Assembly: GCA_045536935.1 (NCBI GenBank)
Contig: JAZSOO010000005.1
Location: forward strand, 2,804 to 66,803
DNA: 64,000 nt
Direction of reading: 5' to 3'
Source: Eubacteriales bacterium
GTDB taxonomy: Bacteria > Bacillota > Clostridia > Oscillospirales > CAG-382
Made by a program: the position numbers and the translations under genes. Shown here one piece after another: positions 1 to 64,000 of the stretch; positions within the stretch are counted from its first letter, which is position 1, and each line of letters begins with the position of its first letter. The notes beneath the pieces are model-generated. The model was not told the DNA's origin. It saw nothing but the letters and a program-made list of their open reading frames with translations, and made no database searches.

Positions 1-865
1 CAAGCTTTCAAACGTTACTCTTATTGAAGAATATACTATGGTTGATATTATATCTTCCGAAAATGAATGCAAGGGTATTATCGGACACGGTAAAAGCAAG
101 GAATTTTCGAAGATATTTGCCGATTACGTGGTTTTCGCAACCGGCGGTATCGGCGGTATTTACGAGCATTCGACAAACTTCAGGCATCTTACGGCAGATG
201 CGCTTGCGATCTCGTTAAAGCATAATATTAAGCTGCGCCACATTGATTATATACAGATTCACCCGACAACGCTTTATTCCGAAAAGCCCGAACGAGCTTT
301 TCTGATTTCGGAATCGGTTCGTGGCGAGGGAGCTATACTTCTAAATTCTAAAGGCGAGCGTTTCGTTGACGAATTGTTTCCGAGAGACGTCGTTGCCAAT
401 GCTATATACGCTGAAATGAAAAAAGAAGGCACAAAGCACGTTTGGCTTTCATTCGCACCCATACCAAAAGACGAGATATCAACTCACTTCCCGAACATTT
501 ATAAAAAATGTCTTCAGGAAGGATATGATATAACCAAAGAGAGCATTCCCGTTGTTCCTGCTCAGCATTATTTTATGGGCGGTATTGACATTGATTACGA
601 CGGAATGACGTCGATGAAACGGCTTTATGCGGTTGGAGAGACCGCCTGTAACGACGTTCACGGCAGGAACAGATTGGCAAGTAATTCGCTTTTGGAAAGT
701 CTTGTTTTTGCAAGAAGGGCGGCGGAAAACATTATAAAGAACTACACGGTTTCTTCCGATATTCCCGATTTTGAGATAAATATTGCTGATTACGACAACT
801 ATCAAGAAGAATATAAAAATGCGGTTTTAAACGCTATTGAAAAGGAGAAAAACAAGAATGAATAA
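1..865 (+). CDS. nadB: L-aspartate oxidase, C-terminal part (5' end lies left of the window)
   Basis: The frame is open from base 2 with no stop before the first listed Met at 38. Motifs RGEGAILLN, HYFMGGI and HGRNRLASNSLLE are typical of the NadB / succinate-dehydrogenase flavoprotein family. It is followed directly by nadC and niaR. Confidence 0.85.
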   Translation, partial: KLSNVTLIEEYTMVDIISSENECKGIIGHGKSKEFSKIFADYVVFATGGIGGIYEHSTNFRHLTADALAISLKHNIKLRHIDYIQIHPTTLYSEKPERAFLISESVRGEGAILLNSKGERFVDELFPRDVVANAIYAEMKKEGTKHVWLSFAPIPKDEISTHFPNIYKKCLQEGYDITKESIPVVPAQHYFMGGIDIDYDGMTSMKRLYAVGETACNDVHGRNRLASNSLLESLVFARRAAENIIKNYTVSSDIPDFEINIADYDNYQEEYKNAVLNAIEKEKNKNE

Positions 866-1709
866 GATCTCTATGACAGTTAACGCTGACGAGCTTATCC
901 TCAGCGCAATTAAAGAAGATATTACCAGCGAAGATATTTCGACTAACTCGGTCATGCCCGAATATAAGCTCGGTCAGGTTGACCTTATCTGCAAGCAAGA
1001 CGGTATTATTGCAGGTCTTGACGTATTTAAGCGTGTTTTTGAGCTTCTCGACGACAAAACCGAAATCGAATTCTTCTGCAAAGACGGCGATGAAGTTAAG
1101 AAGGGTGACAAGCTTGCCGTTATTAAAGGCGACATTCGAGTTTTGCTTTCCGGCGAAAGAACCGCTCTTAACTATCTCCAGAGAATGAGCGGTATTGCTA
1201 CATACACAAACTCTATTGCAAAATATCTTAAGGGCACGAAAACAAAGCTTCTTGATACAAGAAAAACAACTCCCAACATGCGTATTTTTGAAAAATATGC
1301 GGTTAAGCTCGGCGGTGGATATAACCACAGATACAACCTCAGCGACGGTATTCTCCTTAAGGACAACCACATCGGCGCTGCGGGCGGTGTTAAGGAAGCT
1401 ATTCAGATGGCTAAGGAATATGCTCCTTTCGTTCGTAAGATCGAAATCGAGGTTGAAAATCTTGATATGGTCAAAGAAGCTCTTGAAGCAGGCGCAGACA
1501 TCATTATGCTTGACAACATGAGCGTTGAAGATATGAAGGAAGCCGTTAAGCTTACGAAGGGCAAGGCGGAAACCGAATGCAGCGGTAACGTTACCAAGGA
1601 AAACATTGCAAGGCTTGTTGACATCGGCGTTGACTATATTTCCAGCGGTGCTTTGACTCACTCCTCCCCTATCCTCGACCTTTCCTTGAAAAACTTACAT
1701 TCCATCTAA
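858..1709 (+). CDS. nadC: nicotinate-nucleotide pyrophosphorylase (quinolinate phosphoribosyltransferase)
   Basis: Within ORF 837..1709, the ATG at 858 follows AAAGGAG at proper spacing. QPRTase-like motifs are present (ERTALNYLQRMSGIAT, LLDTRKTTPNMR, KDNHI). It overlaps the nadB stop by 8 nt. Confidence 0.9.
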   Translation: MNKISMTVNADELILSAIKEDITSEDISTNSVMPEYKLGQVDLICKQDGIIAGLDVFKRVFELLDDKTEIEFFCKDGDEVKKGDKLAVIKGDIRVLLSGERTALNYLQRMSGIATYTNSIAKYLKGTKTKLLDTRKTTPNMRIFEKYAVKLGGGYNHRYNLSDGILLKDNHIGAAGGVKEAIQMAKEYAPFVRKIEIEVENLDMVKEALEAGADIIMLDNMSVEDMKEAVKLTKGKAETECSGNVTKENIARLVDIGVDYISSGALTHSSPILDLSLKNLHSI

Positions 1710-1718
1710 GGTGTTATT

Positions 1719-2231
1719 ATGAAAGCAGACGAAAGAAGAAAAGCTATATCGTTTTTGCTCTTATCCGAGAAAAGAGCAATTTCGGGTGACGAGCTTGCCG
1801 AAAGATTCGGTGTTTCGAGACAGAGCATTGTTCAAGATATATCCGTTCTTCGTGAAAGCGGATATGAAATCGCTCCAACCCATCACGGTTATCTTATAAA
1901 GAAGAGTCCGCTTAAGGAACGTGTATTCAAGGTTAGACATTCAAGAGAAGACACAAGCGACGAGCTTATGGCTATTGTCGAGCTTGGCGGTACTGTCGTT
2001 GACGTTTACGTATTACACAAGGTCTACGGCAAGATCAGCGCAGCATTGAATATATATACCGAAGAAGGTGTAAAATCCTTTATTGACGGTGTCAGAAGCG
2101 GTAAATCGACAGAGCTTATGAACATTACCGACGGCTATCATTATCACACGGTCCGTGCAGAAACAGACGATATTCTCGATTCAATTGCGCTTATGCTTTA
2201 TGAAAAGAAATATCTTGTTCCCGACGTTTGA
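1719..2231 (+). CDS. niaR: NAD-biosynthesis transcriptional repressor NiaR (HTH + 3H domain)
   Basis: 170 aa. The N-terminal HTH (ISGDELAERFGVSRQSIVQDISVLR) plus a C-terminal His-containing domain, and the position after nadB-nadC, fit NiaR/YrxA. Confidence 0.8.
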   Translation: MKADERRKAISFLLLSEKRAISGDELAERFGVSRQSIVQDISVLRESGYEIAPTHHGYLIKKSPLKERVFKVRHSREDTSDELMAIVELGGTVVDVYVLHKVYGKISAALNIYTEEGVKSFIDGVRSGKSTELMNITDGYHYHTVRAETDDILDSIALMLYEKKYLVPDV

Positions 2232-2284
2232 TAAATATAACATTTTTAAACACGGTTGAACTATAAAACTGACATTTTTAACTA

Positions 2285-2313
2285 TTGACTTTTAATACAA
2301 ACGATGATATAAT
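2285..2313 (+). promoter_or_regulatory. sigma-70-type promoter for tRNA-Thr
   Basis: TTGACT (2285-2290), a 17-nt spacer, then TATAAT (2308-2313), about 30 nt upstream of the tRNA 5' end. Confidence 0.6.
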
Positions 2314-2343
2314 CGGCTTTGCGCCTGCTGATGTGGGTGCTGT

Positions 2344-2418
2344 GCTGGTGTGGCGCAGGGGTAGCGCAATTGATTCGTAATCAATAGGCCGAGGGTTCAA
2401 ATCCCTCCACCAGCTCCA
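2344..2418 (+). tRNA. tRNA-Thr (anticodon CGT), CCA encoded
   Basis: Hand-folded cloverleaf. Acceptor GCTGGTG/CACCAGC, D arm GCGC-AGGGGTA-GCGC, anticodon arm ATTGA-TTCGTAA-TCAAT, T arm GAGGG-TTCAAAT-CCCTC, discriminator T, then CCA. Confidence 0.9.
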
Positions 2419-2419
2419 G

Positions 2420-2464
2420 AAAAGAACCTACATTTGTTTATAAACAAATGTAGGTTCTTTTCAA
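2420..2464 (+). terminator. intrinsic terminator after tRNA-Thr
   Basis: Perfect ~20-bp palindrome AAAGAACCTACATTTGTTTA/TAAACAAATGTAGGTTCTTT followed by a T-rich run. Confidence 0.75.
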
Positions 2465-2631
2465 CTAAGTGTTCCGCTTTGCGGAACGTGAAGTTTCCTT
2501 CGGAAGTGAAGCGCACTTCGTGCGTGAAGTGTCCCTTCGGGACGTTATTCGGAACGCTTAACTTCACTGCTCTATAGGAGCAACTTCACTATGCCGTAGG
2601 CATAACTTCACTTGGCGCAGCCAAACTTCAC
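2463..2631 (-). repeat. composite hairpin / 7-mer repeat element, copy R1 (inverted relative to the copies at 63205 and 63453)
   Basis: Layout is AACTAAGT, then GTGAAGT-type 7-mers at 2488, 2506 and 2524, then ACTTCAC at 2561, 2583, 2605 and 2625. Each 7-mer is separated from the next by a short perfect hairpin, for example GTTCCGC-TTT-GCGGAAC or TATGCC-GTA-GGCATA. Confidence 0.8.
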
Positions 2632-2657
2632 TATGTATTTCTTTTTGGAGTCTTTAT

Positions 2658-3764
2658 ATGTCAGCCATTCGTTTATTGAAAAAGCACACCGTATTTTTTA
2701 TTGCGTTTGCGGTTGCGGTAATTACCTGCTTTTTTGTTCCGCCTGATGCGGAATATCTTGATTATTTTGATTGGAACACGCTTTCCTGTTTATTTATCAC
2801 CTTGGCGGTCGTTTGCGCATTACGTAATATTAAATTCTTTACGATTCTCGCAAGAAAGCTTGTTCTGATAACCGGTAATCTTCGAAGCTTGTTTTTGATG
2901 TTGATAATCGTTACGTTTATCGGTTCTATGCTTATTGCGAACGATATGGCACTTATAACCTTCCTGCCTCTTGGATATTTTGCTCTTTCGGCATCCAAGA
3001 AGGAAAATTATGCGGCATATCTCTTTATTCTGCAGAATATCTCTGCGAATTTGGGCGGTATGCTTACACCTTTCGGCAATCCCCAGAATTTATATCTTTA
3101 TTCCTATTTCAACATTCCGACGGGCGAATTTTGCGCTATCATGCTTCCCCCGTTTTTACTTGCAATTTCCCTTTTGGCTGTTTGCTGTCTTTTCGTCAAA
3201 TCCGAACGTCTTACTATCAACGAAGAATTTCCCGAAAAGCTACATAAGAAAAAAACGGTTCTTTATACCGTTTTGTTCCTTATTTCGATTCTTATTGTTT
3301 TCAGAGTTATTCCCTTTTTGGTGGGTTTAATAGCTATACCGCTAGTACTCTTTTTTGTAGATAAAGAAGCTTTGCGTGCCGTTGATTATCCCCTTTTGGG
3401 TACGTTTTTCTTCTTTTTCATATTTGCAGGCAACCTTGCAAGAATAGATGCGGTAAATTCCTTCTTCTCGATGCTTTTACAAAAGGACACGCTTACCGTT
3501 TCCCTATTTTCTTGCCAAGCGATAAGCAACGTACCTTCGGCGATATTGCTTTCTCGCTTTACAAACGATTATCACGCACTTCTTTTGGGTGTCAACATCG
3601 GCGGAACGGGTACACTTGTTGCTTCTCTTGCAAGCTTGATAACCTTCAGCGAATTTAAAATTCTTTATCCCGAAAGAACCAAGAAATACCTCTTGATGTT
3701 CACACTTATCAATTTTGCGTTCTTGATCATTATGGCTTTGGCGGCAAAATTATTTTTTATATAA
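2658..3764 (+). CDS. polytopic anion permease, ArsB/NhaD (citrate-transporter-like) superfamily
   Basis: 368 aa and very hydrophobic with many TM segments. It shows the duplicated-half architecture and GNPQN-type motif (TPFGNPQNLYL) seen in this superfamily. Family assignment is by eye only. Confidence 0.55.
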   Translation: MSAIRLLKKHTVFFIAFAVAVITCFFVPPDAEYLDYFDWNTLSCLFITLAVVCALRNIKFFTILARKLVLITGNLRSLFLMLIIVTFIGSMLIANDMALITFLPLGYFALSASKKENYAAYLFILQNISANLGGMLTPFGNPQNLYLYSYFNIPTGEFCAIMLPPFLLAISLLAVCCLFVKSERLTINEEFPEKLHKKKTVLYTVLFLISILIVFRVIPFLVGLIAIPLVLFFVDKEALRAVDYPLLGTFFFFFIFAGNLARIDAVNSFFSMLLQKDTLTVSLFSCQAISNVPSAILLSRFTNDYHALLLGVNIGGTGTLVASLASLITFSEFKILYPERTKKYLLMFTLINFAFLIIMALAAKLFFI

Positions 3765-3780
3765 ATTTTGTCGGATAATA

Positions 3781-3809
3781 TTGAATAGCAGCGAAAATTT
3801 CTGTATAAT
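3781..3809 (+). promoter_or_regulatory. sigma-70-type promoter for hpt
   Basis: TTGAAT (3781-3786), a 17-nt spacer, then TATAAT (3804-3809). Confidence 0.55.
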
Positions 3810-3839
3810 GAATTTACGATCGTTATGAAGGAGATTCTT

Positions 3840-4394
3840 ATGAAGACTATCGACTCTGTAAACGAATTTAATAAAAGAATAAGCAAGATACTTATTGCCG
3901 AAGAAGAGATCAGAGAAGCAACAAAGAAGCTTGGAAAAGAAATAGACGGCATATATGACGGCCGTCCGATTCTTTTGGTTAGTATTTTGAAGGGTGCTTT
4001 TGTATTTATGGCAGACCTTTTGAGAAACGTTACCGTTCCCTGCGAGGTTGGTTTTATGTGCGCCAAGAGCTATTACAATGGCACTGTTTCGACAGGTGAC
4101 GTTAAGATCACGATGGACCTTGATCAAGATATAAGCAAATATCACGTTGTTATCGTTGAAGATATTATCGACACCGGAAGAACCCTTAAAGACGTGGTTG
4201 AGCTTCTTAAATCACGCAACCCGATCTCTTTGAAGGTCGTTACACTTTTGGACAAACCTTCGAGAAGACTTGTTGATTTTCAAGCAGATACAGCGCTGTT
4301 CACCATTCCCGACCATTTTGTTATCGGTTACGGTCTTGACTGCGGTGAATATTTCAGAAATCTCCCCTACATAGCCGAATACAACGAAGACTGA
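3840..4394 (+). CDS. hpt: hypoxanthine-guanine phosphoribosyltransferase
   Basis: Within ORF 3825..4394, the ATG at 3840 lies 6 nt after AAGGAG. It carries the PRPP-binding motif VVIVEDIIDTGRTL and overall Hpt-like sequence. Confidence 0.9.
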   Translation: MKTIDSVNEFNKRISKILIAEEEIREATKKLGKEIDGIYDGRPILLVSILKGAFVFMADLLRNVTVPCEVGFMCAKSYYNGTVSTGDVKITMDLDQDISKYHVVIVEDIIDTGRTLKDVVELLKSRNPISLKVVTLLDKPSRRLVDFQADTALFTIPDHFVIGYGLDCGEYFRNLPYIAEYNED

Positions 4395-4398
4395 TTAA

Positions 4399-5544
4399 TT
4401 ACATCAAACGCTTTGCTCTTAAGAGCAAGGCGTTTTTTTCGTTATCCAGCTTTTCTGTTATGACCAAATCGAGAAGGATCTTTAACGTTTCGCCGATTTT
4501 TTTACCGTTAATGCCTATTTCTTTAAGGTCGTTTCCGTTTATGGCAAGCTCGGTTACGAAAAGGCAACTATCACTTGCAACGATTTTTTCGATATTCTCC
4601 TCCATATCCTCTCCATAAAGGCAACGGCGGTACTTTGCCGCAAGCAAGGCATTTTCTCTGCCGAGAGAGGATATATATTTTTTTAGGCTTATAGCATCAT
4701 CGGGGATTTTAGATGAATTTGCAAGGAACGAACAAATTGTTTTCGTTGCGTTGTCGGCACGAAGGATATTTAAGGCTTCTGTCACGGAATCTCCGCAAAG
4801 GCAGGTCATGCGTATTTTGAAGTCTTTGGGGAGTTTTTCGATATCGTAAAAATTGCCGTTTATTGGTATTATTTTTTTCAAAACGGGAAGATAGACCGAA
4901 AGAACCTCTTTTGCGTTATCGCAGCAAAGGAGTTTTTTTATTTCGGTATATATACGTTCGGGTGCAATTTTTGAAAGGTTATCTGCAAGTGCAAAAATGG
5001 CGTCCGACGTGTTTTTTTCTATTTGGAAGCCAAGCACCGAAGAAAAACGAAGGGCACGTATTATACGCAAAGCGTCTTCCGTGAAACGTTTTATCGGGTC
5101 ACCGACGGTTTTTATCAGTTTCCTTTCAATATCACTGACGCCGCCGAAGGGGTCGATCATTCCTTCTTTTTCGGAATAGGCTATTGCATTTATCGTAAAA
5201 TCACGGCGGGAAAGGTCTTCTTTAATATCTGTTACAAAAGATACACTGTCGGGACGGCGGTGATCGGTATATTCCGATTCGGTACGAAACGTGGTTATTT
5301 CATAAGGAATACCGTCCAGAATGACCGTTACGGTTCCGTGAGCTATTCCCGTTTCTACCACACGGTGATCTTCAAAGGTCTTTTTCGTTTCTTCGGGAAG
5401 TGCCGAGGTTGCTATATCGTAATCGGTGGCTTCCCTGCCAAGCAATATATCACGCAATGCGCCGCCTACCGCATAGGCGGAAAAGCCGTTGGATTCGAGT
5501 TTTGAAATTATAAACCTTGTATTTTCATCAAGCTTGATCTGCAA
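4399..5544 (-). CDS. cca: CCA-adding tRNA nucleotidyltransferase
   Basis: PolyA-polymerase/CCA head motif GGALRDILLGREATDYDIAT and RRDFTINA. I prefer the TTG start at 5544, 8 nt after GGAGG, over the listed upstream Met at 5580. Confidence 0.8.
   Translation of the reverse strand: MQIKLDENTRFIISKLESNGFSAYAVGGALRDILLGREATDYDIATSALPEETKKTFEDHRVVETGIAHGTVTVILDGIPYEITTFRTESEYTDHRRPDSVSFVTDIKEDLSRRDFTINAIAYSEKEGMIDPFGGVSDIERKLIKTVGDPIKRFTEDALRIIRALRFSSVLGFQIEKNTSDAIFALADNLSKIAPERIYTEIKKLLCCDNAKEVLSVYLPVLKKIIPINGNFYDIEKLPKDFKIRMTCLCGDSVTEALNILRADNATKTICSFLANSSKIPDDAISLKKYISSLGRENALLAAKYRRCLYGEDMEENIEKIVASDSCLFVTELAINGNDLKEIGINGKKIGETLKILLDLVITEKLDNEKNALLLRAKRLM
4407..4440 (+). terminator. intrinsic terminator of hpt (overlaps the 3' end of convergent cca)
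   Basis: Hairpin AACGCTTTGCTCTT/AAGAGCAAGGCGTT followed by TTTTTTT. Confidence 0.65.
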
Positions 5545-5647
5545 GAAAGTCACCTCCTTATCATTTTTATCATACCACATTTATTTTTTTATTGCAACAA
5601 GGCATTTTGGTGAGGACAAGTTAATAGAATGTATCGGGTGAAGAAAT

Positions 5648-6937
5648 ATGAGGAAGTTTTTATTGATCGTTTTATGCGGGATAATTTTATCGTCCTGCAC
5701 GGCGAACGCTATTGAAATAGACAGCAAAAATCATTATCTTGAGCGTGATTTTTACGTCTCTAAAGTAGTTTCCGATCACAAAGAAGAAGTCAAGACCGAT
5801 AATAACGAGGAAGTTCGTGCTATTTGGGTCTCGCAGTTTGATATGAAGCCGATATACCGTGACGGAAATAAACAGCGTGACAAAGATGACTATACTCAAA
5901 AGGTTAGGGTTCTTATCTCAAATCTTAAACGTGACGGGTTCAATACGGTTTTTCTGCAATTACGACCGAACGGTGACAGTATGTATGAGAGCAGGCTGTT
6001 TCCCTATTCGAAATACGTTTCGGGCGTTTACGGAGGAAGTATCGATTACGACGTTATAGAGATATTTTTATCTATTGCGGAGGAAAGCGGAATTTCGGTG
6101 CACGCTTGGATAAATCCTTTTCGTTTGTGCAGTGAAGAAGAAATGAAAAACGGCGGGTTTGGGAAGCTTTATCAATGGTATAAAGATGATATAGGAAGAA
6201 GAATAAAAAAGGGTGACGACGGATTGTTATACCTTGACCCTTATTATGCAGAGGCAACAGAGCTTATCGTTGACGGTGCGAAAGAAATACTTGATAAATA
6301 CGATTTTGACGGGATACACATTGACGATTATTTTTATCCTACGGAATTTGAATTTGACGACGAGAAGGAGTTTATTTCTTCAGGTCTGAAAGACAAGGGT
6401 GAATTTCGCAGAGATAATATTTCAAGGACCGTGAAAGCTCTTTACGATGCGGTTCACGAATACGAAGGCAAGGTTTTCGGTGTTTCGCCTGCAGGTAACA
6501 TTTATTCCCTGCCGAAAAAGTGGTATGCCGATATTTATAAATGGTGCAGTAATGACGGATATGTCGATTATATCGTACCTCAGCTATATTTTGGTTTTGA
6601 AAACGCCGTATGTCCCTTTGAGAAGATTCTTGAAGATTGGGGAAAAGCAGTCACAAATGAAAAAATCAAGCTTTATATCGGTCTTTCGGCGGCAAAATGT
6701 GTGGACGGTGCGCTTAGCAAGGAGGACAAGTTTGCAGGCGAAAAAGGAAAATTTGAATGGCGTGACAATAAGGATATTCTTTCAAGGTCTGTTGAAGAAA
6801 TTTACGGTTCGGAGAAAGCGACGGGTTTTGCTGTTTTTACATATTCTTCGTTTTACGACCCTTTAACGGGCAAGGACAATGATTTGATTACGGAAGAGAA
6901 AACGGCATTTCTAAACGTCACACAAATACAACAATAA
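5648..6937 (+). CDS. lipoprotein, glycoside-hydrolase-like family 10 (GHL10 / YngK-like)
   Basis: Lipobox signal (LSSC at residues 14-17) plus a TIM-barrel-like region similar to YngK/DUF187-type proteins. Assignment from memory of the family. Confidence 0.6.
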   Translation: MRKFLLIVLCGIILSSCTANAIEIDSKNHYLERDFYVSKVVSDHKEEVKTDNNEEVRAIWVSQFDMKPIYRDGNKQRDKDDYTQKVRVLISNLKRDGFNTVFLQLRPNGDSMYESRLFPYSKYVSGVYGGSIDYDVIEIFLSIAEESGISVHAWINPFRLCSEEEMKNGGFGKLYQWYKDDIGRRIKKGDDGLLYLDPYYAEATELIVDGAKEILDKYDFDGIHIDDYFYPTEFEFDDEKEFISSGLKDKGEFRRDNISRTVKALYDAVHEYEGKVFGVSPAGNIYSLPKKWYADIYKWCSNDGYVDYIVPQLYFGFENAVCPFEKILEDWGKAVTNEKIKLYIGLSAAKCVDGALSKEDKFAGEKGKFEWRDNKDILSRSVEEIYGSEKATGFAVFTYSSFYDPLTGKDNDLITEEKTAFLNVTQIQQ

Positions 6938-7075
6938 AACGCTTTATATCCCTTGATTATCTATTATTATTGCCGAAAATTCAAAAAATTCGGTTTGTTT
7001 ACAAATTGTTCATAACTTGCCTTTTCGTTTATGGTATTCTATTGTATATAAATTTTGAAATACGAGAGGTACTTT

Positions 7076-8314
7076 ATGAAGAACATTGAGTATTTGTACA
7101 CAGTTGACTCCGAAGTTGCAGCTGCTGTTGACAGCGAGCTTAAACGTCAGAAGCGTAATATTGAGCTTATCGCAAGCGAAAATATCGTTAGTGAAAGCGT
7201 TCTTGCTGCAGCAGGCACTATCCTTACCAACAAATATGCAGAAGGCTATCCCGGACGCAGATATTACGGCGGTTGCGAAGAAGTTGACAAGGTTGAAACC
7301 ATTGCTATCGAAAGAGCAAAGAAGCTTTTCGGTGCAGAACACGCTAACGTTCAGCCCCATTGCGGTGCAAGCGCAAACCTTGCCGTATTCTTTGCTTTCC
7401 TTCAGCCCGGCGATACCGTTATGGGTATGAACCTTGCACACGGCGGACACCTTTCCCACGGTTCTCCCGTTAATATTTCGGGTAAATACTTCAATGTTGT
7501 TCCCTACGGTGTTGACTCCGAAACCCAGATGATAGATTACGACAAGATGGAAGCTATTGCTCTTGAATGTCAGCCCAAGATGATCGTTGTCGGTGCAAGT
7601 GCATACGCAAGAATCATCGACTTTAAGCGTTGCCGTGAGATCGCTGACAAGGTTGGCGCAATCCTTATGGTCGATATGGCGCACATCGCAGGTCTTGTTG
7701 CTGCAGGTCAGCATCCCAGCCCCGTTCCCTATGCAGACGTTGTTACCACCACCACTCACAAGACTCTCCGTGGTCCCAGAGGCGGTCTTATCCTCTGCAA
7801 AGAACAGTATGCAAAGCAGATCGACAAGGCTATATTCCCCGGTACACAGGGCGGTCCTCTTGAACATATTATCGCCGCTAAGGCTGTTGCTTTCGGCGAA
7901 GCTCTTTCCGATGAATTCAAGGAATATCAGGCTCAGGTCGTTCGCAACGCAAAGGCTCTTGAAGTTGCTTTGAAGGAAGAAGGCTTTGACCTTGTTTCCG
8001 GCGGTACCGACAACCACCTTATCCTTATCGACCTTCGCAGTATGGGTGTTACCGGTAAGGAGCTCGAACACAACCTCGACGAAGTTCACATCACCGCAAA
8101 CAAGAATGCTATCCCCGACGATCCTCAGAAGCCCACCATCACCAGCGGTATCCGTGTTGGTACTCCTGCTGTTACTTCCAGAGGCTTTAAGGAAGAAGAT
8201 ATGAAGACTATCGCAAAGCTTATTAAGCTTACTGCTACCGACTTTGAAAACAGCAAGGATTACATCATTGCCGAAGTTGAAAAGCTTTGCAACGCTCATC
8301 CCATTTACGAATAA
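7076..8314 (+). CDS. glyA: serine hydroxymethyltransferase
   Basis: Within ORF 7055..8314, the ATG at 7076 follows GAGAGG. It has the SHMT signature and PLP site ([14 protein letters not shown]). Confidence 0.95.
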
Positions 8315-8319
8315 TTCCG

Positions 8320-8733
8320 ATGATAGTCAAGGTTTACGACAAGCTTCCCGAAGAAGCAAAAGCTATTCGGACCGAAGTTTTCGTTGATGAACAGGGATTC
8401 ACGGAAGAATTCGACAGCGCAGACCATACTGCGATACATTTGGTCGGTTTTATTGATGATAAAGCCGTCGCAACAAGCAGAATAATTAAAAACAACGATA
8501 CCGACTATATGATAGGACGTATTGCCGTTTTGAAAATTAATCGCAAGAGTGGTCTTGGCGCAAAGATAGTTTACGCTGCTGAAGATATTATAAAAGAAAA
8601 CGGCGGAAACAAAGCTCTTATTCATGCGCAAATGCAGGCAGTTCCTTTTTATGAAAGAATCGGATATACTCTTACCGGAGAGACCGACGTCGAAGAAGGC
8701 TGTCCGCACGCTATGATGAGCAAGAAATTATAA
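8320..8733 (+). CDS. GNAT-family N-acetyltransferase
   Basis: About 137 aa starting MIVKVYDKL. The acetyl-CoA binding motif (RIAVLKINRKSGLGAKIV) is typical of small GNATs of the ElaA/YjcF type. Confidence 0.75.
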   Translation: MIVKVYDKLPEEAKAIRTEVFVDEQGFTEEFDSADHTAIHLVGFIDDKAVATSRIIKNNDTDYMIGRIAVLKINRKSGLGAKIVYAAEDIIKENGGNKALIHAQMQAVPFYERIGYTLTGETDVEEGCPHAMMSKKL

Positions 8734-8738
8734 AATCA

Positions 8739-8780
8739 CCCCAAGAAGTCTTATGACTTCTTGGGGACCCCGACAAAAAA
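8739..8780 (+). repeat. 42-nt hairpin-ACCCCGACAAAAAA module, copy A
   Basis: CCCCAAGAAGTC-TTAT-GACTTCTTGGGG followed by ACCCCGACAAAAAA. It is 39/42 identical to 44521-44562. Confidence 0.8.
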
Positions 8781-8808
8781 TCTGCCGCTTGGATTTCAAG
8801 CGGCAGTA
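8781..8808. terminator. terminator-like hairpin adjoining module A
   Basis: CTGCCGCTTG-gattt-CAAGCGGCAG. Read on the minus strand it is followed by TTTTTT, which is the A-run of the module. Confidence 0.5.
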
Positions 8809-8831
8809 ATTATTAACACGAGGTGAAGGAT

Positions 8832-9647
8832 ATGCAAATTGCTTTTTCGGGTAAACTCGGAAGCGGAAAATCGACCGTATGCGCTATCTTGAAGGAGCAA
8901 TACGGTTATGAAATTTACAGCACGGGTACGGTTCAGCGTAAGATTGCCGAGGAAATGGGTATTACCACTCTTGAGCTTAACGTCCGTATGGCGAGCGATC
9001 CTAAGCTTGACCACATTATTGACGACACCGTTACAAAAATTTCTCGTGAACGCAAGGGTGAAAAGCTTATTTTCGATTCGAGAATGGCTTGGCATTTTGC
9101 AGAAAATACTTTTAAGATCTATATGTACGTTGACCCTACCGTTGCGGCAAAAAGAGTTGTTGCGGCAGACAGAGGCAACGTTGAAAAGTATTCTTCCGTG
9201 GAAGAAGCAAAAGAGCTTCTTATCACTCGCAGCAAGGAAGAAAACAAACGTTACAAGAGCATTTACGGTGTTGATAATTTCGATTACAACAATTACGACC
9301 TCATAATCGACTCTACGTCCGCAACGCCCGAGCAGATAGCCGAAACTATTATACGTGAAGCAAACGAATATTCAGAGGGCAAATACAGCCATACAAAAGT
9401 ATTTCTATCGCCTTACGTTATTTATCCGACAAAACCCTTTGGTACCGATGACGGCGAAGAGCTTTCTATCGTACTTAAAGACGGTGCTCATTACCTTGTA
9501 AGCGGTCACGCAAAGCTTTCTGCTTTCCAGATTGGAAACGCAAACCTCGTTGAAGCAACGCTCGTTGACGGCGATATTGATTTTGACTCTTCCCTTCTTG
9601 CGGAATATGAAAACGCAGGTAATTTTGAATATCAAACAAAGTTTTAA
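8832..9647 (+). CDS. cytidylate-kinase-like P-loop protein with an ~90-aa C-terminal extension
   Basis: P-loop FSGKLGSGKST and a CMP-kinase-family-like N-terminal ~180 aa. The C-terminal part (KVFLSPYVIYPTKPF...) is unassigned. I prefer the ATG at 8832. Confidence 0.6.
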   Translation: MQIAFSGKLGSGKSTVCAILKEQYGYEIYSTGTVQRKIAEEMGITTLELNVRMASDPKLDHIIDDTVTKISRERKGEKLIFDSRMAWHFAENTFKIYMYVDPTVAAKRVVAADRGNVEKYSSVEEAKELLITRSKEENKRYKSIYGVDNFDYNNYDLIIDSTSATPEQIAETIIREANEYSEGKYSHTKVFLSPYVIYPTKPFGTDDGEELSIVLKDGAHYLVSGHAKLSAFQIGNANLVEATLVDGDIDFDSSLLAEYENAGNFEYQTKF

Positions 9648-9698
9648 ACGTTTTGCTATAATCACGTTTAAATTTAATTGAACATAAACCGTAACAAT

Positions 9699-9734
9699 AA
9701 AAAAACGCCAAGATTTGATTCTTGGCGTTTTTGT
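9699..9734. terminator. bidirectional terminator between the cmk-like gene and ftsZ
   Basis: AAAAAA-CGCCAAG-atttgatt-CTTGGCG-TTTTT. Confidence 0.7.
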
Positions 9735-9743
9735 TTTATGTTT

Positions 9744-10826
9744 TTATCTCTTGTTGAGCATGCTGAGGATATCGTCGATGTCGGAAGGTTCCTTGGGAGC
9801 TTCTTCGGAAGCGGTTGCCTTCTGAGCAGCTTCAGCCTGAGCCATCTGACGGCGAACGTCAGCACCCTTCTTATCAGCATCAAAACCGGTAGCGATAAGA
9901 GTGATACGCATTTCGTCTTCGAGAGTGTTATCGAATGCAGCGCCGAAGATGATGGTTGCATCGGGCTGTGCTTCGTTGGTGATCATAGCAACAGCAGAAT
10001 CGATCTCATCAAGTCCGATATCGGGCGAAGAGGTGATCTGAACTACGATACCCTTTGCACCGCTGATATTGGTTTCGAGAAGCGGGCTGGACATTGCCAT
10101 CTTTGCAGCCTGTTCTGCTTTATCCTTGCCCTTCGCACTGCCTACACCCATGTGAGCGAGACCTGCGTTTGCCATAACAGCAGAAACGTCAGCGAAGTCG
10201 AGGTTGATAACACCTTCAACGGTGATGAGTTCGCAGATGGACTGAACACCCTTACGGAGAACGTCGTCTGCTTCCTGGAATGCGTTGAGGAAGGTGATCT
10301 TCTTATCGGTGAGAAGTTTGAGTCTTTCGTTAGGGATAACGATGAGAGAGTCTACGATAGAAGCGAGCTTTTCGATACCGCCTTCAGCCTGAGTCATACG
10401 GCGCTTACCTTCGAAAAGGAAGGGCTTTGTTACTACTGCAACGGTAAGGATATCGAGAGATTTTGCAATCTTTGCGATTACGGGAGCCGCACCTGTACCG
10501 GTACCGCCACCCATGCCGGCGGTGATGAATACCATATCAGCGCCTTTGATTGCTTCGGTGATCTCTTCAACAGATTCGTCTGCAGCCTTTTCGCCGAGCT
10601 CAGGGTTTGCGCCTGCGCCGTGGCCCTTGGTGATACGGTCGCCGATAGCGATCTTTGAAGGAGCACTGGAGCTGAGAAGGTTCTGAGTATCGGTGTTAAC
10701 TGCAATAAATTCAACGTCTGCAGCATCGATAGAGGAGATCATACGGTTTACTGCGTTACCGCCGCCGCCACCGACACCGATAACCTTAATTACAACTCTA
10801 TTGGGATCTTCAACTATGTTTTGCAT
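9744..10826 (-). CDS. ftsZ: cell-division GTPase FtsZ
   Basis: Tubulin signature GGGGGNAV / [15 protein letters not shown] lies upstream of the ATG. Confidence 0.97.
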
Positions 10827-10868
10827 ATTTTACCTCCAAATGACATATCTTATTTTCATTCATTATAT

Positions 10869-10897
10869 ACTATAATATTTTTTATTACGAATTGCAA
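10869..10897 (-). promoter_or_regulatory. candidate sigma-70-type promoter upstream of ftsZ
   Basis: On the minus strand, TTGCAA (10897-10892), a 17-nt spacer, then TATAGT (10874-10869). Confidence 0.4.
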
Positions 10898-10959
10898 GAG
10901 TTTTTTTCGTTTTTCTTTGAAATCAATACGATTTTTCGCATTTTTTGCTATTTTTACGG

Positions 10960-11748
10960 TTAAGTCAGCGCTACGGAAGCTTCTTGATGGTTTGAAACGT
11001 CTATCGTTCCCTTTGAATTTTCATCGAGTTCGCCGATAATTCCGACGAGGAACTGTATCTTTATATCAAGGTTTTCGATGTCGCCGAGGTATACTTCAAA
11101 GCGGTTATCGTAGTTGATATATATATCGAAACGTGATCTTATATCGACAGAACGTATCTTTTCTTTGATATAATTCGCTTCAAAGCTTTCGTATAACGTT
11201 AAAACCGCATCCAAAGTTCTTGAATCGACAAATTCTACCTGATTACCTACAAGGCAACGGCGAACGTTATTAAGGCTTAATTCGGTTATTTCCGAATAGG
11301 CTTCTTTATCATCGGTCTTTTCCAAAACCTTTAAATACGGTGATATTATATATCTTGAACCTGCAATATTCGTTGCGTAAAAAGGGGTCTCTTCAACTAT
11401 GTTTATCTCGACGGTCGTAGGAAGATCTCGTTTGATCTCGACCGAATTTACGTACGGAAGGTTTTGTTTAATATCTTCCTCTATTTCCGAAGCCTTAAAG
11501 GAAAATATGTTATCACCCTTTTCTATCGAAACCAGCTCTATTATCTGCTCTGCGCTGTAACGTTCGCTTCCGTTGACCTTAAACTCTTCAACGTTCAGGA
11601 ATACCGCAACACAGACGGCGAGAAACACGAGAGACACGAATGAAAGCAAGAACACATAGAACACTTTTCTGCGTGCACGCTTTCGTTCCTGACGAAGCTG
11701 GTTATCGTATATTGCCGTATTTTTACGGACAAATTTTTGCTGTTCCAA
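10960..11748 (-). CDS. ftsQ: cell-division protein FtsQ/DivIB (POTRA domain)
   Basis: Basic N-terminus, a single TM segment, then a POTRA-like segment (FKVNGSERYSAEQI). It sits between murG and ftsZ and uses a TTG start. Confidence 0.75.
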   Translation of the reverse strand: MEQQKFVRKNTAIYDNQLRQERKRARRKVFYVFLLSFVSLVFLAVCVAVFLNVEEFKVNGSERYSAEQIIELVSIEKGDNIFSFKASEIEEDIKQNLPYVNSVEIKRDLPTTVEINIVEETPFYATNIAGSRYIISPYLKVLEKTDDKEAYSEITELSLNNVRRCLVGNQVEFVDSRTLDAVLTLYESFEANYIKEKIRSVDIRSRFDIYINYDNRFEVYLGDIENLDIKIQFLVGIIGELDENSKGTIDVSNHQEASVALT

Positions 11749-11780
11749 GTGTTTTCACTTCCCTTCACGAAAAATTTGTT

Positions 11781-12884
11781 TTATCCGAGCAATTTCATTA
11801 CTTCATCGGCAATACGGTCTACCGAATCGGGCATTGCAAACTTCTTTACGCTTTCTTCCATACGTTTGCGTTTATTGGGATTGGAGATCAGATCGGACAC
11901 GGTATCCAACAGAAGCTTTCCGCTTACTTCCGATTCACGCATTACGACAGCCGCACCTGCATCTGCAAGGAGTTTTGCGTTTTTATACTGGTGGTCTGCC
12001 GTTACGTTGGGGCTGGGTATAAACACCGTTGCTCTGCCACGGATCGCAAGCTCTGACAACGTCATTGCGCCTGCACGGCAGATTATTACGTCTGCTGCTG
12101 CCTGATGTACCGGCATATTATAGATATACTCTTTTATAGATATGTTCGGGCAGTTATCCAAGCCCTTTTCTTTTGCTATCGCCGAGAATCTTTCAAAGCC
12201 CACTCTGCCGATTGCGTGTGCGTGACGAATCTTTTGAGGTTTTGAGAGGTTTTCCATAAGATAGAAGGCAAGTTCGTTCACCTTATCTGCGCCCATACTT
12301 CCGCCGTAAGAGAGGATATACGGCTCGTCATCAGAAAGATTGAGCTCTTTTCTTGCTTCTTCACGGGACATATTGTCAACGATAACGGGGTTGCCAGTCA
12401 AAACAAGCTTTTCACGGACCTCTTCGTCAAAATACTTTTCGCTGCCTGCAAAGGAAATACATACCTTATCGGCATATTTGGAAAGCATCTTTGTGGTTAC
12501 GCCGGGGAACGCATTCTGCTCGTGGATCAACGTGGGGATACCCAGCTTTGCCGCAGCTTTTACTGTCGGCCACGAAGCATATCCGCCCGTACCGATGACG
12601 ATATCGGGGGAGAATTTCTTAATTATCTTTTTAGCCTCGCCGACAGACGTAAACGCATGCCAAGCGGCTTTTATATTTTTCAACGTTAAGCGACGTGAAA
12701 AACCCGACACTTCAACGAACTCAATAGGATAACCGAGTTTGGGAATCAACGTGCTTTCTATGCCGTGTTTCGTACCGATAAACATTATTTCGGTTTCGGG
12801 AACACGTTTTTTAATTGTTTCGGCGATATTTACTGCAGGATTGACGTGACCGCTTGTTCCGCCGCCGCAAAAGATTATTTTCAT
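11781..12884 (-). CDS. murG: UDP-N-acetylglucosamine--lipid I N-acetylglucosamine transferase
   Basis: N-terminal GGGTSGHVNPA motif, overall MurG-like sequence and dcw context. Confidence 0.93.
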   Translation of the reverse strand: MKIIFCGGGTSGHVNPAVNIAETIKKRVPETEIMFIGTKHGIESTLIPKLGYPIEFVEVSGFSRRLTLKNIKAAWHAFTSVGEAKKIIKKFSPDIVIGTGGYASWPTVKAAAKLGIPTLIHEQNAFPGVTTKMLSKYADKVCISFAGSEKYFDEEVREKLVLTGNPVIVDNMSREEARKELNLSDDEPYILSYGGSMGADKVNELAFYLMENLSKPQKIRHAHAIGRVGFERFSAIAKEKGLDNCPNISIKEYIYNMPVHQAAADVIICRAGAMTLSELAIRGRATVFIPSPNVTADHQYKNAKLLADAGAAVVMRESEVSGKLLLDTVSDLISNPNKRKRMEESVKKFAMPDSVDRIADEVMKLLG

Positions 12885-12899
12885 ATTAACACCTATTTC

Positions 12900-14120
12900 T
12901 TAACCACGTTCCACGAAGGAATAGCGTGAGATTGAAAGAACTATGCCCATTTCAGCAAGCAATATCAAAAGTGAAGTGCCGCCGTAACTGAAGAACGGAA
13001 GGCTTATACCCGTACTGGGGAAGGTATTCGTCACAACCGCAAGATTCAACATAACCTGGATTATAACCTGCGCTACAATACCCATAGAGAGAAGTGAGCA
13101 GAAACGGTTCGGAGAGTTTTTAGAGATGTGGTATCCTCTGTAAGCAAGTACTGCAAAAAGTACGATTACGCAGAGGACGCCGAAGAAACCGAGTTCTTCA
13201 CTTAATATTGCGAAGATATAGTCATTTTGAGGTTCGGGAAGGTAGCCGTGCTTTTGGTTGCTCTGGCCCAAGCCCAAGCCCCAGAACCCGCCCGAGCTTA
13301 TTGCATAGAGCGATTGGGCAGGCTGCCAGCCTGCGCCGCCGGTCTCATAAGACATATACGCAAAGGGGTCTTCCCAAATTTCAAGACGTGTGAAGACCTG
13401 CGGAACGAATTTTTCAAGCAGAGGACGGCCTACGGTGAAGGCAAACACTGCCATAACTGCAACGAAGCCTATCAAAACGCCGAAATAGAAGGATTTTGTA
13501 CCCGAAAGCCAAAGCATCATCATACCGAGAAGGAAGAGAATGATGGTTGCAGACATGTGGTTCTGTGTGAACGTTGCAAGGCAGGCAGGGCCCGTGAGAA
13601 GCATTACGGGAACAACGCCTTTTTTCCAGTCACGCATTTGGTTTGGGTGCTCGCTTATATAGGTTGCAATCGCCAAGACGAGCGCAAATTTAAGCAATTC
13701 CGAGGGCTGGAACTCCATACCCATAATATTAAACCAACGTGTTGCACCCTTATGGTTGACACCGAATATCGGAACGGTGAAGTTAAGTGCCAAGACGACA
13801 CCGTAGATGAGGTATGCAAGCTGTTTATAGTATGCATAGTCGATACGTGAGAGAAGTATCATCGCCGTAATACCGATGATGACCCAACGTATCTGGCTTC
13901 GTGCGAAATAATACGAGTCGTTAAAACGGGAATCACTGACTGCATAGGACGCAGAAAATATCATGACCGAACCGATACAAACAAGTGCAATTACAACGAT
14001 AAGAAGCGGTCTGTCGACTTCGCCGATCATTCTGTATATTCGGTTTTGACTACCTCCCGTACTCCTTTTCTTCGGAGCTACGGCAGAGCTTTTTGCTTTT
14101 TGAATACCGTTTGCAGCCAT
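12900..14120 (-). CDS. ftsW: SEDS-family peptidoglycan polymerase FtsW/SpoVE
   Basis: Polytopic membrane protein with SEDS motifs (LPEPQNDYIF, SYGGTSLL) in dcw context. Confidence 0.9.
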   Translation of the reverse strand: MAANGIQKAKSSAVAPKKRSTGGSQNRIYRMIGEVDRPLLIVVIALVCIGSVMIFSASYAVSDSRFNDSYYFARSQIRWVIIGITAMILLSRIDYAYYKQLAYLIYGVVLALNFTVPIFGVNHKGATRWFNIMGMEFQPSELLKFALVLAIATYISEHPNQMRDWKKGVVPVMLLTGPACLATFTQNHMSATIILFLLGMMMLWLSGTKSFYFGVLIGFVAVMAVFAFTVGRPLLEKFVPQVFTRLEIWEDPFAYMSYETGGAGWQPAQSLYAISSGGFWGLGLGQSNQKHGYLPEPQNDYIFAILSEELGFFGVLCVIVLFAVLAYRGYHISKNSPNRFCSLLSMGIVAQVIIQVMLNLAVVTNTFPSTGISLPFFSYGGTSLLILLAEMGIVLSISRYSFVERG

Positions 14121-14140
14121 GAATTACTCGATTCCTTATT

Positions 14141-15118
14141 TTATATTATTAAGAGATAATATGCAAGTGTTGAGAAGATTACGGTTATCAGAGAGAAGAC
14201 AGCAACGATCTTTACTTCCGTCCAACCGCATTTTTCGAAATGGTGATGTATGGGGCTCATTTTGAAGATACGTTTACCCGTGAGCTTGAAGGAAAGAACC
14301 TGAAGCACGACCGACAAGCCTTCGATTATCCAGATTATACCGACAAGGAGAAGAAGGAATTCGTATCCCGTCATCATCGTCATTCCGACGATAAATCCGC
14401 CCAAGAAGAGCGAGCCTGTATCGCCCATAAATATCTTTGCGGGATAGAAATTGAACACAAGGAAGGCAAGCAATGCACCGATAAGTGCGGAAGACGTCAA
14501 GGAAAATCCTGCAAATTCGTGGTTGATACCGAACAAGAAGAACATTACTGTTGTTATCAAAGCAATACTTCCTGCAAGACCGTCGATGCCGTCTGTGAGG
14601 TTAGCGCAGTTGATTATATATACGATAACCAACAGCATTACAACATAGTAGAAGATACCGAGATCTATACTTGCGCCCCAAGGGAATTCTATGATCGTAT
14701 CTGCTCCGTAATATGCACGGAAGGCAAGATAGCCTGCGGCGGTTATAAACTGAAGCACCATCTTTTGAGAAGCACTTAAGCCTTTATTACGCTTTTTGAA
14801 GAGTTTTACGTAGTCGTCAACGAAACCGATAAGTCCTTGCGAGAGAGCAAGTCCCAAAACCAAGGCAATTTGAATGAAGTTGCTGATATTTTCAACGAAA
14901 ATCAAGCCTACACCAAATGCAACAAGGCAGGCAATTATGAATATTACACCGCCGAGGTTGGGGGTGCCTTCTTTTGATTTATGCCAAGAAGGTCCAATCT
15001 CGAGGATCTTTTGACCTAATTTTACTTTACGGAGAAGCGGGATAAATATTTTGTAGAGTATTGTACCGAGGACAAATCCAACGGCCGCCACTATGGCACA
15101 AACGGTATATAGATTCAT
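14141..15118 (-). CDS. mraY: phospho-N-acetylmuramoyl-pentapeptide transferase
   Basis: MraY motifs (GFVDDY, NLTDGIDGLA, MGDTGSL, HHHFE). Confidence 0.95.
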   Translation of the reverse strand: MNLYTVCAIVAAVGFVLGTILYKIFIPLLRKVKLGQKILEIGPSWHKSKEGTPNLGGVIFIIACLVAFGVGLIFVENISNFIQIALVLGLALSQGLIGFVDDYVKLFKKRNKGLSASQKMVLQFITAAGYLAFRAYYGADTIIEFPWGASIDLGIFYYVVMLLVIVYIINCANLTDGIDGLAGSIALITTVMFFLFGINHEFAGFSLTSSALIGALLAFLVFNFYPAKIFMGDTGSLFLGGFIVGMTMMTGYEFLLLLVGIIWIIEGLSVVLQVLSFKLTGKRIFKMSPIHHHFEKCGWTEVKIVAVFSLITVIFSTLAYYLLII

Positions 15119-15146
15119 CGTGTTCTCCTTTGTTATACTATCACTA

Positions 15147-16496
15147 TTATACTATTACTTCCGAGAGTTTCATACCGTTACTTGCTTTATAAAGTACGGT
15201 ATCGTTTTCTTTTATGAATGATCGTAAAAATTCTTTCAGTTTTTCTTTTTCATCGGGCTTGAAAACATAGGTTTCGGGCAGACCTGCAGAGATTGCGATA
15301 TTTTCCGCAAGCTCACCGTAAGTTATAAGAACGTCTGCACATTCTTTGACCGTTTTTCCTACTTCTTTATGAAGAAGAACGGTGTCCTTTCCAAGCTCCA
15401 GCATATCGCCAAGCACGGCAATACGTCTTCGCTTTTTATAGGTTGCAAGGACAGAAAGCGAAGCTTTCATAGAATCGGGTGCGGCGTTATAGCAATCCGA
15501 GATCACGGTATGTCCGTCTTTTTCATATACGAACTGACGCCTGCCGTCACTTTCATAATTTGCCAAGGCAGAAGCACATTTTTCTACGTCACAGCCGAGA
15601 AGAGATGCAGTTGCAAGAGCAAAAAGCGAATTCATCACGAAATGCTTGCCCTTTGCAGGGATTTCGACCGAATATTTCTTACCGAAAATGACGGCTTTGA
15701 AATTTATGCCGTTTTCGGTTTCTGTAATATCGCTTGAAAAGCAATCGCTGTTTTGATTATTGTCAACAGATATATAATAAACCTTTTTATCGGATTTTTC
15801 AATATCTCGAAGCAGAGGTTCATCGCCGTTTAGCAAAAGAATTGAATCTTTTTTTGAAAATTTTGCGATTTTAAGTTTTTCGTCACGAATTGCTTCACGT
15901 GAACCGAGGTTTTCGAGATGAGAATATCCGATATTTGTCACTATGGATATATCGGGCATGGCGCAACGGCTGATTCTTTCCATTTCGCCGGGCATACTCA
16001 TTCCGAGCTCGAAAATCGCACAATCAACGTTAGTTTCGGTTGCCAAAACCGTTTGCGGAAGTCCAATCTGGCTGTTGGAATTCCCTATCGTTTTATGAAC
16101 CGTCATACAAGAGGAAAGAGCAAGTGCAACCATATCTTTGGTCGTTGTCTTCCCTACCGAGCCGGTTATGCCGACAACGGGAATATCATTAAGCTCGTTT
16201 TCTCTATAGAAACGTGCTAATTTTTGGAGTGATTCTCTTACGTCATCAACAAGAATACAGCTTCCGTATTCAGGCATATATTCGGCATTATCAAGGATAG
16301 CGCAACAACCGTTCTTTACAAGGTCGGGTACGAAGGTATTGCCGTCAACACGTTCGCCGACAAGCGCCAAGAAGAGTTTGTCTTCCGACGGGGTTCTGCT
16401 ATCCGAGAAAAAACCGTTTACTATTCGCTCCGCATCGGCAGTCTTTGAAAGCTTTCCGCCGACCGCAGAGGCAATATATGCAAGATTCATTTTCAT
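15147..16496 (-). CDS. murF: UDP-MurNAc-tripeptide--D-alanyl-D-alanine ligase
   Basis: Mur ligase P-loop GITGSVGKTTTK and MurF-like N- and C-terminal domains. The start shares one base with the PBP stop (TAATG). Confidence 0.9.
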   Translation of the reverse strand: MKMNLAYIASAVGGKLSKTADAERIVNGFFSDSRTPSEDKLFLALVGERVDGNTFVPDLVKNGCCAILDNAEYMPEYGSCILVDDVRESLQKLARFYRENELNDIPVVGITGSVGKTTTKDMVALALSSCMTVHKTIGNSNSQIGLPQTVLATETNVDCAIFELGMSMPGEMERISRCAMPDISIVTNIGYSHLENLGSREAIRDEKLKIAKFSKKDSILLLNGDEPLLRDIEKSDKKVYYISVDNNQNSDCFSSDITETENGINFKAVIFGKKYSVEIPAKGKHFVMNSLFALATASLLGCDVEKCASALANYESDGRRQFVYEKDGHTVISDCYNAAPDSMKASLSVLATYKKRRRIAVLGDMLELGKDTVLLHKEVGKTVKECADVLITYGELAENIAISAGLPETYVFKPDEKEKLKEFLRSFIKENDTVLYKASNGMKLSEVIV

Positions 16497-18721
16497 TATT
16501 CTATTGCTTCCTCATACAAGAATTCAAGTTCGATCACGGTACCCGGAAGAACGGTTTCGCCTGCGGATACAGACTGCGAGATTACCTTACAGTTTGTGAA
16601 ATCGTTATTGAAGATACCCTTTACCGAAACGTTTAGGTTGCTGTTAAGGATCGTTTTTATTGCATTTGTGGGTGAATAGTTGAGAACGTTGGGAACCTTG
16701 ACGTTGACTTCGGGCGTTGCGCCTTCGGTATAAAGTATAACAACACCGTCTTTGGAGATTACGGTTCCCGCAGAAGGAAGTTGTTCGGTGACGGTTTCGC
16801 CGTTGCCACGAACGATGCACTTAAGTCCAAGCTCTTCTATCTTCTGTTTTGCCTTTTCAACGCTCATTTCACGGTATTCAGAAAGAGCTATCGTTGTCTC
16901 TTCGTCCTTATTGGGTGTGATACCGAGGTGCGGGAGAGTTTCGCCGAGGATATTTGCGACTATCGGTGCCGCTACGGCAGAACCGAAATGCTGGCCGCCT
17001 GTGGGATCGTCAACAAGGACAAGGACTGCAATTTGAGGATCTTCGGCAGGTGCGAAGGACACGCACGAGCTTATATAGTCGTCTTCACGGACGGTATCTC
17101 GTTTTTCCGAAGTACCGGTCTTTGAGACGATATTATATCCCGAAACACTTGCGTTCTTTGTTGAGTTTGTGAGCGAAGTAATTATCTTATTACAGGTATC
17201 GGTTGAGATTACCTGTCTTGAGCTTTCGTATTCAAAGGTTTTAACTACGTTACCGTCTTTATCCACCAAAGATCTTACCGCATGCGGTATTACGAGGTGA
17301 CCGCCGTTTGCAACGGCAGAAACGGCACGGATATGCTGTATCGGTGTTACTTTAAAGGTCTGACCGAAGGAGTATATCGCCAATTCAAGCGCTTGGAACT
17401 GTGCGCCCGTCGTTCCATAGTAGATCGAAGACGCTTCGCCGACTATATCGCTTCCGGTGACCTGAGTATATCCGAATTCATCGAAATATTTTTTAAAGGT
17501 CGTTGTACCGATTGCGGTACCGATCTGTATAAACGCAGGGTTGCAGGAGTTTACAAGTGCTTCGCTGAATCTTTGTGTGCCGTGACCTGCAATCTTATGG
17601 CAGTGAATCTTGGTTCCTGCCACGGTATACGCACCGACGCAGTTAAAGGTCGAGGTCTCGAAGCTTACAGCGTTTTCTTCAAGTGCTATCGCACTTGTAA
17701 TTATCTTGAACGTGGAACCGGGTTCGTAGGTCTGAGATGCATTTACGTTATTCCACATCTCGTAGAGAAGCTCGGTTCTGTATGCAGAACGTTCATCATC
17801 TGTTCCGATGAACGCATCGTATTTTTGCTGATAAAGGTCGGAAAGGTTGTTGTAATTATTAAGGTCAAACGACGGATAGATTGCGCTGGCAAGTAATTCG
17901 CCGTTATTTACGTCCATTACAAGACATTGAACTCTGCCGTTAGGTTGATGTTCTTCATAAGCCTGACGGATATATTTTTCAACGGTATTTTGTATAGTCC
18001 AGTCGAGAGTTGTTACAACGCTCATACCGTCGGTTGCAGGAATATACGTTGAGCCGACACCCGAATCAAGCTCGTTACCGTATGCATCGGCAGCTTTTAC
18101 GGATTTACCGTCGACACCTGCAAGGTATTCGTCATAGGTTGATTCCAAGCCCGAAAGACCTTGGTTATCGGAGCCCGTAAAGCCAAGAAGGTGCGCCGCA
18201 AAGCTTCCGTAGCGGTAATAACGCTTTGTGGTTTCTTCAAGGTTGATTATTCCCACAAATTCGTTTTCGGAAATGAAAGCACGGACAGCCTGTTCTTCGG
18301 TTTCGGAAAGGAACTTTTTGATTATCTGGTATTTGGTTTTCTTTTTGTTGCCTTTTTCGATGATCTCGTTACGGTCAACCGAAAGAATCGTCGAAAGACC
18401 GTCGGCTATTTTGTTTAGCTGTGCATCGTCTTCGATATCAAACGGAGAGATGAAGCAGTTATAAACGGTCGCGCTTACTGCAAGCTCGGTCGTAGCGTCG
18501 TTTGCATAGATAGCACCGCGCTTTGCAGGTATCGTTACAGAGCTTGTATATTGGTCAAGCGCCTGAGTACGGTAGTCTTTAGGGTCGAACAACTGAAGAT
18601 AGGCAAAGCGAACACAAAGCAGTGACAGAAGCACCAAAACTATAACAAGTGCTCCCCTGCTTCGTGCAACGGTCATACGTCCGCTGCCGGAGGGGGTATA
18701 TTTTCTATTTGCGCTCGCCAT
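16496..18721 (-). CDS. class B penicillin-binding protein (FtsI/SpoVD-like) with two C-terminal PASTA domains
   Basis: Transpeptidase motifs STFK, SCN and KTGT, plus two PASTA-like repeats in the last ~130 aa. The ATG at 18721 lies 8 nt after GGAG. Confidence 0.9.
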   Translation of the reverse strand: MASANRKYTPSGSGRMTVARSRGALVIVLVLLSLLCVRFAYLQLFDPKDYRTQALDQYTSSVTIPAKRGAIYANDATTELAVSATVYNCFISPFDIEDDAQLNKIADGLSTILSVDRNEIIEKGNKKKTKYQIIKKFLSETEEQAVRAFISENEFVGIINLEETTKRYYRYGSFAAHLLGFTGSDNQGLSGLESTYDEYLAGVDGKSVKAADAYGNELDSGVGSTYIPATDGMSVVTTLDWTIQNTVEKYIRQAYEEHQPNGRVQCLVMDVNNGELLASAIYPSFDLNNYNNLSDLYQQKYDAFIGTDDERSAYRTELLYEMWNNVNASQTYEPGSTFKIITSAIALEENAVSFETSTFNCVGAYTVAGTKIHCHKIAGHGTQRFSEALVNSCNPAFIQIGTAIGTTTFKKYFDEFGYTQVTGSDIVGEASSIYYGTTGAQFQALELAIYSFGQTFKVTPIQHIRAVSAVANGGHLVIPHAVRSLVDKDGNVVKTFEYESSRQVISTDTCNKIITSLTNSTKNASVSGYNIVSKTGTSEKRDTVREDDYISSCVSFAPAEDPQIAVLVLVDDPTGGQHFGSAVAAPIVANILGETLPHLGITPNKDEETTIALSEYREMSVEKAKQKIEELGLKCIVRGNGETVTEQLPSAGTVISKDGVVILYTEGATPEVNVKVPNVLNYSPTNAIKTILNSNLNVSVKGIFNNDFTNCKVISQSVSAGETVLPGTVIELEFLYEEAIE

Positions 18722-18829
18722 AAACAAATCTCCTTTTTTATAGCCGAAATGGGTAAAGAGAAATTTACCCTCTTTACCCGTTATATAAATATATTCGGTA
18801 GCATAGATTTAATGCATTTTTTGATTTTA

Positions 18830-19363
18830 TCAGTCGATAAAATCTCTTATAACCTCGCCGAGACCTGTGAGCAAGAAGCCGAAGCCGCCTTCTTCACCGT
18901 CGTCATATTTATGCATTTCGGTCTTGTCCTTCTGCTCGGTGGTTATTATATGAACGTTGCTCTCGGGGATATTCTTAGTCATGCCCAAAGATTCGGTTGC
19001 ATAACGCTCTATATCTGCAAGATCGTATTTATTGGAAAGAGTTACCTCAAGGTCGTCCTGAGTTTTTTCCAAGGTTGCGATTTTGTTGTTAAGACCTGTG
19101 ATCTCGCTGCGGTATTTATCAACCTCTGCATAGTTCATCATCATAAAGAGGAAGAGAGCCGTGAGGATCACTGCCGAAGCGACAACAGACCACGGGAAAG
19201 GCGCTTTGTCTTTTTTCTTTACGTTGATGACCTTAGGTGCACGAACTGCATGGCGATTAGAGACCTGCTTCGATGCCGGTTTTTTTGCCTTTTTTGCGAC
19301 AGTTTGCGAGGTTTTCTTTACTGTTACTGCAGAATTCGTTACGTTTCGCATTTCGTTCATCAT
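18830..19363 (-). CDS. ftsL: FtsL-like cell-division protein (single TM + coiled coil)
   Basis: 177 aa with a basic N-terminus, one TM segment and a coiled-coil segment (KYRSEITGLNNKIATLEKTQDDLE). It sits between rsmH and the PBP. Confidence 0.65.
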   Translation of the reverse strand: MMNEMRNVTNSAVTVKKTSQTVAKKAKKPASKQVSNRHAVRAPKVINVKKKDKAPFPWSVVASAVILTALFLFMMMNYAEVDKYRSEITGLNNKIATLEKTQDDLEVTLSNKYDLADIERYATESLGMTKNIPESNVHIITTEQKDKTEMHKYDDGEEGGFGFLLTGLGEVIRDFID

Positions 19364-19395
19364 TTTTCGCCTTTCTTTTTGTTAATGTCTTTTGT

Positions 19396-20325
19396 CTATA
19401 TCTTTTCGCATACACGCAATTTTGCGCTGTGCGATCTGCTGTTCATTTCCAATTCTTCTTCTGTGGGGAGGATCGGTTTTTTCGTTATTATTTTAACCGA
19501 AGGTTTCTTTCCGCAAACGCAAACGGGAAAGTCTGTTGGGCAAGTACAGGGTCTTTCTAACTTTTGGAATGCGTTTTTGACCAATCTATCCTCTAACGAA
19601 TGGAAGGTTATTATCGACATTCTTCCGCCGACGTTTAGAAGTTCGTTACCTGCCTCGATTGCTCTCGGAATTGCTTCAAGCTCGGAATTGACTTCGATCC
19701 TTATTGCCTGAAAGCTTCTTTTTGCAGGGTTTCCGCCGTCAAAACGGAATTTTTGAGGTATTGCGGAGGTTATTATTTCTGCAAGCTCAAGTGTTGTTTT
19801 TATTGGAGCTTCTTGCCTTTTGGTACAGATGCGGGAAGCAATCTTTGTTGCGAAGCGTTCTTCGCCGTACTCTTTGAGTATTCTTGAAAGTTCACGTTCG
19901 CTGTACGTATTTACAACTTCATAAGCACTAAGCGCTGCCGTTTGGTCCATCCTCATATCGAGAGGAGCGTCCTTCATATACGAAAAACCACGTTCCGCAA
20001 CGTCAAGCTGGTGTGACGAAACACCGAGGTCCATCAATATGCCGTCCACTTTATCGAATCCTGCGTATTCAACAGCGGAAGCGATATTTTCGAAATTATC
20101 TTTTACTGTTATCAAGCGGTCATCGTTGATTTTTTCTTTTGCGTTTTGCAATGCATCGTCATCACGGTCGATGCCTATCACTCTGCCGTTTGCACCGAGC
20201 TTTGAAAGTATCAAGGACGTATGCCCTGCACCGCCGAGAGTGCAATCAACGTAGATACCGTCGGGTTTGACTTCAAGCGAATCGACCGTTTCGTGAAGAA
20301 GTACCGAAATATGATTAAATTCCAT
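19396..20325 (-). CDS. rsmH: 16S rRNA (cytosine1402-N4)-methyltransferase
   Basis: MraW/RsmH motifs ([23 protein letters not shown]). Confidence 0.95.
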
Positions 20326-20327
20326 AA

Positions 20328-20747
20328 TCAGAAGCCCAATTCAATAAGTTCGTTAGTAACTTCTTCGTTATCGATAAGCTGTTGTTCCTTTTCCCATTCG
20401 GCCGCAGACCAAAGTTCAAGATGGGAACGGTTGCCGACGATCACTACTTCTTTTTCCAAGCCTGCCAATTCACGGTAGACCTGCGACACGGTTACTCTGC
20501 CCTGAGAGTCTACCGAGCCTTCATACGCACCGGAATAGAAATAACGGCGTATATGACGTTCTCTTGCAACGGGAAGCTCTTCGATCTTCGCTGTGAAGCG
20601 TTCCCATTCTTCCATAGGGTACACGCAGATACATTTATCAAGTCCACGAGAGAATATAAATTCTTCGCCGAGCTTATCACGAAGCTTTGCGGGAATAAAC
20701 AGACGTCCCTTGGAGTCTATATTATGTCTGTATTCACCATAGAACAT
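20328..20747 (-). CDS. mraZ: transcriptional regulator MraZ
   Basis: Duplicated SpoVT/AbrB-like MraZ halves ([13 protein letters not shown] and DSQGRVTV). Confidence 0.95.
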
Positions 20748-20836
20748 CGGTCTTTTCCCCTTTCTTGAAGTGTTTTTTGCGGTTTTTATGGGATTTTGCT
20801 CCCTTGCGCTCCACTTTACGCCTCTAATATGGTCTA

Positions 20837-20865
20837 ATTATACTCTAAAGCCCCAAAAAATGCAA
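20837..20865 (-). promoter_or_regulatory. candidate dcw (mraZ) promoter
   Basis: On the minus strand, TTGCAT (20865-20860), a 17-nt spacer, then TATAAT (20842-20837), about 90 nt upstream of the mraZ ATG. Confidence 0.5.
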
Positions 20866-21189
20866 TAGTAAGGGAAAACTATTTAATGCAGTTACAGATA
20901 CCGTTTCGTCATTATGACTATGACGTTTTTCCTTATATTGCAACGGTTTTCGACGTTATTATATGTCGATATATGGTGTACTGTGGTGAAATTTTTGTGA
21001 TTATGTTAACAAACATATGTTCGGGTTTTGGAATAATGCCCTATTTCATTGGAAAATCAAGATGTTTGGAGAAATATATCAATTCATTTTCGGCGTTGTG
21101 CAGAAGATTATCTTCATTTTCGAGGTCTTTTTATCAATACTTTCTTTTTATATTTATTTTCAACCGAAAAACAAAGTATGCAAAAAGAA

Positions 21190-21228
21190 AAAAGCTGTCA
21201 CGATTTAGCTTTCGTAACAGCTTTTTGT
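21190..21228. terminator. terminator after fhs (end of the pur-fhs operon)
   Basis: AAAAAAGCTGTCAC-gatttagctttc-GTAACAGCTTTTT hairpin with flanking A and T runs. Confidence 0.6.
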
Positions 21229-21243
21229 TGTAATTATTGATTT

Positions 21244-22920
21244 TTAAAAGAGTCCGCTTATCACGCCGTTTTCGTCAACGTCGATACGTTCTGCGGCGGG
21301 AGCTTTGGGAAGTCCGGGCATTGTCATTATATCGCCCGTGAGGACTACTATAAAGCCTGCACCTGCAGAAACCTTTACGTTTCTAACGGTTACTTCAAAG
21401 TTTTCGGGTGCTCCGAGCTTTGAAGGGTCGTCAGAGAAGCTATACTGCGTTTTTGCGATACATACGGGACAATTTCCGAATCCGAGCGATTCCAAGCGTT
21501 GGATCTGTTTCTTTGCGGAAGGAGTTACGATTATTCCGTTGCCTCCGTAAACCTTTTTAACAACAGATTCTATCTTCTGCTCAATAGTGCAATCATCTTC
21601 ATAGGAGAAGGTGAAATCGCCCTGTTCTTCTTCACAAAGTCTGACAACCTCGTGTGCGAGCGCTTCTCCACCCTTTCCGCCGTCTGCCCAGACGGTTGAA
21701 AGAACGGTATTAACGCCAAGTTCTTTACATTTAGCGATGATGAAGTCGATTTCGTTATCGGTGTCTGTCGGGAATCTGTTTACCGCAACGACACACGGGA
21801 GCTTGTAAACGTTTTTGATATTGGAAACGTGACGCAACAAATTGGGTATACCACGCTCGAGAGCAGTTATATCCTCGGTTGCAAGTTCGTTCTTTGCAAG
21901 TCCTCCGTGCATCTTAAGCGCACGTACGGTTGCAACGATGACGACTGCATCGGGTGTTAGTCCTGCCATACGGCATTTGATATCGAGGAACTTTTCTGCA
22001 CCGAGGTCTGCGCCGAAGCCTGCTTCCGTTACGGTATAGTCACCCATTTTGAGCGCCATCTTCGTTGCAATAACCGAATTACAGCCGTGGGCAATATTCG
22101 CAAAGGGACCGCCGTGAACGAACGCAGGAGTGCCTTCGAGCGTTTGGACAAGGTTCGGCTTTAATGCGTCCTTCAAAAGCGCAGTCATTGCACCTTCTGC
22201 CTTAAGCTGACCGCAGGTTACGGGTTCATCGTCATAGGTATAGCCGACGATTATATTGGAAAGACGTTTTTTAAGGTCGGTTATCGAATTGGATAGGCAG
22301 AAGATCGCCATAATTTCCGACGCAACGGTTATATCAAAACCGTCTTCACGGGGGACACCGTTAGCGACACCGCCCATACCGTCGACAACGTAGCGGAGCT
22401 GACGGTCGTTCATATCGACACAACGTTTCCAGGTTATACGGCATGGATCAATATTAAGCTCGTTACCCTGTTTGATATGGTTATCGAGCATAGCGGCAAG
22501 AAGGTTGTTTGCCGCACCGATTGCGTGGAAGTCGCCCGTGAAATGAAGGTTGATATCCTCCATAGGTACGACCTGCGCATAGCCGCCGCCTGCCGCACCG
22601 CCTTTAACACCGAACACAGGGCCGAGGGACGGCTCACGAAGAGCGACGGTAACGTCCTTGCCGATGCGTTTTAAGCCATCGGCAAGTCCTATTGTTGTCG
22701 TTGTTTTACCTTCGCCCGCAGGGGTGGGTGTTATTGCAGTTACGAGAATTAATTTTCCGTCTTCTTTTTTTGTTTCTTTTAGGAGTGACAGATCTATCTT
22801 TGCTTTATATCTTCCGTATTGTTCAATATACTTTTCGTCAACGTGTGCAACACTTGCGATCTCTTGGATCGGCTTCATTTTGCAACTTTGAGCGATTTCA
22901 ATATCGGTTTTATATTGCAT
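21244..22920 (-). CDS. fhs: formate--tetrahydrofolate ligase
   Basis: 558 aa with FTHFS signatures ([27 protein letters not shown]). It starts only 15 nt downstream of purL. Confidence 0.95.
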
Positions 22921-22935
22921 AACAAACTCTCCTGT

Positions 22936-25900
22936 TTATTTAAAATAACGTACTGCCGCCTCGAACATCTTTATGTCGTATTCGCCGGGAACGTTCTTAT
23001 AAAGACCTGCGCCTATACGTTCGCTGTGACCCATCTTACCGAACACTCTGCCGTCGGGAGAGGTAATACCCTCGATAGCGCACATAGAGCCGTTCGGGTT
23101 ATAGTGAATATCACCGGTAGCGTTACCGTTAAGGTCAACGTACTGGGTTGCGATCTGACCGTTTGCGGCGAGTTCTTTGATGAGTTCTTCGCTTGCCAAG
23201 AATCTGCCTTCGCCGTGAGATATCGGAACGTTATAAACATCGCCGACGTTGGTGAGAGCAAGCCAAGGAGATTTGTTCGAAGCAACACGGGTACGAACGA
23301 TTCTCGATTGGTGACGGGCAATTGTGTTGAATGTAAGAGTGGGGCAATTTTCATCGGTATCGATGATCTTGCCGTAAGGCACCAAGCCGAGCTTGATGAG
23401 TGCCTGGAAGCCGTTACAGATACCGCACATCAAGCCGTCACGGTTTTCGAGAAGGTCGGTCACGCCGTCCTTGATCTCTGCGTTACGGAAGAATGCAGTA
23501 ATGAATTTACCGCTTCCGTCGGGTTCGTCACCGCCGGAGAAGCCGCCGGGAATGAAGATCATCTGTGCGGTCTTCAATTCGTTAGCGAAGCGTTCAACGC
23601 TTTCACGGATACCCGAAGCAGAAAGGTTATTTATAACGATGATTTCGGGGTCTGCGCCTGCATCACGAACGGCCTTTGCGGAATCGAATTCGCAGTTTGT
23701 GCCGGGGAACGCAGGAATCAAAACCTTGGGTTTTGCGGATTTAATCTTGGGTGCAACACGTTCGGTTGCTTCATAATTGAAGGTAGAAACGTTGGTTGCG
23801 CTGTCAGCGATATTGCAGGAATATACGCTTTCGAGTTTATCCTCGTAAACACCCAATATCTCGTCAAGGCAGATCTTTTCGTCACCCTTGACGATAGCTT
23901 TATTATCGGTAACTTCACCGATAAGCTTACCGCAACCTGCACACTCGGTTACTTCAAGAATGAACGAACCGTAGTTATAGCCGAAGAGGTCTTCGAGAGT
24001 GAGTTCGTTATTATAAGTAAATCCAAGCATATTACCGAAGCACATCTTCATTACTGCTTCAGCAACACCGCCTATGCCGAGAGTATAGCAGGAAACAGCC
24101 TTGCCGCTTCTTAAAAGTTCGGTGACTTTATTAAAGGTATTTACAAGAGAATCGGGTTTGGGAAGTCCGTCGGTGCCGAATTCGGGAGAAAGCATTATAA
24201 CCTTATTGCCAGCTTTCTTAAATTCGGGAGAAATGACGTCGCTTGTCTTCCCTGCCGTTACAGCGAAGGAAACGAGTGTGGGAGGAACGTCGAGGTCTTC
24301 GAACGAACCGCTCATAGAGTCTTTACCGCCGATAGAGCCGATGCCGAGCTCCATTTGCGCTCTGAAAGCACCGAGGAGTGCGCTTAAGGGCTTGCCCCAA
24401 CGTTTTGAATCCTTACCGAGGCGTTCGAAATATTCCTGGAACGTAAGATATACGTCCTTGAATTCTGCGCCCGTTGCAATCAATTTTGCAACAGATTCAA
24501 CAACAGCGAGATATGCGCCGTGGAAGGGGCTTTGTTCGGTTATGAAGGGGTTATAGCCCCAAGACATAAACGAGCAGTTATCGGTATGTTTCTTTTCAAC
24601 GGAGATCTTCTGGACCATAGCCTGAATGGGAGTATGCTGATACATACCGCCGAAGGGCATAAGGACCGTGCCTGCGCCTATCGTAGAGTCGAAACGTTCG
24701 GAAAGTCCACGTTTCGAGCATACGTTAAGGTCGGAAGCGAGAGATTTATAGTTTTCGGTAAAGCTGCCCGAAATTTCTTTCTTTGCAAGCTTACCTTCTA
24801 CGGTTTCGATCTCGATATGTTTATCTGCGCCGTTGGAATTGAGGAATTCACGGCTGATGTTAACGATCTCATTGCCGTTCCAAGTCATAACAAGACGAGG
24901 TTCTGCCTGAACGGTTGCAACCTGGACAGCGCTGAGGTTTTCGGTATATGCAAGCTCGAGGAAGCGTTTTACGTCCTTAGCTTCAACTACGACAGCCATA
25001 CGTTCCTGAGATTCGCTTATTGCGAGTTCGGTACCGTCAAGGCCTTCGTACTTTTTTGGAACAGCATTAAGGTCGATCAACAAGCCGTCTGCAAGTTCGC
25101 CGATAGCAACCGAAACACCGCCTGCACCGAAGTCGTTACAACGCTTGATAAGACGGCTTGCTTCGGGGTTACGGAAAAGACGCTGAAGTTTGCGTTCTTC
25201 GGGAGCGTTACCCTTTTGAACCTCTGCACCGCAGGTTTCAAGAGATTTAGACGTATGCGATTTGGAGGAACCTGTTGCACCGCCGCAACCGTCTCTACCC
25301 GTTGCGCCGCCGAGAAGGATAACTGCATCGCCTGCTTCGGGACGTTCACGGCGAACGTTTTCTGCAGGAGCAGCAGCGATAACCGCACCTATCTCCATAC
25401 GTTTTGCGGCATAGCCGGGGTGATAAAGTTCGTCAACGATACCCGTTGCAAGACCGATCTGGTTGCCGTAGGAGGAATAGCCTGCGGCAGCGGTAGTAAC
25501 TATCTTACGCTGAGGAAGCTTGCCTTTGATGGTTTCGGAAACGGGCTTTAAGGGATCAGCCGCACCGGTAACACGCATTGCACCGTAAACATAAGAACGG
25601 CCGGAAAGCGGGTCACGGATCGCACCGCCGATACAGGTTGCCGCACCGCCGAAAGGTTCGATCTCTGTGGGGTGGTTATGGGTTTCGTTCTTGAAGAGAA
25701 GAAGCCAAGGTTCTGTTACACCGTCAACCTCGATATCGAGCTTTACGGTACAAGCGTTGATCTCTTCGGATTCGTCAAGCTTATCAAGCTTGCCGTTTTT
25801 CTTAAGATATCTAACGGCGAGAGTAGCAATATCCATCAAGCAGATGGGCTTGGTTCTGCCAAGCTCTTTACGGGTCTCGATATATTTATCGTATGCTTCC

Positions 25901-26628
25901 TTCAAAAGCTCGTCTTCGAAGGTAACGTTATCGATCACCGTTTGGAAGGTCGTATGACGGCAATGGTCAGACCAATAGGTATCGATCATCTTGATCTCGG
26001 TGATGGTGGGATCACGCTGTTCTTCGATGAAATACTTCTGGCAGAAGATTATATCGTCGATATCCATAGCAAGGCCGAATTCGTTAATAAACGCTTCAAG
26101 ACCTGCTTTATCAAGCTTTATAAATCCGTCAAGAGTGCGTACCGTTGTGGGAATTACGTATTCGGTTGCAAGAGTTTGAGGTTTATCAAGAACCGCTTCA
26201 CGGGATTCAACGGGGTTGATAACGTATTTCTTGATAGCGGCAACGTCGGATTCGGTAAGGTTTCCGTAGAGTGCATATACTCTTGCGGTCTTTATAACGG
26301 GGCGGTCGCCCTGAGAGATTATCTGAATACACTGTGCCGCAGAGTCTGCACGCTGGTCGAACTGACCGGGAAGGTATTCAACGGCAAAGACGACTGCGTC
26401 ACCGAGAAAATCGATATTATCGGTTACTATATCAAGCTGAGGTTCGGAAAAAACGGTCTTTTTTGAATATTCAAAGAGGTCTTCCGAGATATTCTCCGCA
26501 TCGTAGCGGTTGAAAAGGCGTACGTCGGTAAGTGCTTCGATACCGAGAAGTGTTCTAACGTCGGAGAGAAGCGCTTTTGCTTCGAGCGCAAGTTCTTTTT
26601 TCTTTTCTACAAATACTCTGTATACCAT
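22936..26628 (-). CDS. purL: phosphoribosylformylglycinamidine synthase, single-chain large form (synthetase + glutaminase)
   Basis: 1230 aa. It has a PurS-like N-terminus, duplicated AIR-synthase-like core domains, and a C-terminal class-I amidotransferase (CGICNGFQ, HGEGRF). Confidence 0.93.
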   Translation of the reverse strand: MVYRVFVEKKKELALEAKALLSDVRTLLGIEALTDVRLFNRYDAENISEDLFEYSKKTVFSEPQLDIVTDNIDFLGDAVVFAVEYLPGQFDQRADSAAQCIQIISQGDRPVIKTARVYALYGNLTESDVAAIKKYVINPVESREAVLDKPQTLATEYVIPTTVRTLDGFIKLDKAGLEAFINEFGLAMDIDDIIFCQKYFIEEQRDPTITEIKMIDTYWSDHCRHTTFQTVIDNVTFEDELLKEAYDKYIETRKELGRTKPICLMDIATLAVRYLKKNGKLDKLDESEEINACTVKLDIEVDGVTEPWLLLFKNETHNHPTEIEPFGGAATCIGGAIRDPLSGRSYVYGAMRVTGAADPLKPVSETIKGKLPQRKIVTTAAAGYSSYGNQIGLATGIVDELYHPGYAAKRMEIGAVIAAAPAENVRRERPEAGDAVILLGGATGRDGCGGATGSSKSHTSKSLETCGAEVQKGNAPEERKLQRLFRNPEASRLIKRCNDFGAGGVSVAIGELADGLLIDLNAVPKKYEGLDGTELAISESQERMAVVVEAKDVKRFLELAYTENLSAVQVATVQAEPRLVMTWNGNEIVNISREFLNSNGADKHIEIETVEGKLAKKEISGSFTENYKSLASDLNVCSKRGLSERFDSTIGAGTVLMPFGGMYQHTPIQAMVQKISVEKKHTDNCSFMSWGYNPFITEQSPFHGAYLAVVESVAKLIATGAEFKDVYLTFQEYFERLGKDSKRWGKPLSALLGAFRAQMELGIGSIGGKDSMSGSFEDLDVPPTLVSFAVTAGKTSDVISPEFKKAGNKVIMLSPEFGTDGLPKPDSLVNTFNKVTELLRSGKAVSCYTLGIGGVAEAVMKMCFGNMLGFTYNNELTLEDLFGYNYGSFILEVTECAGCGKLIGEVTDNKAIVKGDEKICLDEILGVYEDKLESVYSCNIADSATNVSTFNYEATERVAPKIKSAKPKVLIPAFPGTNCEFDSAKAVRDAGADPEIIVINNLSASGIRESVERFANELKTAQMIFIPGGFSGGDEPDGSGKFITAFFRNAEIKDGVTDLLENRDGLMCGICNGFQALIKLGLVPYGKIIDTDENCPTLTFNTIARHQSRIVRTRVASNKSPWLALTNVGDVYNVPISHGEGRFLASEELIKELAANGQIATQYVDLNGNATGDIHYNPNGSMCAIEGITSPDGRVFGKMGHSERIGAGLYKNVPGEYDIKMFEAAVRYFK

Positions 26629-27899
26629 TATTTCACCTCCGGTGCTTTTAACGCACGGGCACCGATGTCACGGCGCACATAGGAATTTTCAAATTTAATA
26701 GTGTCTACGAGCTTATAAGACGCATCTATCGCTTCGGGAAGAGTCTTTGCGATTGCTGTTACGCCCAATACTCTGCCGCCCGACGTTACAAGCATTCCGT
26801 CTTTAAGCGCACCGCCCGCAACGTAAACGTTTTTAAGCGTTTCTTCGGGAATAGATATAGGATATCCCTTTCCGTAGCTTTCGGGATAGCCCTTCGATGC
26901 CATAATTACACAGCAAGCATTGGAATTACTGAACTTAACTTCGGTTTCGGAAAGGGTCTCGTTCGTTACCGCCTGCATAACAGTCAACAAATCGCTTTCC
27001 AAGAGAGGAAGAACAACCTGTGTTTCGGGATCGCCGAAACGGCAGTTATATTCGATGACCTTGGGGCCGTCCTTTGTGAGCATAAGACCGAAATACAAGC
27101 AACCCTTAAATGTTCGGCCTTCAGCGTTCATTGCATTGATTGTAGGAAGGAATATCTTTTCCATACATTCAGCAGCAACTTTTTCTGTATAATACGGGTT
27201 GGGTGCGATCGTGCCCATACCGCCGGTATTCAAGCCTGTATCGCCTTCGCCGATACGCTTATGGTCCATAGAGGAGATCATAGGAACAACGGTTTTGCCG
27301 TCGGTAAACGAGAGAACGGATACTTCGGGGCCTTCGAGGAATTCTTCGACAACGATTCTGTCACCGCTCTTACCGAAAGCCTTATCGCACATCATGGATT
27401 TTACGGCATCGATCGCTTCTTCACGGGTGAATGCGATTATAACACCCTTACCGAGTGCCAATCCGTCAGCCTTGATAACCGTAGGAATGGGTGCGGTTGC
27501 GATGTATTCGAGAGCAGAATCTACGTTATCGAACACCTCGCAAGCGGCGGTGGGTATACCGTATTTTTTCATCAATTCCTTAGAAAAGACCTTACTGCCT
27601 TCGATTATGGCAGCGTTTGCACGGGGACCGAAGCAAGGGATCCCCTTTGCTTCAAGTGCATCTACACAGCCGAGCACCAACGGATCGTCGGGTGCAACAA
27701 TTGCATAGTCAATATTATTTTCAACGGCAAAAGCAACGATATTTTCGATATCCTTTGCGCCGATATTTACACATTCGGCATCACGGGCAATACCGCCGTT
27801 GCCGGGGAGAGCATAAATCTTTTCAACGCTCTCGTTTTCTTTTATCTTCTTGATGATAGCGTGTTCTCTACCGCCACCACCGACAACAAGTATTTTCAT
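26628..27899 (-). CDS. purD: phosphoribosylamine--glycine ligase
   Basis: MKILVVGGGGREHA N-terminus, an ATP-grasp core and the GDTGLNTGGMG motif. Confidence 0.95.
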   Translation of the reverse strand: MKILVVGGGGREHAIIKKIKENESVEKIYALPGNGGIARDAECVNIGAKDIENIVAFAVENNIDYAIVAPDDPLVLGCVDALEAKGIPCFGPRANAAIIEGSKVFSKELMKKYGIPTAACEVFDNVDSALEYIATAPIPTVIKADGLALGKGVIIAFTREEAIDAVKSMMCDKAFGKSGDRIVVEEFLEGPEVSVLSFTDGKTVVPMISSMDHKRIGEGDTGLNTGGMGTIAPNPYYTEKVAAECMEKIFLPTINAMNAEGRTFKGCLYFGLMLTKDGPKVIEYNCRFGDPETQVVLPLLESDLLTVMQAVTNETLSETEVKFSNSNACCVIMASKGYPESYGKGYPISIPEETLKNVYVAGGALKDGMLVTSGGRVLGVTAIAKTLPEAIDASYKLVDTIKFENSYVRRDIGARALKAPEVK

Positions 27900-27911
27900 T
27901 TTTCCTCCGAA

Positions 27912-29096
27912 TTAATGGTGGAAGAGACGCATTCCCGTAAACACCATCGTCATATTGTATTTGTTACAGCAATCGATCACCAAATCGTCACGGATCGATC
28001 CGCCGGGTTCTGCGATATACTTAACACCGCTCTTATTAGCACGTTCGATATTATCAAAGAACGGGAAGAATGCATCGGAACCGAGCGCAACGTTATCAAC
28101 GCTATCGAGATATTCACGGATCTCTTTATCGGTGAGAGGTTCGGGCTTGACAGTGAAATACTTTTCCCAAATACCGTCTGCACAAACGTCTTCTTCGTTT
28201 TTGTTGATATATCCGTCAATAACGTTATCTCTGTCGGGTCTGCTTATATCGGAACGGAAAGGAAGGTTTAATACCTTTTCGTGCTGACGCAAGAACCAAG
28301 TATCTGCTTTTGTACCTGCAAGACGGGTACAATGGATACGGGATTGCTGGCCTGCGCCAACGCCGATAGCCTGACCGTCAACAGCGTAGCAAACGGAATT
28401 GGACTGAGTATATTTAAGGGTGATGAGCGCAATTATAAGGTCACGTATCGCGCTTTCGGGAAGTTCTTTATTTGCGGTAACGACATTGGTGAGAAGTTCT
28501 CTGTTAATAACAAAATTGTTTCTTCCCTGTTCGAAGGTTATGCCGTATACCTGTTTGTGTTCTGCTTCTGCAGGAACGTAATTTTCGTCTATCTTGACGA
28601 TATTGTAGTTGCCTTTTCTCTTGGATTTCAAGATTTCAAGTGCTTCGGGTTCATAACCGGGGGCGATGATACCGTCGGAAACTTCACGTGCGATCATTTT
28701 TGCGGTCGTTACGTCGCAAACGTCGGAAAGTGCGACCCAGTCGCCGAAAGAGCACATTCTATCGGTACCTCTTGCTCTTGCGTATGCGCAAGCCAAGGGG
28801 GATTCGTCAAGGCCTTCGATATCGTCAACGAAGCAAGCTTTTTTGAGTTTATCGGAAAGAGGAACACCGACAGCAGCGGAAGTGGGGCTTACGTGCTTGA
28901 AAGAAGTTACGGCAGGAAGGCCGAGAGCTTCTTTAAGTTCCTTTACAAGCTGCCAAGAGTTGAATGCATCAAGGAAGTTGATATAACCGGGTCTGCCGTT
29001 GAGGATTTCAATGGGAAGATCGCTTCCGTCATACATATATATCTTTGAGGGTTTTTGGTTGGGGTTACAACCGTATTTAAGTTCGAATTCTTTCAT
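27912..29096 (-). CDS. purH: AICAR formyltransferase (PurH transformylase domain only, no MGS-like IMP cyclohydrolase domain)
   Basis: 394 aa starting at the AICARFT motif LKYGCNPNQ and ending ...FTGMRLFHH. The N-terminal ~200-aa cyclohydrolase domain of bifunctional PurH is absent. Confidence 0.85.
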   Translation of the reverse strand: MKEFELKYGCNPNQKPSKIYMYDGSDLPIEILNGRPGYINFLDAFNSWQLVKELKEALGLPAVTSFKHVSPTSAAVGVPLSDKLKKACFVDDIEGLDESPLACAYARARGTDRMCSFGDWVALSDVCDVTTAKMIAREVSDGIIAPGYEPEALEILKSKRKGNYNIVKIDENYVPAEAEHKQVYGITFEQGRNNFVINRELLTNVVTANKELPESAIRDLIIALITLKYTQSNSVCYAVDGQAIGVGAGQQSRIHCTRLAGTKADTWFLRQHEKVLNLPFRSDISRPDRDNVIDGYINKNEEDVCADGIWEKYFTVKPEPLTDKEIREYLDSVDNVALGSDAFFPFFDNIERANKSGVKYIAEPGGSIRDDLVIDCCNKYNMTMVFTGMRLFHH

Positions 29097-29110
29097 TGTT
29101 ACGGTGCTCC

Positions 29111-29827
29111 TTATTTATTCTTATTGATGATGATATCGGTCGGGTTTGTGCCGTCAAGCGGAACGCAACGAACGAAGAGAGAAACCTTGTTATCTTCGTT
29201 GAGGTTGTTCCAAACGAGGTCCGCCAATTCTTCAGCGGTGTTGGGAAGAGCAACCTCTTCGGGTTCGCCGTAGAAGGAAGGAATGGGGTTGCCGTCGCAC
29301 TTATAGGTATGAATGAAATGGCCGATACCGTTTTCGGGGAGATAGTTATAGAAGAAACGGTTGCAAACATCGGGTCTGCCGTTTGCGCTCTTCAAAATAG
29401 AAAGCTTATAGGAGAAATTGTTTTCTGCGAAATTATAGTTTACGATACCCGAGATTCTGGGAGTGAAGTTGGGAGCATCGGGCTCGAATTCACGGGTGTA
29501 TAGTGCATCTTCAAATCCCTTGCCGTCAACGAGAAAATCGTAAACGGTATTGGTTTGGTCGCCGTTTGTGATGATATCGCTGTTTTCGAATTTAAGATAA
29601 GGGTTATAGATGATAAGGCTCGGATCTTCGAGCTTGGTTTCGTCAAAAGCCTTGGTACGCATACCGCCTTCAAAGCTTTCGAAGATACGGTTGCGTGAAT
29701 TTCCGCTTCTGCCCATTATAAAATATGCGATCATAGCGTTTTTGCCGTCTGCAGATTTACCGATCACGATACCTCTGCCGGGATATGAATTTTCGCTGAG
29801 GAGAGTCTTAAGATCGTACAATGCCAT
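29111..29827 (-). CDS. purO: IMP cyclohydrolase, archaeal PurO-like type
   Basis: About 238 aa. The sequence YPGRGIVIGKS..AYFIMGRSGNSRNR resembles the PurO family as I recall it. It sits between purN and the AICARFT-only purH. The ATG at 29827 follows AGGTGG. Confidence 0.7.
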   Translation of the reverse strand: MALYDLKTLLSENSYPGRGIVIGKSADGKNAMIAYFIMGRSGNSRNRIFESFEGGMRTKAFDETKLEDPSLIIYNPYLKFENSDIITNGDQTNTVYDFLVDGKGFEDALYTREFEPDAPNFTPRISGIVNYNFAENNFSYKLSILKSANGRPDVCNRFFYNYLPENGIGHFIHTYKCDGNPIPSFYGEPEEVALPNTAEELADLVWNNLNEDNKVSLFVRCVPLDGTNPTDIIINKNK

Positions 29828-29839
29828 AATTTCCACCTA

Positions 29840-30454
29840 TTATCTTTCTTTTTTCAAGTTATAAGCTACTTTTTCGACAGCCTCGGGAAGGATCTTCCAT
29901 TCTGCCTGCTCCATAATACGCTTTTGGAGAGTTTCGGGGGTGTCATCCTCCAAAACGTCAACAGCCTTTTGAAGTATTATTTCGCCGCCGTCGGGAATCT
30001 CGTTAACAAAATGAACGGTTGCACCGCTGACCTTTACGCCGTATGCAAGAGCAGCTTCGTGAACGTGGAGTCCGTAAAAGCCCTTTCCGCAGAACGACGG
30101 AATCAATGCAGGGTGAACGTTAATTATGCGTTTGGGATAATCCTTTGTGAAATCTTCACTTAATATCGACATAAAGCCTGCAAGGACGATTATATCGATC
30201 TTATATTCGGAAAGCAGAGATTTTATCTTCGATTCAAAAGCTTCTGCACTTCCCAATTCCTTTTTGAGAACGGTTTCGGTCTTTATCCCTGCCCTTTCGG
30301 CACGGGTCAAAGCGAAAGCATCTTTGTTGTTGGAAATTACAAGTTCTATCGCACCGCTTTTTATGATGCCGTTAGCTTCAGCATCGATAAGCGCTTGAAG
30401 ATTTGTTCCGCCGCCCGAAACGAGCACGGCTATCTTTATCTTGGAATCGGACAT
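29840..30454 (-). CDS. purN: phosphoribosylglycinamide formyltransferase
   Basis: KIAVLVSGGGTNLQALID and NVHPALIPSF motifs. The ATG at 30454 follows AAAGGAAA. Confidence 0.9.
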   Translation of the reverse strand: MSDSKIKIAVLVSGGGTNLQALIDAEANGIIKSGAIELVISNNKDAFALTRAERAGIKTETVLKKELGSAEAFESKIKSLLSEYKIDIIVLAGFMSILSEDFTKDYPKRIINVHPALIPSFCGKGFYGLHVHEAALAYGVKVSGATVHFVNEIPDGGEIILQKAVDVLEDDTPETLQKRIMEQAEWKILPEAVEKVAYNLKKER

Positions 30455-30557
30455 TACTGCTTTCCTTTCGTTATAGCCGAAAAGAGTTGAACTCAATTCG
30501 GTTTAAAATGATATTTTTTATTATAACTTCGCAAAACTCGCTCAGAATATTGTTATT

Positions 30558-31607
30558 TTAGCAAATGGTAATTTTGTTTTCGGACTTGATGATTTCGCCG
30601 ATGACGTAAGCATCAATACCGTTATCCTTAAGAACGCCTATAGCCTTTTCAACGTCGGAAGGAGGAACAACTATGCTCATACCTACACCCATATTGAAGG
30701 TATTGAACATATCACGTTCGCTGATATTGCCCGTCTTTGCAATAAGGTCGAAGATAGGAAGAATACGGACAGATGCTTTATCGATCTTTGCGCCCAATCC
30801 GTCGGGAATGCTTCTCGGGATGTTTTCATAGAAGCCGCCGCCGGTTATATGGGAAATACCCTTAACGTCAACCTGTTCGAGAAGCGCAAGAACAGGTTTT
30901 ACGTAAATTTTAGTAGGAACAAGAAGAGTTTCTGCGATGGTAGCACCGCCGAGAGCTTCGTTGGGTTTATAAAGTTCGGGATTGTTATTATCGATATCAA
31001 AAACCTTACGGCAAAGCGAGAAGCCGTTGGAATGGATACCCGTAGAGGGTAAAGCGATTACAACGTCGCCTTCTGCCATTCTCTTGTTATCAATGATCTT
31101 TTTCTTATCAACAACACCGACGGTAAATCCTGCAAGGTCATATTCTTCTGCAGGCATCATACCGGGGTGTTCTGCGGTTTCGCCGCCGATGAGTGCCGCA
31201 CCCGACTGAACACAGCCTTCCGCAACACCTGCAACGAGCTCTGCTATCTTTTCGGGATAGTTCTTACCGCAAGCGATATAGTCGAGGAAGAAAAGGGGTT
31301 TTGCGCCGACGCAGACAACGTCGTTAACGCACATTGCGACACAGTCGATACCGATAGTATCGTGCTTGTCCATAAGGATCGCAAGCTTTAGCTTTGTGCC
31401 GACACCGTCGGTACCCGAAACTAAAACGGGCTCTTCCATACCTGCGATATTCAAGCCGAAGCAACCGCCGAAGCCGCCGACATCGTCAAGGCAACCTTCG
31501 TTACGGGTTCGCGCTATATGTTTTTTCATAAGTTCAACTGCTTTATAGCCTGCAGTTATATCTACACCTGCCGCTGCGTAGCTTTCGGATCTTGATTCGT
31601 TATGCAT
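30558..31607 (-). CDS. purM: phosphoribosylformylglycinamidine cyclo-ligase (AIR synthetase)
   Basis: PurM motifs ([22 protein letters not shown]). Confidence 0.95.
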
Positions 31608-31613
31608 AATTGA

Positions 31614-33038
31614 TTATTCCTTTCCGTTCCAGCAATACGTGCAGAGCTTTGATTCGTCAACACCTATTGCTTTTATTATTCCTTCGAGAGATTGGAATTC
31701 GAGAGAAGCAAATCCGAGCTTTTCGCAGATCGCTTTTCTGAACCTCTTTCCACGTTCTGTGGAGGAATCGCTGTATTCCTCGATATAGTTAAAGCCTTCT
31801 TCGCCTTCAAGCTCCATTATAGTGCGTCTGCCGAGAAGCTCCATATCGTTGTTATTGCGTGAAAAGTTTAAATACTTACAACCGTACATTATCGGAGGAC
31901 AAGCGGAGCGCATGTGGACCGCCTTTGCGCCGTTTTCGTAAAGAAAATCTACGGTTTCTTTAAGCTGGGTTCCCCTTACTATCGAATCGTCGACAAAGAG
32001 AAGGCTTTTGTCGATTATCAGATCGTGAATCGGAATCTGCTTCATTTTTGCAACCTTGCAACGTTCCGCCTGACGAGAGGACATAAAGCTTCTTGTCCAC
32101 GTGGGTGTATATTTTATAAACGGACGGGCAAACGGGATGTGGCTTTTGTTTGCATAGCCGATTGCGTGAGGAGTTCCCGAATCGGGCACACCGCCGACAT
32201 AGTCTATATCATAATTATTTCCCGATGCTATATCATTCTCAGCCATTATCTCGCCGTTACGGTAACGCATCATTTCTACGTTCACGCCTTCGTAATCAGA
32301 CGTTGAATATCCGTAATACGACCAAAGAAAAGCACATATCTTCATTTCCTTGCCGGGTGCTTTAAGCTGGGTCAAACCGTCGCTTGTAAGTTCTACAATT
32401 TCTCCGGGACCGAGTTCTTTTTCGAATTCGTAGCCCATTTTTTTATAGGCGAAGGATTCAAAAGAAACGCTGTATCCGTCTTCACACTTACCGATATTAA
32501 CGGGAATCCTGCCCAATCTGTCACGTGCAGCGATTATCGAGCCGTTATCACGGAGAATTAATATCGAAGCGGAGCCGTCTATTGATTCCTGAACCGAACG
32601 GATACCTTCAACGAAATCGTTCTTTTGATTTATGAGTGCGGCGATAAGCTCGGTATTATTGACCGAACCGCCCGTCATCGCATCGAAATGGACCGAGCCC
32701 GATTCAAGTGCTTTATCGATAAGTTCATCGGCATTATTGATTGCGCCGACAAAGCATATTGCATACGTACCCAAGCGAGAACGGATGAGAAGAGGTTGAG
32801 GTTCGGAATCGCTGATACAGCCGATTGCCGAAACACCCTTCATATCACCCAATATGTGATCAAACTTTGTTCTGAACGGTGTATTTTCTATATTGTGAAT
32901 AACGCGTTGCAAGCCGATTTCTTTATCATAAGCCGCCACACCTGCACGGCGTGTGCCGAGATGGGAATGGTAGTCAACTCCGAAAAATACGTCGGCAAGG
33001 CAATCACGTTTTGAGGCTACGCCAAAAAATGCTCCCAT
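31614..33038 (-). CDS. purF: amidophosphoribosyltransferase-like protein lacking the N-terminal catalytic Cys
   Basis: The PRTase motif LLFVDDSIVRGTQ and overall PurF layout are present. The N-terminus is MGAFFGV rather than MCG, and an in-frame TGA lies two codons upstream of the ATG. Confidence 0.8.
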   Translation of the reverse strand: MGAFFGVASKRDCLADVFFGVDYHSHLGTRRAGVAAYDKEIGLQRVIHNIENTPFRTKFDHILGDMKGVSAIGCISDSEPQPLLIRSRLGTYAICFVGAINNADELIDKALESGSVHFDAMTGGSVNNTELIAALINQKNDFVEGIRSVQESIDGSASILILRDNGSIIAARDRLGRIPVNIGKCEDGYSVSFESFAYKKMGYEFEKELGPGEIVELTSDGLTQLKAPGKEMKICAFLWSYYGYSTSDYEGVNVEMMRYRNGEIMAENDIASGNNYDIDYVGGVPDSGTPHAIGYANKSHIPFARPFIKYTPTWTRSFMSSRQAERCKVAKMKQIPIHDLIIDKSLLFVDDSIVRGTQLKETVDFLYENGAKAVHMRSACPPIMYGCKYLNFSRNNNDMELLGRRTIMELEGEEGFNYIEEYSDSSTERGKRFRKAICEKLGFASLEFQSLEGIIKAIGVDESKLCTYCWNGKE

Positions 33039-33080
33039 TTTTCAATCTTGCTTTCTGTTTTGCTTTTTTTAATTTTAATC

Positions 33081-33761
33081 TTATGCGAAGAAGAGCTCCG
33101 AAAGAGTCATCGGGTCGATATATTCGCCGTTTTTGTAAACACGCATATTGCCCGATGCGATCTCATCGATAAGCATTACGTTGCCGTCTGCGTCGTAACC
33201 GAATTCGAACTTAATATCGTAAAGAACGAGGCCTTTTTCAAGAAGGTCGTCAGCAACGATCTGAGTTATCTTCTGAGTCATTTCCTTGATATCGTCATAC
33301 TGCTTTGCAGTCATAACACCAAGGTCTACAAGACCGTCTTTTGTAACAAGGGGGTCACCCTTTGCGTCATTCTTGAAGGTAGTTTCAACGTATGCGGGAA
33401 GGTCTGCGCCTTCTTCGATATAATCGCTGTAACGGCGGTAGAAGCTGCCTACTGCTTTATGACGGCAGATTACTTCAAGTCCTTTGCCGAATGCTTTTGC
33501 GGGAAGAACTTCCATAGTTGTATTTTCAAGGTCTGCGCTGATATAGTGAGTCTTAATGCCTGCTGCATTAACCTTTTCGAAGAAATAGATGGACATACGG
33601 AGATTTACGTCGCCGACACCTTCGATGGTAAGGCCGACAGAGTTTTCGCCGGGATCGAACACGCCGTCTTTGCCGGTGCAGTCATCTTTGAATTTGAGAA
33701 GGTAGTTGCCGTTGTCGAGAGCGAATACATTTTTGGTTTTTCCGGTGTAAACAAGTTTCAT
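33081..33761 (-). CDS. purC: phosphoribosylaminoimidazole-succinocarboxamide synthase
   Basis: 226 aa, SAICAR-synthetase-like (YTGKTKNVF..., LIDEI), in pur operon context. Confidence 0.9.
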
Positions 33762-33800
33762 TTTTAATTTCTCCTGAATTTATAATAAATTTTTATTTTT

Positions 33801-34289
33801 TTAAAGTTTTTCAAGTATGTTTGCGTCTTTTTCAAGAACTGCGTTTGCATCGCTGACACGTTTTGCATCAAGCTTTTCTGCCAATTCTTTATCCTCAACA
33901 GCAAGGATCTGTGCGGCAAGAAGCGCCGCATTTGCACCGCCGTTGATAGCAACCGTTGCTACGGGGATACCCGTGGGCATTTGAACGGTTGCAAGCAATG
34001 CGTCCATTCCGTCAAGAACGGGGCCCTTACAAGGCAAGCCGATAACGGGCAAAGTTGTATTTGCCGCAACGGCACCTGCCAAATGAGCCGCCATACCTGC
34101 CGCCGCAATAATTACGCCGAAGCCGTTCTTACGGGCATTGGCAGAAAAATCACGTGCCTGCTCGGGAGTTCTGTGTGCAGAATAGACGTGGACTTCAAAG
34201 GGAATATCCAACGATTTTAACATATCCGTTGCTTTTTTGATGATAGGAAGGTCGCTATCGCTTCCCATTACGATTCCAACTTTTTTCAT
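33801..34289 (-). CDS. purE: 5-(carboxyamino)imidazole ribonucleotide mutase
   Basis: KVGIVMGSDSD and AGMAAHLAG motifs. I prefer the ATG at 34289, 10 nt after AGGAG, over the listed TTG at 34298. Confidence 0.93.
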   Translation of the reverse strand: MKKVGIVMGSDSDLPIIKKATDMLKSLDIPFEVHVYSAHRTPEQARDFSANARKNGFGVIIAAAGMAAHLAGAVAANTTLPVIGLPCKGPVLDGMDALLATVQMPTGIPVATVAINGGANAALLAAQILAVEDKELAEKLDAKRVSDANAVLEKDANILEKL

Positions 34290-34310
34290 GATCGTCAAGC
34301 TCCTGTAATT

Positions 34311-34352
34311 GAAAATATAAAAGGGCGCACTTACTTAACAGCAAATGCGCCC
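34311..34352 (-). terminator. expression-platform terminator of the ZTP riboswitch
   Basis: On the minus strand, GGGCGCA-N16-TGCGCCC followed by TTTTATATTTT. The 5' arm overlaps the conserved CUGGGCG 3' end of the aptamer. Confidence 0.7.
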
Positions 34353-34467
34353 AGACGGTCGGCTTTTATACTCGGAAATATATCCTTTCCGAGGCTTTAC
34401 ATTCCGTAAAGCGAGTTCTTTGTTTCCTTGTGGTGCTCCACAAATTCCCGTCAGTCGCAAAGAACTT
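34348..34467 (-). ncRNA. ZTP (pfl-motif) riboswitch aptamer
   Basis: On the minus strand, a P1 helix AGTTCTTTG/CAAAGAACT encloses GACTGACGG...GTGGAGCACCAC. Downstream lies GCCGACCGTCTGGGCG, and CCGTC can form a pseudoknot with GACGG. These are the conserved cores of the pfl/ZTP motif, in the typical position ahead of purine and folate genes. Confidence 0.8.
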
Positions 34468-34480
34468 TATTGACTTTTTA

Positions 34481-34509
34481 AGTATACCACATCGTCATTT
34501 TTGTGTCAA
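34481..34509 (-). promoter_or_regulatory. promoter of the pur operon
   Basis: On the minus strand, TTGACA (34509-34504), a 17-nt spacer, then TATACT (34486-34481). Confidence 0.6.
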
Positions 34510-34559
34510 GAAGAAACATGCCGTTTTTCCTTGTTTTTTATCGAAAAAACAACGTATTT

Positions 34560-35636
34560 TTATACTGTTGCTTCGCAATATGCACAATGCAATACTTCTT
34601 CGTCTTTGTTCTTGACGGCTTTGGGCATTAATTCCCTTTCGTTATTCGAAATGCAACGCTGATTGGGGCAACGTTCGATAGAAACGGTATCCCTTTCATC
34701 AACGCATTTATTGGGATTCTTCTCTGCTTCTTCAAGCAATTTCAATATCAATGCTTTTCTTCCATTCTTACCGTTTGCAACCTGCTTGAAATAGCACGCA
34801 CGGGGGTCGGAATCGACAGCAACGGTGATTTCATCAACACGAGGAAGCGGATGAAGGATTATCATATCAGACTTTGCGTTCTCTAATCTCGCAGGGTCGA
34901 GAATATAACAGCCCTTAAGGCGCTCGTACTGTTCACGGTCGTCAAAGCGTTCTTCCTGAATACGGGTCATGTACAAAATATCGAGATCGGGTATAGCCGT
35001 TTCGAGATTGTCGTTTTCTTCGTACGGAATGCCGTTCTTTTCGATAACTTCCCTCTTGATATATTCGGGAAGAGCGAGCTCTTTCGGGGAGATCAAAACG
35101 ATCTTTATTCCCGTATAGCGTGAAAGTGCAGATATGAGCGAATGCACGGGTCTGCCGTACTTTAAGTCACCGCAAAAACCGACGGTTAAATTATCAAAAC
35201 GGCCTTTTTCACGGTAAATCGTCACCAAATCGGCAAGGGTTTGCGTTGGATGTGCGTGACCGCCGTCACCTGCATTGATCACGGGAACTTCCGAATTGAG
35301 CGATGCAACGTAAGGTGCACCTTCAAGAGGATGGCGCATTGCGATTATATCCGCATAGCAGCTTACAACACGGGCGGTATCGGCAATAGTTTCACCCTTT
35401 GAAGCAGAACTGTTTCTTGCATCGGAAAAGCCGATAACGCTTCCGCCGAGCTCGAGCATTGCCGCTTCGAAGCTTAGACGTGTTCTTGTTGAGGGTTCAA
35501 AAAACAAGGTCGCAAGCTTTTTACCCTTACAGCATTCGCTGTATTTTTTCGGGTTTTCGATAATATCGCACGCAGTTTTTACAAGTTCATCAAGTTCTTC
35601 GACGGTTAGATCGAGGATATCGATAAGACTTCTCAT
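34560..35636 (-). CDS. pyrB: aspartate carbamoyltransferase catalytic chain fused to a PyrI-type zinc domain
   Basis: ATCase motifs ([22 protein letters not shown]) fill the first ~305 aa. A ~50-aa tail with [11 protein letters not shown]...LHCAYCE matches the Cys4 zinc domain of the regulatory chain. Confidence 0.9.
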
Positions 35637-36289
35637 ATTTTTGCTCCGTTTACCTCAAGGTATTTTTTGATTCTGTCAACGTTTTCTTTATTTGCTTCGT
35701 CTTCTTCAAGGTATTCGATTATATCATAAACGTCTACAACAGAATACACGGGGAATCCAAACTCATCGGAAACCTCTTGCATTGCAGACTTTTCGGTCTT
35801 GCCCTTTTCTTTTCTGTCTACCATAACAAAGGTTGCGGCAACCTTAACTCCTTCAAGAGAAGAAAGGATAGCCATGCTTTCTCTTATTGCAGTACCTGCG
35901 GTGATAACGTCTTCTACGATAACGACTTCATCGCCTGCTTTCGGTACATAGCCGACAAAAACACCGCCTTCGCCATGGTCCTTTGCTTCTTTACGGTTGA
36001 AGAAGAAGGGAACGTCAAGGCCTTCTTTGGAAAGTGCAATAGAGGAAGAAACCGCTATAGAGATACCCTTATATGCGGGTCCGTAAAGAACGGTACGTTT
36101 ATTTCCGAATTTTTCGGAATATGCTTTTGCATAAAATTCGCCGAGCTTTGCGATCTGCTCACCCGTTTTTATATCGCCTGCGTTGATGAAATAAGGTATT
36201 CTTCTACCGCTTTTTGCGATAAAATCTCCGAATTTAAGAACGCCTGCGTTCTGCAAAAATTGTATAAACTCTCTTTTATATGTTTGCAT
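35633..36289 (-). CDS. pyrE: orotate phosphoribosyltransferase
   Basis: PRPP motif [13 protein letters not shown], PyrE-like sequence and operon context. Confidence 0.9.
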
Positions 36290-36300
36290 TTTAATTCTCC

Positions 36301-36999
36301 TTAATCAACAAATTCAGCCACGCAGCGTTCATACGCCGCAACGGGATCCTCTGCTGCGGTGATAGGTCTGCCGACAACGATATAGTCGGAGCCGACACGT
36401 TTTGCTTCGGCAGGGGTCATAACACGCTTTTGGTCGCCGATATCGCCGTCAGCAAAGCGAACGCCGGGGGTTACGGTGAGGAAATCCTTACCGCAGGTAT
36501 CGTGAACCTTGCCCGCTTCAAGAGGAGAGCAAACGACACCGTCAAGACCCGAATTCTTTGCGGTCTCCGCATAGTGCATTACGACCTTATCAATGGGTTC
36601 TTTTATTAGAAGGTCGTTTTCCATAATTTCCTGATCGGTGGAAGTAAGCTGGGTTACTGCGATAAGAAGAGGACGGGTTCCGTCGGGACGTGTCAATCCT
36701 TCAAGCGCCCCCTGCATCATACGGGAAGTGCCTGCAGCGTGAAGGTTTGTCATATCAACGTCAAGACGTGAAAGAACCGCCATTGATTTTTTTACGGTAT
36801 TGGGAATATCGTGAAGCTTGAGATCGAGGAATATCTTATGTCCTCTTGCTTTAAGCTCACGAACTATGGAAGGTCCTTCAGCATAGAAAAGCTCCATACC
36901 GATCTTTACAAAAGGTTTTTTGCCCGTGAATTTATCGAGAAACGCAAAGGTCTGTTCTGCGCTCGAAAAATCACAAGCGATGATTACGTCCTTGCCCAT
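36301..36999 (-). CDS. pyrF: orotidine-5'-phosphate decarboxylase
   Basis: Motifs DLKLHDIPNT and IVVGRPI. Confidence 0.93.
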   Translation of the reverse strand: MGKDVIIACDFSSAEQTFAFLDKFTGKKPFVKIGMELFYAEGPSIVRELKARGHKIFLDLKLHDIPNTVKKSMAVLSRLDVDMTNLHAAGTSRMMQGALEGLTRPDGTRPLLIAVTQLTSTDQEIMENDLLIKEPIDKVVMHYAETAKNSGLDGVVCSPLEAGKVHDTCGKDFLTVTPGVRFADGDIGDQKRVMTPAEAKRVGSDYIVVGRPITAAEDPVAAYERCVAEFVD

Positions 37000-37910
37000 T
37001 ATTCAACCACTCCTATTATATCTTTTAGATTTTCGATTCTGTATTTTTTCATTACTTCCGGGAGATCCTCGATTATCTTTTTACAAGCGTAAGGATCAAC
37101 CAAATTTGCCGCACCGACTTCAACCGCAGTTGCACCTGCGAGCATCATTTCGATAACGTCCTCTGCCGTGCTTACACCGCCCATACCGATAACGGGTATA
37201 TTGACGGCGTGGGACACCTGATATACCATACGAAGCGCAACCGGGAAGATCGCCTTACCCGAAAAACCGCCCATTTTATTAGCGATTACAGGCTTTTTGG
37301 TACGAAGGTCGATACGCATACCGAGCATTGTATTTATAAGGCTTATGCCGTCCGCACCCGCTTCTTCGCAAGCTTTTGCGATAGCAACGATATCGGTTAC
37401 GTTGGGGGAAAGTTTGATTATTACGGGTTTTGTCGTTACGGCTTTTACGGCACGGGTCACTTCTGCCGCCGCTTCGGGCGAAGTACCGAAGCTCATACCG
37501 CCGCCGTGAACGTTCGGACAGCTTACGTTAACCTCCAGCCAGCCGACAATATCACATTTATCAAGCTTTTCGCAAGTATAAGCATAGTCCTCAACAGAGA
37601 AACCGCTTACGTTCGCCATAACCTTTTTATTAAAGCATTTCGAAAGCTTCGGAAGTTCTTCGGAGATCACCTTTTCGACGCCCGGATTTTGAAGTCCGAC
37701 AGCGTTTATCATTCCCGCTTCACATTCTGCAATACGGGGTGTGGGGTTGCCGAAACGGGGGTCTTTTGTAGTACCCTTGAAGGAAAAAGTACCAAGCAAA
37801 TTTATATCGTAAAGTTCTGCAAATTCATAGCCGAATCCAAAGGTTCCGCTTGCGGGGATAATAGGATTATCGAGCGTTATTCCGCAGAGTTCAACGTTCA
37901 TTTTTCCCAT
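36999..37910 (-). CDS. pyrD: dihydroorotate dehydrogenase B, catalytic subunit
   Basis: Class 1B PyrD motifs (NPIIPASGTFGFG, GGVSTAEDV). GGAGGAG lies 5 nt upstream of the ATG. Confidence 0.93.
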   Translation of the reverse strand: MGKMNVELCGITLDNPIIPASGTFGFGYEFAELYDINLLGTFSFKGTTKDPRFGNPTPRIAECEAGMINAVGLQNPGVEKVISEELPKLSKCFNKKVMANVSGFSVEDYAYTCEKLDKCDIVGWLEVNVSCPNVHGGGMSFGTSPEAAAEVTRAVKAVTTKPVIIKLSPNVTDIVAIAKACEEAGADGISLINTMLGMRIDLRTKKPVIANKMGGFSGKAIFPVALRMVYQVSHAVNIPVIGMGGVSTAEDVIEMMLAGATAVEVGAANLVDPYACKKIIEDLPEVMKKYRIENLKDIIGVVE

Positions 37911-38632
37911 AATATCTCCTCCTTCATAAGAACGGGGCCTTCCTTGCAGATGCGTTTATAGCCCGTTATAGTCTTGCAGGAGCAACCCATACAAGCACCG
38001 AAGCCGCAGCCCATTCTTTCCTCGAAGCTATACTGGCCAGAGGTTTTGGATGCGGAATAGACCGCCTTAAGCATAGGTTCAGGACCGCAACAGAAGGTAT
38101 GAGTATAATCTGCATTTTCCATAAGTGCAGTTACGAATCCTTTTGTTCCGTGAGTACCGTCAACGGTAGTTACGCCGACTTCACAGCCCAATGCCTTGAA
38201 TTCTTCTTCATAAAATACCTCGTCCTTCGTATTGAAGCCGAGTATTACCGAGACCTTTTTGCCTTCTGCGACAAGCTTTTTAGCAAGAAGGTACATAGGG
38301 GGTACGCCTACCCCGCCGCCGATGAGCAGAGGTCTATCGCCCGAAAGCGAAAGATTATAACCGTTGCCCAAGCCCGAAAGAACGTCAAGAGTGCCCGATT
38401 GCATCTTCGACATCTGTTCGGTGCCTTTGCCGACGATCTTATAGATTATTGTCAAAACGTCGCCCTCGCAATCGCAAACAGAGATGGGACGGCGAAGGAA
38501 AAGTCCGTCTAATTTGATATTTACAAACTGTCCCGATGCGGTAACGGCGCTTGTATCGCCTTTAAGGCGCATACGCATTACCGTATCGGTCAATTTTGTA
38601 TTTTCGATTATTTCAAAGAGGCTTTGAATCAT
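37898..38632 (-). CDS. pyrK: dihydroorotate dehydrogenase B, electron-transfer subunit
   Basis: FAD/NAD-binding fold plus a C-terminal 2Fe-2S Cys cluster (CGFGACMGCSC). Confidence 0.9.
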   Translation of the reverse strand: MIQSLFEIIENTKLTDTVMRMRLKGDTSAVTASGQFVNIKLDGLFLRRPISVCDCEGDVLTIIYKIVGKGTEQMSKMQSGTLDVLSGLGNGYNLSLSGDRPLLIGGGVGVPPMYLLAKKLVAEGKKVSVILGFNTKDEVFYEEEFKALGCEVGVTTVDGTHGTKGFVTALMENADYTHTFCCGPEPMLKAVYSASKTSGQYSFEERMGCGFGACMGCSCKTITGYKRICKEGPVLMKEEILWEK

Positions 38633-38644
38633 AATTTCCGCCTT

Positions 38645-41600
38645 TTATGCATCAATAGTAGAAATTGTCAACGTTGTTTCTTCAAGAACATCAAGAAGAA
38701 CACGAACCGTATCGAGAGCAGTGAAGATAGTTACGTTATTATCGGTTGCGCAACGGCGTATTTCATAACCGTCGTAATTCTGAGAATCTTCACCGATGTC
38801 ACGGGTGTTGATAACGTATGCGATATGTCCCTGACGGATCGCATCGGGAATTTCGTTGGGATCTTCGCTGATCTTCTTGAGAACGTGGGTTCTTATGCCG
38901 TTGCTCTTCAAGAAGCTTGCGGTGCCTGCGGTTGCCTGAATATTAAAGCCGAGGTTATAGAAACGGCGGATGAGAGGAAGTGCTTCTTCCTTATCCTTAT
39001 CGGCAACGGTAACGAACACGGTACCGTAGTTCTGCAAGTGCATACCCGATGCCTGAAGTGCTTTATAAAGCGCACGGTTGATAGTATCGTCATAGCCGAT
39101 AGCTTCACCGGTGGACTTCATTTCGGGAGAGAGGTATGCGTCGAGTCCACGGATCTTGCTGAAGGAGAAGACAGGAACCTTTACATACCAACGGGATTTT
39201 TCGTCGGGATAGATATCGAATATTCCCTGTTCCTTAAGGCTCTTACCGAGAATAACTTCGGTTGCTATATCTGCAAGACTGTAACCCGTCGCCTTCGACA
39301 AGAACGGAACGGTTCTCGAAGATCGGGGGTTGACTTCGATGATATAAACGTTATCGTTATCATCAACGATAAACTGGATATTGTAAAGACCAACGATGCC
39401 GATACCCAAGCCGAGTTTTTTAGCGTACTGAAGGATAGTGCCCTTGACCTTATCGGAGATACTGAAGGAAGGATATACCGAGATAGAGTCGCCGCTATGG
39501 ACACCGGTACGTTCAACAAGTTCCATAATACCGGGAACGAAAACGTCGCGTCCGTCGCAGATTGCGTCAACCTCGACTTCTCTGCCCATTATATATTTAT
39601 CAACGAGAACGGGTTTATCTTCGTCGATTTCAACGGCGGTACGGAGATATTTTCTCAACTGGTCTTCGTTTGCAACGATCTGCATTGCTCTGCCGCCGAG
39701 AACGAAGCTCGGACGAACGAGAACGGGATAGCCGATTTCTGCAGCCGCAGCGATACCGTCTTCGATCTTTGTAACTGCCTTACCCTTCGGCTGAGGAATG
39801 TTGAGAGAAGCGAGAATCTTTTCGAAAGAGTCACGGTTTTCTGCACGTTCGATCGCATCGCAATCGGTACCGATTATCTTGACCCCTCTCTTCATCAACG
39901 GTTCTGCAAGATTGATTGCAGTCTGTCCGCCGAGAGATGCAATTACTCCCAAGGGTTTTTCGAGTTCGATGATGTTCATTACATCTTCGGGAGTGAGCGG
40001 TTCGAAATAGAGTTTATCTGCGGTAGTATAGTCGGTGGAAACGGTTTCGGGGTTATTGTTTACGATAATTGCTTCATAGCCCGAATTTTTGATCGTTGTT
40101 ACAGCGTGAACGGTCGAATAGTCGAATTCAACACCCTGACCGATACGGATAGGACCTGCACCGAGAACGATGATCTTTTCTTTATCGGTGACGATAGAAG
40201 TGTTTTCGCCCGTATAGGAAGAATAGAAATACGGGATATATGCACCTGTGTGGCAGGTATCAACCATACGATATACAGGGAAAAGCTTGTTTGCTTTTCT
40301 GATATCGAAAATTTCAAGTTCGGTCTTGTTCCAGAGTTTCGCGATGATCTTATCACAGAAGCCCATTTTCTTTGCTTCGGCAAGAACTTCGAGATTGCCG
40401 ATATTATCGGACAATTTGCTTTCCATTGCGACGATATTCGCAAAGCCATCGAGGAAGTATTTGGTTATCTTTGTGATTCCAAAAATCGTGTCGGTAGAAA
40501 CGCCGTTACGGATAAGTTCGCAGATTGCGAAAACGTTATCGTCCTTGAATTCCTTGATATATTCAAGAAGTTCGTCGGTGGACATATTCATGAATTTCGG
40601 GATTCTGTAATGGTCTGCACCCGTTTCGAGAGAACGTACCGCTTTGAGCAAACATTCTTCGAGGTTGCTGCCGATACTCATGATTTCGCCGGTTGCCTTC
40701 ATCTGTGTACCGAGAGTATTAGGCGCTGTTGCGAATTTATCGAACGGGAAACGAGGAAGTTTTGCAATTATATAGTCAAGCGCAGGTTCGAAAGCAGCGT
40801 TGGTATTTGCGATTGCGATATCTTCGAGAGCCATACCGACGGCAATCTTTGCGGTTACACGTGCAATCGGGTATCCGCTTGCTTTGGAAGCGAGTGCGGA
40901 AGAACGGGAAACACGGGGGTTGACTTCGATGAGATAATATTGGCTGGAGTTGGGGTCAAGAGCGAACTGAACGTTACAGCCGCCTTCGATCTTAAGCTCA
41001 CGGATTATCTTGATTGCGCTGTCGTTGAGCATCTTTTGGTCGTGTTCGCTCAAGGTCATTATAGGAGCGACAACGATAGAGTCGCCGGTATGAACACCGA
41101 CAGGGTCAATATTTTCCATACCGCATATCGTTATTGCGTGGTCGTTGGAGTCACGCATAACCTCAAACTCGATTTCTTTATAGCCCTTAACGCTCTTTTC
41201 GATAAGAACCTGATGAACGGGAGAAAGTTTGAATGCATTCAAGCCGACTTCGACAAGTTCTTCTTCGTTATATGCAAAGCCGCCGCCTGTTCCGCCGAGA
41301 GTGAATGCAGGACGGAGAACGACGGGATAGCCGATCTCAGCAGCCGCCTTCTTTGCTTCTTCGATATTATAGGTGATCTCGGAAGGAATGATAGGTTCGC
41401 CGATAGACTGGCAAAGCTCCTTGAAAAGCTCTCTGTCCTCTGCCCTCTCGATACTTTCGCTGCTTGTTCCGAGAAGTTCGACTTCACATTCCTTAAGCAC
41501 GCCCTTCTTTTCAAGCTGCATAGCAAGGTTAAGACCCGTCTGACCGCCGATACCGGGAAGTATTGCGTCGGGACGTTCGTAACGCAATATCTTTGCGATA

Positions 41601-41818
41601 TATTCAAGAGTTAACGGTTCCATATAGACCTTATCGGCGATAGTAGTATCCGTCATAATGGTTGCAGGGTTGGAGGTGCAGAGTACAACTTCATAGCCCT
41701 CTTCTTTGAGAGCAAGGCAAGCTTGGGTACCCGCATAGTCGAATTCAGCCGCCTGACCGATTACGATAGGGCCGGAGCCTATGATCAAAATCTTTTTTAA
41801 ATCTGTTCTCTTTGCCAT
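38645..41818 (-). CDS. carB: carbamoyl-phosphate synthase large subunit
   Basis: 1057 aa with duplicated ATP-grasp halves, an N-terminus KKILIIGSGPIVIGQAAEFDYAGTQ and a C-terminal MGS-like domain. Confidence 0.97.
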   Translation of the reverse strand: MAKRTDLKKILIIGSGPIVIGQAAEFDYAGTQACLALKEEGYEVVLCTSNPATIMTDTTIADKVYMEPLTLEYIAKILRYERPDAILPGIGGQTGLNLAMQLEKKGVLKECEVELLGTSSESIERAEDRELFKELCQSIGEPIIPSEITYNIEEAKKAAAEIGYPVVLRPAFTLGGTGGGFAYNEEELVEVGLNAFKLSPVHQVLIEKSVKGYKEIEFEVMRDSNDHAITICGMENIDPVGVHTGDSIVVAPIMTLSEHDQKMLNDSAIKIIRELKIEGGCNVQFALDPNSSQYYLIEVNPRVSRSSALASKASGYPIARVTAKIAVGMALEDIAIANTNAAFEPALDYIIAKLPRFPFDKFATAPNTLGTQMKATGEIMSIGSNLEECLLKAVRSLETGADHYRIPKFMNMSTDELLEYIKEFKDDNVFAICELIRNGVSTDTIFGITKITKYFLDGFANIVAMESKLSDNIGNLEVLAEAKKMGFCDKIIAKLWNKTELEIFDIRKANKLFPVYRMVDTCHTGAYIPYFYSSYTGENTSIVTDKEKIIVLGAGPIRIGQGVEFDYSTVHAVTTIKNSGYEAIIVNNNPETVSTDYTTADKLYFEPLTPEDVMNIIELEKPLGVIASLGGQTAINLAEPLMKRGVKIIGTDCDAIERAENRDSFEKILASLNIPQPKGKAVTKIEDGIAAAAEIGYPVLVRPSFVLGGRAMQIVANEDQLRKYLRTAVEIDEDKPVLVDKYIMGREVEVDAICDGRDVFVPGIMELVERTGVHSGDSISVYPSFSISDKVKGTILQYAKKLGLGIGIVGLYNIQFIVDDNDNVYIIEVNPRSSRTVPFLSKATGYSLADIATEVILGKSLKEQGIFDIYPDEKSRWYVKVPVFSFSKIRGLDAYLSPEMKSTGEAIGYDDTINRALYKALQASGMHLQNYGTVFVTVADKDKEEALPLIRRFYNLGFNIQATAGTASFLKSNGIRTHVLKKISEDPNEIPDAIRQGHIAYVINTRDIGEDSQNYDGYEIRRCATDNNVTIFTALDTVRVLLDVLEETTLTISTIDA

Positions 41819-41838
41819 TTTATTTCTCCTATTTAAAG

Positions 41839-43059
41839 TTAATTATTTTCATTCTTATAGACAACTTTTCCGTTGCAAACGGTAAGCTCGCAAACGCCGA
41901 AAAGCTTTTCGCCGAGGAAGGGGGTTGCTTTTCCTTTTGAAAGGAATTCTTCGGGATCTACCGTGAATTCCTTATTGAGATTCCAAACGGTTATATCGTC
42001 GCCCATCGGAATACCGAACCTCTTTCTCGGATTAATGCAGAGAAGGTCGACCAATTTCTCGAGCGTTATGATATTCGTCTTTACCAATTTAGTATAAAGC
42101 ACAGGAAGTGCCGTTTCCAAGCCTACGATACCAAAGGCACTCTTTTCGAGTCCTTTGGATTTTTCTTCGGCAGAATGGGGTGCGTGGTCGGTCGCTATCA
42201 TATCGATAGTACCGTCGCAGATGCCTTCGATCAGCGCAAGTCTGTCTTCCTTGCCACGAAGCGGAGGATTCATTTTGAATCTGCCGTCCTCTTGAAGGTC
42301 GCTATCATCCATAACGAGATAGTGAGGCGCAGTCTCGCAGGTTATATCAACACCGTCTTTTTTTGCCTGTCTTATTGCCTCGACGCTTTCTTTTGTTGAG
42401 ATATGGCAGACGTGGTATTTACACCCTGTTTCTTTTGCAAGTTTTATATCACGTATTATCTGTTCGTATTCGCTTGCCGAGCATATTCCACGGTGGTTAT
42501 GCTCTTTTGCATAAACGCCGTCGTGGATATATCCGCCCTTAAGGAGAGAATTGACTTCGCAATGTGCGACGATCATTTTGCCGAGCGATTTTGCTTTTAT
42601 CATAGCATTACGCATCATTTCATCGCTTTGCACGCCCCTGCCGTCATCGGAAAAGGCTATTGCATCTGTCAGCGATTCCATATCCGAAAGTTCGTTACCC
42701 GCTTCATTCACGGTTATTGCCGCATAGGGATAGACGTTTATTACCGAATCACGTTCTATTAATTCAAGCTGCAAAGCAAGGTTTTCTTTACTGTCGGGCA
42801 CAGGGTTTAGGTTCGGCATCGTGCAGACAGCGGTATATCCGCCACGAGCCGCCGAACGAGAGCCCGAGGCAATCGTCTCTTTATAAGAAAAACCCGGTTC
42901 ACGAAAATGCACATGCACATCGCAAAAGCCGGGAAAAATACAATATTCATTATTTTCGGGGAGCAAATGAGAAAAAGAGGAAAAAACACCCTCGGTGTTA
43001 ACATCGAACGTAGGATGCGTAGCAGACGAGATGAATTTGTGCTTGAACGTTGCAGACAT
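41839..43059 (-). CDS. pyrC: dihydroorotase
   Basis: Metal-binding DVHVHFREPG motif and amidohydrolase fold. It is the first gene of the pyr operon, with AAGAGG upstream of the ATG. Confidence 0.88.
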   Translation of the reverse strand: MSATFKHKFISSATHPTFDVNTEGVFSSFSHLLPENNEYCIFPGFCDVHVHFREPGFSYKETIASGSRSAARGGYTAVCTMPNLNPVPDSKENLALQLELIERDSVINVYPYAAITVNEAGNELSDMESLTDAIAFSDDGRGVQSDEMMRNAMIKAKSLGKMIVAHCEVNSLLKGGYIHDGVYAKEHNHRGICSASEYEQIIRDIKLAKETGCKYHVCHISTKESVEAIRQAKKDGVDITCETAPHYLVMDDSDLQEDGRFKMNPPLRGKEDRLALIEGICDGTIDMIATDHAPHSAEEKSKGLEKSAFGIVGLETALPVLYTKLVKTNIITLEKLVDLLCINPRKRFGIPMGDDITVWNLNKEFTVDPEEFLSKGKATPFLGEKLFGVCELTVCNGKVVYKNENN

Positions 43060-43075
43060 ACAGTACCTCTTTTTT

Positions 43076-43106
43076 ACAAAAAACGCAAGATTTTACCCTT
43101 GCGTAT
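43076..43106 (-). promoter_or_regulatory. terminator-type attenuator hairpin in the pyr leader
   Basis: On the minus strand, ACGCAAG-GGTAAAAT-CTTGCGT followed by TTTTTGT, located between the promoter and the pyrC RBS. Confidence 0.55.
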
Positions 43107-43117
43107 TTATTTGAAAA

Positions 43118-43146
43118 ATTATAACATACGACTCAAATATTGTCAA
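43118..43146 (-). promoter_or_regulatory. consensus sigma-70 promoter of the pyr operon
   Basis: On the minus strand, TTGACA (43146-43141), a 17-nt spacer, then TATAAT (43123-43118). Confidence 0.7.
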
Positions 43147-43205
43147 TATGACATTTCGAACAAAAGCAACAGATTTTATCCGAAATGTCATATCATTTTT
43201 TTACA

Positions 43206-44192
43206 TTAAAGCAGTTTTGCACGAAGTTCTTCGGGGGTGGACATACTTAAATATGCAGGAGCAATATCGAACACGGTCTTACAGCCCGATGCACCCTCTT
43301 TATTAAGGCGGTACGCCGCACGGGCATAGGCAACGATTACCGATGCAGTAAATTCGGGGTTGGAATCCAATTTTAAGCTATATTCGATAATATGGCTGTT
43401 TTCTGAATCAAAGCCCGTCTTTCCGCTTCTTATTACAAATCCGCCGTGAGGGATTCCGCCATGGTCACGTTTTAATTCCTCAAGCGTTATGAAATGAACC
43501 GTCGTATCGTAATCGGCAAAATAGTTGGGCATCGTTTTGATCTCATTTTCAATACGAGCCTTATCTGCGCCTTCTTCTGCAACGACGAAGCATTCACGGA
43601 TATGTTTTTCTCTTGTTGTAAGTTCGGGATTGACTCCGCTTCTTACAGCATCAAGAGCACTGTCGACGGGAATTGTATACTGTTTTGCATCAAGAACGCC
43701 TTCGATACGTCTTATAGCATCGGAATGGCCTTGCGAAACACCCTTACCCCAGAAGGTATAGTCCTTGCCTTCGGGAAGGATCGCAGAGGCATACAAACGG
43801 TTAAGGGAGAACATACCGGGGTCCCAACCGCAGGAGATTATGCCGACCTTACCCGATTCTTTTGCAGATTCGTCTACGTTCGCAAAATGCTCGGGGATAC
43901 GGGCGTGGGTATCAAAGCTGTCAACGACGTTAAAATATTTCACAAGCGCAGGAGTTTGAACGGGAAGGTCGGTCGCACTGCCACCGCAAAGTATCATAAC
44001 GTCGATATCGTTTACAAGCTCGGGCGCTTTATCAACATGATAAACGGGAACGCCTTCGGTTCTTATTTTTAAAGTTTCAGGTGCACGGCGTGTGAATACC
44101 GCAGAAAGCTTTAAATCGGGATTTTGTCTTATTGCGGATTCGACACCCCTTCCAAGGTTGCCGTAGCCGTAAATACCAATACGTATACTCAT
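43206..44192 (-). CDS. ddh: meso-diaminopimelate D-dehydrogenase
   Basis: 328 aa with MSIRIGIYGYGNLGRG, CGGSATD and WDPG motifs characteristic of Ddh. Confidence 0.88.
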   Translation of the reverse strand: MSIRIGIYGYGNLGRGVESAIRQNPDLKLSAVFTRRAPETLKIRTEGVPVYHVDKAPELVNDIDVMILCGGSATDLPVQTPALVKYFNVVDSFDTHARIPEHFANVDESAKESGKVGIISCGWDPGMFSLNRLYASAILPEGKDYTFWGKGVSQGHSDAIRRIEGVLDAKQYTIPVDSALDAVRSGVNPELTTREKHIRECFVVAEEGADKARIENEIKTMPNYFADYDTTVHFITLEELKRDHGGIPHGGFVIRSGKTGFDSENSHIIEYSLKLDSNPEFTASVIVAYARAAYRLNKEGASGCKTVFDIAPAYLSMSTPEELRAKLL

Positions 44193-44278
44193 TTTATAAT
44201 TCCTCCGTAGGAGTTAAAAATAATTTAAGATATAATAACACAGCGGAATACGATTTTCAATAATTTAATGCAAATTTT

Positions 44279-44452
44279 TTAGTCGATAATCGTATATTCA
44301 AGCATTTCATAATGCAGTTTCGTGCCTATATCGACACCGAGAGGAAGAAGTGCAAGGGCAATAAAAAGTTCGTCGTCACTCGAGCCGTTTATTTCACGAA
44401 GATAGGCATATTCGCCCTCGATTTTTGTTACAACATAATCCTTTGGAATCAT
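44279..44452 (-). CDS. small protein (57 aa), DUF3006-like
   Basis: This ORF is not in the supplied track because it is under 60 aa. Sequence is MIPKDYVVTKIEGEYAYLREINGSSDDELFIALALLPLGVDIGTKLHYEMLEYTIID. AAGAGG lies 7 nt upstream of the ATG, and a TTGAAA-17-TATAAT promoter is upstream. Confidence 0.5.
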   Translation of the reverse strand: MIPKDYVVTKIEGEYAYLREINGSSDDELFIALALLPLGVDIGTKLHYEMLEYTIID

Positions 44453-44520
44453 AGTTTACCTCTTTTTGTTTTATACAAAGACATTATACCACTTATACTC
44501 CCCTATTTCAATATAAATCT

Positions 44521-44562
44521 CCCCAAGAAGTCTAACGACTTCTTGAGGACCCCGACAAAAAA
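44521..44562 (+). repeat. 42-nt hairpin-ACCCCGACAAAAAA module, copy B
   Basis: CCCCAAGAAGTC-TAAC-GACTTCTTGAGG followed by ACCCCGACAAAAAA. It is 39/42 identical to 8739-8780. Confidence 0.8.
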
Positions 44563-44596
44563 CAGCCTGACGAGATTAAACGTCAGGCTGAAACGA
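44563..44596 (-). terminator. intrinsic terminator of the permease / small-membrane-protein operon
   Basis: On the minus strand, CAGCCTGACG-tttaatct-CGTCAGGCTG followed by TTTTTT. Confidence 0.75.
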
Positions 44597-44869
44597 TTAT
44601 TTTTTCTTTTTCTCGGAATTAAGTGCCATTTCTCCGTTAAGATACATAGCAAGAAGACCGAAGAGAACGAGAATTACAGATGCTTTGATGATATAAGGGA
44701 AGATCGTTTTATAGATGACCGTGCAAATCTCGGTTGCGGTCTCACCGCCGATTATCAGTGCCGCCATATATCCGAAGAAGGTCAAACCGCCGCCGAGAAG
44801 GCAGATAGTTACGCCGTAACCGAAGATGGTTTTCATTACGTTTGAAATTTTACTGCATATATTCTTCAT
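44597..44869 (-). CDS. small membrane protein (90 aa, 2-3 TM segments)
   Basis: Hydrophobic ORF with AAGGAG 6 nt upstream of its ATG, starting 10 nt after the permease stop, so probably co-transcribed. Confidence 0.65.
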   Translation of the reverse strand: MKNICSKISNVMKTIFGYGVTICLLGGGLTFFGYMAALIIGGETATEICTVIYKTIFPYIIKASVILVLFGLLAMYLNGEMALNSEKKKK

Positions 44870-44879
44870 AACAATCTCC

Positions 44880-46238
44880 TTACATTCCGAATATCGGGAG
44901 CCAGCCCATCAAAACGACAACTTCAAGAATAAACTGAGCAGCAACCCACCACAAATTGTTATTAAAGGTCTTTTTGAAGTCCGATTCCGCCAAAGTCATA
45001 CCTGCATACATACCCAATCCGAGAGGCGGAGTTATACCGCACATTACGCCGCAGATACAAGGAAGCATTGCAGCGGCAAGGATAGGATCGCAGCCTGCAT
45101 TTGCAAGAACCGTTATAAACATCGGGCCAAAGATTACGGTAAGAGAAGAACCGGGAACGACCATGCCCATAAAGCAGGTTATCAAACAGATCGCAACAAC
45201 AGTTCCTAAATGTCCGAAGTTCCAAGCAGAGATTATTTCTCCCATTTCGCCTGCAACGTCGAGTTCACCGAAGAGGGAGCCTATCATATATCCGAATACG
45301 CAAACTGCGATAGAAGGAACGATGGTCTTAACGCTCTTTGCGAACATTTTGGACATACCGTTAAAGCCGACAAGCTTTTTATCCTTCGTAACAAGGCAGG
45401 TATAGATCGTTGCAATACCGCCGACGAAGAGAAGAACGGATTTCGAGAAATAGCCCGCACCGACTGCGCCGAGACGTTCGGTAAAGAAGCCGTCGGTGAG
45501 CGCATAGTCGAGGATAAAGGGAACGATGATTATAAAAGGAAGGAGCAAGCCTTTCCAACCGGTCTTGAGAGTTTCCTTAAAATCAGGAAGATCTTCTTTT
45601 GCCATAGGCTTGACCTTATAATACTTACAGAAAGCCCAAACCATAGACAATCTTTGGATAATAAACCAGAATGAAACACCCCAAAGGATCATCCAAAACT
45701 GACCGTTGGTCATACCGCTGTCGGGATAGAGCGCAAGGAACGCACCCAAAGCAGCAACGATGTTAGTAGAGGGAGGGATCATATTACCCATATAGCTTGA
45801 GTTGCTTTCGATATTAGCGGCAAGCTCGGGCGGGAATCCGGTACGTTTCATCAAAGGTATTGTTATAGCACCCGTTGCCATAACGTTGCCGGGACCGGAA
45901 CCGGAAAGAGCACCCATAAACGCACTTGCGATTACGGAAGCATAGCCTGCGCCGCCGGTCACACGGCCGACAAGCGAAAGAATTATTGCGATACAGCTAT
46001 CTATAATCTTTGTTTCGGTTAAGATTATCGACATTGCAATAAACGCAACCATAGTGTACAACAACGAGGTTGACAATGCATCGTCAATATAGGTCCAAAC
46101 GTTACCCCAAGTACCCGTTATCGTAAGCAAAAGCAAAAAGCTCACGAGAACGCCTTCGTATATAGGACGTTTGAGAAGCGAGAACCATACTACGATAACA
46201 AGAAGCATGATTCCCAAATAGATAAGAGAAGAAGGCAT
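44880..46238 (-). CDS. TRAP-transporter large-permease (DctM)-like membrane protein
   Basis: 452 aa and polytopic. The segment FMGALSGSGPGNVMATGAITIPLMKRTGFPPELAANIE..NMIPPS resembles the conserved DctM core. Confidence 0.65.
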   Translation of the reverse strand: MPSSLIYLGIMLLVIVVWFSLLKRPIYEGVLVSFLLLLTITGTWGNVWTYIDDALSTSLLYTMVAFIAMSIILTETKIIDSCIAIILSLVGRVTGGAGYASVIASAFMGALSGSGPGNVMATGAITIPLMKRTGFPPELAANIESNSSYMGNMIPPSTNIVAALGAFLALYPDSGMTNGQFWMILWGVSFWFIIQRLSMVWAFCKYYKVKPMAKEDLPDFKETLKTGWKGLLLPFIIIVPFILDYALTDGFFTERLGAVGAGYFSKSVLLFVGGIATIYTCLVTKDKKLVGFNGMSKMFAKSVKTIVPSIAVCVFGYMIGSLFGELDVAGEMGEIISAWNFGHLGTVVAICLITCFMGMVVPGSSLTVIFGPMFITVLANAGCDPILAAAMLPCICGVMCGITPPLGLGMYAGMTLAESDFKKTFNNNLWWVAAQFILEVVVLMGWLPIFGM

Positions 46239-46409
46239 ACTATATTTCTCCTTTTTGGTATTTCTGCACGGTTATGATTTCGATAACCGACAAGTAATAC
46301 TATATCACGTTTTTTTTATTTGTCAAGGGGTTGATTAAAAAAATATTTACTATTGCTTTTTTTATTACAATAGGGTAAAATCATACTGTTACAAAAAGGA
46401 GTGATCTAC

Positions 46410-47291
46410 TTGAATTCACGTCAATTGCAATATGCGATATTATTATCGCAGGAGCTTAATTTCTCTACCGTTGCGGAAAAACTGAATATCACACAGCCTG
46501 CATTAAGCAAGCAGATACTTAATCTTGAAAGTGAATTGGGCGTCAAGCTTTTTGACAGAAGTTGTTCCCCTATCGCTTTGACTCCTGCAGGAGTTTATTT
46601 TATCAGAGAAGCTAAAGAGATCCTTTACAAAGAAGAACAGCTTGTTCGTTCGATGGAAAATTTCAAATCGGGCGACGCAGGCGAATTGGTCATCGGTATT
46701 ACTCCGTTCCGCAGTTCATATCTTATAACCGACGTTATAAAAGAAGTTAAGAAGGCGTTCCCGAAGATCACCGTCAGACTTAACGAAGCAGGAAGTGAGA
46801 TACTCCGAAAAGAAGTTGCCGAGGGGAAATATGATTTTGCTGTAGTAAACCTTCCTGTTGACGATTCTATCCTTGACGTTAAGACACTTGAATCCGACGA
46901 GCTTGTTTTGGCTGTTCCGAAGGCTATACAAACCAATTTCAATTCGAACAATGCGATCGATTTTGAAGAATGCAAGGATATTCCTTTTGTAGTCGTCGGC
47001 AAAACCCAGGAAATGCGACAGCTTTTTGATAAGCTTTGCGCATCGTCGCAATTTAACCCTATCATTGCGGCAGAAGTGGTTGGACTTACGACCGCATGGG
47101 AGGTTGCAAGCTCGGGCATCGGTGCTACGATACTGCCGAAGCAGTTTGTTGAACAAAAAAACAAAAACGGCGATATGATGACCTTTAAGATCAAAAACGA
47201 CCATTATTTAAGACAGCCTGCTATCGTTACCAGAAAAGACCAATATATCTCCAACGCCGCTGAATATGCCATAAAGCTTTTAACGAAATAA
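46410..47291 (+). CDS. LysR-family transcriptional regulator
   Basis: N-terminal LysR HTH (LQYAILLSQELNFSTVAEKLNITQPALSKQILNLESELGVKLFDR). It is divergent from the permease. The TTG at 46410 lies 8 nt after AGGAG. Confidence 0.88.
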   Translation: MNSRQLQYAILLSQELNFSTVAEKLNITQPALSKQILNLESELGVKLFDRSCSPIALTPAGVYFIREAKEILYKEEQLVRSMENFKSGDAGELVIGITPFRSSYLITDVIKEVKKAFPKITVRLNEAGSEILRKEVAEGKYDFAVVNLPVDDSILDVKTLESDELVLAVPKAIQTNFNSNNAIDFEECKDIPFVVVGKTQEMRQLFDKLCASSQFNPIIAAEVVGLTTAWEVASSGIGATILPKQFVEQKNKNGDMMTFKIKNDHYLRQPAIVTRKDQYISNAAEYAIKLLTK

Positions 47292-47293
47292 AC

Positions 47294-47327
47294 AAAAATA
47301 CCGCTGAAAGGTTCAGCGGTATTTTTA
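47294..47327. terminator. bidirectional terminator between the LysR gene and the CHAP protein gene
   Basis: AAAAATACCGCTGAA-ag-GTTCAGCGGTATTTTT. Confidence 0.75.
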
Positions 47328-47333
47328 ATGTTA

Positions 47334-49340
47334 TTAGTTGTTATAAGCCTTTGCGGAATCGCCGTAGCGCATCATTGCTTTTACAAGATCAACGAGAACG
47401 TAATCGGAGCTATCAAGTTTTGCTTCCGCATAAGATTCAATGCTGTAGCGAAGCGTATTACTTACGGCAACACCGTTCTTATATGCGGTCACATAAACTT
47501 CGTCGCTCATCTGTGCAACGCTCAAGCCTTCGAAGAAGACGTAATTGCCATACATATTAGTTTCGAAGCTTTCGGAACCGAGAATCCATTCTTCATTTCC
47601 GCTTGTTACCTTAACGGTAAGGCCTTCGAGCGAATCTGCTTCAAAACGGAAACGCATACCGACAGATTCCTTAAGGTTAAGTCCTGCACCCTTCCAAGTT
47701 ACAGAAGGATTTGAAACGGTTGCATAATTAACGTCAAGAACGGAAGTGAGCGTTCTATCGGAAGATGCCCATGCTTTTTGAGCTGAAGTGAGGTCAGCAT
47801 TGACGTAGGAATTTGTCTTATATCCCATATATTCCTGCGATTTTGCGCCGTAGTTGAGAAGGTCTACGATAAGAGTTCTTAATTTTGCATTGTCGCTATA
47901 ATCAGCCAATGTATTATAGCAATAGTCCTTAATGCTGTAATCAATGGTTTCGCCGAGGCAAACTTCGCCATCTTTAGTAGCATAAAGAGTTGCAGTTATA
48001 GTATCGTTCATCAAATGAGGCGCGATATCGGGAAGGTCGAATACATATTCATCGCCAACGAGCGTATAGTCGGTCACGGTAGTTTTAACTCCGTTCATCT
48101 CAAATACAACGTAGGGGTTCGTGTATGACTTTCCGTCCAATTCGGTTTTGCTTGCTTTGAAGTTGACTGCAATATCGTCGGTTATGGTAAGGCTTGCGTT
48201 AGAGAATTCGAGTTCGTCGGAATGGTCGGGCATTCCGTTAGGAGTAGCGTAGATCTGGAGGGTTCTGCCCGTGCTGGTAATTGTAGAAGTATGAATTATC
48301 CAACCGTAATGAGTCTCGCCGTCCAATTCAAACTTGGAATAGAGCATTGTATTGCCATAGTTATCTTCTTCAATCTTTGTAACCTCGAAGATAGAAGACA
48401 TGGGAAGCGTCCAAGTCGCATCATCATCGTCACGCTTTGCATAAACGCTTTTAGCACCCAACGGATTTATGTAAAGACCGAGGGTGGGGTTTGCACCGCT
48501 GTAATCAATTTCGGGAAGGTTGGAAACGGTTTCGTAGGGAAGAATACCGTAGCCTGCGATTTCATCGCTGTCAAGCGCATATTTCTTGAAGAATACGCCG
48601 TCACCGTCGTCTTCAACGGCAGTCTGGGAAGAAGTGTTACCTTCGATGGTATAAACGTAGGTATCATCGGAATACACAACAAGACCGATATGGCCTTCAT
48701 CGAGAGGTTCCCAGCTAACAACAAAGAAAATCAAATCGCCGGGTTGGGGTTTATAGCTTGCTTGAGAAGGCGCCCACGAAGGAATATAATAATCAGCAAA
48801 TCTATATCTGCCTTTATTATAGAGCATATTACTCCAGTGAGGAACATAACTTTCGCCCCAATAGGACTCACCGTCACGTGCCATATTAAGAGCATCACCG
48901 TCATCGTCTCCGCCGGTGAAATTATATATATACGTTCTTTCGCTAGTCGCTTTTGAAGTATACATAACCCAAGAACAGAAGGAAGCACACCATGCCAAAC
49001 CGTTGACGTTTGTATATGCGCCGTATTCGGTGTAGTTGTTGCCACCACCGGTTACACCATCTTCGGCACCAGAGTATCCGCCTTCGAGATAGCCGACCTG
49101 AGACAAAGCAACCGCAACAGCGTCTCTTGCGCCGTCACCTGTAAGAGGAATGCGGTTCTTATTCACATAGTATTTTCCCCAAGTATAGTAGTCCGCCCAA
49201 TATTTATTGGAAGTATAGTCTGAATTTTCAGGAACGGTATCCCACGTGAACGTATCCGCCGAAACAGTGATAGCCAAGGAAGAAAACGCAAGAATCATCG
49301 CCAAAGAAAGCGAAACGATCCTTTTGAAATTAGTTTTCAT
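47334..49340 (-). CDS. secreted CHAP-domain (NlpC/P60-like) cell-wall hydrolase with a long uncharacterised C-terminal region
   Basis: Signal peptide (MKTNFKRIVSLSLAMILAFSSLAITVSA). A CHAP-like Cys/His pair is present (LAWCASFCSW ... GHIGLVV ... EGNT). About 400 further residues are unassigned. Confidence 0.7.
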   Translation of the reverse strand: MKTNFKRIVSLSLAMILAFSSLAITVSADTFTWDTVPENSDYTSNKYWADYYTWGKYYVNKNRIPLTGDGARDAVAVALSQVGYLEGGYSGAEDGVTGGGNNYTEYGAYTNVNGLAWCASFCSWVMYTSKATSERTYIYNFTGGDDDGDALNMARDGESYWGESYVPHWSNMLYNKGRYRFADYYIPSWAPSQASYKPQPGDLIFFVVSWEPLDEGHIGLVVYSDDTYVYTIEGNTSSQTAVEDDGDGVFFKKYALDSDEIAGYGILPYETVSNLPEIDYSGANPTLGLYINPLGAKSVYAKRDDDDATWTLPMSSIFEVTKIEEDNYGNTMLYSKFELDGETHYGWIIHTSTITSTGRTLQIYATPNGMPDHSDELEFSNASLTITDDIAVNFKASKTELDGKSYTNPYVVFEMNGVKTTVTDYTLVGDEYVFDLPDIAPHLMNDTITATLYATKDGEVCLGETIDYSIKDYCYNTLADYSDNAKLRTLIVDLLNYGAKSQEYMGYKTNSYVNADLTSAQKAWASSDRTLTSVLDVNYATVSNPSVTWKGAGLNLKESVGMRFRFEADSLEGLTVKVTSGNEEWILGSESFETNMYGNYVFFEGLSVAQMSDEVYVTAYKNGVAVSNTLRYSIESYAEAKLDSSDYVLVDLVKAMMRYGDSAKAYNN

Positions 49341-49485
49341 GAAAGTAGCCTCCTAATAGTAAGCATAAAACTTTAATATAAAGTATTTTTAACGTTTCGA
49401 ACAATATCGAGATACAAGTCGATAGTTGCACCAATACGAATTCAGTATATAACATTCAAAGCTGTTTGTCAATAGTTCGTTTGGG

Positions 49486-49523
49486 CAAAAAAACACCGCC
49501 GAAATCAATCGACGGTGTTTTTA
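49486..49523. terminator. terminator after the purine permease gene
   Basis: AAAAAAACACCG-ccgaaatcaatcga-CGGTGTTTTT, usable in both orientations. Confidence 0.7.
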
Positions 49524-49536
49524 CGGTTTGTAGTTA

Positions 49537-50994
49537 TTACATTGTTACGAAAGCAAATTTTGCGATGAAGATAAGGGCAATAAGAGTTGCTATCAAATCG
49601 TTCTTCTTGAATTTGCCGGTGAAGAGAGTGATAAGAACGTATGCGATACAGCCTATACCTATACCGTTGGAGATAGAATAGGTGAGCGGCATCATAATGA
49701 GTGTGAGGAACGCAGGAACTGCACTTCTCATATCTTTCATATCGACGTTTGCAAAGTTCTTAAGCATAAGAACACCAACGAAGATGAGCGCAGGTGCGGT
49801 CGCACAGGAAGGGACGATGTTTGCAAGAGGTGTGAGGAACAAGCATACGAGGAAGCAAAGCGAGGTAACAAAGCTTGCAAAGCCAGTTCTTGCGCCTGCA
49901 GCAACGCCAGAAGCACATTCAACGAAGGTGGTGCAGGTGGAAGTGCCGATCGCAGCACCGGTAACGGTAGCAACGGAGTCACACATCATAGCTTTATTCA
50001 TATCGATGGGGTCGCCGTTTTCGTCAAGCATACCTGCTTCGGTAGCAGCGCCGTAAAGAGTTCCTACGGTATCGAACATATCTACGATACAGAAGGAGAT
50101 CACGAGAACGATCGCAGAGAAGATACCGCCGATATGTGCGCCGTTGAAGGCAAGATCCCAAGATTCACCCTTGAAGAGACCTGTGATACCTACCTCTCCG
50201 AAATCCTTGAACGCCTGACCGATAGAGGAAAGGTCAAACGTGGGAACCTGCCAGGTTGCTACGTAGTAAAGAACAGCAGAGGAAAGGACACCGATAAGAA
50301 CGTTACCCTTTACGTTAAGTTTATTGAGAACAGCGATAATGATGAAACCAACAAAGGTTACTACTGCAGGAGCAACAGTTCTCCAAGCTTCGAGCGCAGT
50401 AACTCCTTCCTGAGAGAAAGCACCGTTGATGTCAACGAACTGAACGAAGGTATACTGATTTGCAGTAATAAGTCCTGCGTTTTTAAAGCCGATAAAAGCG
50501 ATAAACAAGCCGATACCTGCAGGGATAGACTTCTTAAGGCATTCGGGCATTGCTTTTGCTATATATTCTCTTGCGCCCGTAACCGAAAGAATAAGGAATA
50601 CGATACCGGAAAGGAATACGATTACCATACCCGAATGGTAACCGCCGATAAGGTCAACGCCTGCAAAATATGCACCCGAAATGAAGCAAGTGCAGAAGAA
50701 GGAGTTAAGACCCATACCGCACGCCTGAGCATACGGGAGTTTTGCATAAAATGCATAAAGCATCGTGCCTATGAAAGCGATCAAGACAGACGCAATGAAA
50801 ACGGAGTTCCAAATTTTGCCAAGAGCAACGGGATCTGCACCGAGACCTGCAAGCCAGCCGTTTGAGCCTTCAGCGGCAACCTGAGCAGGGTTGACGAAGA
50901 TAATGTACGCCATTGCAAAAAAGGTCGTTAGACCGCCGACGATCTCTTTACGGTAGTTAGAGCCACGTTCGGTGATCTTAAAAAACTTGTCCAT
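49537..50994 (-). CDS. NCS2-family purine permease (adenine/guanine/hypoxanthine, PbuG/AzgA-like)
   Basis: 485 aa and polytopic, with an N-terminus (FKITERGSNYRKEIVGGLTTFFAMAYIIFVNP) typical of AzgA-type purine permeases. Confidence 0.85.
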   Translation of the reverse strand: MDKFFKITERGSNYRKEIVGGLTTFFAMAYIIFVNPAQVAAEGSNGWLAGLGADPVALGKIWNSVFIASVLIAFIGTMLYAFYAKLPYAQACGMGLNSFFCTCFISGAYFAGVDLIGGYHSGMVIVFLSGIVFLILSVTGAREYIAKAMPECLKKSIPAGIGLFIAFIGFKNAGLITANQYTFVQFVDINGAFSQEGVTALEAWRTVAPAVVTFVGFIIIAVLNKLNVKGNVLIGVLSSAVLYYVATWQVPTFDLSSIGQAFKDFGEVGITGLFKGESWDLAFNGAHIGGIFSAIVLVISFCIVDMFDTVGTLYGAATEAGMLDENGDPIDMNKAMMCDSVATVTGAAIGTSTCTTFVECASGVAAGARTGFASFVTSLCFLVCLFLTPLANIVPSCATAPALIFVGVLMLKNFANVDMKDMRSAVPAFLTLIMMPLTYSISNGIGIGCIAYVLITLFTGKFKKNDLIATLIALIFIAKFAFVTM

Positions 50995-51025
50995 AAATTT
51001 CCTCCTATATAAAAAATATACGCAT

Positions 51026-51054
51026 ATTATACATCGTTAAATAATAAAATGCAA
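51026..51054 (-). promoter_or_regulatory. candidate promoter of the purine permease gene
   Basis: On the minus strand, TTGCAT, a 17-nt spacer, then TATAAT. The leader is short and contains no riboswitch. Confidence 0.5.
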
Positions 51055-51102
51055 TATTTTTTATCATTTTGGTGCAATATATATTAATTTATTGGTTTTT
51101 TC

Positions 51103-51131
51103 TTGACATATATTGAAAAGCAATTTAAAAT
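51103..51131 (+). promoter_or_regulatory. candidate promoter of the phosphoribosyltransferase gene
   Basis: TTGACA (51103-51108), a 17-nt spacer, then TAAAAT (51126-51131). Confidence 0.5.
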
Positions 51132-51167
51132 ATACAAAGAACGAATTCGGAACGCAGGAGATTTGAA

Positions 51168-51725
51168 ATGAAAAAATCATACACACTTAACGTTGCAGGA
51201 GTTCAAAGAGAACTTCCCCTCTGCCCTCTCAACGACGAGCTTTCTATTGCAGCTTTCGTTATTTTCGGCGACGTAGAGCTTACCAGTGCTTGCGCAAGAG
51301 AGCTTTTGAAGATTGCGCCCGAGCACGACGTGATGATAACCTCTGAAAGCAAGGGTATTCCGCTTATCTTCGAGATGGCACGTCAGGCAGGCGTTAACAG
51401 ATATATTCTCGCAAGAAAGATGCAAAAACTTTATATGAGCGATACTTTTGCTTGCGAAGTGAACTCTATCACCACCGCCAAGAAGCAGACACTTTACCTT
51501 GACGGCAAGGATGCAGAATTTATGAACGGAAAGAGAGTTCTTATCGTTGATGACGTTATAAGTACGGGAGATTCTCTCCGTGCTATTGAGGAATTGGTCA
51601 AACGTGCAGGCGGAAATATCGTCGGTAAAATGGCTATCCTTGCGGAAGGCGATGCCAAGGACAGAGAAGACATCAAATATCTTGAAGTCCTTCCCCTTTT
51701 CAAAGCCGACGGTACGGCGCTTTAA
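51168..51725 (+). CDS. purine phosphoribosyltransferase-family protein (Xpt/Apt-like)
   Basis: 185 aa with PRPP motif VLIVDDVISTGDSL and an Xpt-like layout. It is divergent from the purine permease. Confidence 0.7.
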   Translation: MKKSYTLNVAGVQRELPLCPLNDELSIAAFVIFGDVELTSACARELLKIAPEHDVMITSESKGIPLIFEMARQAGVNRYILARKMQKLYMSDTFACEVNSITTAKKQTLYLDGKDAEFMNGKRVLIVDDVISTGDSLRAIEELVKRAGGNIVGKMAILAEGDAKDREDIKYLEVLPLFKADGTAL

Positions 51726-51740
51726 CAATAAATACAAAGC

Positions 51741-51779
51741 AGGCACAAAAGAGGTCCCTTCCCTTTTGTGCCTTTTTTT
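51741..51779. terminator. terminator between the PRTase gene and the convergent oxidoreductase gene
   Basis: AGGCACAAAAG-aggtcccttcc-CTTTTGTGCCT followed by TTTTTTT. Confidence 0.75.
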
Positions 51780-53076
51780 ATAATTGTTTATCGTCGGTTG
51801 CAGGGTTATTCAAAAGATTACCGTTTTCATCAAAACGGGAGCCGTGGCAGGGACAATCCCAGGAATGTTCTGCGGAATTATATTTTAATGCACAGCCAAG
51901 ATGAGGGCATCTTGGTACGGTTGGGGTTAAAATACCTAAAATTGATTCGAATGCATTGACCGCTAATTGAGGTCTTATAACCGTTCTTGACGGTGAGAAA
52001 ACCGGAGCATATTTATTTTCTTTTCCCTGTACGAGATCCGAAAGTATCATAGCAGACAGCATTGACGACGACATACCCCATTTATTAAATCCCGTTGCGA
52101 CGAACAAGTTTGGGGTGTTTCTTGAATATTGGCCGATATAAGGAACACCGTCCAACGACATACAGTCCTGCGTTGCCCATTTATTAACTATTTTTGCCGT
52201 TGGGTAATGCTTGCGTGCAAATTCCATGAGTTCTTTCCAGTTACCTCCTTGTTTGCCAGTGCGGTGACCGCCTCCGCCGAGCAAGAGCAGATTTTTATAG
52301 TTACGAAAGGAAAGCCCCTTATCGCTTTCGTCAACGTACATTCCCTCAACGTTATTTGCATTTTCAAGCGCAATAACGTAGGAACGGTGCTGATAGAGCT
52401 TTAAAAAATACAAACCGTGTTTATTTATCATCGGGAAATGCGTTGCTATAATTATTCTATTGCAATCGATCTCGCCGTGATTGGTTATTGCTTTATTTGG
52501 CAGAAGTTCTAAAACCTTTGTGTTTTCATATATGGGAAGCTCTTTTGATATTTCATACAAAAATTTTAACGGGTTGAACTGTGCTTGGTTCTTTACGGAC
52601 ACCGCCGCCGCAATTTCAAACGGAAGGTTGATTTTTCTATAAAATTCGGTTTGTATACCGAGCGCTTTTAATGCCAAGTATTCTTTTTTGATTTTTGCTT
52701 CATCTTCAAGCGAATAAACGAAAGAATCCTTATATTCAAAATCACATTCAATATTTGCGCACAGCTCTGCATATTTATCGCAAGCGTCCTTTTGTGCTTT
52801 ATAATAAAGCCGTGCAGTATTCGCCCCAAAGCGGTTTATGAGTTTATTGTATAATAAACCGTGCTGAAGGGTTATTTTTGCGGTTGTGTTTTCGGTCACA
52901 CCGTTGCAAATCGACTTTTCTTCGACCAAAAGGCAATCCACGCCCGATTTTTTAAGCATATACGCACACAGTATCCCTGCAATTCCGCCTCCGATGATAA
53001 GCACATCGGTCTTTATATCTTTGTTGAGTTTCGGGAAAGTCGGTTTATTAGAATTTTCCGTCCAAATTGAATTCAC
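51778..53076 (-). CDS. FAD-dependent oxidoreductase with a C-terminal Rieske [2Fe-2S] domain (YhfW-like)
   Basis: N-terminal dinucleotide-binding motif DVLIIGGGIAG and a C-terminal Rieske motif CPHLGC...CPCHGSRF. It uses a GTG start. Confidence 0.8.
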   Translation of the reverse strand: MNSIWTENSNKPTFPKLNKDIKTDVLIIGGGIAGILCAYMLKKSGVDCLLVEEKSICNGVTENTTAKITLQHGLLYNKLINRFGANTARLYYKAQKDACDKYAELCANIECDFEYKDSFVYSLEDEAKIKKEYLALKALGIQTEFYRKINLPFEIAAAVSVKNQAQFNPLKFLYEISKELPIYENTKVLELLPNKAITNHGEIDCNRIIIATHFPMINKHGLYFLKLYQHRSYVIALENANNVEGMYVDESDKGLSFRNYKNLLLLGGGGHRTGKQGGNWKELMEFARKHYPTAKIVNKWATQDCMSLDGVPYIGQYSRNTPNLFVATGFNKWGMSSSMLSAMILSDLVQGKENKYAPVFSPSRTVIRPQLAVNAFESILGILTPTVPRCPHLGCALKYNSAEHSWDCPCHGSRFDENGNLLNNPATDDKQL

Positions 53077-53124
53077 ATTATCACATCCTTTGGTTTATTA
53101 TACCTTGAATATGATAAGATATAC

Positions 53125-53160
53125 AATCACCCCGACAATCACCCCGACAATCACCCCAAA
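53125..53160 (+). repeat. tandem 12-mer repeat (AATCACCCCGAC x2 plus a degenerate third copy)
   Basis: AATCACCCCGAC at 53125 and 53137, and AATCACCCCAAA at 53149. It lies next to the FliB-like gene terminator and just upstream of the oxidoreductase promoter. Confidence 0.8.
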
Positions 53161-53162
53161 AA

Positions 53163-53190
53163 GAACCGCCGAGATTTTTTCTCGGCGGTG
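53163..53190 (-). terminator. terminator of the FliB-like gene
   Basis: On the minus strand, ACCGCCGAG-aaaaaatc-CTCGGCGGT followed by TCTTTTT. Confidence 0.7.
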
Positions 53191-53196
53191 CGTTAT

Positions 53197-54081
53197 TTAA
53201 TACATCAAGGATTCGGTATTATCCTCTGAATATTCTATTTCTTCGGAAATTATACTTGCAAGCACGGCAATCTCCTGCAATGACTCTGCCTTTTGTGAAC
53301 TCATAAGCGAAGCCAAGAGTCTTTCGCAGAACAGGCAAAATGCTAACCGAGAGCAAAAATCTTCTTCATCAAAGGCTTCCGTACAATGGCGGTAGATAAA
53401 ATAAGCCAAGGCTCTTTCCAAATACTCGTCTTTACCGTTAGGACGTGTTTGCGATGAATAGGTCATAAATAATTCTTTATGAGTATTATCAAGGTATTCC
53501 AAAGAATCGATTATTTTCAGCCATTCGCTGTCATCGCCGACGTTAATTCCGTATTCACGGTAGATTCGCTCGAGCTTTGTTTTGTAATCAATATTTTCAT
53601 CACGCAATGTTTTATATAGCTTGGTGCGTTCGGAAATGCCGTCCAAAGCAATTACATCTTCATCGGCAGTAAGCTCTCCGATCTCTTCAAAGACATCGTA
53701 ATTCGGAGAAGAAAGAATTATCCTTGCAGCTTCACGGCAGGACATACCAAGTCCAACCTCGGCAATTCTTGTATAGTTATAAAACCTTGGGTGTTCTCGG
53801 CAGATATCGCAAAGGTAATCCTCGCCTACGTTTAGAATGATCTTACACAATCCGTTTTCATTAAGGTGCGGACATCTGTCGTGTGCACAAAGCTTGAAAT
53901 GCGGTGTTTCCTGCAAAGAAATGCTGTTTATGATATTTGGAGCATAGCTGTTCTTTAGATTTTTATATTTTTCGAAGGTCGATTCATCAATATCAATTTC
54001 CCAACCGATACAACAGCTATGTTCGCATTTATCCGCAATGCATATAAAGTTTTTATAATATTCGGGTGCGTAAAGTTTCAT
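53197..54081 (-). CDS. FliB-family (flagellin lysine-N-methylase-like) cysteine-cluster protein
   Basis: Cys-rich N-terminus FICIADKCEHSCCIGWEIDID...CPHLNENGLCKI...CDICREHPRF, typical of the FliB/YkgJ-like family. No flagellar genes are nearby. Confidence 0.55.
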   Translation of the reverse strand: MKLYAPEYYKNFICIADKCEHSCCIGWEIDIDESTFEKYKNLKNSYAPNIINSISLQETPHFKLCAHDRCPHLNENGLCKIILNVGEDYLCDICREHPRFYNYTRIAEVGLGMSCREAARIILSSPNYDVFEEIGELTADEDVIALDGISERTKLYKTLRDENIDYKTKLERIYREYGINVGDDSEWLKIIDSLEYLDNTHKELFMTYSSQTRPNGKDEYLERALAYFIYRHCTEAFDEEDFCSRLAFCLFCERLLASLMSSQKAESLQEIAVLASIISEEIEYSEDNTESLMY

Positions 54082-54084
54082 TTT

Positions 54085-54942
54085 TTACTTCTTATCAAAA
54101 AGTGCTCTGCGTTCGGTTGAGTGGCGCATCATCTTTCTCATTCCGTCAATATCCTCGGATTTGAGCATACTTCTCAATTCGTTGAATTTTGCCGTGAACA
54201 GATCCATTTGTTCAAGCAAAATATCCTTGTTGGCTACGAAAAGCTCGCTCCACATCAAATCGTTGATGCGTGCGATTCTTGTAAGGTCTCGGAACGAGTC
54301 GCCCGTGAACTTTTCCATATCTTCTTTATCGTTACACGTCATAAGAGTTACGGCGATACAGTGAGTGAGCTGAGAAAGGAAGCCTATCATTTCGTCATGC
54401 TCCTCGGGCGAGAGTTTGGTCACGTTTGAAAAACCGAGCAGTCTGCCAAGCTCCATACAGGTCTGTATCGCTTCGGGAGTGTTTTTATCGGTGGGAGTTA
54501 CAATATAGTTTGCACCGATGAACATTTTGTCCGTGCTGTTTTCAACACCCGAGACCTCACGGCCTGCCATAGGGTGTGCCGCAATAAATTCCACGTCGGG
54601 ACGAAGCATATTTTGGATATTATACACGATACTTCCCTTAACACCGGTTACGTCGGTAATGAGCGCTCCGCTTTTGAAAAGACTTTGATTCTGTTCTATC
54701 CATTCAACGAACACGTGCGGATACAGTGCAAAGATAACAAGGTCTGCACTGCCGATAATCTCTTCATCGATCTCGGTTGAGCCCTCGTCGATCATGCCCT
54801 CTCTTATGGCATAGTCTATCGAGCTTTGGTCGAGAGTAATTGCGCTGATATGAAAACCGAAACGTTTTAACACCTTTGCATAGCTTCCGCCCAAAAGACC
54901 GAGCCCGACAATTAATATTTTCTTACTTACGTCAACTATCAT
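54085..54942 (-). CDS. tyrA: prephenate dehydrogenase
   Basis: Rossmann motif ILIVGLGLLGGS and a PDH core (HPMAG). It is the last gene of the aro operon. Confidence 0.88.
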   Translation of the reverse strand: MIVDVSKKILIVGLGLLGGSYAKVLKRFGFHISAITLDQSSIDYAIREGMIDEGSTEIDEEIIGSADLVIFALYPHVFVEWIEQNQSLFKSGALITDVTGVKGSIVYNIQNMLRPDVEFIAAHPMAGREVSGVENSTDKMFIGANYIVTPTDKNTPEAIQTCMELGRLLGFSNVTKLSPEEHDEMIGFLSQLTHCIAVTLMTCNDKEDMEKFTGDSFRDLTRIARINDLMWSELFVANKDILLEQMDLFTAKFNELRSMLKSEDIDGMRKMMRHSTERRALFDKK

Positions 54943-56141
54943 AATAATTCCACTTCTGCTTTAAGCTGTTTTATATCCTCAAAAAACGACGGATAGCTTT
55001 TTCTTACGGCTTCTATACCCTCTATCGTACCGCCGATCTTTGAAAGGACAACCGACAATGACATTACGATACGGTGGTCGTTGTGTCCGTTGAGTGCCAA
55101 CCCTTTATATTGAAGGTTTTGCTTTGGTACGGTTATTGTATTATCTCCGAAAATCAATCCGCCACCGAGCTTTGAAAGCTCTTCGTGCATTGCAAGACCT
55201 CTGTCGCTTTCCTTTGCTTTTAATCGGTCTGTGCCTATGAAGGTAGCACCGTTTTTCATTGCCGAAAGAGCAAACAATATCGGCCCGAGGTCGGGACAAT
55301 CGGAGATATCAAGCGTTGGTGTGCCGTTTGAGATTTGGTCGAAATAATCCGAATACACTCTGTCACCCTGCAGGCTGTCTGATTTCAGGTTTCCTATCCG
55401 AATATCCGAGCCGAGATGATTGAATGCATCGAGGAATGCGGCATTGGAATAATCTCCCTCGATCTTGCCCGAAAAGGAGTTCATCTTTGAAGGTTTTATA
55501 TCAATTCTGTATTCGTCGGCAAACGATACTTCCGCACCGAAAGATCTGAGGGCAGATATTGTCAAATCAATATACGATCTGCTCTCAAAGGGCGGAAGAA
55601 TCTCTATTGATGAATCTTTATTCAAATATACAAGAGCAAAGATAAGTCCCGTAATAAACTGACTGCTTATATCTCCCCGTACCTTATATGAACCGCTGTC
55701 AAGATTTCCGCAAAGTGTTACGGAAGTTTTGTCTTTGGTAAAAGCAAAGCCTTTTTCTTGGCAAAGAGCTTCATATACGTCAAGCGGTCGTTCGAGAAGC
55801 CTTTCACTGCCCTTAAGGACAACGGTTTTGCCCAAGCACAAGGCAAGAGGAATGAAAAAGCGAAGAGTGCTTCCGCTTTCTCTGCATTCCAATATCGGAG
55901 CATCAGACTGCATAAATCCTTGCGGATCTACTGTCACCTTGTCCTCATCGACGGTTATATTTGCCCCCAATGCTTTAAGGCAATCGATACTTGCAAGAAT
56001 ATCCTCGCTGTAATCAACGCCCGAAAGAACACATTTATTCCCCGACAAAGCCGCACCGATAAGGTATCTGTGCGCCATACTTTTGGAAGGCGGTGCAGAT
56101 ATTGTTCCTTTCAATATGCTTGGCTTGAATATTGCTGTCAT
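54939..56141 (-). CDS. aroA: 3-phosphoshikimate 1-carboxyvinyltransferase (EPSP synthase)
   Basis: 400 aa with EPSPS motifs (PPSKSMAHR, LKAKESDR, NGHNDHRIVMS). Confidence 0.93.
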   Translation of the reverse strand: MTAIFKPSILKGTISAPPSKSMAHRYLIGAALSGNKCVLSGVDYSEDILASIDCLKALGANITVDEDKVTVDPQGFMQSDAPILECRESGSTLRFFIPLALCLGKTVVLKGSERLLERPLDVYEALCQEKGFAFTKDKTSVTLCGNLDSGSYKVRGDISSQFITGLIFALVYLNKDSSIEILPPFESRSYIDLTISALRSFGAEVSFADEYRIDIKPSKMNSFSGKIEGDYSNAAFLDAFNHLGSDIRIGNLKSDSLQGDRVYSDYFDQISNGTPTLDISDCPDLGPILFALSAMKNGATFIGTDRLKAKESDRGLAMHEELSKLGGGLIFGDNTITVPKQNLQYKGLALNGHNDHRIVMSLSVVLSKIGGTIEGIEAVRKSYPSFFEDIKQLKAEVELL

Positions 56142-56142
56142 C

Positions 56143-56571
56143 TTATTTTTCCTCGATAAGAAAATCTATTGCTTCAAGGTATCCGTCGGTGCCGTGTCCT
56201 GTTATAGTCTTAACGCAAGCAAGGCGAACGTAGCTTATCTGACGGAAATCCTCACGTTCCTCTACTTTCGAGATATGAACCTCAACAGTCGGGATATTGA
56301 CAGATTTTACGGCATCAAGAATTGCGATGCTCGTATGGGTATAGGCACCCGGATTTATAACGATACCGTCGGCAGAACCGTATGCACCTTGAATCTTATC
56401 CACAAGGTCGCCTTCGTGGTTGGATTGGAACAGCTCAACGTCTATATTCTTCTGCTTGCAATGGTTTTCTATTTTTGCCACAAGGTCGGCATAGGTTTCT
56501 TTTCCGTAATGGTCGGGTTCACGAATGCCGAGCATATTCAGGTTTGGTCCGTTTATGACAAGTATCTTCAC
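56143..56571 (-). CDS. aroQ: type II 3-dehydroquinate dehydratase
   Basis: MKILVINGPNLNMLGIREP...FQSNHEGDLVD...NPGAYTHTS. Confidence 0.95.
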   Translation of the reverse strand: MKILVINGPNLNMLGIREPDHYGKETYADLVAKIENHCKQKNIDVELFQSNHEGDLVDKIQGAYGSADGIVINPGAYTHTSIAILDAVKSVNIPTVEVHISKVEEREDFRQISYVRLACVKTITGHGTDGYLEAIDFLIEEK

Positions 56572-57815
56572 GCTATCTGCTCCGTTCTTTTTGCTAAAAT
56601 GTATTCCGCTTCCGCATCGGGCGTTTCCATATCGGGAACGGTTACGTCGGCGGTCGATCTATAGATATTAATTCTTTCGTTATATAGCTTTATGAGCTTA
56701 TCTTCGGTATTTGAAAGCGGTCTGTCAATTGTTGCACAAAGCCTTGACGGTCGTGCATCGATGAAGAACAGCTTGCCGTTGCGTTTTAGGCTTCTGACGT
56801 TTTCTTCTCTTAAAACCGCACCGCCGCCCGTGGATATGACCTTGCAGTTTTTTGAGGATACGTCACGGATGACCTCGGTTTCTAAATTTCGGAAGTAGGT
56901 TTCGCCTTTTGTTTCAATAAGCTCTTTTATACTGCATCCGCAACGCTTTTCTATTTCGGTATCGGTGTCGATAAACTCAAATCCGTCAAGATTTAAAAGC
57001 TTGCCCACCGTGCTTTTTCCGCTTCCGGGCATTCCGGTAAGTACTATATTCTCCTTTGATGCAAGAACCGATGCAAACACCTTGTCGGCAACGGTCTTTT
57101 CGATTTTGGTATCGAGAAATCTCTCTACCGCAACCACCGCCTGCATTACGAGCATATAAAGTCCGCCTTCTGCCTTGATCCCTCTTGCCTTTGCATCTAA
57201 AACAAGATTTGTGCAGAGGGGGTTATAAACCACGTCGATTACGCCCTCGAGGAGAGAAAACGAAGAAATATCTATAGGCTTCGATTCGCAATCGGGATAC
57301 ATTCCCGACGGTGTGGTATTTATGATAACGTTGGCATCGGAATGCAACGTTACGGCTTCTTCATAGGTTATATGTTCGTCGGTCTTTCGTCTGCTGACCG
57401 TTAATATCTGCGAAGCACCCATATCGGTTGCAACGACAAAAGCCGTTTTGCTTGTTCCGCCCGTACCGAGAATGAGAACCTTTTTATCTTTAAGGTCGAT
57501 ACCCACCCTCTCGATGAGAGCCTTCATTCCGTAATAATCGGTATTATAACCGTAAAGACTGCCGTTACGGTTTACTACGGTGTTAACTGCTCCGATACGC
57601 TTTGCGATGTCACTTACCGAATTTAGATACGGTATGACCGTCTGCTTATAAGGAATGGTCACGTTTATTGCTTCAAATTCCTTTTTCTCAAAGAACGGCT
57701 GTATTTCTTCCTCTGCAAGCTCGATAAGCTCGTATTTATAATCGGCAAGCTGAGAATGAATTTCCTTTGAAAAGCTATGAGTGAGCTTCTTGCCGATACA
57801 TCCGTATTTTTTCAT
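56568..57815 (-). CDS. bifunctional shikimate dehydrogenase / shikimate kinase fusion
   Basis: The N-terminal ~265 aa are AroE-like (SFSKEIH, LGTGGTSK). The C-terminal ~150 aa are AroK-like with P-loop GMPGSGKSTVGK. Confidence 0.88.
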   Translation of the reverse strand: MKKYGCIGKKLTHSFSKEIHSQLADYKYELIELAEEEIQPFFEKKEFEAINVTIPYKQTVIPYLNSVSDIAKRIGAVNTVVNRNGSLYGYNTDYYGMKALIERVGIDLKDKKVLILGTGGTSKTAFVVATDMGASQILTVSRRKTDEHITYEEAVTLHSDANVIINTTPSGMYPDCESKPIDISSFSLLEGVIDVVYNPLCTNLVLDAKARGIKAEGGLYMLVMQAVVAVERFLDTKIEKTVADKVFASVLASKENIVLTGMPGSGKSTVGKLLNLDGFEFIDTDTEIEKRCGCSIKELIETKGETYFRNLETEVIRDVSSKNCKVISTGGGAVLREENVRSLKRNGKLFFIDARPSRLCATIDRPLSNTEDKLIKLYNERINIYRSTADVTVPDMETPDAEAEYILAKRTEQIA

Positions 57816-57816
57816 T

Positions 57817-58905
57817 TTATTTCATCCAATCCGTGCCGAATCTCATTGAAAGCATATCGCACATTACAATTGCAGAGGCAGCATCCTGCACCACTCTTGC
57901 TCTGTGTACGATTGCGGGGTCGTGTCTTCCCTTTCCTTCTATGGTAGTTTCGGTCATTGTTTTGAAATCTATCGTAGATTGCGGTTTGAATATCGTAGGT
58001 GTCGGTTTGATTGCGGTACGGAAGATTATGGGCATACCGTTGGTGATGCCTCCGTTGATACCGCCGTTATTGTTGGTTGTTGTGATGACCTTACCGTTAT
58101 TCATACGCATAGGGTCGTTTGCTATACTGCCACGCATATCGGCAATCGCAAAGCCTGCGCCGAATTCGATTCCCTTCACCGCAGGGATAGAAAACATCAT
58201 ATGCGAAAGCATACCTTCTACAGAATCGAACCAAGGCTCGCCAACGCCTTCGGGTACACCGATGATTGCGGTTTCGAGGATACCGCCCACGCTGTCGCCG
58301 TTGGAGGAAGCTTTGACGATAGCTTCTTTCATTTTTTCTCCGATATTATCGTCAAGCACCGCAAAGGTTTTTGCGTTTACCGTGTTTATATCTGCCGACA
58401 AATCATTAAATTCCCTATCCGAAACACCTGCACATTTTTTAACGTGTGTTCCGATATAGATTCCCTTTTGCTCCAACGCATATTTACATATTGCACCTGC
58501 GGCGACAAGTGCGGCAGTTATTCTTCCGCTGAAATGTCCTCCTCCACGTGAATCCTGATAGCCGTGATATTTACATTCTGCGGTATAGTCTGCATGGGAC
58601 GGACGGGCAACGGTTTTCATTTCCGAGTAATCGCCGCTTTTGACGTTTTCGTTGGGGATAAGGATAGTTATGGGTGTTCCTGTGGTTTTATTGTTTATCA
58701 CACCGCTGACGATCTTATATTCGTCTTTTTCTTGTCTTGGCGTAGATATATCTCCGTTGGGACGGCGAAGTGTGAGAAGATGGGCGATATAGTCGTGGTT
58801 GATTTCTATTCCGGGCGCAATTCCGTCGATGACCGCACCGATATATTCTCCGTGGCTTTCTCCGAACAAAGTTACTGCTACGCTGTTTCCGAACGTATTT
58901 TTCAT
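57817..58905 (-). CDS. aroC: chorismate synthase
   Basis: GESHG, RPSHAD and GRHDP motifs. Confidence 0.95.
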   Translation of the reverse strand: MKNTFGNSVAVTLFGESHGEYIGAVIDGIAPGIEINHDYIAHLLTLRRPNGDISTPRQEKDEYKIVSGVINNKTTGTPITILIPNENVKSGDYSEMKTVARPSHADYTAECKYHGYQDSRGGGHFSGRITAALVAAGAICKYALEQKGIYIGTHVKKCAGVSDREFNDLSADINTVNAKTFAVLDDNIGEKMKEAIVKASSNGDSVGGILETAIIGVPEGVGEPWFDSVEGMLSHMMFSIPAVKGIEFGAGFAIADMRGSIANDPMRMNNGKVITTTNNNGGINGGITNGMPIIFRTAIKPTPTIFKPQSTIDFKTMTETTIEGKGRHDPAIVHRARVVQDAASAIVMCDMLSMRFGTDWMK

Positions 58906-59924
58906 TCTGATAACCCTTCCAAAACTTTTTTTGCCGTTTCGATCACTTCAAGGCATCCTGTTGTTTTCATTTCAAAACTACCTATTTCGTTTACCGTTGT
59001 TACGGTCACGCTATCGCCGTTTGCCTTCTTATCATGGAATGCGGCTTTTGTGATCTTATCCCAATCGTAATTTATTTTACGATATAAATTGCACTTTTTC
59101 AAGACCTTGATCACTCTCGGTCGAATTGCTTCTCCGCACATAGGAAGCATTCCGAGCGCAACGCATTCTCCGTGATAGAGCTCGCTCATTCCCTCACTGC
59201 TCTCTATACCGTGTCCTACGGTATGGCCGAAGTTGAGTATCTTGCGAAGTCCAGATTCCTTTTCATCCTGCTCGACCACATCTTTTTTGATTTTGAGCGA
59301 ACGAACGATTATTTCATCTATATTGTCCTCAATATCCTTATTTTCGAAAATGCCAAAAAGCTCTTTATCGGAGGTAAGCGCCATTTTGACAGCTTCGGCA
59401 AGGCCGTTTGAGAGCTGTCTTTCGGGAAGAGTTTTCAAAAGATCGGGGTCGATAAGAACCTTTTTGGGTTGATAGAACGCACCCACGATATTTTTAACTC
59501 CGCCGAAATTAATTGCGGTCTTTCCGCCTATCGAGGAATCTATTTGAGAAAGAAGCGTTGTGGGTATATTGTAAAAATCTATACCACGCATATATGCAGA
59601 TGCCGCAAATCCCGAAATATCTCCGACAACACCGCCGCCGATTGCAACAACACAATCCTTGCGTGAAAAGCCGTTATCAAGCATAGTTTGAAGCAGTTTT
59701 CCGAACGTTTCCATACTTTTTGATGCTTCGCCCTGCTCTATTTTGCAGATAACGGCATTTTTACTTTGTTCTGCAACCGTCACGGCATATTCCTCGGGAA
59801 CGCCCGAATCGGTTACTATAAGTACGTTTCTATTTAAATTTAATTGTGTTTTTGCATTTGAAAGGATACCTCTTTCTACGATTATGTCGTAGCTATCCTC
59901 GCCCAAATTCATACGAATCGTCAT
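58902..59924 (-). CDS. aroB: 3-dehydroquinate synthase
   Basis: GGGVVGD.GFAAS and PTTLLSQIDSSIGGKT motifs. Confidence 0.93.
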   Translation of the reverse strand: MTIRMNLGEDSYDIIVERGILSNAKTQLNLNRNVLIVTDSGVPEEYAVTVAEQSKNAVICKIEQGEASKSMETFGKLLQTMLDNGFSRKDCVVAIGGGVVGDISGFAASAYMRGIDFYNIPTTLLSQIDSSIGGKTAINFGGVKNIVGAFYQPKKVLIDPDLLKTLPERQLSNGLAEAVKMALTSDKELFGIFENKDIEDNIDEIIVRSLKIKKDVVEQDEKESGLRKILNFGHTVGHGIESSEGMSELYHGECVALGMLPMCGEAIRPRVIKVLKKCNLYRKINYDWDKITKAAFHDKKANGDSVTVTTVNEIGSFEMKTTGCLEVIETAKKVLEGLSE

Positions 59925-59932
59925 TTTTTCAC

Positions 59933-61021
59933 CTATATTTCGGTATGAGGTGCGAAAGCACCTGCTACTTTAACTATATCACAGACCTTATTTAAATCTT
60001 CAAGCATTTTTTGTCCGTTGTCGCTGTTAACCGTGCCGTCGATCTCAATATAGAAATAGTACTGCCAAGAATGTTTTTTCATCGGTCTGCTGCGTAATGC
60101 TGTCATATTGTATCCGTATTGACCGATTATGCTGACCGCATTCGCAAGCGAACCTGCTTCGTGCTTGACCGTCAACATCAAAACAGTGTTTGAAAGTGTT
60201 GAGTCTTTTGCACTCACTTTTGAAAGAACCGCAAATCGTGTTGTATTTTCTCCGCTTTTGTTGATATTTGCTTCAAGCACCTTCAAACCGAAGATCTCTG
60301 CAGTCTCCATACTTGCAATTGCACCGAGAGATCTATCGTTTGCCTCTGCAACAGTTTTTGCGGCAAGAGCAGTATTGTTGGACTCTTCAGCTTCAAACCC
60401 ACGCATTTCAATATAATCGTGACACTGGCTTAGTGCCTGCGGATGACTTGTTACCTTTTTAATATCTTCTACCGTCGCACCTTGAACGCCAAGAAGATTT
60501 TGGTGGATCTCCAGCTCGTATATTCCGTTAATGAAAAGCTCGCCCGAGAAGATAAGGTCCATCGTCTGCCCTACTTCGCCTGCATAGCTGTTTTCAATGG
60601 GGAGCACCGCTACGTCGCTTTCACCCTTGACGACAGAATCGTAAGCCGCCTTGAAATCACCGTAGGAAACACGGTTTCCGTTTGGGAATATCCGTCCTGC
60701 GGCAATATGTGCAAAAGCTCCCTCCACACCGCTGTAAGCGACCTTCAAACCGTTTTGCAAACGGTGTTGATATGCACGGGAAATGGACATTATATTTTTG
60801 AGAAAATCGATATAATATCCCTTTAATATTTCATCTTCGACGTATGCGGAATTCCGCTCTATGACTTCTTTTTCACGTTTTTCGTCGAGAATCGGAAGTC
60901 CGTATTCCTTTTTATGCTCATAGACCGTTTCGGCGGCTTTCATACGTTCAACAAACAGCTTCGCCATTTGCTCGTCCACCGAATTTATGATCTTTCTTGC
61001 TTCTTCCAATTTATTTGACAT
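59933..61021 (-). CDS. pheA: bifunctional chorismate mutase / prephenate dehydratase (P-protein)
   Basis: An N-terminal CM helix region (ARKIINSVDEQMAKLFVERM), then a PDT domain (VAYSGVEGAFAHIAA) and an ACT domain. The ATG at 61021 lies 6 nt after AGGTG. Confidence 0.88.
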   Translation of the reverse strand: MSNKLEEARKIINSVDEQMAKLFVERMKAAETVYEHKKEYGLPILDEKREKEVIERNSAYVEDEILKGYYIDFLKNIMSISRAYQHRLQNGLKVAYSGVEGAFAHIAAGRIFPNGNRVSYGDFKAAYDSVVKGESDVAVLPIENSYAGEVGQTMDLIFSGELFINGIYELEIHQNLLGVQGATVEDIKKVTSHPQALSQCHDYIEMRGFEAEESNNTALAAKTVAEANDRSLGAIASMETAEIFGLKVLEANINKSGENTTRFAVLSKVSAKDSTLSNTVLMLTVKHEAGSLANAVSIIGQYGYNMTALRSRPMKKHSWQYYFYIEIDGTVNSDNGQKMLEDLNKVCDIVKVAGAFAPHTEI

Positions 61022-61032
61022 TCTTTTCACCT

Positions 61033-62061
61033 TTAAAGCTTTTCTGCGATATCGAAAATAAGTCTTTCTGTCTTTTCCCAGCCAAGGCAGGGGTCGGTGA
61101 TGGATTTACCAAAGATATGTTCTTCTGCCTTGCAAGCGCCGTCTTCAAGATAGCTTTCGATCATCAAGCCTTTGACAAGACGTTTGATATCCGCATTTTG
61201 ATTACGGCTGTGAACGATATCCTTTGCGATACGGACCTGTTCGAGATATTTCTTGCCCGAATTGTTGTGGTTTGTATCAACGATAACCGAAGGATTTGTA
61301 AGGTTGGATCTTTCGTAAAGCTCTTCAACTCTGAGCAAGTCTTCGTAATGATAGTTAGATATGCTTCTGCCTGCATAGTCGAGGTAACCACGCAAAATTG
61401 CGTGTGCATAGGGGTTGCCGTCGCTGGTGACTTCCCAACCACGGTAGATGAAGGTATGGCTTGACTGTGCGGCTACGATGGAGTTCATCATAACGCTTAG
61501 GTCACCGCCGGTGGGGTTCTTCATACCAACGGGTGCGCCTATACCGCTTGCGGTAAGTCTATGCTGTTGGTTTTCGACCGAACGTGCGCCGATGGCAACG
61601 TAGGAAAGCAGATCGGAAAGGTAACGGTAATTTTCGGGATACAGCATTTCGTCGGCACAGGAAAAATCATAATCACGAAGTGCCGCCAAATGAAGCTCAC
61701 GAATGGCTACAATACCTTTATACATATCGGGTTTTGCTTCAGGGTCGGGTTGATGAAGCATACCCTTATATCCCTGTCCCGTGGTTCTCGGCTTGTTAGT
61801 ATAGATACGGGGGATAATGATTATCTTATCGGATACCTGCTCTTCGATTCTGCGAAGGCGTGATATATATTCAAGCACGGGTTCGCTATGGTCTGCAGAG
61901 CAGGGTCCTACCACGAGTATAAATTTATCTAAACTGCCGTCAAACACCGCACGTATACTTGCGTCACGTTCTGCCTTGACCTGCTCCATACGCTCGGTTA
62001 GCGGATATTCTTTTTTGACTTCTTTGGGAATGGGGAGTTTTCTGTGGAAATTCATTTGCAT
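61033..62061 (-). CDS. 3-deoxy-7-phosphoheptulonate (DAHP) synthase, class I
   Basis: VVGPCS...PRIYTNKPRTTGQGYKGM motifs. The ATG at 62061 lies 9 nt after AAGAGG, and the longer listed N-terminus runs into the leader terminator. Confidence 0.88.
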   Translation of the reverse strand: MQMNFHRKLPIPKEVKKEYPLTERMEQVKAERDASIRAVFDGSLDKFILVVGPCSADHSEPVLEYISRLRRIEEQVSDKIIIIPRIYTNKPRTTGQGYKGMLHQPDPEAKPDMYKGIVAIRELHLAALRDYDFSCADEMLYPENYRYLSDLLSYVAIGARSVENQQHRLTASGIGAPVGMKNPTGGDLSVMMNSIVAAQSSHTFIYRGWEVTSDGNPYAHAILRGYLDYAGRSISNYHYEDLLRVEELYERSNLTNPSVIVDTNHNNSGKKYLEQVRIAKDIVHSRNQNADIKRLVKGLMIESYLEDGACKAEEHIFGKSITDPCLGWEKTERLIFDIAEKL

Positions 62062-62095
62062 GATCTTGTACCTCTTTTTATGCAGGATCGCTTTG

Positions 62096-62146
62096 AAAAA
62101 TAAAAAATCCGCACCAATATGCCTTAAAAGCATAACGAATGCGGAC
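62096..62146 (-). terminator. attenuator terminator in the aro operon leader
   Basis: On the minus strand, a long imperfect hairpin TCCGCATTCGTTATGC-ttttaag-GCATATTGGTGCGGA followed by TTTTTTATTTTT, 35 nt before the DAHP synthase RBS. Confidence 0.7.
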
Positions 62147-62172
62147 TGACCGTTTTATTTACCTCAAAGCGT

Positions 62173-62244
62173 TTATGCTTTGGTAATCACATAAGACAGG
62201 CAGCCCTTTTTAAAATAATAAAAGTAAAACTTGTTGTTCATCAT
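62173..62244 (-). CDS. candidate aro leader peptide MMNNKFYFYYFKKGCLSYVITKA (23 aa)
   Basis: ATG at 62244, 8 nt after AAAGGAGG. Codons 6-11 are TTT TAC TTT TAT TAT TTT. The stop codon lies inside the segment that can pair with the terminator 5' arm. Confidence 0.6.
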   Translation of the reverse strand: MMNNKFYFYYFKKGCLSYVITKA

Positions 62245-62277
62245 TTTAACTGCCTCCTTTGTGATTTATTGTTGAGC

Positions 62278-62306
62278 ATTATATCACGTTAAAATAGTAA
62301 AGTCAA
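62278..62306 (-). promoter_or_regulatory. promoter of the aro operon
   Basis: On the minus strand, TTGACT (62306-62301), a 17-nt spacer, then TATAAT (62283-62278). Confidence 0.65.
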
Positions 62307-62434
62307 GAGATTTTTTTAACAAATATCTTTTTTATTGAATTGACGAGGGGGATTGTATGAAAAATACGACAAGGTTGAATGGCTTAACTGATGGGTTCTC
62401 GATATAAGTGTAAAGAATTGGTACGGGATAGACA

Positions 62435-62472
62435 AAGAAGGAGTTTCAAATGACGAAACTCCTTCTTTTTTA
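62435..62472. terminator. strong hairpin terminator (T-run on the plus strand; also directly downstream of the minus-strand hypothetical gene)
   Basis: AAGAAGGAGTTTC-aaatgac-GAAACTCCTTCTT followed by TTTTTAT. Confidence 0.7.
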
Positions 62473-62473
62473 T

Positions 62474-63121
62474 TCAGTTTGTAATGATAGAATAATTACA
62501 ATTCTCACATTGTGAGTTCGATTGAGCATTCAACAAACCACAAACAGGGCAGGCAACCTTTTCCTTTTTGTCTTCCGGAATCTTCACATAAATATCGGTG
62601 CCATATAAGTGAAAGACACGGTCGCCCTGCTTGAAAATTTCATCATAATTATTATCGTTTGACGGCGGTGCAGAACTTATTGTTCTTTTAAGATTCTTGC
62701 CATCGGCAGTCTTAATGGAAATCTCCATCGTAATTATAGAATAAAAACCTCTGTATGATGCAGTTTTGGAATTCACCGTCGATTGTCTTTTGCCTGTCGC
62801 TCTGCTATTGTATCCGGTGGTTACGGTTACCTTTTCAATAGTACCAAAAAAGGTTCTATCGATAAGTTTCATCGGCACACCCGTGATAAAGCATATAATA
62901 AATACTAGTGCGATACATATAAATTCTTTTATACGATACAAAGAATCTTCAGGATCAAAAACTTGATCGCCGAATAATATCAAACCAGCAAAGAGAATAG
63001 CCAATAAAATAATCCAAGAGCATAACCTAACCAATAAATATTTTCTTGCATATTTCTTTAAATCATCAGGAATATAATTATTCATTTCGATACCACATTT
63101 CTTATTTGTAAGGTTTGTCAT
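62474..63121 (-). CDS. hypothetical membrane protein with a C-terminal zinc-ribbon (CPVCG...CENC)
   Basis: ORF 62474..63145. The first listed ATG lies inside the -10 box of its own promoter, so the start is more likely 63121 or 63085. It has two TM segments and a CxxC...CxxC tail. Confidence 0.5.
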   Translation of the reverse strand: MTNLTNKKCGIEMNNYIPDDLKKYARKYLLVRLCSWIILLAILFAGLILFGDQVFDPEDSLYRIKEFICIALVFIICFITGVPMKLIDRTFFGTIEKVTVTTGYNSRATGKRQSTVNSKTASYRGFYSIITMEISIKTADGKNLKRTISSAPPSNDNNYDEIFKQGDRVFHLYGTDIYVKIPEDKKEKVACPVCGLLNAQSNSQCENCNYSIITN

Positions 63122-63136
63122 CTTTCGTACAAAAAC

Positions 63137-63165
63137 ATTATACAACTGTTTCCATTACTTTTCAA
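63137..63165 (-). promoter_or_regulatory. consensus promoter (extended -10) of the hypothetical gene
   Basis: On the minus strand, TTGAAA (63165-63160), a 17-nt spacer, then TG-TATAAT (63144-63137). Confidence 0.6.
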
Positions 63166-63204
63166 TAGAGAAATCCTGTACGTAAAATCAAGCAAAAAAT
63201 TTTT

Positions 63205-63372
63205 ATGAAGTATCGGCTAACGCCGATGTGAAGTTATGCCCACGGCATAGTAAAGTATTGCGCTATCACGCAAAATGAAGTTAAGTGCGCCCTAATTTCC
63301 GCAGAAAGTTCACTGTCCGCAGGACAACTTAACTTGCGAAGCAAACTTCATGCGCCGAAAGACGCACTTAGT
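63205..63372 (+). repeat. composite hairpin / 7-mer repeat element, copy R2a
   Basis: GTGAAGT-type 7-mers at 63205, 63228, 63250 and 63275. ACTTCAC-type 7-mers at 63307, 63327, 63345 and 63366. Short hairpins sit between them. Confidence 0.8.
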
Positions 63373-63373
63373 T

Positions 63374-63406
63374 GAAAAAAGCACTTCTTTCGAAGTGCTT
63401 TTTTTC
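63374..63406. terminator. terminator-like hairpin attached to R2a
   Basis: GAAAAAAGCACTTC-tttc-GAAGTGCTTTTTTT. Confidence 0.65.
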
Positions 63407-63452
63407 TTGGCTTACACTACAAAAATAGAAACCGCTAAAAGGCTTGATTTTA

Positions 63453-63619
63453 GTGAAGTATCAGCTGTGCCGATGTGAAGTTATGGCTTGCGCCATAGTG
63501 AAGTTTTGTGCTTCGCACAAAGTGAAGTTAAGTGCGCCCTGATTTCCGCAGAAACTTCACTGTCCACAGGACAACTTAACTTGCGAAGCAAACTTCACAC
63601 GCCGAAAGACGCACTTAGT
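63453..63619 (+). repeat. composite hairpin / 7-mer repeat element, copy R2b
   Basis: GTGAAGT at 63453, 63475, 63498 and 63522. ACTTCAC, ACTTAAC, ACTTCAC and ACTTAGT at 63554, 63574, 63592 and 63613. The right half is nearly identical to R2a. Confidence 0.85.
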
Positions 63620-63620
63620 T

Positions 63621-63652
63621 GAAAAAAGCACTTCGAAAGAAGTGCTTTTTTC
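63621..63652. terminator. terminator-like hairpin attached to R2b
   Basis: GAAAAAAGCACTTC-gaaa-GAAGTGCTTTTTTC. Confidence 0.65.
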
Positions 63653-63751
63653 TGGCAGGGGCACTAGGACTTGCCCGACTGCGGTCGGAGCGGTGCGCGA
63701 TCTGACAGTCCCCCGGACTGTCATTCAACATGCGCCCTTCAAGTCCTAGCC
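63653..63751 (-). other. tRNA-Trp 3'-end duplicate heading a ~100-nt structured fragment (not a complete tRNA)
   Basis: The first 21 nt (TGGCAGGGGCACTAGGACTTG) are identical to 63810-63830, the 3' end of tRNA-Trp. The rest folds into a 10-bp closing stem (63664-63673 with 63740-63749) and two inner hairpins. There is no 5' acceptor strand and no anticodon arm. Confidence 0.6.
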
Positions 63752-63770
63752 AAAAACACCCAAACTTCAA

Positions 63771-63809
63771 CAAAAAATAACGGAGAGGAAACATCCTCTC
63801 CGTTATTTT
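63771..63809. terminator. terminator after tRNA-Trp
   Basis: AAAATAACGGAGAGG-aaacat-CCTCTCCGTTATTTTT. Confidence 0.75.
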
Positions 63810-63885
63810 TGGCAGGGGCACTAGGACTTGAACCCAGGACCAACGGTTTTGGAGACCGCGACTCTACCAACTGAGCTATACCCCT
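63810..63885 (-). tRNA. tRNA-Trp (anticodon CCA), CCA encoded
   Basis: Hand-folded on the minus strand as AGGGGTA-TA-GCTC-AGTTGGTA-GAGT-C-GCGGT-CTCCAAA-ACCGT-TGGTC-CTGGG-TTCAAGT-CCTAG-TGCCCCT-G-CCA. Confidence 0.9.
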
Positions 63886-63923
63886 ATATACAAAAACATT
63901 GAATAGATATTCAATGTTTCTGT

Positions 63924-63999
63924 TGGTGCACCTTCGGGGACTCGAACCCAGGACCCACTGATTAAGAGTCAGTTGCTCTACCAACTGAGCTAAAGGTGC
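63924..63999 (-). tRNA. tRNA-Lys (anticodon CTT), CCA encoded
   Basis: Hand-folded on the minus strand as GCACCTT-TA-GCTC-AGTTGGTA-GAGC-A-ACTGA-CTCTTAA-TCAGT-GGGTC-CTGGG-TTCGAGT-CCCCG-AAGGTGC-A-CCA. There is one T-stem mismatch, and the gene ends one base before the window edge. Confidence 0.85.
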
Positions 64000-64000
64000 A

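Follow-up and report, generated by a model that had tools for sequence, protein, structure and literature searches.

A tRNA-Thr gene in this Eubacteriales genome is followed, past its terminator, by three words of the form GTGAAGT or GTGAAG and then by four copies of the complement ACTTCAC, all set out among small hairpins. What kind of element is this, and what might it do between the tRNA and the transporter gene downstream? The first-pass annotation of the window (the whole 64,000-nt stretch of DNA analysed here) had read it as a third, inverted copy of two arrays at 63.2-63.6 kb, and its module coordinates for 2463-2631 are exact to the base. When the window was re-read, every spacer that had been called a hairpin was a small hairpin, the inverted relation to the other two copies held, and the hairpin TATGCC-NNN-GGCATA was indeed common to the copies at the same ordinal position. 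The placing directly behind tRNA-Thr and its terminator was also borne out, with the tRNA at 2344-2418 and the palindrome at 2419-2462. Two features go beyond that description: a complementarity between two segments, M and M′, and a number of copies in the genome far greater than three. The features of the locus (2285-3764), followed by the other two arrays of the window, are these:

2285..2313, + strand: promoter of tRNA-Thr (TTGACT, 17 nt, TATAAT), from a promoter scan
2344..2418, + strand: tRNA-Thr(CGT), with an encoded CCA at its end
2419..2462, no strand assigned: H0, a perfect 22+22-nt palindrome, GAAAAGAACCTACATTTGTTTA / TAAACAAATGTAGGTTCTTTTC
2463..2470, + strand: L0, the outermost variant word, AACTAAGT
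2466..2476, + strand: M, the 5′ strand of the long-range helix, TAAGTGTTCCG
2471..2543, + strand: first arm (hairpins 1-4, words G1-G3), with an RF01706 match
2471-2487, + strand: hairpin 1
2488-2494, + strand: G1, GTGAAGT
2495-2505, + strand: hairpin 2
2506-2511, + strand: G2, GTGAAG
2512-2524, + strand: hairpin 3
2524-2530, + strand: G3, GTGAAGT
2531-2543, + strand: hairpin 4
2544..2560, + strand: centre, 17 nt, GTTATT followed by M′
2550-2560, + strand: M′, CGGAACGCTTA, pairs with M
2561..2631, + strand: second arm (A1-A4, hairpins 5-7), with an RF01706 match
2561-2567, + strand: A1, ACTTCAC
2568-2582, + strand: hairpin 5
2583-2589, + strand: A2, ACTTCAC
2590-2604, + strand: hairpin 6, TATGCC GTA GGCATA
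2605-2611, + strand: A3, ACTTCAC
2612-2624, + strand: hairpin 7
2625-2631, + strand: A4, ACTTCAC, with no hairpin after it
2658..3764, + strand: CitMHS-family transporter gene (PF03600)
63450..63612, − strand: paralogous array of the same word type, behind a 21-nt 3′ fragment of tRNA-Trp and its own terminator
63205..63372, − strand: paralogous array of the same word type, in tandem behind the 63450-63612 array

H0 carries an A-run and a T-run and starts straight after the CCA of tRNA-Thr. It is a bidirectional, terminator-like hairpin, and is similar to the H0 of the copies behind tRNA-Gln and tRNA-Arg. In the other arrays of the family, L0 takes the form CAAC, then T or G, then the last letters of the word. 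M′ repeats the 3′ arm of hairpin 1, whose 5′ arm is overlapped by M, so that the M:M′ helix and hairpin 1 are mutually exclusive. Downstream, the CitMHS gene has a ribosome-binding site, GGAG, at 2647-2650 and starts 27 nt past the last word of the array. A promoter scan of 2200-2800 on both strands returned no consensus promoter except that of tRNA-Thr, and transcription must therefore cross H0 and the array to reach the transporter gene. The gene is also without a promoter of its own in the closest relative, and appears dependent on read-through from tRNA-Thr. A small-RNA gene running towards the tRNA terminator from TTTCAA-17-TATAAA (about 2690-2660, − strand) was considered and rejected, as it fails the promoter scan and the flanks of the paralogues are unrelated.

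The 7-mer occurs 20 times in the window, compared with 6.1 ± 2.7 times in shuffled sequence; none of 100 shuffles reached 20, and the excess is confined to the three arrays. The array region also folds better than its shuffles, with z = −9.3 and −9.7, one value for each strand. Elsewhere in the window, a ZMP/ZTP riboswitch lies at 34342-34468 on the − strand (RF01750; 48.1 bits, which exceeds the gathering score).

Gut-1 identity and copies of the array

Both arms of the tRNA-Thr array matched the Rfam family Gut-1 (RF01706) at permissive thresholds, the first over 2462-2535 (+ strand; 42.2 bits, E = 5e-7) and the second over 2578-2645 (− strand; 36.3 bits). Each alignment spans the full model length, all 77 positions, with a score below the gathering score of 50. 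The other two arrays of the window behaved in the same way, with both arms matched on opposite strands. A canonical Gut-1 copy lies elsewhere in the genome (C24:61302-61378; 76.2 bits). Matches were found in 28 of 40 relatives, with up to 43 half-hits per genome and many scores of 50-91 bits; many of these matches lie at contig ends and have identical scores. The layout of the tRNA-Thr array is that of Gut-1, free-sequence hairpins split by a heptamer, here GUGAAGU.

Gut-1 is listed as a small RNA with covariation by Rfam and by Weinberg et al. 2010 (PMC2864571), who state the motif only as known from human gut sequences. The motif and our arrays have in common three small hairpins parted by a GUGAAAU-like heptamer, and gut metagenomes and uncultured Clostridia as their source. 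In contrast, the model describes one arm only (77 positions), and the tRNA-Thr copy uses GUGAAGU. In the Stockholm seed of Weinberg et al. the flanks already run from a tRNA or stop codon through a terminator and the array to an inverted second arm, which carries the complementary word (for example GUGAUAU, then AUAUCAC). Thus catalogued Gut-1 is one arm of a two-armed element, and the element described here is not new in kind: it belongs to Rfam Gut-1, catalogued at half its real size. The literature searched on Gut-1, PF05635 and TIGR02436 describes no two-arm form, M:M′ helix, mobility or protein partner for it, and no link to PF05635. On the function of the three families, this literature gave nothing useful besides papers on DGRs and on the Coxiella IVS.

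The focal genome (G000; 1.49 Mb, 96% complete, 39 tRNAs) contains about 19 arrays with at least seven different words. Arrays with the word GTGAAGT, here called type A, number eight full copies and one half copy. Five arrays carry the 9-mer TATATCATC/GATGATATA, one, which is truncated, carries GTGAAAT, and others carry ACATCGTT, GTTATGA (two in tandem) and TCGATAT. An array is present at 13 tRNA loci, there being about 26 ends of tRNA transcription units. Arrays at tRNA loci share one constant orientation, and the remaining arrays follow protein-coding genes. Flanks are unrelated between copies, homology stopping at ACTTCAC-TA, and the paralogous copies in this genome are mostly old and diverged, not near-identical. 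The earlier view of a dispersed family, not a local duplication only, is therefore upheld by about eight full type-A copies together with the other words genome-wide, and the number and order of modules prove conserved when about 70 arrays, taken from relatives and from further gut Clostridia, are compared. At least 30 Clostridia MAGs of gut or rumen origin contain type-A arrays; they are assigned to Oscillospiraceae, Acutalibacteraceae, Christensenellaceae and Ca. Scatosoma. A DNA search of five relatives with the tandem-pair region recovered mostly a different small repeat.

A separate element of about 100 nt, CCCGACTGCGGTCGG...GACAGTCCCCCGGACTGTC, occupies 63654-63760 of the window and is also present at C34:2100-2250. 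It is placed between a tRNA with its terminator and an array, and ends in a 21-nt copy of the 3′ end of the adjacent tRNA. Relatives contain repeats of it too, and in one of them (G049:C65:6730-7100) three copies stand in tandem, 145 nt apart. It has the look of a footprint left by an integrative element that targets tRNAs, or of a separate small repeat family.

Pairing and strand bias

Read on the strand in the sense of the tRNA, the arrays share one order: H0, L0, hairpin 1, three words with hairpins, the centre, and four complementary words with hairpins. The 3′ arm of hairpin 1 (in one clade, that of H0) always recurs in the centre, so that M (2466-2476) has two possible partners, the local one and M′ (2550-2560). 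An M:M′ complementarity of 10-15 nt, in many unrelated sequences, was present in about 37 arrays of other word types; with the wrong orientation as a control, the best complement was at most 9 nt.

Pairing was quantified in 19 type-A arrays. M:M′ and five hairpins were paired in 96.8% of cells, compared with 76% in shuffles (0 of 500 reached the observed value), and double changes were seen in 21 of 31 pairs. The hairpins thus covary across type-A arrays, as a conserved structured module, which the first-pass annotation had proposed, should do. The M:M′ helix of type A is 11 bp long and 97.5% paired. When the partners were slid by 1-3 columns, pairing dropped to 29-48%.

Wobble pairs in the type-A arrays were strongly one-sided, with 17 G.U cells and 1 A.C cell on the tRNA-sense strand. 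In the M:M′ subset that was oriented without counting G.U, there were seven G.U and no internal A.C. A count restricted to hairpins, mostly from GTGAAAT-type arrays, gave 7 G.T and 6 A.C among 1124 pairs, with no strand bias. Terminators, used as a control, are nearly wobble-free too, and the scarcity of G.U is therefore no argument for DNA. The loops are TNC triloops on the strand with the G-rich word, and GNA or GNNA on the strand with the complementary word; this symmetry of loop and word indicates that the two arms are one module in two orientations. Unit length varies from 18 to 26 bp across arrays. The complementary arms, the M:M′ helix, the covarying stems and the one-sided tolerance of G.U point to a single-stranded form, in which the tRNA-sense strand would carry the structure that selection sees.

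Predicted folds of the tRNA-Thr array have energies of −66.6 kcal/mol with word-word pairing, −46.4 with M:M′ and hairpins 2-7, and −39.8 with local hairpins only. RNAalifold also favours pairing of first-arm words with second-arm words. A ladder of four-way junctions built on such pairing was rejected, although it is the minimum-free-energy fold, because deviant words are uncompensated. Among the individual words parsed, words are invariant within a type, with too little variation for mirrored changes to show.

Insertion sites and the proposed PF05635 partner

Mobility, for which the first-pass annotation had proposed a comparison of presence and absence in relatives, can be judged at the orthologous tRNA-Thr locus. 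The closest relative that has the transporter gene, G018 (82% amino-acid identity), shows the matching order of NiaR-like gene, tRNA-Thr(CGT) and transporter. The array is missing there, and the tRNA is followed by a different, plain terminator and a spacer of about 45 nt. Past that terminator the stretch CACGAAATAAGG resembles the start of a GTGAAAT-type array and may, tentatively, be a scar. The array was also absent from two more relatives with tRNA-Thr beside the transporter. In two other species, a unit of 268 nt (H0, array and a second terminator) is 98.5% identical and begins exactly past the CCA, of tRNA-Val(GAC) in one and of tRNA-Arg(CCT) in the other, with unrelated flanks. The empty orthologous site and the 268-nt unit behind two tRNAs therefore indicate that the element is mobile or replaceable; to judge from the repeated sequence, the terminator H0 sometimes belongs to the unit. 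Within the focal genome, the arrays behind tRNA-Thr and tRNA-Val(TAC) are 92% identical over 177 nt, from CTAAGT to ACTTCACTAT, and have different H0 hairpins. The differences lie mostly in the loops and the centre, which argues that stems and words are selected even in solo copies.

The 3′ end of a rumA-type methyltransferase gene forms a second hot spot: 9 of 30 relatives carry an array there, with four words represented. These arrays vary, some having a gene of the family PF05635 (see below), some lacking it and some being truncated; those that have lost the gene are truncated. H0 at this site consists of the last codons of the methyltransferase gene and an inverted copy that tracks their synonymous changes, and relatives without an array lack the H0 hairpin as well. 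The site (G000 C29:11740-12015; loci L367-L396) belongs to a 23S rRNA methyltransferase gene of rumA type. The inverted copy extends its product by a few residues, and other relatives have this gene in fusion with additional C-terminal domains instead.

The junctions compared, at the G018 locus and the 268-nt unit, showed no target-site duplication. As regards the features of a MITE, the words give terminal symmetry, and one pair is 98.5% identical between species, most paralogues being diverged. Neither a reverse transcriptase (PF00078) nor a Y1 transposase/RAYT (PF01797) was found in the focal genome, which is 96% complete, and mobilisation of the REP/RAYT, DGR or IS200 type was rejected on this ground. 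The genome holds four tyrosine recombinases. An integron-like row of cassettes was rejected because the clustered arrays on one contig of relative G011 each lie behind their own tRNA, and a phage origin because there was no bipartite type-A array among 119 viral-contig pattern hits. A prophage-like contig of relative G027 (C18, locus L081; 13.9 kb, with terminase and portal genes) carries two or more arrays that could be parsed, as well as three separate half-hits to Gut-1.

The arrays are closely associated with genes of the Avd-like family PF05635. Among 41 genomes, whose relatedness to one another inflates the counts, PF05635 was found in 22 of the 29 that are Gut-1-positive and, above cut-off, in none of the 12 that are Gut-1-negative (G024 has one below it). 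In the order's other families, Gut-1 was present in all five PF05635-positive genomes, and weak matches were seen in 2 of 11 PF05635-negative genomes. All five PF05635 genes of the focal genome lie directly behind an array, with the words GTGAAGT (twice), ACATCGTT, GTTATGA and TCGATAT. Among the relatives, about 45 of 51 such genes have an array before them, and the word changes with the protein clade, across at least 12 words. The correlation of word and clade could owe much to linkage, as co-inheritance of adjacent DNA alone would yield it. Two complete type-A cassettes are present in the focal genome:

C5:4649-5270: complete type-A cassette, PF05635 gene behind array
C8:49737-50360: complete type-A cassette, PF05635 gene behind array

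The gene downstream of the tRNA-Thr array is the CitMHS transporter gene and not a PF05635/TIGR02436 gene, and the array is therefore a solo copy. Strict type-A arrays were found in 6 of 41 genomes, and a gene of the type-A clade in four of these six. For the solo TATATCATC, GTGAAAT and ATGAAGY arrays, no cognate PF05635 gene was found in the focal genome (96% complete). Its five TATATCATC/GATGATATA arrays (C24:60440-60660, C1:3398-3540, C32:55340-55560, C34:1918-2060 and C9:71400-71560) all sit behind tRNA terminators, and a PF05635 gene with this word is present in relative G036 (locus L121).

The protein, a putative Avd-like ring protein, is a four-helix bundle of about 120 aa which matches TIGR02436 with 108 bits, and also PDB 2RLD, an uncharacterised entry with five chains. 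Its invariant polar residues (C5 numbering) are Q35, R38, S39, S42, N46, E49, Y52, D58, K62, K68, E69 and E72. W76 also belongs to the invariant constellation, in the protein of C5:4920-5267 and 50 other PF05635 proteins. The polar constellation suggests a site for ligand binding or catalysis more than a simple scaffold. Residues that vary with the array type fall in the N-terminal helix and around positions 81-100.

At most tRNA-linked loci with the gene, the last word directly adjoins the −35 box, TTGAAA, of a TGnTATAAT promoter placed about 23 nt before the ATG. This promoter lies between array and gene, so that the array is not in that mRNA. At rumA-type loci the array extends to the ribosome-binding site, and must therefore be co-transcribed. 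One PF05635 clade has contiguous heptads without hairpins, four or five of CTTCACT and then four or five of AGTGAAG. Loci of this hairpin-less form are L108, L110, L111, L113 and L119 (relatives G016, G036, G022 and G021), and the centre of the variant contains a copy of the 3′ arm of the terminator.

Possible function of the array

The words are identical within an array yet differ between cassette lineages, which suggests a trans-acting reader of shifting specificity. The PF05635 protein is the only variable factor tied to the arrays, and this is why we read the array as its docking platform. In the explanation that we consider best, 2419-2631 is a solo copy of a gut Clostridia cassette whose array docks a PF05635 protein; taken whole, we put it forward tentatively, as slightly more open to doubt than to belief. 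The cassette would begin with the stem-loop H0, continue with two inverted arms, each of about four 7-nt words with free-sequence hairpin spacers, and in complete copies go on to a promoter and the PF05635/TIGR02436 gene. The repeated words would make the specific contacts, and the hairpins would hold them spaced and exposed. The M:M′ helix would compete with hairpin 1 and close the first arm. At the tRNA-Thr array, the type-A proteins encoded on contigs C5 and C8 may bind and serve as a barrier to, or regulator of, read-through into the CitMHS gene. The tRNA promoter is the sole one found and the gene starts only 27 nt past the array, so that a bound or folded array would stand in the path of the only transcription that reaches it.

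The active form is proposed to be RNA, produced by read-through or co-transcription. We lean slightly towards RNA, with single-stranded or extruded DNA nearly as likely. It counts against RNA that arrays behind tRNAs follow a strong terminator and that one cassette has terminators on both sides. Promoter placement, the terminators on the flanks, modules symmetric in orientation, the clade without hairpins and the precedent of DGRs point to DNA, which would also most simply explain why the arms are inverted equivalents.

The array could instead be a double-stranded DNA operator or iteron-like site, at which PF05635 reads the 7-bp word in both orientations and either controls the adjacent promoter or blocks RNA polymerase reading through from the tRNA. 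The contact of the last word with the −35 box in most gene-linked loci fits such a site, as do the inverted equivalence of the arms and the insulation of some arrays by terminators on either side. The hairpin-less clade, with its direct and then inverted contiguous heptads, is much like heptad operators. Ribbon-helix-helix repressors such as omega of the inc18 plasmids act on heptad-repeat operators, and TRAP is a ring protein with multi-site RNA targets. Like the arrays, these targets hold many copies of a short word, direct and inverted or spaced round a ring-shaped oligomer; unlike them, they are bound by a protein of another fold and have no counterpart of the hairpin spacers and the long-range helix. 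An operator leaves exactly these spacers unexplained, together with the compensatory changes, the M:M′ helix and the 17:1 excess of G.U, and the unit length of 18-26 bp poorly matches helical phasing. We consider an operator unlikely.

It is also improbable, in our judgement, that the array is a selfish repeat borne on single-stranded DNA and comparable to REPINs with their RAYT. Non-autonomous arrays would then insert 3′ of stem-loops, PF05635 would maintain or move its own array type, and hairpins and words would persist since only intact copies spread. Several observations agree with this: the 98.5% identical cassette behind the CCA of tRNA-Val and tRNA-Arg in two species, the identical scores of many matches at contig ends, the site that is filled in the focal genome and empty in its closest relative, and the swapping of array types at the same tRNA and rumA sites. 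Orientation is constant relative to the upstream gene, and the array beside each gene is of that gene's own type, just as REPs flank their RAYT gene. The focal genome, however, has neither a reverse transcriptase nor a Y1 transposase, no target-site duplication was seen, and the paralogues are mostly old and diverged; we also know of no nuclease or recombinase activity of PF05635. REP/REPIN systems resemble the arrays as dispersed, structured, symmetric repeats at the 3′ ends of genes, with several types per genome and a trans-factor gene flanked by its own repeat type. They differ in their Y1/RAYT gene, which is absent here, and the free hairpin sequence and conserved linker word of the arrays are the opposite of what is found in REPs.

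Two further systems involve PF05635 itself. DGR target DNA forms a hairpin or cruciform whose stem is free in sequence and whose loop reads GRNA on the sense strand (Guo et al. 2011, PMC3240598). The likeness to the arrays lies in the free stem sequence, the required stem structure and the biased loop, in the position of hairpins at the 3′ end of a gene, and in the partner family, to which Avd belongs. The loop is 5′-GRNA in DGR targets versus GNA or GNNA in Gut-1-type arrays, and the DGR target is a single hairpin of 7-10 bp, whereas the arrays consist of seven or eight mini-hairpins with words between them. The focal genome is moreover without reverse transcriptase, and the array without template and variable repeats. 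The 23S rRNA IVS with its S23p (PF05635) ORF, as in Coxiella, is likewise a small, selfish-looking insertion on a stable-RNA gene (PMC4990558). The IVS lies inside the rRNA and is excised, whereas the cassettes sit behind tRNA or rumA-type genes, and a Gut-1-type array comes before the ORF and does not flank it.

A free-standing structured RNA, the classical Gut-1 small RNA with no dedicated protein, is in our view very unlikely. Its listing as a covarying small RNA by Rfam and Weinberg et al. speaks for it. So do the minimum-free-energy fold with nested word pairing, by which it might form the ladder of four-way junctions between first-arm and second-arm words, and the exact complementarity of the second arm to the first-arm word in every word type. 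Against this, homology between copies stops at the last word, so that no promoter belongs to the repeated unit. The word deviations GTTAAGT and ACCTCAC are uncompensated in the supposed partner, the M:M′ helix that evolution has kept is incompatible with the word-word fold, and the tight link to PF05635 is left unexplained. A chance cluster or simple local duplication, for which nothing speaks beyond the AT-rich intergenic setting, is refuted by the excess of the 7-mer, the fold z-scores, the matches in relatives, the conserved modules and the covariation.

What this analysis adds to Gut-1 is the three-way complementarity of M:M′ with its statistics, the strand test and the loop and word symmetry of the arms. 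It also adds the exact cassette boundaries with near-identity between species, the empty orthologous site for the tRNA-Thr array, the rumA hot spot, the last word abutting the −35 box, and the hairpin-less clade. The tRNA-Thr copy itself adds little more than a clean case of a solo array whose orthologous site is informatively empty. Arrays of this family account for many contig breaks and for "empty" regions behind tRNA genes in the MAGs of gut Clostridia.

The docking of a PF05635 protein on the array leads to a wider proposal, which we regard as possible but doubtful: that non-DGR PF05635 proteins are word-specific binders of hairpin arrays, and that protein and array together make up an unrecognised class of small cassettes, located 3′ of stem-loops behind tRNA and rumA genes and diversifying by their 7-nt word. 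If true, this would be a partnership like that of REPIN and RAYT or of the DGR target, without transposase or reverse transcriptase, and would hint that Avd reads a hairpin or cruciform in DGR target recognition. To our knowledge Gut-1 has been an orphan motif since 2010, and no role is known for the PF05635 "four helix bundle / 23S rRNA IVS protein" family outside DGRs. If binding is word-specific, both orphans would be explained, and the cassettes would provide natural, mutually orthogonal protein-nucleic-acid pairs for at least a dozen words.

Follow-up and report, generated by a model that had tools for sequence, protein, structure and literature searches.

A putative phenylalanine/tyrosine leader-peptide attenuator with conserved alternative pairings ahead of the aromatic amino acid operon of uncultured Clostridia

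Does the short open reading frame (ORF) rich in phenylalanine and tyrosine codons that precedes an eight-gene operon for chorismate, phenylalanine, and tyrosine synthesis let a translating ribosome decide whether the operon is transcribed? For gut and rumen Clostridia of the lineages concerned, T-box control is the usual assumption. The original prediction, made from the DNA of this one locus, held that the aro-pheA-tyrA genes are controlled by Phe/Tyr leader-peptide attenuation, and the comparative evidence presented here strongly supports this view, with a different antiterminator from the one that had been drawn. Judging from these comparisons, we consider it probable (roughly 0.85) that the leader is a ribosome-mediated attenuator that senses charged tRNA-Phe and tRNA-Tyr and controls the chorismate/Phe/Tyr operon. 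The source organism is an uncultured MAG, and "the window" is the whole stretch of 64,000 nucleotides that was analysed; all features described below lie on its minus strand and are given in its coordinates.

The operon, aroG-pheA-aroB-aroC-aroE/K-aroQ-aroA-tyrA (54085..62061), was delimited by Pfam and ORF coordinates. Pfam identified aroG (DAHP synthase, 61033-62061), pheA (CM-PDT, 59933-61030), aroB (DHQ synthase, 58902-59924), aroC (chorismate synthase, 57817-58905), an aroE/aroK fusion (shikimate DH/kinase, 56568-57815), aroQ (DHQase II, 56143-56571), aroA (EPSP synthase, 54939-56141), and tyrA (prephenate DH, 54085-54942), that is, all eight genes of the predicted operon, including its pheA and tyrA branches. 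As the junctions are short or overlapping, these genes probably form a single transcript. Transcription would start at a near-consensus sigma-70-type promoter (62306..62278), in which a -35 box TTGACT (62306-62301) and a -10 box TATAAT (62283-62278) are separated by a 17-nt spacer carrying the TG of an extended -10 element, with 11 of the 12 consensus positions matching. A Shine-Dalgarno (SD) sequence, AAAGGAGG (62260-62253), follows and is separated by an 8-nt spacer from the ATG at 62244 of the leader ORF MMNNKFYFYYFKKGCLSYVITKA (62173..62244), which was read from the sequence, appears in the ORF list, and comprises 23 codons plus TAA (23 aa). Codons 6-11 (62229-62212) form the regulatory run TTT TAC TTT TAT TAT TTT (F Y F Y Y F). 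The promoter, the strong ribosome-binding site with its mini-ORF, and the six consecutive Phe/Tyr codons are thus all present as originally described. In an AT-rich genome such as this one (1.49 Mb), runs of at least five aromatic codons are no rarity, and the six frames contain 47 of them; the combination of an aromatic run with the conserved RNA blocks downstream of it occurs at only two genomic loci, the aro leader and a paralogue before a transporter gene.

The leader ends in an intrinsic terminator (62096..62147), located by the minimum free energy (MFE) fold and by homologue pairing, and the predicted long hairpin and U-tract before the DAHP synthase ribosome-binding site are therefore borne out. 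Its hairpin (62147-62106) consists of an outer stem, AGUCCGCA / UGCGGAUU, internal loops, and an inner stem, UAUGCUU / AGGCAUA, and is followed by the U-tract TTTTTTATTTTT (also written UUUUUUAUUUUU; 62107-62096), whose end lies 35 nt upstream of the aroG ATG at 62061. The whole leader folds with -62.1 kcal/mol (RNAfold, z = -5.97 against 200 shuffles), and the terminator has a probability of 1.0 in the free RNA, both in the window and as the median across leaders. A simple terminator scanner did not list this terminator, the stem of which contains internal loops; the call is based on RNAfold and on the outer stem, in which 93.8% of cells are paired across 41 homologous leaders and three pairs are changed on both sides.

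To place these elements in a wider context, we compiled 73 distinct leaders from related uncultured Clostridia, 40-41 of which entered the structural comparisons. Of the 48 closest orthologous loci, about 38 carry an F/Y mini-ORF ahead of aroG. When RNAalifold was run on a MAFFT alignment, the outer terminator stem was all that it recovered, as structure had not guided the alignment of the variable parts, and structures were compared by per-sequence duplex energies and constrained folds. Four regions emerged. Region 1, AAUCACAAAGGAGGCAG (62250..62266), contains the leader SD and is the proposed anti-antiterminator; its partner is region 2 together with the codons that follow it. Region 2, GGGCUGCCUGU (62196..62206), encodes G-C-L-S (G-C-P-S in most relatives) and can pair with either region 1 or region 3. 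Region 3, ACGGUCAGUCC (62143..62153), is the 3' arm of the conserved antiterminator, and its last five nucleotides (AGUCC) double as the base of the terminator 5' arm, while region 4 is the terminator 3' arm that runs into the U-tract. Pairings 2:3 and 3:4 thus overlap by only about 5 nt.

Both alternative helices of region 2 are conserved. The 1:2 duplex reaches -22.9 kcal/mol in the window (z -5.2; none of 500 shuffles as good) and a median of -19.9 kcal/mol in 40 homologues (z -3.5), with 73-79% of its cells paired and nine pairs changed on both sides, a number reached by 0 of 500 shuffles. The second leaders of tandem pairs are without this helix. The 2:3 duplex, with -14.2 kcal/mol in the window and a median of -16.3 kcal/mol in the homologues (z -3.5), is present in 40 of 40; its consensus pairs GGGCUGCCyGU, which covers the G-C-P/L-S codons, with ACGGnCAGUCC. 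Paired cells amount to 93.4% in this helix, compared with about 40% in slid controls, which also lie well below the values for 3:4 and 1:2. True covariation for 2:3 is thin (three pairs with double changes, mostly in single sequences) because regions 2 and 3 are almost invariant. In region 2 this near-invariance includes the codon third positions, and throughout the block after the run nucleotides are kept at third positions too while the amino acids vary (G/D, P/L/S). One leader (L018) has a single position altered jointly in regions 2, 3, and 4 (GAGCUG / CAGUUC / GCGAAC).

The effect of a ribosome on these pairings was modelled by making all RNA 5' of its leading edge unavailable; a plain masked-ribosome constraint was rejected as physically unrealistic, since helices closed around the ribosome. 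With the 5' part masked in this way, the 2:3 helix forms in the nascent RNA of all 41 leaders and in the MFE structure of 36 of the 41, and its median probability rises from 0 to 0.92. In their free state, five or six leaders adopt a different fold. The 2:3 state of the 5'-masked window RNA lies at -33.7 kcal/mol, close to the -31.8 kcal/mol of full termination; with the two nearly isoenergetic, the switch would have to rely on co-transcriptional kinetics.

These pairings suggest the following sequence of events, for which ribosome footprints and sterics are assumed; the spacing is compatible with it, as region 2 begins 7 nt past the run and the stop codon lies between regions 2 and 3. When phenylalanine and tyrosine are plentiful, the ribosome would pass the run and region 2 and halt at the UAA, where it would cover or sterically block region 2 while regions 3 and 4 are made, so that the 3:4 terminator could form and transcription would end at about 62096. 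After its release, or if no ribosome had loaded, region 1 would pair with region 2 and sequester the SD, again leaving 3:4 free to form. If tRNA-Phe or tRNA-Tyr were poorly charged, the ribosome would stall early in the run, between regions 1 and 2, and region 2 would remain free to pair with region 3 as it emerges; this would remove the base of the terminator beside the U-tract, and RNA polymerase would continue into aroG. Shortage of Phe or Tyr is thus the most likely signal that turns the operon on. With the SD of the leader itself acting as anti-antiterminator, a transcript would be expected to undergo a single decisive round of translation. Such a single round, combined with a Phe:Tyr codon ratio tuned gene by gene, is better supported than a dual-input switch in which the 2:3 helix, with its conserved internal mismatch, also binds a protein or small molecule in addition to responding to tRNA charging, an extension that we consider distinctly unlikely. 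The design would be compact: the SD doubles as anti-antiterminator, a hairpin loop holds the stop codon, and the two states compete for no more than 5 nt at the base of the terminator.

The antiterminator of the original prediction was a different one. There, the segment around the stop codon, AAGCATAAACG/AAGCAUAAACG (62180-62170), was paired with the inner part of the terminator 5' arm, CGTTATGCTT/CGUUAUGCUU (62137-62128; the whole structure spanning 62128..62180), and a ribosome at the stop codon was thought to mask it. The two segments are indeed complementary in the window (-10.0 kcal/mol, matched by 7 of 500 shuffles) and, more weakly, in the paralogue (-8.1 kcal/mol). However, it is not conserved: the median duplex energy in 40 homologues is -4.5 kcal/mol with z about 0, only 61.9% of cells are paired, and the two central G-C pairs of the helix are unpaired in 21 of 41 leaders. 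It is also energetically inferior, as the window fold in which it is enforced reaches -19.3 kcal/mol, which leaves it 14 kcal/mol behind the one containing 2:3. The stop codon has a small hairpin of its own, CAAAGC-AUAAAC-GCUUUG (62165..62182), and occupies its loop. Nearly all homologues form an equivalent hairpin from other stem sequences (CCAAAG/CUUUGG, CCGAAAAA/UUUUUCGG, CUGAGG/CUUCAG, and others). With the pairing not kept and the stop codon in a conserved hairpin, we rejected the stop-segment antiterminator as the conserved switch, and an attenuator operating exactly as first drawn is very unlikely.

A different kind of explanation would make the ORF incidental and let a protein (TRAP-like, acting on U-A/U-Y triplet repeats) or a small molecule decide between terminator and antiterminator by binding the leader RNA, for instance at the nearly invariant 2:3 helix. 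The run is indeed a triplet repeat, and simple base pairing would not demand the degree of invariance seen in regions 2 and 3. Nevertheless, 70 of the 73 leaders have an SD and ATG in the reading frame of the run, compared with 0 and 1 for the other two frames. The run, with a length of 3-8 codons (median 6), is constrained as codons: only T occurs at the first codon position, T or A at the second, and T or C, never A or G, at the third (TTT 182, TTC 20, TAT 161, TAC 76 in the 73 leaders), and F and Y swap freely. All 73 leaders contain at least two Phe codons and at least one Tyr codon, and a Trp codon is absent from every one of them. The in-frame stop has a preferred distance from the run, with 12 intervening codons in 36 of the 73. 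The invariance of regions 2 and 3 has a simpler cause in the double duty of region 2, whose obligatory partners are the SD region and region 3 alike, and an unsystematic look beside the leader loci revealed no candidate binding protein. Moreover, in a close relative (L004) whose aroG is 92% identical, a T-box (110 bits), which likewise reads tRNA charging, takes the place of the element at the same position ahead of aroG, and its specifier aligns as UUC, probably for Phe. Taken together, a decision by a protein or small molecule is highly improbable. Scarcely credible is the further reading that the mini-ORF encodes a functional small peptide (e.g. a Cys-containing one with a KGCPSFV motif) and that the hairpin is a constitutive or leaky terminator: K-G-C-P-S-F-V is kept at the peptide level in many leaders, but synonymous positions of this block are kept as well, amino-acid changes that preserve pairing are tolerated (G to D, P to L or S), the tail is truncated directly past the motif in several leaders, the stop precedes the motif in one further genome (G477), and the element always lies ahead of Phe/Tyr genes with a terminator always behind it.

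The genes behind the leaders agree with attenuation by Phe and Tyr codons, as all of them are related to these two amino acids. They comprise aroG (n = 47), pheA (n = 18), CM-aroB (n = 2), tyrA (n = 1), a PLP aminotransferase (n = 2), and an SSF transporter, which follows the second leader copy in this genome and a leader in two relatives. The shared regulation makes the SSF-family symporter with its Tyr-rich leader a candidate tyrosine/phenylalanine importer and the aminotransferase, which is of the PRK06836 type, a candidate aromatic aminotransferase. The SSF transporter has leaders with the run YYYYYY, and if the codon ratio is tuned gene by gene, this transporter may be a tyrosine importer.

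The mechanism itself is textbook. The Escherichia coli pheL-pheA leader (RF01859; PMC3082878), which follows the trpL paradigm, likewise combines a short ORF and a Phe codon run, in which the ribosome senses charged tRNA, with alternative hairpins and an intrinsic terminator before a CM-PDT gene. In contrast to this gamma-proteobacterial system, the run of the clostridial leader mixes Phe and Tyr codons and controls the common pathway together with both branches, and region 1 corresponds to the SD region rather than to the regulatory codons. Covariance-model or sequence similarity between the two is absent, as Phe_leader RF01859 has no match in the window even at E up to 10. The aroR leader peptide of Corynebacterium glutamicum also has mixed Phe/Tyr codons (Phe-Tyr-Phe) before a DAHP synthase operon, in this case upstream of aroF; according to a summary of the work of Neshat et al. 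(2014), it was experimentally tested and responds to Phe limitation, and Tyr supply was reportedly without effect (PMC11802643). This actinobacterial leader, described there with only three regulatory codons, is compared here by description rather than by sequence.

The regulation proposed here had been thought unusual for Firmicutes, which is only partly right, as leader-peptide attenuators responding to His (PMC2965389) and to Leu/Ile (PMC5794164) have been documented or predicted in this phylum, and the leu/phe leader RNA of Lactococcus lactis is another Firmicute peptide-leader attenuator (RF01743; PMC2864571). Among the Rfam leader families, a permissive scan of the window brought up RF01743 alone, with a match spanning the whole leader. 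Its 19.3 bits (E = 3.3) are at chance level and far below the gathering score of 70, and we therefore rejected membership of the present leader in this family. A Phe uORF upstream of aroF has also been proposed in Acholeplasma (PMC8632094). This candidate, uORFC-13-1, has a promoter, a ribosome-binding site, a start codon, and a Phe-coding U-run directly before an intrinsic terminator, and its 24 representatives occur exclusively upstream of aroF in Acholeplasma and unidentified environmental sequences (PMC8632094). The present leader shares the described features (aroF position, ribosome-binding site, start codon, Phe U-run, and terminator), which are generic ones, and the two can be set side by side by description; the U-run is said to contain "at least one" Phe codon, and Tyr codons are not mentioned (PMC8632094). 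A scan with Rfam 15 gave no match of uORFC-13-1 to the window.

A further counterpart is the Phe-specifier T-box (RF00230), which has the same regulatory output, senses tRNA-Phe charging, acts by transcription antitermination, and occupies the same aroG position in L004, but unlike the present leader reads uncharged tRNA directly and without an ORF. T-boxes are present elsewhere in the source genome, and the region 61500-63000 of the window contains no T-box match at E up to 10. Between close relatives, the one system appears to have taken the place of the other at this gene.

None of the Rfam families matched the present leader, with permissive thresholds yielding only chance-level matches, and the literature searched, which lay largely outside subscription journals, contained no account of a clostridial Phe/Tyr leader. 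The RNA family thus appears to be undescribed in these sources. Should this reading be confirmed, a broad range of uncultured gut and rumen Clostridia would regularly control aromatic amino acid synthesis by ribosome-sensed attenuation. Within the family, the covariance model R1 has matches in 29 of 151 genomes; several further families also yield matches, and a model of this kind would improve annotation, as the mini-ORFs would no longer be called hypothetical proteins. One match (G477) lies outside the class, in a genome that is probably not an Acholeplasma because its GC content is 46%.

The aro leader appears, from its sequence, to be a real, well-conserved attenuator of the classical leader-peptide type. 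On the minus strand, a TTGACT-17-TATAAT promoter (62306-62278; 11 of 12 consensus positions, with a TG before the -10 element) is followed by the ribosome-binding site AAAGGAGG (62260-62253) and, after an 8-nt spacer, by a 23-codon ORF, MMNNKFYFYYFKKGCLSYVITKA (ATG at 62244, TAA at 62175-62173), whose codons 6-11 are TTT TAC TTT TAT TAT TTT. The loop of a small hairpin (CAAAGC-AUAAAC-GCUUUG, 62182-62165) contains the stop codon, and the stem sequence of this hairpin varies freely among relatives. A terminator follows, consisting of a hairpin (62147-62106) and the tract UUUUUUAUUUUU (62107-62096), and the DAHP synthase ATG is found 35 nt beyond this tract, at 62061. The predicted fold of the 214-nt leader has an energy of -62.1 kcal/mol, with z = -5.97 relative to 200 dinucleotide shuffles. 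Pfam assigns the downstream genes to aroG, pheA (CM-PDT-ACT), aroB, aroC, an aroE/aroK fusion, aroQ, aroA, and tyrA. The promoter, ribosome-binding site, ORF, terminator, and downstream genes were all accurately described in the original prediction. The source is a 1.49 Mb MAG (96% complete) of an uncultured Clostridia member, and close aroG relatives, labelled Eubacteriales, Oscillospiraceae, or Acutalibacteraceae, come from ruminant and other guts.

Close orthologous aro leaders mostly share the mini-ORF, a check that the original prediction called for. The comparison covered the 80 aroG loci of GTDB species genomes that are closest to this one. A Phe/Tyr mini-ORF is located ~100-130 nt upstream of aroG in most of the first 48 (aroG 80-94% identical); it is not present at the more distant loci of this set. 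The typical peptide consists of Met, 3-8 further residues (usually 3-6), a run of 3-8 Phe/Tyr codons (median 6), two variable residues, G/D-C-P/S/L-S, and a variable tail. Together, the aroG-locus leaders and the matches of a covariance model of the family (R1) comprise 73 distinct leaders, all with at least two Phe and at least one Tyr and none (0/73) with Trp. The gene that follows is aroG (n = 47), pheA (n = 18), a chorismate mutase-aroB fusion (n = 2), tyrA (n = 1), a PRK06836-type PLP aminotransferase (n = 2), an SSF transporter (n = 1, with two same-genus copies on top), or a spurious ORF between tandem leaders (n = 2). The aminotransferase (530 bits) occurs at loci L124 and L126, which belong to two further families of this order, and its shared regulation makes it a candidate aromatic aminotransferase. 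R1 matches are patchily distributed, with 29 of 151 genomes in the same family (6/15 genera), 11 of 151 in the same order (6/30 families), 4 of 150 in the same class, and one genome of the phylum outside the class; a match is missing from many genomes of the same genus. Two complete leaders, both with a terminator of their own, follow one another in tandem upstream of aroG at six loci (L001, 710-961; L002, 2568-2854; L003, 2624-2888; L005, 2613-2888; L010, 263-535; and L131, 1487-1740) and probably at L037.

Codon usage and frame point to translation of the run. In 70 of 73 leaders, a Shine-Dalgarno (SD) sequence and ATG within 48 nt upstream share the reading frame of the run, compared to 0 and 1 for the other two frames. 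Within the run (TTT 182, TTC 20, TAT 161, and TAC 76 codons across the 73 leaders), base 1 is always T, base 2 is T (Phe) or A (Tyr), and base 3 is T or C. The following GGGCUGCCCGU block is near-invariant, third positions included, while its residues vary (G/D, P/L/S) and base pairing is kept; thus, constraint acts on codons in the run and on RNA in the block. This synonymous-site conservation, together with truncated tails, makes it unlikely that the mini-ORF product is a functional micropeptide. Moreover, in the variant from outside the class (L141, G477:C75:3240-3361, minus strand), the ORF ends before the motif: an 11-codon leader upstream of pheA, MYIINRFYYYS, has its stop codon immediately before the conserved block. 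The G477 genome is 1.2 Mb in size, with 46% GC at the leader locus.

A switch read by a protein or ligand instead of a ribosome is likewise improbable, given the frame-specific SD-ATG, the constraint on the run as codons, and the replacement of the leader by a T-box in a close relative. In this relative (L004, aroG 92% identical), a bona fide T-box (110 bits, L004 2651-2902) occupies the leader's position. This exchange of one sensing system for a non-orthologous one among close relatives independently supports tRNA charging as the signal read by the leader. In the Rfam alignment, UUC and the conserved purine after it fall at the specifier position, from which we infer a Phe specifier. The genome containing the aro leader has T-boxes at other genes, two of them above cut-off (contigs C27 and C2).

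Leader-peptide attenuation as originally proposed is thus retained as the predicted function, whereas the helix proposed as antiterminator is replaced by another, conserved one. The original pairing, of the stop-codon segment AAGCAUAAACG with CGUUAUGCUU, reaches -10.0 kcal/mol in the window, but equivalent segments of 40 homologues have a median of only -4.5 kcal/mol (z ~0), no more than 61.9% of the alignment cells are paired, and 21 of 41 sequences leave its two central G-C pairs open. Enforced in the window fold, it gives -19.3 kcal/mol, compared to -33.7 kcal/mol with the alternative between region 2, the G-C-P/L-S codon block, and region 3, the ACGGnCAGUCC block. This 2:3 helix (GGGCUGCCUGU, 62206-62196, with ACGGUCAGUCC, 62153-62143, minus strand) has a duplex energy of -14.2 kcal/mol in the window (median -16.3, z -3.5, found in 40/40 homologues), and 93.4% of its cells are paired. 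Two further helices are conserved as well. Region 1, the SD region, pairs with region 2 in an anti-antiterminator helix (AAUCACAAAGGAGGCAG, 62266-62250, with CUGCCUGUCUUAUGUGAUU, codons 15-21, minus strand; -22.9 kcal/mol and z -5.2 in the window, homologue median -19.9 and z -3.5), in which 73-79% of cells are paired and nine pairs are changed on both sides (0/500 shuffles as high). The terminator helix 3:4 (AGUCCGCA with UGCGGAUU, minus strand, adjoining the U-tract) is paired in 93.8% of cells; slid controls yield ~40%. One position is altered jointly in regions 2, 3, and 4 of L018 (GAGCUG / CAGUUC / GCGAAC), and the SD-side pairing GGCAG:CUGCC has become ACGAG:CUCGU in the pheA-type clade. 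In second tandem copies, helix 2:3 is retained, but 1:2, which sequesters the SD, is missing (E12 about -6 kcal/mol, z ~0).

Folding models support a leader RNA that would switch between two states. In free RNA, 1:2 and 3:4 dominate (median probability 1.0 each, 0 for 2:3). With all RNA 5' of region 2 masked, all leaders (41/41) form 2:3 in their nascent RNA, and the MFE structure includes it in 36/41 (median probability 0.92). Of the terminator stem, helix 2:3 occupies no more than the 5 nt at the base; overlaps of such small size suffice in other attenuators, e.g. the Bacillus subtilis trp leader. Because the two states of the masked window RNA are only 2 kcal/mol apart, the outcome would have to depend on the order of synthesis. 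In the proposed mechanism, an ample supply of charged tRNA-Phe and tRNA-Tyr would let the ribosome pass the run and region 2, which begins 7 nt after the last run codon, and halt at the UAA between regions 2 and 3. During synthesis of regions 3 and 4, region 2 would then be covered or sterically kept off region 3, and the terminator would form; ribosome footprint sizes and sterics are assumed here. With no ribosome, or after its release, 1:2 would form, hiding the SD and again allowing 3:4. A ribosome stalled early in the run would prevent 1:2 from closing and leave region 2 free, so that 2:3 could form once region 3 is made, the terminator would lose the pairs adjoining the U-tract, and transcription would enter aroG.

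Published analogues include E. coli pheL (PMC3082878) and, as summarised in PMC11802643, the experimentally tested Phe-Tyr-Phe aroR leader of Corynebacterium glutamicum aroF (Neshat 2014). Firmicute leader peptides have been published for His (PMC2965389) and Leu/Ile (PMC5794164). A further analogue, judged by its published description, is the candidate uORFC-13-1, which precedes aroF in Acholeplasma and in environmental DNA (PMC8632094). No Rfam 15 family matches the leader, the sole leader-type hit being leu-phe_leader (19.3 bits, gathering score 70), and the full-text literature searched, which leaves out most subscription journals, contained no account of a clostridial Phe/Tyr leader.

Runs of at least five aromatic codons are not rare across the six frames of the genome, but their combination with the conserved downstream RNA blocks occurs at only two loci, the aro leader and a paralogue on contig C6. 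This paralogue (78% identical, encoding MKNKFYYYYYYFKKGCPSYVMSKA) has its own promoter-like sequence and terminator and precedes a sodium:solute symporter family gene (PF00474) that does not reach the PutP and PanF model cut-offs; leader and gene together are at L091 1500-3220 (= G000:C6:3185-4906). Since this arrangement of leader and transporter is kept in two same-genus genomes (L135 and L136, transporters 92% and 79% identical) and these leaders are conspicuously Tyr-rich (YYYYYY, YYYYY), the uncharacterised symporter is a candidate tyrosine/phenylalanine importer. The same contig contains a weak T-box-like match (25.7 bits, G000:C6:2340-2550, minus strand; L091 ~656-866) upstream of a gene whose N-terminus resembles threonyl-tRNA synthetase.

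Around the operon, a 294-aa ORF directly 3' of tyrA (53197-54081, minus strand) has no Pfam match. At the other end, the next gene upstream (62474-63145, minus strand) has a weak YoqO-like match. Between its end and the aro promoter is a 14-bp hairpin with T-runs on both strands (62434-62468), which probably insulates this promoter as a bidirectional terminator. Elsewhere in the genome, three short, similar frames on contig C5 (45278, plus strand; 21367 and 21427, minus strand), reading FFFFYCHG[LV]GWF... or YFFYFHGVGWF..., lack the downstream RNA blocks of the leader and possibly represent a small repeated element in several copies.

Follow-up and report, generated by a model that had tools for sequence, protein, structure and literature searches.

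The Gut-1 motif (RF01706) is an orphan motif that was stated only to occur in human-gut metagenomes (Weinberg et al. 2010, PMC2864571), and in the literature that we searched it is mentioned by this original paper alone, while queries with the heptad strings of the elements described here returned unrelated primers only. Both the Rfam model and the text of the paper comprise only a 5' half of 77 nt. The paper describes no composite architecture, tRNA link, or PF05635 link (PMC2864571). In the authors' Stockholm file (PMC2864571), the sequences flanking the Gut-1 seeds show composites (GUGAUAU...AUAUCAC and GUGAAAU...AUUUCAC), the order of tRNA, terminator, and element, and tandem copies, with the wider architecture seen in BAAZ01000095, BAAZ01025322, and BAAV01002358. 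The elements that we describe share with Gut-1 three hairpins in a row, a conserved GUGAA-type heptad between them, UUCG-like loops, and an origin in gut bacteria. As in the seed flanks, they have a downstream array of reverse-complement heptads, a pairing of the 5' end with the centre, and an upstream tRNA gene and terminator, but their heptad is GUGAAGU and not GUGAAAU or GUGAUAU.

To our knowledge, only one member of the PF05635 protein family (S23p, 23S-rRNA-IVS, or Avd-like) has been characterised, namely Avd, which binds RNA as a cofactor of retroelement reverse transcriptases. Within the DGR ribonucleoprotein, Avd forms a pentamer, one surface of which binds RNA. The DGR RNA that it binds resembles our elements in that a structured non-coding RNA is encoded near a PF05635-like, pentameric four-helix-bundle protein, but we noticed no reverse transcriptase, template repeat, or variable repeat at the loci read in detail, repeated heptads replace the Spacer fold, and binding of PF05635 is a prediction here. 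Coxiella-type intervening sequences of 23S rRNA share with our loci a PF05635 gene inside a stable-RNA transcription unit, with self-complementary RNA flanks and no promoter of its own (PMC4990558). These sequences sit in helix 45 of 23S rRNA, whereas here the host is a tRNA operon, the PF05635 gene lies downstream of the structured element instead of within it, and the element is built of heptad and hairpin modules, with window copies that are devoid of any ORF.

Similar to what we find, the antitoxin RNAs of type III toxin-antitoxin systems (ToxI and relatives) are repeated RNA modules upstream of the gene of a partner protein in one transcription unit. In ToxI systems, a terminator sets the ratio of RNA to protein and the toxin cuts repeats that are identical and 36 nt long, whereas conservation here is limited to the 7-nt linker, the elements also have a reverse-complement array, and the terminator lies ahead of the array; we also know of no endoribonuclease activity of PF05635. 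A type III antitoxin RNA was rejected as an identity for the window elements, given that their modules differ in sequence, that the terminator precedes the array, and that the genes downstream encode a CitMHS transporter and a small membrane protein. The REP/BIME, ERIC, BOX, RUP, and Correia repeats are likewise short, intergenic, multi-copy, hairpin-forming, and often near terminators, but their copies are conserved in sequence, whereas here only the heptads are and the hairpins differ yet stay paired. A CRISPR array was dropped because the repeat has only 7 nt, the spacers are self-complementary hairpins, and half of the array is inverted, and integron attC core sites because GTTRRRY fits GTTAAGT by low-information coincidence only; uptake-signal sequences and 6S RNA were also considered and dropped. 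The identity of the heptad GUGAAGU to the 16S decoding-site strand was likewise dropped as an explanation, since other subfamilies use other heptads.

The window, i.e., the whole 64-kb stretch of DNA that was analysed, contains three elements of this kind. Their features and those of their surroundings are given here with "sense" meaning the strand of the neighbouring tRNA genes:

63453-63621, minus strand: unit 2, the tRNA-proximal copy and row 1 of alignment A2
63529-63538, minus strand: central segment of unit 2, TAAGTGCGCC on the plus strand and GGCGCACUUA on the sense strand, one arm of helix P0
63205-63374, minus strand: unit 1, the distal tandem copy
2462-2635, plus strand: copy 3, of the same family, in genomic orientation opposite to units 1 and 2
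63621-63652, either strand: perfect 14-bp hairpin with A-run/T-run flanks, GAAAAAAGCACTTC-GAAA-GAAGTGCTTTTTTC, directly 5' of unit 2 in the sense direction
63374-63404, either strand: hairpin with the inverted loop TTTC, between unit 2 and unit 1
2421-2465, either strand: tRNA-Thr terminator hairpin, immediately 5' of copy 3
63924-63999, minus strand: tRNA-Lys, upstream of units 1 and 2 in the sense direction
63810-63885, minus strand: tRNA-Trp, likewise upstream of units 1 and 2 in the sense direction
2344-2418, plus strand: tRNA-Thr, upstream of copy 3 in the sense direction
2658-3764, downstream of copy 3: CitMHS transporter gene (Pfam CitMHS)

All three copies follow a general plan of about four GTGAAGT heptads, a centre, and about four ACTTCAC heptads, with a hairpin between adjacent heptads. 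On the minus strand, the 5' half of unit 2 reads CAACUAAGU, hairpin, GUGAAGU, hairpin, GUUAAGU, hairpin, GUGAAGU, hairpin, and is followed by the centre GGCGCACUUA and then by four ACUUCAC heptads with three hairpins between them, while the heptads of unit 1 are partly degenerate (ATGAAGT, GTAAAGT, AGTTCAC, ACTTAAC, and ACTTCAT). Units 1 and 2 are each about 170 nt long and have a mean column identity of 90%; their left halves have diverged further, with spacers that remain self-complementary. The initial annotation had described this layout of two units at 63183-63652, and on re-reading the sequence we find that it was right about the layout, about three compensated hairpin pairs in the left halves, about nearly identical right halves (91% identity including the hairpin, 63266-63404 versus 63513-63651), and about an 11-nt inverted repeat that brackets unit 1 (63183-63193 and 63442-63452, an exact match). 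Copy 3, which the initial annotation had not recorded, lies directly 3' of tRNA-Thr and its terminator hairpin, with its last heptad about 12 nt upstream of the ribosome-binding site of the CitMHS gene, and has heptads and layout in common with units 1 and 2 but not the hairpin sequences. Across the window, GTGAAGT occurs 20 times versus 6.1 ± 2.7 expected and GTGAAGT-N12-20-GTGAAGT 6 times versus 0 expected, and the two units fold far better than shuffled sequence (z = -4.8 and -5.4). Around the tandem pair, a 21-nt duplicate of the tRNA-Trp 3' end adjoins the hairpin of unit 2, a weak promoter-like site lies at 63159-63188 on the plus strand, and a GC-rich segment at 63654-63752 has no homologues among the fetched loci.

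At its gathering threshold, Rfam gives no match at the element, the cut-off for RF01706 being 50 bits. Under an E-value threshold, Gut-1 matches surface in all three copies at their tRNA-proximal halves, with 42.9 bits for unit 2 (63549-63621, minus strand), 41.4 bits for unit 1 (63302-63374, minus strand), and 42.2 bits for copy 3 (2462-2535, plus strand), i.e., E of about 5e-5 to 1e-4 over the whole window, which is significant though below the cut-off. They cover model positions 1-77 with all three hairpins and four linkers. Together with the hairpin covariation seen in 43 homologues, they show the three covarying hairpins with a repeated GUGAAAU-like linker, here GUGAAGU, that define Gut-1. 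Distal halves match on the opposite strand (2578-2645, minus strand, 36.3 bits; 63451-63533, plus strand, 26.8 bits). The statement of the initial annotation that no described repeat class has this architecture was mistaken, with each half being a sub-threshold Gut-1 match and the composite design showing in the flanks of the published alignment. Judged by their sequence, the elements are an extended variant of the orphan Gut-1 motif and not a new repeat class, because of these matches and of the composite design in the published flanks.

Further copies, which the initial annotation had suggested looking for, comprise copy 3 in the window and many relatives, mostly beside terminators and tRNA genes. 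We studied covariation in 43 non-redundant relatives that come from Clostridia of the gut and rumen, with pair statistics from a module-based parse and the MAFFT alignment A2, and gene contexts in a wider set of 77 homologous elements whose loci were collected by heptad pattern, so that locus frequencies are biased by this pattern. The elements are placed in Clostridia lineages including Acutalibacteraceae, Oscillospiraceae, and Christensenellaceae, and the extended Gut-1 family is widespread in gut and rumen Clostridia. Among the 43 homologues, 96.7% of hairpin cells are paired and 15 of the 19 tested hairpin pairs have changes on both sides; double-change cells number 186 versus 51.9 in shuffles, and none of 500 shuffles reached the observed score. 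The tandem pair is thus under selection for structure over sequence, just as the compensated stems of the two units had first suggested.

Such long-term compensatory evolution at fixed loci points to purifying selection on a resident structure and speaks against the view that the elements are miniature mobile DNA (of the MITE, REP, or BIME type, or derived from IS200/IS605) with hairpins in single-stranded DNA that inserts beside terminators or tRNA genes. This view would account for the multiple intergenic copies per genome beside terminators and tRNA genes and for the duplicated tRNA-Trp 3' end at the unit 2 hairpin, and PF05635 ORFs elsewhere, in 23S rRNA intervening sequences, have been termed selfish elements. 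Nevertheless, we consider it the least probable of the readings that we weighed: copies in the same genome are alike only in heptads and architecture (copy 3 versus units 1 and 2), there are no terminal inverted repeats past the heptads and no target-site duplications, and blastn of one unit against phage and plasmid collections gave no matches. The cruciform, RAYT, or IS200-type mechanisms raised in the initial annotation found nothing in their favour, and no connection to a RAYT or transposase gene showed among those ORFs of the 64-kb window that were screened.

Two foldings were considered for these elements. The initial annotation had proposed that the nested heptads pair into a rod of 7-bp helices, and this is thermodynamically plausible, since the rod is the minimum-energy fold of copy 3 (-65.7 kcal/mol) and, in 18 of 41 homologues, is at most 2 kcal/mol above the minimum, but it finds no backing in register-specific compensation of the heptads, with 2 compensated pairs within the family versus 2 and 0 in shifted registers. 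The heptads are constrained in sequence, and pairing alone is insufficient to explain this. Besides, the central TAAGTGCGCC is also complementary to the unit end GACGCACTTA, so that a helix, which we call P0 and which is mutually exclusive with the first hairpin, may form between the centre of unit 2 and the sense RNA's 5' end (63610-63619). In alignment A2, P0 joins columns 5-14 with columns 118-127 and is 97% paired with 33 cells changed on both sides (0 of 500 shuffles), and its 5' columns also covary with the local first hairpin. The minimum-energy structure of unit 1 is the P0 fold (-60.2 kcal/mol).

The strand of the predicted RNA was judged by the non-canonical pairs and motifs in its helices. 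On the tRNA-sense strand, G·U outnumbers A·C by 31 to 9 overall (14 to 3 in P0, 5 to 0 in the first hairpin, and 12 to 6 in the other hairpins), tandem G·A/A·G motifs number 14 versus none on the other strand, and the 3' half has GNRA-type loops. These features indicate that the sense strand is that of the tRNA genes, minus for units 1 and 2 and plus for copy 3. It follows that the "terminator" precedes each unit of the tandem pair, and the order of unit and then terminator given in the initial annotation probably rested on the wrong strand, considering both these strand tests and the gene context.

We also considered that each element consists of two convergent small RNAs of Gut-1 type that meet centrally, the left half on the plus strand and the right half on the minus strand. 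Both halves do match Gut-1 on opposite strands, as in the distal matches at 2578-2645 (36.3 bits) and 63451-63533 (26.8 bits), and loop types agree when each half is read on its own GTGAAGT strand: loops are U-rich on the strand reading GTGAAGT in both halves, a mirror-image grammar. The weak promoter-like site at 63159-63188 would fit as well, but promoter-like sites on the GTGAAGT-first strand are in no excess (6 versus 5.2 in shuffled sequence). Moreover, the distal half has tandem G·A motifs and a bias to G·U that favour the tRNA-sense strand over its own GTGAAGT strand, P0 joins the centre to the far end on a single strand, and the ribosome-binding site of PF05635 lies 10-25 nt past the distal half in many loci, which leaves no room for an antisense promoter. 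Convergent RNAs are therefore quite improbable in our view.

Of the two 31-nt hairpins, the one at 63374-63404 is the exact reverse complement of the one at 63621-63652, with equal stems and the loop TTTC versus GAAA, and their symmetric build of A-run, stem, and T-run is such that a strand is not assignable to them from the window sequence alone. We regard the hairpin at 63621-63652 as a putative bidirectional terminator or processing hairpin. Most of the 77 homologues have a strong hairpin in the corresponding place, several lack it (L076, L082, L098, and L163), and in L187 and L042 its sequence is nearly the same. Upstream of the sense 5' hairpin, no conserved -35/-10 was found in the 11 loci examined. 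Since the element starts just past the terminator on the sense strand, its expression would depend on read-through or processing. This position after tRNA and protein gene terminators, together with the many stable hairpins, could suggest a passive cluster that serves as back-up terminator or stabilises RNA after highly expressed tRNA operons without a specific partner. Such a cluster leaves unexplained, however, why the heptads are invariant and recur as exact reverse complement in the other half, why they come in lineage-specific types, why P0 covaries three ways, and why the elements are linked to PF05635, and we think it very unlikely.

Two kinds of neighbours recur at the elements, tRNA operons upstream and PF05635 genes downstream. 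Among the 77 elements collected by heptad pattern, about 24 adjoin a tRNA 3' end, in constant orientation and with at least 12 tRNA identities, and about 20 have a PF05635 gene (23S-rRNA-IVS, Avd-like) on their 3' side, often without an intervening promoter. At L241, tRNA, element, and PF05635 gene form one unit, because the sole promoter precedes tRNA-Gln. Conversely, of 14 PF05635 genes that were sampled independently, at least 11 are preceded by a repeated 7-mer array, and in a control comparison such arrays precede 37 of 46 PF05635 genes versus 12% of other ORFs. The heptad differs between these loci: the composite hairpin design uses GTGAAGT/C, GTGAAAT, AATGAAG, TGAAATC, or TCGATAT, and other PF05635 loci have hairpin-free arrays of ATTATTC, CAATTGA, or GTTGAGA. 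Independent PF05635 subfamilies thus have the same architecture with different heptads, which suggests that PF05635 is the protein partner of Gut-1-type elements. The family is very large (more than 8000 clusters for one subfamily), and the PF05635 protein matches PDB 2RLD, which holds 5 chains, with E = 4e-38. Against a general link, the majority of elements are not beside a PF05635 gene, and no PF05635 homologue is found in the 64-kb window, so that its three copies are orphans in this respect.

The same heptads might instead be double-stranded DNA sites, four plus four in inverted order, that are bound by PF05635 or another protein in an iteron-, operator-, or centromere-like fashion, with palindromic spacers that are incidental or act as cruciforms or terminators. 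Several observations accord with this reading, namely the mirror grammar of the two halves in heptad orientation, loop composition, and 22-24 bp spacing (U-rich loops on the GTGAAGT strand are also expected from inverted sites of one protein), the identity of the heptads, and their covariation with the neighbouring protein subfamily. At the PF05635 loci L257 and L116, direct contiguous heptads lie over the promoter with no inverted partner, and these arrays fit a DNA operator better. For the family as a whole we still find DNA sites unlikely: the drifting spacers hold Watson-Crick complementarity that binding to double-stranded DNA does not need, the surplus of G·U relative to A·C is tied to one strand, as are the tandem G·A motifs, 4-8 bp stems are generally too short for stable cruciform extrusion, and the elements keep a fixed orientation to flanking genes inside a transcription unit.

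The best overall model in our view, to which we give about an even chance, is that PF05635 recognises the identical heptads of a structured RNA. The elements would be structured non-coding RNAs of the extended Gut-1 family that are transcribed co-directionally with the upstream tRNA genes, by read-through of the hairpin at the end of the tRNA operon or with RNA processing there. Their 5' array of alternating heptads and hairpins corresponds to the Rfam Gut-1 motif and the 3' array to reverse-complement heptads, and the two arrays may zip into a rod of identical 7-bp helices with four-way junctions between them, while the 10-bp P0 between the 5' end and the centre would compete with the first hairpin and thereby create two RNA conformations. 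The hairpins drift freely, whereas all heptads of an element are the same, which makes the heptad a likely recognition site of a sequence-specific factor. The best candidate for this recognition would be PF05635, a four-helix-bundle protein related to Avd, the RNA-binding pentamer. We favour PF05635 as the partner because its gene lies directly downstream of about one quarter of the homologues and each subfamily has its own heptad. At PF05635 loci, the element is probably an operator or leader of the PF05635 mRNA or else the scaffold of an RNA-protein complex, and the copies in the window could be extra trans-acting binding sites or leaders of other genes (as copy 3 for CitMHS).

Gut-1 has been in Rfam since 2010 without organism, context, or function and is now tied to named Clostridia, and its Rfam model appears to hold one half of a larger RNA that has two arms and a conserved alternative pairing. 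As a tentative proposal that falls a little short of an even balance, we suggest that Gut-1-type elements are the cognate nucleic-acid ligands of the functionally orphan PF05635 proteins, with one heptad per subfamily; the presence of a subfamily-specific heptad beside PF05635 genes makes both orphans experimentally approachable. If this is true, element and protein would be a ribonucleoprotein or autoregulatory module that rides stable-RNA operons, in tRNA 3' flanks and in 23S intervening sequences, and orphan elements such as the three copies in the window would be additional trans sites of the PF05635 protein.

Three elements in the window, made up of arrays of one heptad (GTGAAGT in the 5' array and its reverse complement ACTTCAC in the 3' array), are arranged alike: a tRNA comes first, then a hairpin, then the element with its AACTAAGT end.

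Heptad-hairpin elements of the window and the tRNA adjoining copy 3
63205-63372, sense strand probably −: unit 1, its sequence as described in the initial annotation
63453-63619, sense strand probably −: unit 2, its sequence likewise as described
2462-2635, sense strand probably +: copy 3, in opposite orientation to units 1 and 2, recognised by its heptad pattern
2344-2418: tRNA-Thr with a terminator hairpin, directly upstream of copy 3

Units 1 and 2 sit behind tRNA-Lys and tRNA-Trp (both − strand), and chance is rejected as the origin of the pair because of the excess of GTGAAGT in the window (20 copies against 6.1 ± 2.7 expected), the excess of its spaced pairs (6 against 0) and the folding z-scores of the two units (-4.8 and -5.4). 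The units show 90% mean column identity when aligned, and the segments 63266-63404 and 63513-63651, which comprise the Gut-1 halves and hairpins of both, are 91% identical, while the left (distal) halves are more divergent with compensatory changes; the three left-half hairpin pairs singled out earlier indeed differ in sequence and keep their self-complementarity. This pattern suggests either partial gene conversion or unequal constraint on the two halves. Each unit adjoins a perfect hairpin of 13-14 bp with an A-run on one side and a T-run on the other (63374-63404 and 63621-63652). The stems are identical and the 4-nt loop is inverted (TTTC versus GAAA), making the 31-nt segments exact reverse complements of each other, a signature of hairpin-loop inversion after tandem duplication, possibly by template switching. 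The 11-nt inverted repeat reported around unit 1 is exact (TAAAATCAAGC at 63183-63193, GCTTGATTTTA at 63442-63452); it flanks unit 1 plus its hairpin and would close a long-range stem around the unit in the sense RNA, and an equivalent is absent at L240, the one other tandem locus checked.

Next to the unit 2 hairpin lies a 21-nt exact duplicate of the tRNA-Trp 3' end (CAAGTCCTAGTGCCCCTGCCA, − strand; 63654-63752 with 63810-63830), and the intact tRNA-Trp is located 135 nt upstream. Combined with a GC-rich insert, the duplicate forms a Y-shaped fold of an 11-bp stem and two hairpins, and the region folded together with the tRNA-Trp terminator reaches ΔG = -75.8 kcal/mol (z = -6.8). ARAGORN and Rfam made no call at 63654-63752 and the fetched loci held no homologues; possible readings of the segment are a pseudo-tRNA, a scar left by integration and a small unknown RNA.

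At curated thresholds Rfam called nothing at the window elements. With E-value reporting, their tRNA-proximal halves match Gut-1 (RF01706; gathering score 50) over its full length with 42.9, 42.2 and 41.4 bits (E ~5e-5 to 1e-4, calculated over the whole window), and distal halves reach 36.3 and 26.8 bits against it on the other strand. Gut-1 was described from 43 human-gut metagenome sequences and rated a certain RNA, with neither organism nor function given (Weinberg et al. 2010, PMC2864571), and our literature search found no later paper mentioning it. The flanks in the authors' Stockholm file contain GUGAUAU three to four times, then GGCGAAUAUAA, then AUAUCAC three to four times; a second composite there combines GUGAAAU with AUUUCAC. 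These flanks also show the 5' end/centre pairing of the window elements, a tRNA and terminator upstream (BAAZ01025322) and tandem copies (BAAV01002358). Since the same composite is present, the complete element apparently extends beyond the Rfam model, which spans just its 5' half. The window elements are a GUGAAGU variant of the Gut-1-type element, with which they have the defining features in common although their scores miss the 50-bit cut-off. The initial annotation knew of no described class with this architecture, which the matches at 41-43 bits and the published flanks contradict, and we consider a structured RNA of the Gut-1 family highly probable.

An earlier suggestion to look for further copies in the genome and in relatives was borne out by copy 3 and by many Clostridia homologues, gathered in two pattern scans. 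The first, of one genome per species, gave at least 120 loci; among the matches listed, about 45 are genuine homologues and come without exception from Clostridia MAGs (Acutalibacteraceae, Oscillospiraceae, Christensenellaceae/Christensenella, Ruminococcus, Faecousia, Scatosoma and many rumen/gut "Clostridia bacterium" bins), and the remainder are unrelated tandem repeats from other phyla. A more specific scan of metagenomes then added at least 120 loci. From the matches listed we parsed 77 distinct full elements, window unit 1 included, whose frequencies are biased because the loci were gathered by pattern. Most common is a layout of four GTGAAGT, three ACTTCAC and a terminal ACTTAGT (41/77); GTGAAGT is exact at 267 of 302 positions and ACTTCAC at 200 of 248, and the hairpins between heptads vary. 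Variant layouts occur at L014, L027, L059, L106 and L117 (Christensenella, Ruminococcus and Clostridia MAGs) and at L081 and L112, either as "half" elements, which lack an ACTTCAC array and have four GTGAAGT-hairpin modules followed by GTTAAGG and a single long hairpin, or as divergent arrangements of three ACTTCAC immediately followed by three GTGAAGT; at L097 an insert of ~150 nt separates the arrays.

In a MAFFT alignment of 43 non-redundant elements, 96.7% of cells in the tested hairpins and heptad helices are paired against 83.1% after shuffling, 186 cells have both sides changed against 51.9 ± 6.5, and the covariation score was attained by none of 500 shuffles, controls that ignore phylogeny. 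Partners slid by 1-3 columns pair in only 35-47% of cells, and both-side changes occur in 15 of the 19 hairpin pairs. On these alignment statistics we regard selection for structure, as first claimed from the two units, as established.

This conserved, two-armed, hairpin-rich family has strand-specific, RNA-like features, counted on the strand that reads tRNA and then element, which is the Rfam orientation of Gut-1. G·U pairs number 31 on this strand against 9 on the other (14 against 3 in helix P0 between 5' end and centre, 5 against 0 in the first hairpin core, 12 against 6 in other hairpins), and 14 distinct hairpins carry tandem G·A/A·G mismatches under GAA or GNRA loops that would read as destabilising U·C/C·U on the antisense strand. 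A tRNA 3' end directly adjoins about 24 of the 77 elements, invariably in the same orientation and with at least 12 tRNA identities represented, and about 20 have a small gene downstream on the sense strand, its RBS often just 10-25 nt past the last heptad. At L241, a relative locus, the sole promoter (TTGACA-17-TATAAT) lies upstream of tRNA-Gln, followed by terminator hairpin, element, RBS and gene; no conserved promoter was found on the opposite strand. Strand counts and gene context together therefore make − the probable sense strand of units 1 and 2 and + that of copy 3. The hairpin initially taken for a terminator after each unit would accordingly precede it. Most homologues have a strong hairpin at this position, some without a U-tract, and several loci have no recognisable one.

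On the sense strand an element reads ACUAAGU, hairpin G', three repeats of GUGAAGU plus hairpin, a short spacer, the central segment GGCAAACUUA, three repeats of ACUUCAC plus hairpin, and a last ACUUCAC. The 5' segment CUAAGUUUGCC can pair locally as G' or with the central segment as the 10-bp helix P0. Covariation of both falls on three shared 5' columns; each pairing has 33 double-change cells and 0/500 shuffles (P0 97% paired, G' 98%). The two predicted helices are mutually exclusive, and each of them is conserved. Within one element all heptads are alike, and in each subfamily the 3' array repeats the 5' heptad as its reverse complement. Compensation specific to the nested register proposed initially is not seen, as rare heptad variants are compensated twice in the nested register versus two and zero times in shifted ones, with 27 mismatches. 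Pairing alone needs no identical helices, yet the heptads are identical, implying that a sequence-specific factor may recognise them. The alternative pairing and the sequence constraint on the heptads are both additions to the initial model. Mean predicted sense-strand energies of 41 elements are -65.2 kcal/mol for the minimum, -61.8 for the nested rod and -54.3 for P0, and in 18 of them the rod is at most 2 kcal/mol above the minimum; it is the predicted minimum of copy 3 (-65.7 kcal/mol), and the P0 fold is that of unit 1, where heptads are degenerate (-60.2 kcal/mol). We lean slightly towards heptad pairing.

Where these neighbours occur, the elements stand in fixed orientation behind tRNA operons and ahead of PF05635 genes. 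Many precede a gene for a 117-121 aa protein with the N-terminus MSESKLRTQSMDFAV... or MKDSELRTRAKALAL..., which falls into Pfam PF05635 (23S rRNA-intervening sequence protein; E = 7e-16 and 5e-13); a profile of these proteins matches PDB 2RLD (E = 4e-38), an entry of five chains. This family includes Avd, which forms a positively charged pentameric barrel and binds RNA within retroelement ribonucleoproteins, as well as S23p ORFs within 23S rRNA intervening sequences excised by RNase III (PMC4990558). A search for this one subfamily yielded more than 8000 protein clusters; each of the best 120 shares 88% identity or more with the query and one cluster has 2670 members, conservation and abundance unusually high for a small uncharacterised gut-metagenome protein. 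Loci fetched by protein rather than heptad (L241-L258) have a similar upstream arrangement, and second PF05635 genes present by chance in pattern-fetched loci have different heptads.

Repeats at PF05635 genes, fetched by protein (first seven lines) or present in pattern-fetched loci
L241-L250 (locus of protein P0072): tRNA-Gln, hairpin, GTGAAGT/C element
L251, L252: tRNA-Leu, hairpin, GTGAAGC...CTTCAC
L253, L254: GTGAAAT...ATTTCAC, the classical Gut-1 heptad; L254 tandem
L255: long palindrome of repeated units behind two tRNAs
L256: four contiguous ATTATTC and their inverse behind a tRNA fragment
L257: five contiguous CAATTGA/CAATGGA overlapping a promoter
L258: three ATATCGA
L146: AATGAAG/CTTCATT, full hairpin-containing architecture
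L133, L217: TGAAATC/GATTTCA, full architecture
L048: TCGATAT/ATATCGA, full architecture
L086 (Acholeplasmataceae MAG): four GTGCAGT-hairpin, then three GTGAAGT-hairpin, all direct
L116 (Bacteroidales MAG): GTTGAGA and GTGAAG repeats, contiguous

The heptad changes with the PF05635 subfamily, and the association may extend across phyla (L116 and L086 lie outside Clostridia). Counting each 7-mer with its reverse complement in 360 nt around start codons, we found at least four copies of one 7-mer at 37 of 46 PF05635 genes versus 12% of 1480 other ORFs of the same loci, a contrast inflated because loci were chosen for repeats. GUGAAGU is also the sequence of the 16S rRNA h44 3' strand around A1492/A1493, an identity treated as coincidence because other subfamilies use unrelated heptads. 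On a single contig (L039), a PF05635-linked element is accompanied by an orphan with the same heptad. No PF05635 homologue lies within the 64-kb window, and its three elements are orphans: downstream of unit 1 is a small membrane protein gene with its own promoter, downstream of copy 3 a CitMHS transporter gene with an RBS ~12 nt past the element. We tentatively put forward the PF05635 protein as a possible partner of the elements.

Just upstream of the membrane protein gene lies what we take, from ORF layout and translations read by eye, to be an aromatic amino-acid biosynthesis operon (54939-62133, −; presumably aroA, aroQ, an aroE/aroK fusion, aroC, aroB, a pheA-like gene and DAHP synthase). 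A ZMP/ZTP riboswitch (RF01750; 34342-34468, −; 48.1 bits against a 39-bit cut-off) is unrelated to the elements.

The main rival explanation, that inverted heptad arrays are recognised as double-stranded DNA, agrees with the mirror-image grammar that relates the two halves and with the contiguous direct heptads that cover promoters at L257 and L116, but leaves both the hairpin covariation and the G·U and G·A features specific to one strand unexplained; we rate a mobile element, two convergent small RNAs and passive terminators lower than this rival. The published sources consulted describe neither the complete two-armed architecture nor the predicted P0/first-hairpin switch, and neither the position of the elements behind tRNA operons of named Clostridia nor the PF05635 association with its subfamily-specific heptads. 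The nearest functional analogies, without implying membership, are 23S intervening sequences with an S23p ORF and the Avd-binding RNA of DGRs. As RNAs, the elements would arise either by transcriptional read-through of the upstream hairpin or by processing there, and pairing of their 5' and 3' heptads would produce a rod in which four-way junctions connect identical 7-bp helices; hairpin-less versions (L255, L256) would give a plain long stem, suggesting the heptad duplex as common denominator. A PF05635 pentamer could recognise these heptads, so that the element would be an operator of the PF05635 mRNA or a ribonucleoprotein scaffold, and orphan copies would provide additional sites.
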